Below, piece by piece: positions 1-64,000 of a stretch of 64,000 bases of DNA (the first letter of the stretch is position 1; every line of letters starts with the position of its first letter). The position numbers and the translations under genes are program-made. Origin of the DNA: Salpingoeca rosetta (taxonomy: Eukaryota > Protista > Choanoflagellata); the NCBI GenBank assembly GCA_033442325.1, contig JAWQFM010000017.1:597391-661390 (forward strand), written 5' to 3'. The notes below the pieces were generated by a model, which saw only the letters and a program-made list of their open reading frames with translations, searched no databases and was not told the DNA's origin.

Positions 1-19108: not shown

Positions 19109-21713
19109 ATGGCGAGTGAAAACAAGGTTGCAGACACAAGGCGGAGGCTGGTGTATCCCGTACCCCATGCCCTCGCTATTGGGTCAGGAAACAGCTACAC
19201 ACCTTACAGAGACAACGGCGGTCTACCGGCGCAAGCTCAGCAGCAGCACGTTGACGATGATCACGATGAAGTGGATGATGACGACGATGGTGAGGAGGAG
19301 ATGGCTGTGGACGATGGCGAGGCGCTGGATGCTGCATGGACAACACAGAGTCGGCGGGTGTACGACCGCCTCATGCAGCGCCGACTCTGGCGCGCACTCA
19401 TGTTGTACGGCCGAGATCAGCTGCTCATTGCACAAGCAACACAGCTGCCATCGGTTGCACAAACAGCACCAGCTCCTCCTTTCAACGTCATCGAGGAGCC
19501 CATCGACGTGGGCCTGCTCATTGACAGTTGTCCACAGCTGGGCGAGCTTCTCCTCAACAACATTGAAGACTTCAACCGGCATCTGACGTGAGGGCTAGCG
19601 TGTGTGTTGCTGGTGTACACAATGTTGCTAGCTGCTTTGCGGTTTGTTGTGGCAGCGATGATGCTTTACCGCGCTGATCCAACTAGCCACTTGTGAACCT
19701 GTGACATGATGCGAGGCAGGCTGGCGCTGCGACGTGTGCTCAAAGTGCAGTTTGGACGAGAACCAGGTATGTTGAGGCTGCGCGTGATACACGGCGGTTC
19801 GCGAACTACAACCGAATGCTGTCCTTGCTTGCGTGTCTGATCTCCTTGCTTGCGTGTCTGATCTTGATTGGGTGCTTGCCAAGCGGTGTCCAGGCCATCT
19901 CACTTTCGCATTCATGATTTGGCATGCTAGCACGCAATGTCTTTGTGAAGGCGATCCCCGTCAACATGCCTCTGGTGGACGAATGTACAAGCCTGCACAG
20001 GGGAACCGCTGCACGTAAGTACATGAGCAAGTGAGGGGGGGGAGTTGACGAGAGAACGTGGTACAGAAAGAGGAGCAGAGGGAAAGAGCAGGGAGGATAT
20101 CAGAACGAGTGATAATGTCTACGACGTTTGTACAGCATGCAAGGCTTGCACACACGCACACACACACATACACACTCACACTCACACACAAATATCTGTC
20201 ATCCTTGATTTGGTCATTCAGGGTTGACGGAGGTGACGGTGACCGTAGCGGGGTTGGCAAGGCCGGAGAGCTGCTTGCAGGGAACAGCGTTCTCCTGCAA
20301 GTGCCAAGTACAGTATCGCCTTCCGCACATTGACGTGTTTCCGAGCCGATTCTGCAACACATGTCGCAGCCGCTTGCAGGAGGTGAGACGCAAAAGGACG
20401 GTGTGCCTATTTTGTTTGTGTGTGGGAACTTAAAGGGCAAGGAGACGCGCAGCTTGGGCACAGCATGAGATGTATCATTGTAGCATGGTGAACTGCATGC
20501 GCTCTTCCTTTGGTTGCCAGGATTCCACGAAGCACGTCTTTCAAGGAGCACAACTCCTGCGTGTCGTGGATCCACAGCAGTCTACTGCACAACATTGTCT
20601 ACTCCTTGCAGGTGATTGGTGGATGCTTTGCTGGCTGTGTGTGTGTGTATGAGAGTGAGGATGTACATGTATGCGTGAGTGCATGTGTGTACACTTGTGT
20701 GCGTGTGTGAAATGCGCAATCGCGCGCGTTTGTTGCTTGTCGTGTGCGTGAGCGATGCTGTCTCGCTCACCAACGACCTTCCACAACAACTCGTTGCATC
20801 GGTCTTCATTCAGGCACATCTGTCGGAGCAGTGACACTCGGGGACACTTTGACGGTGCTTTGCCTTCGTGACAAGTTCCAGCCAGCCATCAAGCATGTCT
20901 ACCACCTCGCCGACTTGAATGTGCGTGTTGAAGCATCACACTGCGCTGGACGCTGCTGAGCGAAAGGGCTGCTATGGCGTGTGCTTCTCGAATTCGAAAG
21001 GGTGCCAGTAATGCTGTAGCATGTCTCTGGGTTGTTCGTTCACACGGCATGTTACATTTTCATGTGATCTGTTGGCTTGTTGGCGTAGCCACCATCGTCA
21101 AAGCCGCTGCCTTCGTGGGACCTTGCCCATCTCCAACGTAAGGCGAGTGCATGCATTCGTTGGCTTTGAGAGAGTGAGAGTGAGTGACAGAGTGAGAGAG
21201 TGAGAGAGTGACAGAGTGAGAGAGTGACAGAGTGAGAGAGTGAGAAAGTTGCCACATGCAACGCATCGAGATACATGTTTTCACATGCACACACGCAAGT
21301 TTGCTTGACAACCTTGCTCTCTGTTTTGCCATTGCATTCGCAGAGTGCATGCTCTCCACGCCGTGGACGATGACACTGGCACACAGCGTTGGACTGTCCC
21401 TGCTCCCAGCACACAGTGCCCTCTCTCTCAAGGTGAGCCGCAACTCGAAGGTTGCCATCTTGTGATCGTGCACGGTAATTCTGCACGTCATACGCTATTG
21501 CTTACGAATCGATGTGGTGTATTGCTGCTGGCTCACGTGTTTGCATGGCACAGGTGGCACTGTTGCTGTCTCTCGTTGCTTCAAACATGGACACGGATTC
21601 ATCTTGTCGCGTTCATGTCCTCTGTATCGCAAACTGCAGCCGCATTTGGAAGTGAGTGACCAATTGCCGTCGTGTGTGTGTGTGTGGGTGAGTGTGTGAT
21701 TGTGTGCGTGAGT

Positions 21714-21770
<57 letters not shown>

Positions 21771-22316
21771 TGTGTGTGGGCGTACGCATGTGTGAGTATC
21801 GACGTGTACGCGCGCGTGTGTACATCCATGCATGTGCACGCATGTGTAGGTGGATGTGTATGCCATTGCAAGACGCAAGTGCACAGAAGCCCGCTTCCCT
21901 GTTTCTCGCTTGACCTCATTGCCCGAACGTCCTGCGTTCGCGGTTTGTCCATCGCCCTCCCAAATTGCTCGGCTGCAGATTAGTGCAGCACATGAGCAAG
22001 GACCTGGCGACGACCTCATTCTCCACAGCGCAGCCATACGTGCTCACTGCAAAAAACATGACAGTGCCGCGCACAAGTAGCAAGGCGCCCAATACCAAGT
22101 CTTTCCTTCACGGTCAGGACTACGGAGTGGGAAGCTCTGTGCTTGAGCTTTGGTGTTGGGCAACGTGTCAGGGGTGGAAGGTGGAGGGATACCACAGGAC
22201 CCACGTGTTGCTGCTAACACCAGAATTCATCTCGCTGTAGCCGGTCCACTCTTGGCATCACAGGTTGGCGTCACCGTTGTTTTGGAACCAGCCCAGCTTC
22301 CCCCAAAGCAGGTATG

Positions 22317-22401
<85 letters not shown>

Positions 22402-23987
22402 AACTGTGTGTGTGCGCAACTGTGTGTCAATGTGGAATGCACGAGAATGCACTCTGCGTGCTCCTGCTCACAACACGCCATCTTCCTCGCAGAGAAGCGA
22501 CCTGAAGGACATCATCATGCATGGCCAGCGGACAATTTCCGACGATGCGCTCGGCAGTGAACCCGTAAGGAGGGAACAGATCGATGGAAGGGAGGTGTTG
22601 GTGTGTTGCATTCTCTTGGGCCAAGGCATTGTCAGGTGTTCTATGTCCAGGGTTCTTCAGGTGCATGTCTGCTACAGTTCACCTGGGTCGCTCACAATAA
22701 TAGGAACTGGCCGGCACGGTTCTCCCCGTTGCGACAACAGTCTGGGGTCTTGCAACGACAAGCGTACAGGTGTGGTTGGTGGGAAATTATGGCCCCATGG
22801 GCAAGGGCTACGTTAACCACACAGTGTCCACGCGCCACACGTTCTGTAACACTTGCACAATGTCCACAGCAACATGTGGGTTGCTTCACAAATTCACGTT
22901 GAAACTTCTTGTGTCACAGCCGACGCGCCTGGACGAAGTTGCCGCCGTATTTCCACTCGTGTTCCGCATTGGAGAGCCGAAGGATCGAAGCACCGATTCA
23001 GGTGAGGGTGTGTTGTGCGAAATTTGACCACACACTTGGACCTGTCGCAGCTCTTGCAGCCCATGCTCATTTTCATGCACAGCCAATGCACAGCTCACGC
23101 GTTGCGTGATGATTTCTTTGGTGAATTGCGGGCGCTGTTGCAATAGGGTTGGCAGAATTTGTCCTTCGGCCTCACTTGAAGTCGACGGGCGACAAGCACA
23201 ACGACGACACTCCACAGCCAGAGGTGACACTTGACGAGATGCGGCAGGTACGCAAGTAATGGTTGCAGTGAAAAGTAGTGTGTGCAGTGAGTGCATTTGG
23301 GCGAGTGAGGCTGGTTGCATCGGGTCGAGTGAGGCTGTGTGGAGCAGTCCGCATCCGAGAGAGAACGTGCATCCGAGGACATCCCACGGTCGTGTGGCGT
23401 TGTGTGTTTTGTTTAAGTACACGTTTTTAGGGTCTGCACCTGTCTCAGCATCTCACCTGTGACGAACCTTCACAACAATAACAGCTGCTTGCCAGCGCAC
23501 GAGGCCTTGATGTGCGTGTGTCCGAAGAAGCAGCAAGCCTGATTCGACGATTCTTCATTGCATCGCGAAGGGTGCGAGTTGCTTAGGGTTAGCTGAAATG
23601 ATAAGGAGTGTATGTTGAAGGGCATCTGTCACCGTGTATGCGTGGGCGTTGGCACACAACATCCTCTGAAGCCAAAATACCACTCACCCTCCCTCGCTGC
23701 GCTTTGTGTTTTGGCGAACGCACGTGTTTGCTGCTTCTGGCTTGCGGACTGCTGCAGACACGTCGTGGACACCGGATTCCACAATCCATCTGTAAGGCAG
23801 GATGAGGCGCTCCAAAATGGTTGCTATTTGGAGGGGATGGGGAGAGCGTGACAATTTGTGTGATGTTTTGCTGCAATGCCCTCACATCCGACAATCGTTT
23901 GCTCGCTCGCTCGCTCGCTTGCATGTCGCAGTGAGCACGATGTTGTCACTTGCCAAGTACCACGCTGCGCTCTGCCTTCGCACGGAG

Positions 23988-24067
<80 letters not shown>

Positions 24068-24444
24068 ACGAGTGAGGTGCACGAGTGAGGTGCGCGTGTT
24101 TGTGCGAGCCCAACCATTGTGAGGCGTGGTGCGCTGTGTCTCTTTGCTTCTTAGTAACAGCAGTCCTTCCATCACAACAGCACAAACAGCAGAGGTCTCA
24201 CTTGTCTCGCTGATTCCTTCAACAGGCTGTGCTTGAGGACGCAGTCGTGGCCATTTGGCTGCAGGAGGAATCGCTGATGAGCTCGTCTGGCGGCATGAGC
24301 ATTGTTGGCATGACGACGAGTGATGCTTTGCACTGCGGGCTGAACGCGTTCCAAGGAGCAAACGATGTGGAGCGACTCGGATCTTTTGCTGACCGCATGT
24401 TCCGTTTCTGCGCAAACCTCGTGGACGACGGGGACTTGCACTGA
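19109..24444 (+). CDS. MCMDC2: MCMDC2-like divergent MCM-family protein, many exons
   Basis: MCM N-terminus IDVGLLIDSCPQLGELLLNN; zinc-finger region FSCKC...FCNTC; OB fold VTLGDTLTV; C-terminal VRVSEEAASLIRRFFIASRR, STMLSLAKYHAALCLRTE and AVLEDAVVAIWLQEESL. No intact Walker A or IDEFDKM was seen, which fits MCMDC2 rather than MCM2-9. Confidence 0.72.
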
Positions 24445-24493
24445 CTGGCGCCTGAGCGCTGAGGTGCTGGCTTGTGTGTGCTGTGTGAGAGGG

Positions 24494-24529
<36 letters not shown>

Positions 24530-24538
24530 ATAGGGTGT

Positions 24539-24583
<45 letters not shown>

Positions 24584-24874
24584 CAGAGGACTAGAGGACC
24601 AAATACCTAAATACATCGTTTTCAAAGGGGTTGCAGGAAGAGGAAGCCCACCCTTGTGGTTTCGAGGAATTGCACAAATTAAACAAGTGCGTGTTTTGGT
24701 TTGCTTTTGGTATCGCAAACACAAACCCACACACACACACACAGACACACAAACACAGGACGTCTGTCCTGTCCGCACTCACCTTCACGCGCTCCTCGCA
24801 CATGCACACTGAACCAGCATTCTTGAGGACAGCAAAGCAAGCAAACGGCAACCCAAGCAAGGCCAGCACCCATC

Positions 24875-27800
24875 ATGCCACGGTACTGCGTGTTCATCTC
24901 GCGTCGGTCTGGCGAGGCCCTGGACGAGAGCATGGCACTGAAGGCTGCACTGCAGCGCAGAGGCGTGTCTACACTTTTGCGGACGAATGAACAGGAAGGT
25001 GGTCTTGGTGACACGGGTGTCCCCGAGGCCGTGATTGAAGCGATTGCCGAGTGCGAGATGGTGGTGATCATGGGCACGCGCAAGTACGGTGAGAAGACAG
25101 GCAGCAAGTTCAGCTCGCGCGGAGAACTCGAGCTCATCATGGATGAGAACAAGCCGCTATTTGTGGTGAAGATGTGTGACCGGTTCGAGCACGCCAAGAC
25201 ACGTTTCTTGCTTCCGCCCATCATCGCTCACCATCCATGGCAGCCGCAAGGTGCCGAGCGTACTCAGCCACCAGCTGAGCTCGTGGACGCCATCATCGCC
25301 AAGCTAGTTGGTGCTATTGTTGTCAACTTGAACGATGCTGATAGCAAGCCAGCGCACCCAGGTGACATGCCGACACAGCTTGCCCAACTGGATGATACCC
25401 AGCATGGTGATCTCGTCAACACACTGTACCACCGCGTTGCAGCCATTGACAAGGAGCGCGCCCACAAGATCACAGCTATGCTGCTTGAATCCGAGCCCGA
25501 ACTCGTCACGAGCCTGCTTGACAATGATGCCATCTTGCACGAGCAGGTCGTCCTCGCTCAGGAGGTCCTCTCCGGCAACGCCAAGGTGCCCAACCGTCCG
25601 CAAGTCAACCCTGGCACGTCCCTGTACGTCGGCGACCTCTCGCCCCAGGTGAACGAGACGGAGCTGTTCAACCTCTTCTCCTCCATTGGCAGCGTCATGT
25701 CCGTGCGCGTGTGCCGCGACCAGATCACGCACGGCTCCCTCGGCTATGGCTACGTCAACTTCAACAAGGCCGAGGACGCCGAGGCCGCCATGGGCCAGCT
25801 CAACTTCCACGACTTGCACGGCCGCCACATCCGCATCATGAAGGTCGAGCGCGACCCCAAGAAGCGCCGCTCTGACCCCCGCAACATTGTCGTTACCGGC
25901 CTGCCCGCGGACACCACCAGCGTCCACCTGCGCGACACCTTTGAGCAGTTTGGCAAGATCCTCTCCTGCAAGGCCGTCCTGGACCACAGCGGCCGCTGCC
26001 GCGGCTTTGGCTTTGTGCACTTTGAGGACCCCAAGGTCGCCGAGCGCGCCATTGCCGAGGCCAACGGCAAGGACGCCGGCGGCGACCGCAAGCTGCGCGT
26101 CGCCCCCTTCAAGCCCCGCAAGCAGCGCGAGCAGGAGCAGGAGGAGCGCACCAAGAACTTCACCAACGTCTACGTCAAGTCCCTGCGCCGCGACGCCGAC
26201 GAGGAGGAGCTGGGCAAGCTCTTTGAGCCCTACGGTGACATCACCTCCAAGGCCCTGCGCACCTACAAGCTCAAGGACACGGAGCGCCCCTACGGCTTTG
26301 TCAACTTTGCCGACACCGAGGCCGCCCAGAAGTGCGTCGAGGAGGGCGAGATGCACCAGCGCGACATCTTCTACGTCGACGGCATGGCCTTTGAGGAGGG
26401 CAAGAAGGTCGAGGACTTTGTCAAGACGGTTGAGGAGTGCGCCGGCAGCGAGGTCGAGCGCCACCACCTGCAGGTCGCCGACGGCAAGCTCTCTGGCTTT
26501 ATCCTCTTCAAGGAGCACGGCGAGGAGACGGTCGACAAGGCCATGACGGGCCTTCCTGAGAAGATGGAGGCTGCAACCGACCACATCTCCAAGGCCAAGC
26601 TGTACGTGCAGCGCGCCCAGACGAAGCAGGAGCGCATCCGTCGCCTTCGCCGCAGGCTGCAGGAGCGTCGTCGCGAGCTCCGCCAGCGCGGTGGCAACCT
26701 CTTTGTCAAGAACTTCAACGAGAACGTGACGGAGGAGGACCTGCGCAAGTTCTTTGAGGAGTGCGGCCACGTCATCGACGTCAAGGTGATGCGCGATATG
26801 GAGGGCGTCTCGCGCTGCTTTGGCTTTGTCATCTTTGCCACGCGCGAGGAGGCCGAGTCTGCCATTGCCAAGAAGAACCGCCAGACACTGCAGGACCGCC
26901 CCATCTACGTTGCCTTCCACCTCACACGCCAGGAGCGCTGCAAGCAGCAGCCACAGCACCCACAGCAGGGCGTGTACATGTACCCGCAGTGCCCCCGCAT
27001 GCCCATGGGCGCGTTTGGCCCCGGCTACTACAACCCGCAGATGATGATGGTCAACCCGCAGATGCCGCGCGCCATGAACTTTCCCGCGCAGGCCGGCAAC
27101 CGCGGCGGACCCGTTGGCGGGCCAACCCGCTACATGCAGCAGCAGAACAGGACCATGCCGCCCCAGGCGCAGCAGCAGATGGCGCGCAACCCACAGCAGT
27201 TCCGCCAGCGGTTTGCCGGGCAGCAGCAGATGCCGCCACAGCAGCAGATGCAGCAGATGCAACAAGAGGCGCCCCAGGGCCAGCAGGCCCAGCAGCAGAT
27301 GCAGCTGCCACAGGACGTGACGTCGCAGCTTGCGCACATGGACGAGGAGCAGCGCCGCCGGTACCTCGGCGACATGCTGTACCACCGCGTCGCAAGCATT
27401 AACAAGGAGCGCGCGCCCAAGATCACGGGCATGCTGCTTGCGTACGACGCCGGCCACCTAATGAACCTGCTGGTCAGCGACGCGGCCCTTCGCGAGCAGG
27501 TCGTGCTTGCGCGGAACATTCTCGCCGGCAACACCGGGGCTCCCGCCAAACAGCAGCAGCGCAACCAGCAGCAGCAGCCCGCACAGCAGCAAGCCCAGCA
27601 GCAGGTGCAGCTGCCACAGGACGTGACGTCGCAGCTTGCGCACATGGACGAGGAGCAGCGCCGCCGGTACCTCGGCGACATGCTGTGCCACCGCGTCGCA
27701 AGCATTGACAAGGAGCGCGCGCCCAAGATCACGGGCATGCTGCTTGCGTACGACGCCGGCCACCTAATGAACCTGCTGGTCAGCGACGCGGCCCTTCGCG

Positions 27801-29398
27801 AGCAGGTCGTGCTTGCGCGGAACATTCTCGCCGGCAACACCGGGGCTCCCGCCAAACAGCAGCAGCGCAACCAGCAGCAGCAGCCCGCACAGCAGCAAGC
27901 CCAGCAGCAGGTGCAGCTGCCACAGGACGTGACGTCGCAGCTTGCGCACATGGACGAGGAGCAGCGCCGCGGGTACCTCGGCGACATGCTGTACCACCGC
28001 GTCGCAGGCATTGACAAGGAGCGCGCGCCCAAGATCACGGGCATGCTGCTTGCGTACGACGCCGGCCACCTGATGAACCTGCTGGCCAGCGACGCGGCCC
28101 TTCGCGAGCAGGTCGTGCTTGCGCAGAACATCCTCGCCGGCAACACCGGGGCTCCCGCCAAACAGCAGCAGAAGGAGGGCGGGTCAGCATATCTGGCTCA
28201 TTTGGATGAGCAGCAACGTAACATCCTCGTGAACAAACTCTCCATCCGTGTTGCAGCTATCAGCAAGGAGCGAGCACCGAAAATTACAGCCATGCTGCTC
28301 GCTTCCAAGCCTCACCACCTTGTGAGCCTACTTGAGAACGATGTCATCCTTCGTGAGCAAGTTGCGCTTGCCCGTAATATTCTGTCCGACAAGCCTTCAG
28401 CCTTGACTGCTGCTGCGGTCATAGTGGGTGATTCAAGGGATGATGATGATGATGACGATGATGATGATGATGATGATGATAACACCGCCAGGGTGTCAGC
28501 GCAAGATCCGCCAACAGCCGCCGTCGCAATGGGCACCAACAAGTTGGAGATTCAAGCCAGCCATGTGGAACCCTTCAAGTCCAAGACGGAGTTGCAGTCT
28601 GCCTTCCAGTCCCTGACGAAGAAGTTTGTGGACACCCACGCCGATGTTCGTGTGCAACAAGCTGACTCCACCTCCCCGCTCTTTGCTGCCATGGAGTTTG
28701 AGGACGTGGGCAAGCAACCAAACACCCTTCCCATGTGAGTAAACCCTGGATGTACTGGATGCATGTGTGGCTGTGTTCGTGTTAGTGTGCGTGTATGTAT
28801 TAGTGTGCGTTTGTGTTCGTGTGCGTGCGTGTGTCTGCTTGTGTCTGCGTGTGTGTGTGTGTGTCTGCGTGCATGTATTCATGTGTGTGAGTGTGTATGT
28901 GTGTGTCTGCGTGCATGTATTCATGTGTGTGCGTGTGCCTCGTTCGTTTGCTCTCGTGCTTTGCTGACGCGTTTGTGTTAATCATCTCTTCTCATACATT
29001 GCCACCATCGCAGCAACCCCAACGTGCTCAAGGCGGCCCGTGCCATGCAGTACAAGAAGCCCTCCAAGATCCAGTCCACCGCCCTTCCCCTTCTCCTGAA
29101 GAACCCGTACGTTGCGCCTCTCCCTGTGCGAACGCTACGCCGTGCCCTGTGATCTCGCTCCGTCCCCCACCACGTCGTATTGCTCGTGCATGTGCTTGTT
29201 GTGTCAAGCGCCACTCACCGTGCTTGCCCGTGGCCATTCAAATGCTACAGGCCAGAGAACCTTGTGTTCCAGTCTCAGCCCGGTACCGGCAAGACTGCCG
29301 CGTTCACCATGAACGTGCTCACGCGTGTGGACCCCACCAAAAAATTCACCCAGGTGCGATGCGCGGAGCCGCTGAATGCCAACACGCTTCCTTCCTTC

Positions 29399-29429
<31 letters not shown>

Positions 29430-30009
29430 CCTTGCTTGCTTCCTTTCTTCCTTCACTTGCTTCCTTCCTTGCTTACCCATAGCATGCCTTTCCCCCTCAC
29501 GCACATATTCATGCATCATTTTCCACCATACACGTATGCACTCACATACATCCGCGCATCATGCTCAACCTTGCATGCAGGCCCTGTACGTGTCATCAAT
29601 GTTGCAATTGTGCTTCCAGACATCGCAGGTGATTGAGGCGCTTGCCCAGTTCACGGGTGTCGAGGTTGGCCTGCTGTTCAGCTCACGCGATGCCGACGCC
29701 ACGCAGCAAGTCGGCAACGTTGCTGACGAGCGCGGGCTTGCCAAGCAGCAGGTGCTGTGCTGCACCATCAAGAAGCTGGTCAGCTCCATGCGCACCAACC
29801 GCAACGTGAGCGCCAAGAACGTGCGCATCCTCGTTGTGGACGAGGCCGATGCCATGCTGGGGAGCGCTGAAAACTTCAAGCTCCTCAAGACCCTCAAGAA
29901 GTACGATTGTGTGTGTGTGTGTGTGCGTGCGTGCGTGCGTGTGTAAACGTGTGCCTGTGTGTGCGCGCGTGTGCGTGTGCGTGCGTGCTTGCGTGTGTAA
30001 ACGTGTGTT

Positions 30010-30040
<31 letters not shown>

Positions 30041-31133
30041 CTCTCTCCCTCTGTGCTGTGTGTAAAGTTGATATTGGCTTGCGTTCCCGTCGGTGTTTCT
30101 GCAGCGCGCACACCTTCGATCTTGCTCTGCTCACCATCAATCCCCCTCCCCCACCCCTCACTCTTCCGTTCCACTGCTTTTGCTGTTGCAGGATGCTGCC
30201 CCCCAACGTGCAGGTGATTATGCTGTCTGCCACCTTCCCCGACCAGGTGATGGGCATCGCGCACGAGGTTGCGCCCAACGCGAACATCATCACCATCCCG
30301 CGGGAGGAGGTGACGGTGAAGGACATCAACCAGCTGTACATCAGCACCCCGAGCTTCGACCGCAAGATTGACGCCCTCCTCGCCATCTACGAGTCCCTCG
30401 ACGTCAAGCAGGTTTGTTCCCACTGCGGTCTTGTGTGTACGTGTGTGTCTGTGTGTATGTGTGTATGTCTGTGTGTGTATGTCTGTGTGCACGTGCGCGT
30501 GATAGCCTGCTTTGTTTGTCCGTTGGTTTGTCCCTTTGTTCGTTTGGTTGGTTCTTTTGTTCGGCAGTTCGTTTCCTGTGTTTCTTGTTTTTTTTTGTCC
30601 TTGCTTTGTTAGGTTCGAATGCTGTGTCATGTTGCATGCCTTGTCACATTCCCTTGTGTGGACTGCTGCGTTGTGTTGTTGCTCCCACTCATGACCACCG
30701 CCATGATCACCATACAACCTCAGACGATTGTGTTTTGCAACACGAAGCGAGCTGTGGAGGAGGTGACGCGCATCATGCGGGAAGAGGGTCACCGCGTGTG
30801 CACCATCAGCAGCAACCTCACCAAGAGCGAGCAGCTTGCACAGCTGGACCGTTTCCTCAGCGGCCTCGACAACCTCCTCGTCGCAACAGATATGCTGTCC
30901 CGTGGCATTGACATCCCCCAGATTTCCGTCGTCATCAACTTTGATGTGCCCATCCGCTTTGGCGACGGCGGTGACTATGCTGGTCCCGGCTACAAGACGT
31001 ACGCCCATCGCATTGGCCGCCTCGGCTGCTTCCGTGGTGGTGGCGCGGCAATCACCTTCGTCCAGACCAGGTATGTGCGTGTGTGTCTGTGTGTGTGTGT
31101 CTGTGTGTGTCTGCGTGTGTGTGTGTGTGTGTC

Positions 31134-31165
<32 letters not shown>

Positions 31166-31454
31166 CTTGTGTTGGTGGTCGAGGCACCTGTCTTCTCTCC
31201 ATCCACCTCTGCGCTTCTGTTATCATGGTTGTTGTTGTTTCCAAAGCCCTGCTGTTTTGTTTTGTCTGCTGTCACCTTCGCGTGCTCATACCCACTTACC
31301 CCATGTCCTCCTCCTCCTCCTCCTCCTCCTCCTCCTCCTCAACAACAACAACAACAACAACAACAACCACAACGACCACCACTACTACGACGACCACCAC
31401 TACAACGACTTAAACAGCTTAAACAACTTAAACAGAACAACAACAACCACAACG

Positions 31455-31488
<34 letters not shown>

Positions 31489-31490
31489 CT

Positions 31491-31524
<34 letters not shown>

Positions 31525-31765
31525 CTTAAACAACAACAACAACTTAAACAACTTAAACAACAACAACAACAACTTAAACAACAACTTAAACAACAACAAC
31601 TTAAACAACAACAACAACAACTTAAACAACAACAACAACAGGAACGAGATGCAGGTGCTTGATGCCATTCGCGAGAACTTTGCGACAGATATCAGGGAGG
31701 TGCAGCCCAAGGAGGCAGACCTGAGAAAACACGTGAGGATCGACATCCACTCGGACGAGCCCTGA
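24875..31765 (+). CDS. Chimeric TIR - MLLE - PABP (4 RRM + linker) - MLLE x4 - DDX19/Dbp5-like DEAD-box helicase
   Basis: Exon 1 (24875-28734) is one open frame: TIR (YCVFIS...[16 protein letters not shown]...GELELI...KPLFVVK), MLLE, PABP RRMs ([36 protein letters not shown]), MLLE repeats, and the DDX19 N-terminus ([18 protein letters not shown]). It splices in phase (AT|gtgagt...cag|C) to exons at ~29014-29106 (KPSKIQ), ~29251-29353 (QSQPGTGKT), 29581-29900 (DEAD), ~30193-30411 (SAT), 30724-~31070 (RGIDI, HRIGR) and ~31642-31765. Confidence 0.85.
27301..28170 (+). repeat. 306-bp coding tandem repeat (~2.8 copies), each encoding one MLLE/PABC domain plus Q-rich linker
   Basis: Near-identical units begin gcagctgccacaggacgtgacg at 27301, 27607 and 27913; the antisense ORFs in the track repeat with a 306-nt period. 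Confidence 0.95.
31341..31640. repeat. (AAC)n / TTAAAC-interrupted microsatellite in the last intron of the chimera
   Basis: AAC runs punctuated by ttaaac, ending at the acceptor ag at ~31641. Confidence 0.9.
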
Positions 31766-31902
31766 ATTGAACCACCACAACTCACGCACAGTGTTCGCTA
31801 GTCTCCTTTGTGCAGCCATGTCACATGAGACCATTCATCTATCGATGAAGTCTGGCGCGTGTGTGTGTGTGTGTGCGTGCGTTTGTGTGCGTGCGCGCGC
31901 GC

Positions 31903-31950
<48 letters not shown>

Positions 31951-33265
31951 TGTGTGTGTGCGTGCGTTTGTGTGCGTGCGTGTGTGTGTGTGTGTGTGTG
32001 TGTAGGTGTGTGTGTGTAGGTGTGTGTGTGTAGGTGTGCCCTTGTCCTTGATTTGTTGCAGTGTTGTTTTGTTTCAGCCACCCCTTCATCTCTTCGATCT
32101 TTTGCGTTCTTGCGTTGGTCCTTCCTAATCCGTGTGTGGCGTGGTGTGACTGTCCCAAGACGTGTCAAATCCATGTGTGTGAGAGTGTAGAGAGTGTGTA
32201 GCATCCTCAATCAACCCAAACAAAGAATTGATTCCGTCGCCACTGCTCTCATGGCGAACCCTTGCCTTGCTGCGCAACAGCTATGTCGTGTCTTTGTTCT
32301 GCTTTGAGGAGAACACCTTCAAACACGACGCAAACACAAACACAAACGTCCCTCGACGACCACGTGGTGGCGTGCTTGGGCCCGTCCCACATGTCCTATC
32401 GCCCCTTTGTTCAACAAAGAGACAAAGGTCCTAAACGGCAAGCCAGACCCGGTGCCCACGCGCCGAAGGTTTAGTTTGTGAGCGTTCGATGCGCCGAAGG
32501 AGCTTCCGAACAAAGAGGCCGAATCGCACCCGCGTTGCGAATTTGTTGCGGGACAATACGCCCCCGTGCCAGCCGGGTTCATATGGGGACTTTTGTTCAT
32601 TTTCGAGCACTGAGAAAATTAACATGGCACGATGCGATGGGCGTGGCATTGGTGCAAAGAAGTGTGATGCGGGAATGTGGCCACACATGACACACTCCGC
32701 TTCTCCAACTCTTTGCGGCATTGCTGTTTGTCTGTTTTGTCTTCGTTTGTGCGATGGACGAGCAAGAGAGCAAGCTAGGCCCGGGTGCATGCCATGACCG
32801 ATTAGATCTATGACAAGATGGCACGTGTGACGCGGAGAATAGACCCAAAGACAGACCACCATGCACACAAAGGCACGGACAAAGGCACGCGGGCGGCCTC
32901 GTCGACACTTTGGTCGCTTGTTTTCCCCCTTCCCCCACTCTCCCTGCACACCTCACCTTACTTCTTCGTCTTCTTCGTTTTCCCCACGCTTCTCCTCTTC
33001 CCTCGTGTGCTGCTGGTTGTTTCATTTTCATTTTCATTTTCATTTCTCTTCTTCTTTGCTGGACTGTGCGACTCTGTGCGACTCTGTCCGTCTGAGCGCG
33101 TGCTGATCCTTTTCTGCCGCTGTCCACGAGGCAAAGACTACAGGCCACCGATTCGAGCCACTGCCACTGCCACGTCCCTGCATCTCCATCCCTCCGCCCA
33201 TCCTCTCTTCTCCTCTTCTGAGGTCATCGCCCTCCCGATCTCACTCATTCGTCAACCCGAGAGCC

Positions 33266-34876
33266 ATGAGTCGCGTCGTTGACTTTGCAGCGTCCGCCGA
33301 GGGCAGCTCCATGAGTCACAACCCCGATACGGCCCCGCACCAGGTTGCACAGCACAACCAGGCCGACGTGCTTCCAGGCAGCGTTGTCGACGAGCCCGGA
33401 CGCACGAGCGTGTCCACAACGCCGGCTGTCGATGGATTCAACGAAGGAGAGGATCGACCGACGCACGAGACGCCGGCCAAGAAGGACAGCGCCACGGTCG
33501 TCATCACCCAGCCCCCGGGGGCAACCAACGAAGCCCAGGACCTCGCTTCGATCAAGCCCAACAAGACGGACGGCACCGGCGTGGAAGTGGAGCGTGTCCT
33601 TCGCGGCGACTATGTGGAGACCTTTGCCATTGGCGGCGGCACTAAGTGGCTCTATGCCACGATTGAGTTTATCACCGCGCTGTTTGTGGTCTTGAAGGAT
33701 GTGGGTGTTCCCTTTGGTGCGCAGCTGGTGTTGCTCTGGCACAGCATTGTGGAGATGGACATTGTTGGCCCGCTGCTTAAGGCTGCTCTCGGCGCGTCCT
33801 CTCGCATCTCCTACAAGGTCACCGGTGCCTACGAGGCCATGCACCCGCCGCTTGACACGTTTTGGAAGAAAGGCAAGGACACGAGCCTGTGCTCCCTGTG
33901 TGGCTTCAACCCGCCTTGCAAATCGTTGCGCTGGCCAGCGGACGAGGCTCCCGAGCAGTTTCCGTTCCCATGGCGAGTTGGCGGTCTGCGCGGAACGCCG
34001 GAGCACCGCCCCTTCACCGACTTTGAAAACGCCATCATGGCCAACGAGCGCGGCTGGTGGCTCGGGCTGGTGATGCACGGCAACAAGCGCGGCTTCCGGC
34101 TCCGGTTCAAGACAGGCAAGCAGGCCAACGGCGGCACGTCTCTCTTCTGGGTGCGCCGCCAGGGGCGCAGCCCACTTGCCCTGTGCCCAGTCATCGGCTG
34201 CTTGTTCAACGACAACGGCGCCGCCAGCCGCGGACTCAAGGTGTGTGCGGAGGACGGCAAGACCATCATTGGCCGCGTGCTGCCCAGCAAGCAGGGAAGC
34301 GCGTGCGGGTCGCTCTTTGCAAACCGGTTCACGAGGCGTGCGCAGCCCCTGTATGACGTTGTGGATGCCAACGACGCCGTGCTTTTCACCGTGCACATCC
34401 CCGTGGAGGAGTACAAGTTCCTCGGCTGCATCAAGGCCTACGCGCAGATGAAGCACCTGGCCATCGTGCGCGGGCCTCTGCCGCCGGGCGACCGCTTTGG
34501 CGGCGCCACCGACCCCGACTCCGGCTGGATCATCCCCCTGGAGCCCAAGTACGCCGCGTGCATCGAGAGCTGCCTCTCCGCGTGCGATGGCGTGCGCAGG
34601 GTCTTCCAGTGCATCACCTTTGGCGTGTTCGAGCTGATTGAGCGCGTGTTCCGCCTGTTTGAGGCCTTTATTGGACTCATCCGCACCTGCCCGATTGACG
34701 ACTGGACGCAGGTGCCACATCCAGGCCGCAGCGAGCTTCGCATGACAACACCATGCTCCCACGCCATGACTGCGTCCCGCACGCGCTTCCCGAAGAACAT
34801 CACGGAAGAAGAGCACATGCTGCTCATTGCCGCCGGCATTGCTGTTGACATGGAGGACGTGTTCACGTACCTGTGA
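33266..34876 (+). CDS. Phospholipid scramblase-like (tubby/LURP-one barrel) protein; intronless, 536 aa
   Basis: Strong codon bias; Cys-rich loops; IGRV, PLYDVVDANDAVLFTV, and C-terminal RFPKNITEEEHMLLIAAGIAVDM resembling scramblase FP.DL....KA.LLGA.FLID. Confidence 0.7.
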   Translation: MSRVVDFAASAEGSSMSHNPDTAPHQVAQHNQADVLPGSVVDEPGRTSVSTTPAVDGFNEGEDRPTHETPAKKDSATVVITQPPGATNEAQDLASIKPNKTDGTGVEVERVLRGDYVETFAIGGGTKWLYATIEFITALFVVLKDVGVPFGAQLVLLWHSIVEMDIVGPLLKAALGASSRISYKVTGAYEAMHPPLDTFWKKGKDTSLCSLCGFNPPCKSLRWPADEAPEQFPFPWRVGGLRGTPEHRPFTDFENAIMANERGWWLGLVMHGNKRGFRLRFKTGKQANGGTSLFWVRRQGRSPLALCPVIGCLFNDNGAASRGLKVCAEDGKTIIGRVLPSKQGSACGSLFANRFTRRAQPLYDVVDANDAVLFTVHIPVEEYKFLGCIKAYAQMKHLAIVRGPLPPGDRFGGATDPDSGWIIPLEPKYAACIESCLSACDGVRRVFQCITFGVFELIERVFRLFEAFIGLIRTCPIDDWTQVPHPGRSELRMTTPCSHAMTASRTRFPKNITEEEHMLLIAAGIAVDMEDVFTYL

Positions 34877-35031
34877 GCAAGTGCAGAAGTGCTCATGTCA
34901 TGCGTGTGTGTGTATGTATGTGCGTTGTTTGTGTCGTGTGCTGTGTATGTATATGTGTGCGTGTGTCCGTTGTGTGGTAGCACAAAGACATAAAGGTGAA
35001 CCATGCATGCGCGTTGTTTGTGTGAGTGTGT

Positions 35032-35078
<47 letters not shown>

Positions 35079-35695
35079 TGAGTGAGTGTGTGTGTGTGTG
35101 TGTGAGTGTGTGTGGGGGGCACCTTTATACTTTACACCGCGTTTGTGGTTGCACGTGCTCCCCTACACGTCTTACGCGTCGATCCTTTCCTACGCTTCGT
35201 TGTTGTTTCCAGTTCAGTTTTCTCGCCGAGTCCTTCTTACTCCAACCGTTGTCTTCCTGACTCCTCACTCTCGTACGGCTTACGCTCGTTTATACCATAC
35301 GCTCGTTCATACCCTATGCTCGTTCTTGCTCTCCCTCCAATGTCTTAGCGAACCACGTGTTGCTTTGTGGTCACGTTTTGCGCAAAAGTTTGCACGTGTT
35401 CACAAGGGTGCGTGTTCTTTCGGCAAACTCCGCCGTGTATGTGTGCAACTCGTGTGTTTGTGCGCAACGTCTTTCAATCGTTCAATGAAGGCCAGCACGT
35501 GGGAAACCGATAACCAGTCACCCAAGGCGCCTGAGTGGCGTCACAGGGGGGGGGGGAGGAGAAGACGGACGTACACAACAGCAAGTCTGGTAGACCAACA
35601 AACAACACACATCAAAACCGGGAACACATGGGGCCAGCAACCAGGCCATCAGACACACCAACGAGCATCACACATGTCCAGGCGCCAACACCATG

Positions 35696-35726
<31 letters not shown>

Positions 35727-35780
35727 GTCGCAACAAGTGGCAACAGCAGCAACAGCAGCAGCACAACACCACAACCACAT

Positions 35781-36177
35781 TTACTGCTGCTGTGCAAACA
35801 GCTTGGTCATGTCCAGCTTGAACCAGGGGCGGGCGTATGCGGGGGTCACTGTTGATTCCACATCGCCCGAAGATGTCACCTTTGGTCCAGCCACACTGAC
35901 ATACATGTGGTTCTTCTCAAAGTTGTACACGGCAGCGTGCATGTCGCCTGTTTGCCAAGGGGGGGGGGGGTGGTTAGGTGGTGGAAACAGACGCACGCAC
36001 GCAGGGACACAGGCATAGACAAACATGGCAAGGGCACAAGTGACGGTGGTGTTGGGGTAGGAGAAGGTGTGAGGGCTGACAGTGAACTCGAATCAAGATG
36101 AATTGGCAAGCAAAGGTACGACAGTATGCGTCACAAAGTACAATTTACAGACACAGGCACAGCGTGCATACACAGAC

Positions 36178-36212
<35 letters not shown>

Positions 36213-36694
36213 CAACAGACAGACAGACACACACAGCGTGCATACACAGACACAGACACAGACACAGACACACACACACACATACACCACGAGACACGGT
36301 GCAACACCCGCTAACCTGACTGGGTGTTTCCGAGGACGTTGCGAATGGTGGTCTCTGCGGTGAGGTTTCCGTAGTGTTTCTGCATGAGGGAACCCATGCA
36401 CGTGTCGTGCGACGGCTGCACGTGCTTGTTGATAAACACCAGGCCCTGGTGGCGGGAATGTTTGTGTAAGTGTGTGTTTTGGCGGTGGGGGAGGGGGTAC
36501 GATGTAGCCATGCGATGTGAGAAACATGGAGTAAATTCGCATCAGAACACGCGTGCACACACAGGCACAGACACAGACACAGACACACCTGCACACATAT
36601 TTACACAAAGTCATATACAACCACACACAACATACACACACACACACCTGTGCACACACACACACAACTGCACACACACACACACACACACACA

Positions 36695-36731
<37 letters not shown>

Positions 36732-37107
36732 CCAAACTCACGTCCATCTGTGGGTGTGCGGGGAGGTAGGTTGGGTAGTTGAGGTCGTCGTAGACAAGAA
36801 CTTCTTCGTGCCCGTATTCCACGGCGCGGAACTGCTGGTCGTGGCGCGAGCCGACGCCAAGGTGGATGGAGCACGTGCGCCTGTTGTTGTACACGCGGTT
36901 GAGGGCGTCACTCAGCGTGCGGTCGTATTGCGCAATGTCGCGCATGAGAAAGTGGAAGGGAATTCCGGCTCGCGCATACGTCTCGTTGTAGGAAAGCCAG
37001 ACCTGTACAAAAATACAATGGCGGTGTGAGTGTCAGAGGGGCTGCAAGGTGCGAGCAGTTCGCTTGTGGGCAGATGTAGCAGTTCGCTTGTGGGCAGATG
37101 TCTCCCA

Positions 37108-37141
<34 letters not shown>

Positions 37142-37638
37142 GCACACACATTCGGACGACCTTCTCTGAGACGGCGGTGTGTCCACCATAGGCGGTGATG
37201 CTGCCGATGAACCCGGTCCACGTGAGACTCGCAAAGGCGTGGCCGTTGCCTGACATTAAGGGCGGTGGTGGTGATGATGATGAGTCGATGTGCAGGCATG
37301 ACGTTCACCCAGCAGCAAGCGGCGAGGTGCACATGAATACACACATAAACACACATACACATACACGCACACACATACACGCACACACACACACACACAA
37401 TCATACATACACACCATCGTTGGGGTGGTACACGACGACGACGGAGTAGTTGATGAGCGGGTTGTCGATGCCCCAGTCCAGGGCGCGCAGCTGGTTGAGG
37501 GTGTCTGCACAACGTTGCAGGGTGATGTGTAACTTCCAATGAGCACCTACGCACACACACACACGGAAACACAAAGACACACGCACACGGAAACACACAA
37601 AGACAGACAGACACACACAGACACACGCACACACAGAC

Positions 37639-37691
<53 letters not shown>

Positions 37692-39321
37692 CGCACACGC
37701 ACACGCACACACACTCACACGCACACACAGACACACGCTCTCTCTCACTCACTCACCTGATGTGTTTGCGAGGGCAGGTCCCCATGCGCCAAACATGCTG
37801 CAGCTGGCCTTGATAAGCTCCGGGAAGAGGTGGAACTGCAGAATCTCGTCATAGGACATGGTGCCGTTCATGCCATCCGCAATGCCTTTCAGCTGTCGTG
37901 TGTGTGTGTGTGCGTGCGCATGTACAATGATTGTGTCAGTGCACCACCACAATGATAGTGCAGATGGCACGAGGGAACAGACGGGTGCATCGCGAATCTG
38001 TACAGAGCGGGCGGGGGGCTCACGTGTTCCCACGTGCTCCGATTTCAACATATCACGGGTTCCCCGCGTGTCTGTTTCGCCCATGCATATGTGCTCTTCA
38101 CCCAATGTCTCCTCCTACGAGGCGCACGTACCTCGTCGAAGAAGTGCTGGGGAATGTACTTGCGGGTGAGATCCACCTCAAACTGCAGCGCGGCCTGCGG
38201 GCCATCCTTCAGGATAATCTCTTGAATCTCCTACTCACACCCGCCACAGCATGCAGAGTGACCACGAAAAGCAGATACGGGCAGACAGACAGGTCGACAG
38301 GCAGACAGACAGGCGGGCAGACACAGGGAACGCAGATGGATGAGATTCACGCACACTCAAACAAAGAGATGCAGACACATATACAAACACACACATACAC
38401 ACACAAGGAGATGCAGACACAGATACAAACACACACGCACACACACAAGGAGATGCAGACACATATACAAACACACACACACACACACTCAAACAAAGAT
38501 ATGCAGACACAGATACAAACACACACGCACACACACACACACACAAGGAGATGCAGACACAGATACAAACACACGCACACACAAACACACACACACACAC
38601 ACAACCCTTCATGCACAACCATACAAGCCCGCAAACATGCACACACACACAACACACCTTGGGGAGCCACTTGATGTACGGTTCGATTTGGCTGTCAATG
38701 TAGCCGGAGAAGGCGGTAATCATGTCGTAGATCTCCTTCGTGAAGATCTCGCCCTGGGCCTTGCCCATCTGATACGGGGTGCCGTACACGTGGAGGATGC
38801 GCATGGACTTGCCGTTGCCGTGATCAATCGAGAACAGCTTGCCGTTCTCCACGCTGCGCACATGCTTGGGCTCCTGGAGCACGCGTGCGTATGCGTGTGT
38901 GCGTGCGTGCGCGTGTGAATGACGTGCGTGCGCGTGTGTGCGTGTGTGAGTGTGAGTGACGTGCGTGTGTGAGTGTGAGTGACGTGCAGTGATCTGCTCA
39001 TGTGCAAAGCATGGCAAGTCTTCGGTGGCAGTGCTATCGCGTCCACATACACAAACACACACAAGAATACATAAACACACACACACCCAAGTTCACACGC
39101 ACACACACACACACACAAGAATACATAAACACACACACACGCACACACACGCACACACACACACACACACACACAAGAACACACACACACGCACAAGTTC
39201 ACACACGCACATCATCGAAGATGGGAAGGGTATTGGGTGATCCTGGGCACGCGGCATGGCTCAAGCCAAGCAACATGGACAGCAGCACTACTGCGCCCAC
39301 AACAACGCGGATTCCAGCCAT
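35781..39321 (-). CDS. Secreted Ntn-hydrolase, acid ceramidase-like (Dictyostelium Dcd1-type / peptidase C45 related), ~9 exons
   Basis: Signal peptide [23 protein letters not shown]; [15 protein letters not shown]; ELKGIADG; [16 protein letters not shown] (nucleophile Cys); QLRALDW; GFIGSIT; [14 protein letters not shown]; TGDMHAAVY; stop at 35781. Confidence 0.85.
38355..38590. repeat. Intronic minisatellite, ~5 copies of (a/g)agatgcagacac(a/ag)atacaaacacacac
   Basis: Units near 38366, 38407, 38449, 38496 and 38547. Confidence 0.85.
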
Positions 39322-39970
39322 CTCACTCCGTCTCTCACACAGCGCACGCTTGAACAACAACAACAACGCAACAACACTCTGGACGCAGCGTGCTTCTTCT
39401 TTGTGGGTGTTTGAGATGTCGCCAGCAAAACACAAACAACAGCGGAAAGTGGAGCAAGGTGCTGCTTGTGTCGACTATTTACGGGCATCGTTAACAATTA
39501 TCGTCATCAAACCCCAGCCCAAATACCCCGCCAAACACGCCGCTTCCAAAGCAGAGGCCTCGAAGCAGAACAACACTTGAGCACTGCTGGTGCTGTTGTA
39601 TGTGAGCTTGGTGTGCTACCACCTTCTCCTCGTATCCGGCTGAGTGTGCAGCGCACACTTGCAGTCAAAGTGGAACTGGAACGAGCGTGAGGTGAGAACA
39701 GCTGAGCAAGGATTTCGAGGTACTGAGGTAAGGAGGTACGCCACTCACGTCATATATCACCGTCGCATAGTTGTTGGACGAGCCTGTCTCTGGTCCTCAA
39801 CACAGCCTACACCGTCAAGTCAGCCTCTGCGCCAACCCAAGAGCCGGCTACATGTCATCCATACACTCACATGTACGCACGCACACACACACATGCTCGC
39901 ACACACTCACATGAACGCATACACACTCACATGCACACAACAACAACAACACGCTGCAGGACGCCCAACC

Positions 39971-41410
39971 ATGAATCAGCACACCACAACGGAGGTGCTG
40001 GACTTTGTGCTCAACAAAGGCGTCAAGGGCCTCGGTTTCACCGTCGTGGATGACGAGGATGGCGTGTATGTGCACTCCGTGTCCGCGGAAGGTGCCGCAG
40101 CCGGGTACCTGATGCAGGGCGACAAGATCCTCTTTGTCAAGAACATCGACGTGCGCGACTGGCAGCTGTTTGAGATTGTCAACATGCTCAAGAGCACGCG
40201 GCATGGCAAGGTGCCCATCACCGTCGCCCGGGAGGTGTCCGACGCGACCACCATCTCCACAGACGAGTACCTGCGCGCGCAGTGGATGGAGGACGAGGCG
40301 GGCCAGGCCCTGGGCATTGGCGAGACGTTCGTCGTCGACTTCACCGACATCAAGGAGCAAGAGCTCGGCATCATGCTCACAGGTGGAGCCTCGCCCTCGG
40401 ACGCGTCCCTCCCCATCACGGTGGAGAGCATCCTCCCGGGCTCCCTGGCGGCCACTGACGGCCGGCTCGTGCCATCGGACGTCATCATCGCCATCAACGG
40501 TCGCCGCGTCGCCGGGGCGAGTCTCCAGGGCGCTCTGCGGCTGCTGAGCGCGGCGGAGCAGTCTGGCTCCGTTGTGTTTGTGGCGCAGCACGCGCGGTCG
40601 TATGAGGCGCAGGCCATCCAGAACCAGCCCATCACCTCCGTCGACACGCGCCTGATGAAGTCGCACACGCTCGAGCGCGTCATCCTGGTGCAGAAGCGCA
40701 AGCGGACGGCGCCCGTGGTGCGTTGCCGCCTGTCCAACACCACGTGCATCACGGGCCTGCGCACGGCTGTTGTGGTCGAGCACGTGGAGGCCGGCTGCGA
40801 CCTGTGGCGTGCGGGCCTGCGTCCGGAGCAGGTGATCCTCGTCCTCAACGACTTTGTGCTGACGACGGTGACGCCGAAGCTGCTGGTGCAGGTGCAGCGC
40901 GACCTCAACACCCTGCAACGCCTCGACATCATGTCCATCGTGCCCGCCCCCTCCAACCGCAACCAGCAGCCGTCGGCGGCGGTGCGCGCCGTCCTGCGCC
41001 GCTATCGTGGCCGTTTTGGCATCACGCTCACGGACAGGCTGCCGCAGCTGCCGTACATTGAAGGCCTCTTTGTCGAGAGCAAAGGGCGGGAGTTGTTTGG
41101 CGACAACGCGGGCCGCGTGTCGAGCGGCATGTGCGTGCAGTCCATCAACCAGCGTACGTGTCACGGCCGAACGTTTGCGGAGTGCCTTGACCTGATGCAG
41201 CAGGCCAAGGGGTCGGTGGTGCTGCACCTGCTGCCCGTGGTGTACCCGCGCATGGACGACGAGAAACGCGAGCTGGCGAGATTGGCGGCGGCGGCAGAGG
41301 CAAAGGCGCAGCAGGGTGCAACAAACAACACAACCGCAGCACAGCACAGCAGCAGCACCGCCCCTCACGCGACACCTACAACGGCTGCATCACAACCACA
41401 GTCATATCAC

Positions 41411-41442
<32 letters not shown>

Positions 41443-42653
41443 GCAACAGCAACAGCAGCAGTCGCCAGCGTCATCGTCATCGTCGTCGCAGCTGTCACTG
41501 GCAGAGGGTGCAGCTCTGAGTGTGGCTGACACCAAGCAGCCCACACATGCAGAGAGCGGGGCGCCAACAAACGCCACGACGCGGGGTGAAAGAGGCAGCA
41601 GCGTCGTTTACGACAACCTTCGTGAGCCATCGCAAGGTGAAAAAGGAGAAGGAGAGCAGGTAGGGCGGAATACCAATGCGAGGGCAAACGACGTCATCTA
41701 TGACAACATGAAGGCGTTGAAGGGCGACAGCGAGGATGCAGAAGAGAGGCGACAGCACGATGTTGCAAGTCATGATGGTGAGGTTGAGGTTGAGGGTGAC
41801 GGTGACGGTGACGGTGGCGGTGATGATGGTGGTGATGATGATGATGATGATGAGGTTGAGGTGAAGGGTTATGGTGATGAAGATGGAGACGGTGATGACG
41901 GCGACGATGAGGCGACGAGCGTGTCGCGAACAGAAGGGCGCGGGTCGTTGAGCATTGGGCGGCAGTCTGATTCGGACATGTCCTCCCTGTACTACCCCTC
42001 CACAACGTCGCACGTGTCGACGACAGACGCTTCCACGCGCCGCACGTCCTCGCTGCTGCCGCGTGGGGAGTTGAAGGAGGTGGTCATTGAGCGGGACGAC
42101 ATGGGTCTTGGGTTTGGCATCTGCAGCGGGCAGGGCTACAAGGGCATCTTTGTCGGCAACGTTGCTCCCGAGGTTTGTGTGTGTGTGTGTGTGTGTATGC
42201 GAGTGTGTTGTGTGTCGAGGGTGTGTTGTGTGTTGTGTGTACGTGTTTGTACGAGGGTTGTATGTGTATGTGTATGTGTGTGCATATGTGTATTGTTTGC
42301 ATTGCAAGCCTGCTCTGTTCTTGTCTCACACACTCTCCCTGGTTCACTGTCATCATCACTGTCATCATCACCACCACCCTACTCCCCCGCTCTCGCTGCA
42401 CAGGGCCCGGCCGCTGGGCAGCTTGAGATTGGCGACCACCTTGTGTGGGCGAGCGGGCACGCGCTGGTGTCGATACCGTATGACGCCGCCGTGTCGCTGC
42501 TCACGGCCCCGCGTCCCGCCCTCCGCCTCATTGTCGCCCGGCGCATGCACGGCTCATTCAACTACCTCGCCACAACGTAAGTTGTGTGTACGTGGTGTAC
42601 GTGTACGTGTGCTTGCGTGCGTGTGTGTGTACGTGTGTGCTTGTATGTGTACG

Positions 42654-42707
<54 letters not shown>

Positions 42708-43035
42708 CGCGTGCATGTGTACGTGTGTGTGTGTGTGGTGGTATTGAAGCGAAAGTAAGATGTTGTTCATTGGCAGAACCCCTATCTCATCATCACCACC
42801 ACCACCACCACTACCACCGCCACAACGGCCATCATCACGCTGCAGGCTTCAGAAAGGGCCGGGCGGCCTGGGTTTCAGCATTGCCGGTGCCATGGCCAGC
42901 ACCAGTCGCGAAGGCGTCTACATCCGACACATGGCAGCACGTGCGTTGATCTCTTAATGGAAGCAGGGTGGGCGGGCGCGTGTGCGTGCGTGCGCGTGTG
43001 CGTGCGCGCGTGTGTGTGTGTGCGTGCGTGCGCGT

Positions 43036-43109
<74 letters not shown>

Positions 43110-64000: not shown

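Follow-up and report, generated by a model that had tools for sequence, protein, structure and literature searches.

In bacteria, and also in the human RNP component TEP1, DUF4062 domains act as NADases that depend on a Glu (bioRxiv 10.64898/2026.05.01.722283; 10.64898/2026.09.04.749371), and choanoflagellates are reportedly rich in this DUF4062/NIR domain. DUF4062 and TIR domains serve as immune effectors in bacteria, and a TIR of the choanoflagellate Salpingoeca rosetta produces cADPR. The S. rosetta gene described here shares with the DUF4062/NIR NADases (bacterial Swarozyc, Avs2, Vulcan and Vesta; human TEP1, NWD1/2) an N-terminal domain of TIR-like, flavodoxin-type fold that heads a long multidomain protein and has a conserved Glu at around residue 85-105; TEP1 likewise joins its NADase to an RNA-binding module within an RNP. 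However, most NIR proteins of eukaryotes resemble NLRs (NACHT/STAND plus repeats), whereas Pfam revealed no STAND, NB-ARC or NACHT module in the fusion protein, whose partners are a whole PABP and a whole Dbp5; its own DUF4062 score is also below the Pfam cut-off and its NADase activity is putative. SARM1 and other TIR NADases with ARM/repeat sensors similarly combine an enzyme domain with a regulatory or sensing arm and are activated by oligomerisation, as the fusion protein may be, but compared with SARM1 (ARM-SAM-TIR) its domain order is opposite, SAM is absent and the arm is built from RNA-binding and PAM2-binding modules instead. As in plant NLR-ID receptors (RRS1-WRKY, RGA5-HMA), a copy of a commonly targeted host protein is joined to an immune-type signalling domain and the genuine host gene is retained elsewhere. 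Those receptors integrate one small domain, whereas this gene integrates complete multi-domain proteins, without NB-ARC or LRR, and no paired helper receptor was seen; we know of no effector acting on the fusion protein. The same architecture was found in no other protein of the large databases searched, in keeping with the initial annotation, which knew of no described precedent, and no orthologue or look-alike of the gene was retrieved from any database searched, making it species-specific.

Within the window, the 64,000-nucleotide stretch of DNA that was analysed, positions 24875-31765 form one gene of 7 exons and 1688 codons with a single terminal stop (all features are on the + strand). 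The locus was confirmed as a genuine expressed gene; it has so far gone without annotation. Elsewhere in this S. rosetta genome, loci encode published proteins with 100% identity. The six introns of the gene model are all canonical GT..AG and all in phase. As initially proposed, one stop-free exon leads from the TIR-like part through the MLLE and RRM modules to the DDX19 extension (ORF 24875-28738, 1287 aa, no internal stop), has five Pfam matches to MLLE (E 3e-76) and four to RRM_1 (E 5e-72), and is spliced in phase into the helicase part. Exon 1 (24875-28734, 1286 codons + 2 nt) ends at a GTGAGT donor at 28735, spliced to the acceptor at 29013/29014 with the frame kept; the 28734>29014 GT..AG joint was present in RNA reads, in which the exon1-exon2 joints of the fusion are indistinguishable from those of its paralog on contig C1. 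The encoded order is TIR-like domain, old MLLE, recent PABP copy with tripled MLLE, second old MLLE and Dbp5/DDX19 copy. A minimum 5' UTR (24732-24874) was given by a 915-nt RNA-run contig (X5 record 9, 0 mismatches) that begins 68 nt upstream of 24800, ends at 25646 and covers the TIR-like part, MLLE 1 and the start of RRM1.

The N-terminal 150 residues (24875-25324) matched TIR_2 (E 0.005-0.007, 17-18 bits) and DUF4062 (E 0.003-0.004, 18 bits) only below the curated Pfam cut-offs; both families were matched by 12 of the 15 paralogs, and the nearest paralog lies above the DUF4062 cut-off (25.2 vs 24.7 bits). The best Foldseek matches of the AlphaFold model (pLDDT 83.6) were the TIR domains of RPV1, RUN1, IL-1RAcPb, SARM1 and RPS4/RRS1 (prob 1.00, TM about 0.6). 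The TIR announced by the initial annotation was thus retained as a fold and not as a classical TIR: the domain is better called DUF4062/"NIR" TIR-like. The Glu of SSRGELEL was rightly placed at the catalytic position; this putative catalytic residue is Glu84 (25124-25126), inside predicted helix 81-90, and 13 of the 15 aligned paralogs share it. The genome holds at least 35 paralogous TIR-like domains, mostly with ARM repeats, an arrangement also found in the nearest paralogs. The family members with other partners that the initial annotation had proposed to search for do exist, the partner domains being ARM, PDZ, Roc-COR/LRR, SecA-DEAD-like and Receptor-L.

By age, the MLLE copies form two classes. 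MLLE 1 (25364-25582; 54% aa identity, dS about 0.6 to the canonical MLLE) and MLLE 5 (28169-28396; the oldest copy, 53% aa identity, dS saturated against the canonical one, dN/dS 0.16) are old and still above the Pfam MLLE cut-off, whereas MLLE 2 (27305-27532), 3 (27611-27838) and 4 (27917-28144) are recent and arise from a 306-bp tandem unit repeated 2.9 times (27281-28171, TRF 98% matches), the units differing from each other at 4 and 32-34 positions. A recent, near-complete copy of the canonical PABP (dS 0.06, dN 0.022 vs the PABP gene on contig C6), lacking the N-terminal Q/A-rich region, begins with the first RRM1 residue and extends through MLLE 2 (25617-27532); reads from the canonical gene are clipped at 25617. 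It includes RRM1 (25619-25855), RRM2 (25880-26116), RRM3 (26162-26350) and RRM4 (26693-26926). Its central block shows 0-2 differences in 600 nt from the canonical gene, a pattern more suggestive of continuing gene conversion than of decay. A fusion-specific patch of 10 substitutions in 24 nt (25873-25896) changes the RRM2 RNP2 from NIFIS to NIVVT; its transcript depth equals that of the TIR-like part. The PABP module meets the Dbp5 module at a (GAT)14 poly-Asp linker (28439-28480).

The helicase part was copied recently from the Dbp5/DDX19 gene of the cell, with introns retained and the first ~50 codons missing. Its N-terminal extension (28492-28734), with DNA homology to the C1 gene from 28561, is followed by exon 2 (29014-29106, Q motif), exon 3 (29251-29353, motif I, SQPGTGKT), exon 4 (29581-29900, with DEAD, motif Ia changed from SPTF to SSML at 29595-29608 and CTIKK replacing TPGR), exon 5 (30192-30411, SAT), exon 6 (30724-31070, RecA2 with motifs IV and V and HRIGRLGC replacing HRIGRTGR) and exon 7 (31642-31765, stop codon 31763-31765), whose C-terminal tail is only 78% identical in nucleotides to the C1 copy. 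DDX25, DDX19B and Dbp5 were the best PDB matches of the RecA2 exon. The claimed full DEAD-box core is present as in-phase Dbp5-like exons, but it is not textbook: motifs Ib and VI are atypical, likewise in the canonical copy, and since most "eroded" motifs are common to both, the erosion is older than the fusion. The separate canonical genes that the initial annotation had suggested seeking were found, PABP on C6 and Dbp5 on C1, so that the fusion locus is neither the sole copy nor a housekeeping fusion. It resembles them in domain order and intron positions and differs, besides the missing N-termini, by the rewritten RRM2 RNP2 and motif Ia, the multiplied MLLE and the diverged helicase tail.

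We tentatively favour, at somewhat less than even probability, a stepwise-built expressed gene, possibly encoding an mRNP-tethered NADase that acts as a guard/decoy sensor or as a regulator of mRNA metabolism. Its 5' part derives from the lineage-expanded, mostly ARM-bearing TIR-like (DUF4062/NIR) family and was joined to MLLE modules long ago; recent DNA-level copies of the cell's own PABP and Dbp5/DDX19 genes lie in frame downstream, and the MLLE was then tripled. The PABP, five-MLLE and Dbp5 part may be a targeting or sensing arm through which the N-terminal domain reaches poly(A) mRNPs, MLLE-binding PAM2-motif proteins or the partners of Dbp5. Gathering of many copies, or disturbance of these contacts, might make the N-terminal domains oligomerise and hydrolyse NAD+, by analogy with TIR and DUF4062 enzymes, for antiviral guarding (as bait for PABP- or Dbp5-attacking factors) or for regulation of mRNA metabolism. 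The initial interpretation is partly supported, its immune role and decoy idea standing as hypotheses.

Very improbably, the locus does not make one protein: internal promoters or processing would yield separate TIR-like/MLLE, PABP-like and Dbp5-like products from an incidentally continuous frame or, in the extreme form, the assembly would be mis-joined. The transcript predicted to cross the domains was recovered at their boundaries and not as a whole, no RNA read or contig extending across the entire gene, and coverage in run X21, 2-6x at the 5' end, reaches 16-21x at the MLLE5 join. Against separate products, stranded + strand reads of run X22 cover the unique segments evenly (TIR-like part 13-24x, RRM2 patch 15-21x, MLLE5/Dbp5 join 20-32x), the TIR-like/PABP boundary is crossed by contigs from runs of different studies (24800-25646, 0 mismatches in X1 and X5), the poly-Asp/Dbp5 boundary by an RNA contig (28492-28712, 0 mismatches), and the frame is retained at all junctions. 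Window-specific alleles of helicase exons 4-5 were found at 16-44x in RNA, with GT..AG joints and zero intron depth. The DNA of the copies diverges by 3-7% from that of their parents, so they are no collapsed duplicates of these loci. We consider more serious, though still unlikely, a neutral young chimera, in which segmental duplications placed PABP and Dbp5 by chance in frame behind a TIR-like exon, giving a weakly transcribed gene with no selected function that will decay. The captured modules are indeed very young (dS 0.06 for PABP, 0.09 for Dbp5), the gene is confined to one species and its expression is low relative to canonical PABP. Pairwise dN/dS is 0.37 for each module, below 1 by Fisher test (p 5e-4 and 2e-4), but if replacement changes on the canonical lineages were near zero, we estimate about 0.7 on the fusion lineage, marginally below neutrality (one-sided p about 0.04) and compatible with near-neutral evolution of these modules. 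The two substitution clusters particular to the fusion lie in motifs that contact RNA (RNP2 of RRM2, motif Ia of the helicase) and may indicate weakened RNA binding rather than tethering; a second, frameshifted-looking PABP copy on C6 shows that PABP duplicates do decay in this genome. Decay is, however, at odds with the intact 1688-codon frame, its six correctly placed introns, the 3.3 kb of copied coding sequence without any frameshift next to introns with many indels, and the gene conversion suggested for the central PABP block. Moreover, the TIR-like part and the old MLLEs (dS 0.6 to >1.4, dN/dS 0.16-0.48) show long-term purifying selection in these comparisons, which argues for a functional TIR-like/MLLE gene well before the arrival of the recent copies.

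The favoured stepwise-built gene has its own difficulties: unless autoinhibited, the protein would be at risk of permanent activation through binding all poly(A) tails, and its Pfam scores are sub-threshold, its expression low and its architecture restricted to one species. The last point also weighs on a strict integrated-decoy receptor as conceived in the initial annotation, in which PABP and Dbp5 copies bait viral or bacterial effectors whose action frees the NADase, and which we hold to be improbable. PABP is often targeted by viral shut-off, the baits copy genuine host genes retained elsewhere, the PABP copy is held nearly identical to the real one and the MLLE bait exists in several copies; the N-terminal family, like immune families, has many members and shuffled domains, and the immune use of DUF4062 and TIR domains in bacteria, like the cADPR-producing S. 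rosetta TIR, points the same way. Against it, the module typical of such receptors (STAND, NB-ARC or NACHT) is missing, and we know of no S. rosetta pathogen that targets PABP or Dbp5. The about 5-fold difference in 5' coverage between X21 and X22, finally, fits 3' bias.

The fusion gene was modelled on the + strand as seven coding exons (24875-28734, 29014-29106, 29251-29353, 29581-29900, 30192-30411, 30724-31070 and 31642-31765), giving a coding sequence of 5067 nt and 1688 aa with one stop, which is terminal. The continuous frame through TIR-like, PABP, MLLE and helicase segments, with an in-phase splice, that the initial annotation had read is thus borne out. A run of 1287 codons without stop occupies 24875-28738; Pfam recognised four RRM_1 and five MLLE stretches in this exon-1 frame, and its final ~80 codons resemble the N-terminal extension of the Dbp5/DDX19 helicases. 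The donor GTGAGT at 28735 overlaps the in-frame stop of the exon-1 ORF and, once joined to the acceptor at 29013/29014, lets the frame run on into the Q motif; introns 2-6 are likewise bounded by GT..AG. The introns are rich in GT-rich and CAA microsatellites. The last one is mostly a 300-bp (CAA)n-type microsatellite (31340-31640) that yields a long poly-Asn/Gln pseudo-ORF, and GT/GTGC microsatellites occupy the other introns and the flanks. Two frames follow downstream on the same strand, one of 536 aa without Pfam match (33266-34876) and one of 978 aa that contains two to three PDZ domains (39644-42580); among the neighbouring ORFs checked with Pfam, namely this PDZ protein and unmatched ORFs, no link to the fusion was seen.

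Transcription was assessed in X21 and X22, stranded RNA-seq runs of 2026 made on two RNA samples of one study. In both runs + strand reads covered each unique segment of the fusion. X22 depth was 13-24x over the TIR-like part, 15-21x over a fusion-specific patch in RRM2, 21-25x over MLLE3-4, 20-32x over the join of MLLE5, poly-Asp run and Dbp5, and 16-44x at window-specific alleles in exons 4-5. X21 depth over the unique segments climbed from 2-6x at the 5' end to 16-21x at the 3' end; 5' coverage (24800-25587) was about 5-fold apart between the two runs and that of the unique 3' parts less than 2-fold. The rise in X21 and the difference between runs are probably due to 3' bias, an internal start or condition-dependent expression being a possible source of the latter. 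Depth fell to zero in introns 1 and 4, and the GT..AG joints of introns 1-3 were found in RNA, where near-identical transcript reads from the canonical Dbp5 gene on contig C1 may contribute and reads across exons 1 and 2 are indistinguishable. The far higher depth at 25588-27360 was attributed to cross-mapped, abundant canonical PABP mRNA because of the variant table and of read clips at 25617 and 25872/25897. A 915-nt contig of another run, X5, matched 24732-25646 without mismatch, taking in 5' UTR sequence, the TIR-like domain, MLLE1 and the start of RRM1, and ended exactly where the sequence becomes common to canonical PABP; further X5 contigs matched 28142-28416 and 28492-28712 with 0 mismatches and at similar depth. 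Since its contig has no introns, X5 behaves as RNA. No single molecule across the whole fusion gene was seen in the RNA runs. Sequencing runs of RNA and of DNA, dating back to 2011, contain the sequence of the fusion. Misassembly at the junctions, against which the initial annotation had cautioned, was rejected: the copies are 3-7% off their parents in DNA, and both junctions are crossed by mismatch-free contigs of runs made in different studies. The fusion is a genuine chimeric gene whose frame is intact and which is transcribed and spliced.

The separate host genes called for by the initial annotation were sought and found: contig C6 carries canonical PABP and contig C1 canonical Dbp5, with dS of 0.06 and 0.09 to the respective fusion copies, which rules out a housekeeping fusion acting as the sole PABP/Dbp5 copy. 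The C6 gene is the annotated S. rosetta PABP (765/765 residues identical), and Pfam found the PABPC layout of four RRMs, linker and MLLE in the fusion. From the first RRM1 residue (25617) to MLLE2, the comparison with canonical PABP gave dS 0.06, dN 0.022 and dN/dS 0.37. Divergence is uneven along this block, with dS 0.12 over the first 100 codons, 0-2 differences over the next 200 and dS 0.09-0.17 at the 3' end, and this unevenness suggests gene conversion between the PABP block of the fusion and its C6 parent. RNP2 of RRM2 (25873-25896) reads NIVVT in the fusion and NIFIS in both canonical copies, so that the RNP1/RNP2 aromatics of RRM1-2 are not all intact. The 10 substitutions in 24 nt that make up this patch occur at the fusion locus only; no donor was found elsewhere in the genome, and a third donor locus was rejected on that ground. 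The change may bear on poly(A) binding by the fusion. In canonical and fused PABP alike, RRM3 is separated from RRM4 by an insert of ~110 aa (26350-26693), unnamed by Pfam, that may be a degenerate extra RRM. The second C6 copy (C6:257000-266999, minus strand, about 5988-7920) is ~99% like the canonical one and appears frameshifted, leaving the frame after an HLTRQE stretch beyond RRM4; it may be a pseudogene of recent origin, or else the frame change may reflect a short intron that went unrecognised or an indel in the assembly.

The helicase part has introns at the same positions as the C1 gene. Over 2652 aligned nt, introns included, 28561-31165 is 90.5% identical to it (exons 95.5%, introns 92.8%; dS 0.09, dN/dS 0.37), with no indels in exons and many in introns. 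Relative to the C1 gene, the fusion lacks the initial ~50 codons, the join lying at a (GAT)14 poly-Asp run. By its sequence the RecA2 exon clearly belongs to the DDX19/DDX25/Dbp5 subfamily: its best PDB matches are DDX25 (1.8e-22), DDX19B (2.6e-20) and Dbp5 (5.6e-20), with the subfamily insertion before motif VI aligned. The middle exon of RecA1 had no PDB match at E 1e-3. No Dbp5-like locus closer than C1 was found in the genome, and because the RecA2 exon otherwise retrieves just eIF4A-like and DDX3-like loci, the C1 gene is probably the S. rosetta Dbp5 orthologue. The full DEAD-box core credited to the fusion by the initial annotation did not hold. The N-terminal extension and motifs Q, I, II (DEAD), III (SAT) and V are there, but motif Ib is CTIKK and not TPGR-like, motif VI (HRIGRLGC) lacks the second Arg, and motif Ia (29595-29608) has changed, in the fusion alone, from SPTF to SSML through five substitutions in 14 nt. 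The atypical Ib and VI are identical in the C1 gene and are thus traits of S. rosetta Dbp5, not of the chimera, and erosion of motifs caused by the chimera was mostly rejected, Ia alone being fusion-specific. In C1 Dbp5 itself (C1:994000-1012000, minus strand), CTIKK and HRIGRLGC, together with a RecA1 middle exon that has no match among solved structures at E 1e-3, are odd for an essential mRNA-export ATPase. A PAM2-like motif in the N-terminal extension, AMEFED, was rejected by its spacing; on our reading of the sequence it corresponds to the Phe that is conserved ahead of the Q motif. The dense clusters at 25873-25896 and 29595-29608 stand within otherwise nearly identical duplicated sequence, and both sit on RNA-contact motifs; each may have arisen by multi-nucleotide mutation or be a site of positive selection.

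The five MLLE copies differ in age. A 306-bp MLLE-bearing unit forms a tandem array of 2.9 copies, in which 4 sites distinguish unit 1 from unit 2. MLLE1 and MLLE5, with 53-57% amino-acid identity to the canonical MLLE and to each other, are much older than these tandem copies (dS 0.6 and >1.4, dN/dS 0.16-0.48), and the TIR-like domain, compared with its nearest paralogs, is of similar age (dS 0.6-0.8, dN/dS 0.25-0.31). Because all three are old and have low dN/dS, a TIR-like/MLLE gene under selection probably predates by far the present PABP and helicase sequences, which would have been installed or refreshed later. The fusion thus has an old TIR-like/MLLE core, and its copies of two host mRNP proteins are recent acquisitions or products of recent conversion. 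The sole other MLLE locus in the genome (C14:973000-982999, minus strand 5641-7767) encodes a TPR + MLLE protein, behind which comes a very long low-complexity repeat rich in Gly, Glu and Asn.

The class of the N-terminal domain required closer attention. On its own it scored 18 bits against DUF4062 (PF13271, clan STIR; cut-off 24.7) and 17-18 bits against TIR_2 (cut-off 28). Its nearest paralog reached 25.2 bits on DUF4062, over the cut-off, and 12 of the 15 aligned paralogs matched both families, with best E values of 1.4e-8 (DUF4062) and 8e-7 (TIR_2); two paralogs carry DUF4062 protein names in UniProt. An AF2 model built on the 15-paralog alignment (pLDDT 83.6, pTM 0.82) has five beta-alpha units, five strands alternating with helices, as in the TIR/flavodoxin-like fold. 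Foldseek against the PDB returned as best matches the TIR domains of RPV1, RUN1, IL-1RAcPb, SARM1 and RPS4/RRS1 (prob 1.00, TM 0.57-0.65); DNPH1 and nucleoside deoxyribosyltransferases ranked behind them. The paralog-alignment profile gave weak TIR matches only among PDB sequences (Roq1, E 0.011; SARM1, E 0.3), and its CRASP-2 matches were discarded as spurious. Since the paralogs match both Pfam families, the nearest one passes the cut-off and the fold matches TIRs, we call this domain a TIR-like domain of DUF4062 type and a predicted NADase; the TIR assignment of the initial annotation thus stands as to fold, but DUF4062 type is the better label than classical TIR. Glu84, in the GELEL motif, lies inside a predicted helix (81-90) immediately before the invariant Leu85, and a Glu followed by a hydrophobic residue is the pattern of TIR NADases. 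The Glu at the putative catalytic place, as first noted, is shared by 13 of the 15 paralogs, two having Gln there. Two preprints of 2026, one of which introduces the name NIR for DUF4062, show this domain to be an NADase dependent on a Glu, both in anti-phage systems of bacteria and in human TEP1; they place the catalytic Glu of bacterial NIRs at Glu97-108 and report the domain in 96% of choanoflagellate data sets (bioRxiv 10.64898/2026.05.01.722283, 10.64898/2026.09.04.749371). By sequence and predicted helix, Glu84 fits this position as a putative catalytic residue.

At least 35 paralogs of the TIR-like domain were found in the S. rosetta genome (55.4 Mb, 68 contigs). As the initial annotation had anticipated, members with other partners exist: ARM repeats were the commonest among the loci surveyed, and PDZ (plus Smr), LRR-Roc-COR, a SecA-DEAD-like region and a large Receptor-L repeat protein were also found. 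Intracellular TIR proteins of choanoflagellates have been described with Arm, Ank and SH2 domains (Richter et al. 2018, PMC6040629). Besides PABP, another locus of the genome encodes a published S. rosetta protein, PTSG_10764 (523/523 residues identical). The family, which has 504 representatives at E<=1e-3, extends to other choanoflagellates (Microstomoeca, Craspedida sp.) and to metagenomes; none of the 150 best of these representatives contains an MLLE, RRM or helicase domain. Among 5.8 billion proteins, with candidate lengths of 135-2252 aa, no protein was more than 67% identical to the TIR-like domain of the fusion and none combined such a domain with MLLE, RRM or DEAD, in keeping with the earlier statement that no protein of this architecture had been described. 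The public S. rosetta protein set therefore appears to lack the fusion, which proteome-based surveys would miss.

What such a protein does can be approached from its parts. The PABP/MLLE/Dbp5 arm may target or sense mRNP components, and could govern an oligomerisation-dependent hydrolysis of NAD+ by the N-terminal domain; human TEP1, in which the same kind of NADase sits within an RNP, offers a precedent. An immune sensor in which the host-protein copies act as decoys is compatible with several observations: the parental PABP and Dbp5 genes persist, mimicry is kept up in the PABP block, the MLLE bait has been multiplied, and the N-terminal domain is expanded like immune families. Plant NLR-IDs likewise duplicate a host protein in their integrated part while the genuine gene, here PABP on C6 and Dbp5 on C1, is kept. 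They differ from the fusion in having a central STAND ATPase (NB-ARC/NACHT) and a repeat sensor, and the want of any NLR core speaks against the decoy reading; NB-ARC, NACHT, LRR, WD40 and TPR had no match in the 1287-aa exon or in the helicase exons. In its most explicit form, which we consider improbable, the fusion would be an integrated-decoy receptor without NLR core, outside plants, whose baits are a full spare PABP with five PAM2-binding MLLEs and a spare Dbp5; conversion would maintain the likeness to PABP, and the NADase would fire when the baits are cleaved, sequestered or clustered by a virus or by an effector of bacterial origin.

A young chimera evolving neutrally is a serious rival to these functional readings. 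For the PABP and Dbp5 parts, pairwise dN/dS falls significantly under 1 by Fisher test (p 5e-4 and 2e-4), but if the canonical lineages add almost no replacement changes, dN/dS in the fusion lineage comes near 0.7, which we estimate to be only marginally under neutrality (p about 0.04, one-sided).

From bacteria to humans, domains of the TIR and DUF4062/NIR kinds are now recognised as immune effectors that consume NAD+. The sensing arm of the fusion would here be made of PABP and Dbp5, well-understood proteins with known ligands (poly(A), PAM2 peptides, Gle1/Nup partners), so that unusually concrete and testable hypotheses can be framed in a genetically tractable choanoflagellate. The locus also shows clearly how a gene can be born: host genes were captured in layers, MLLEs were amplified in tandem, and gene conversion with a parent probably took place. 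Elsewhere in the genome (C10:905000-914999, minus strand 2660-9760), another TIR-like paralog heads a 2367-codon open frame that probably includes a transmembrane stretch and has a huge Receptor-L/LRR-like repeat array; the whole looks like a receptor carrying its TIR-like domain on the side opposite to the usual one.
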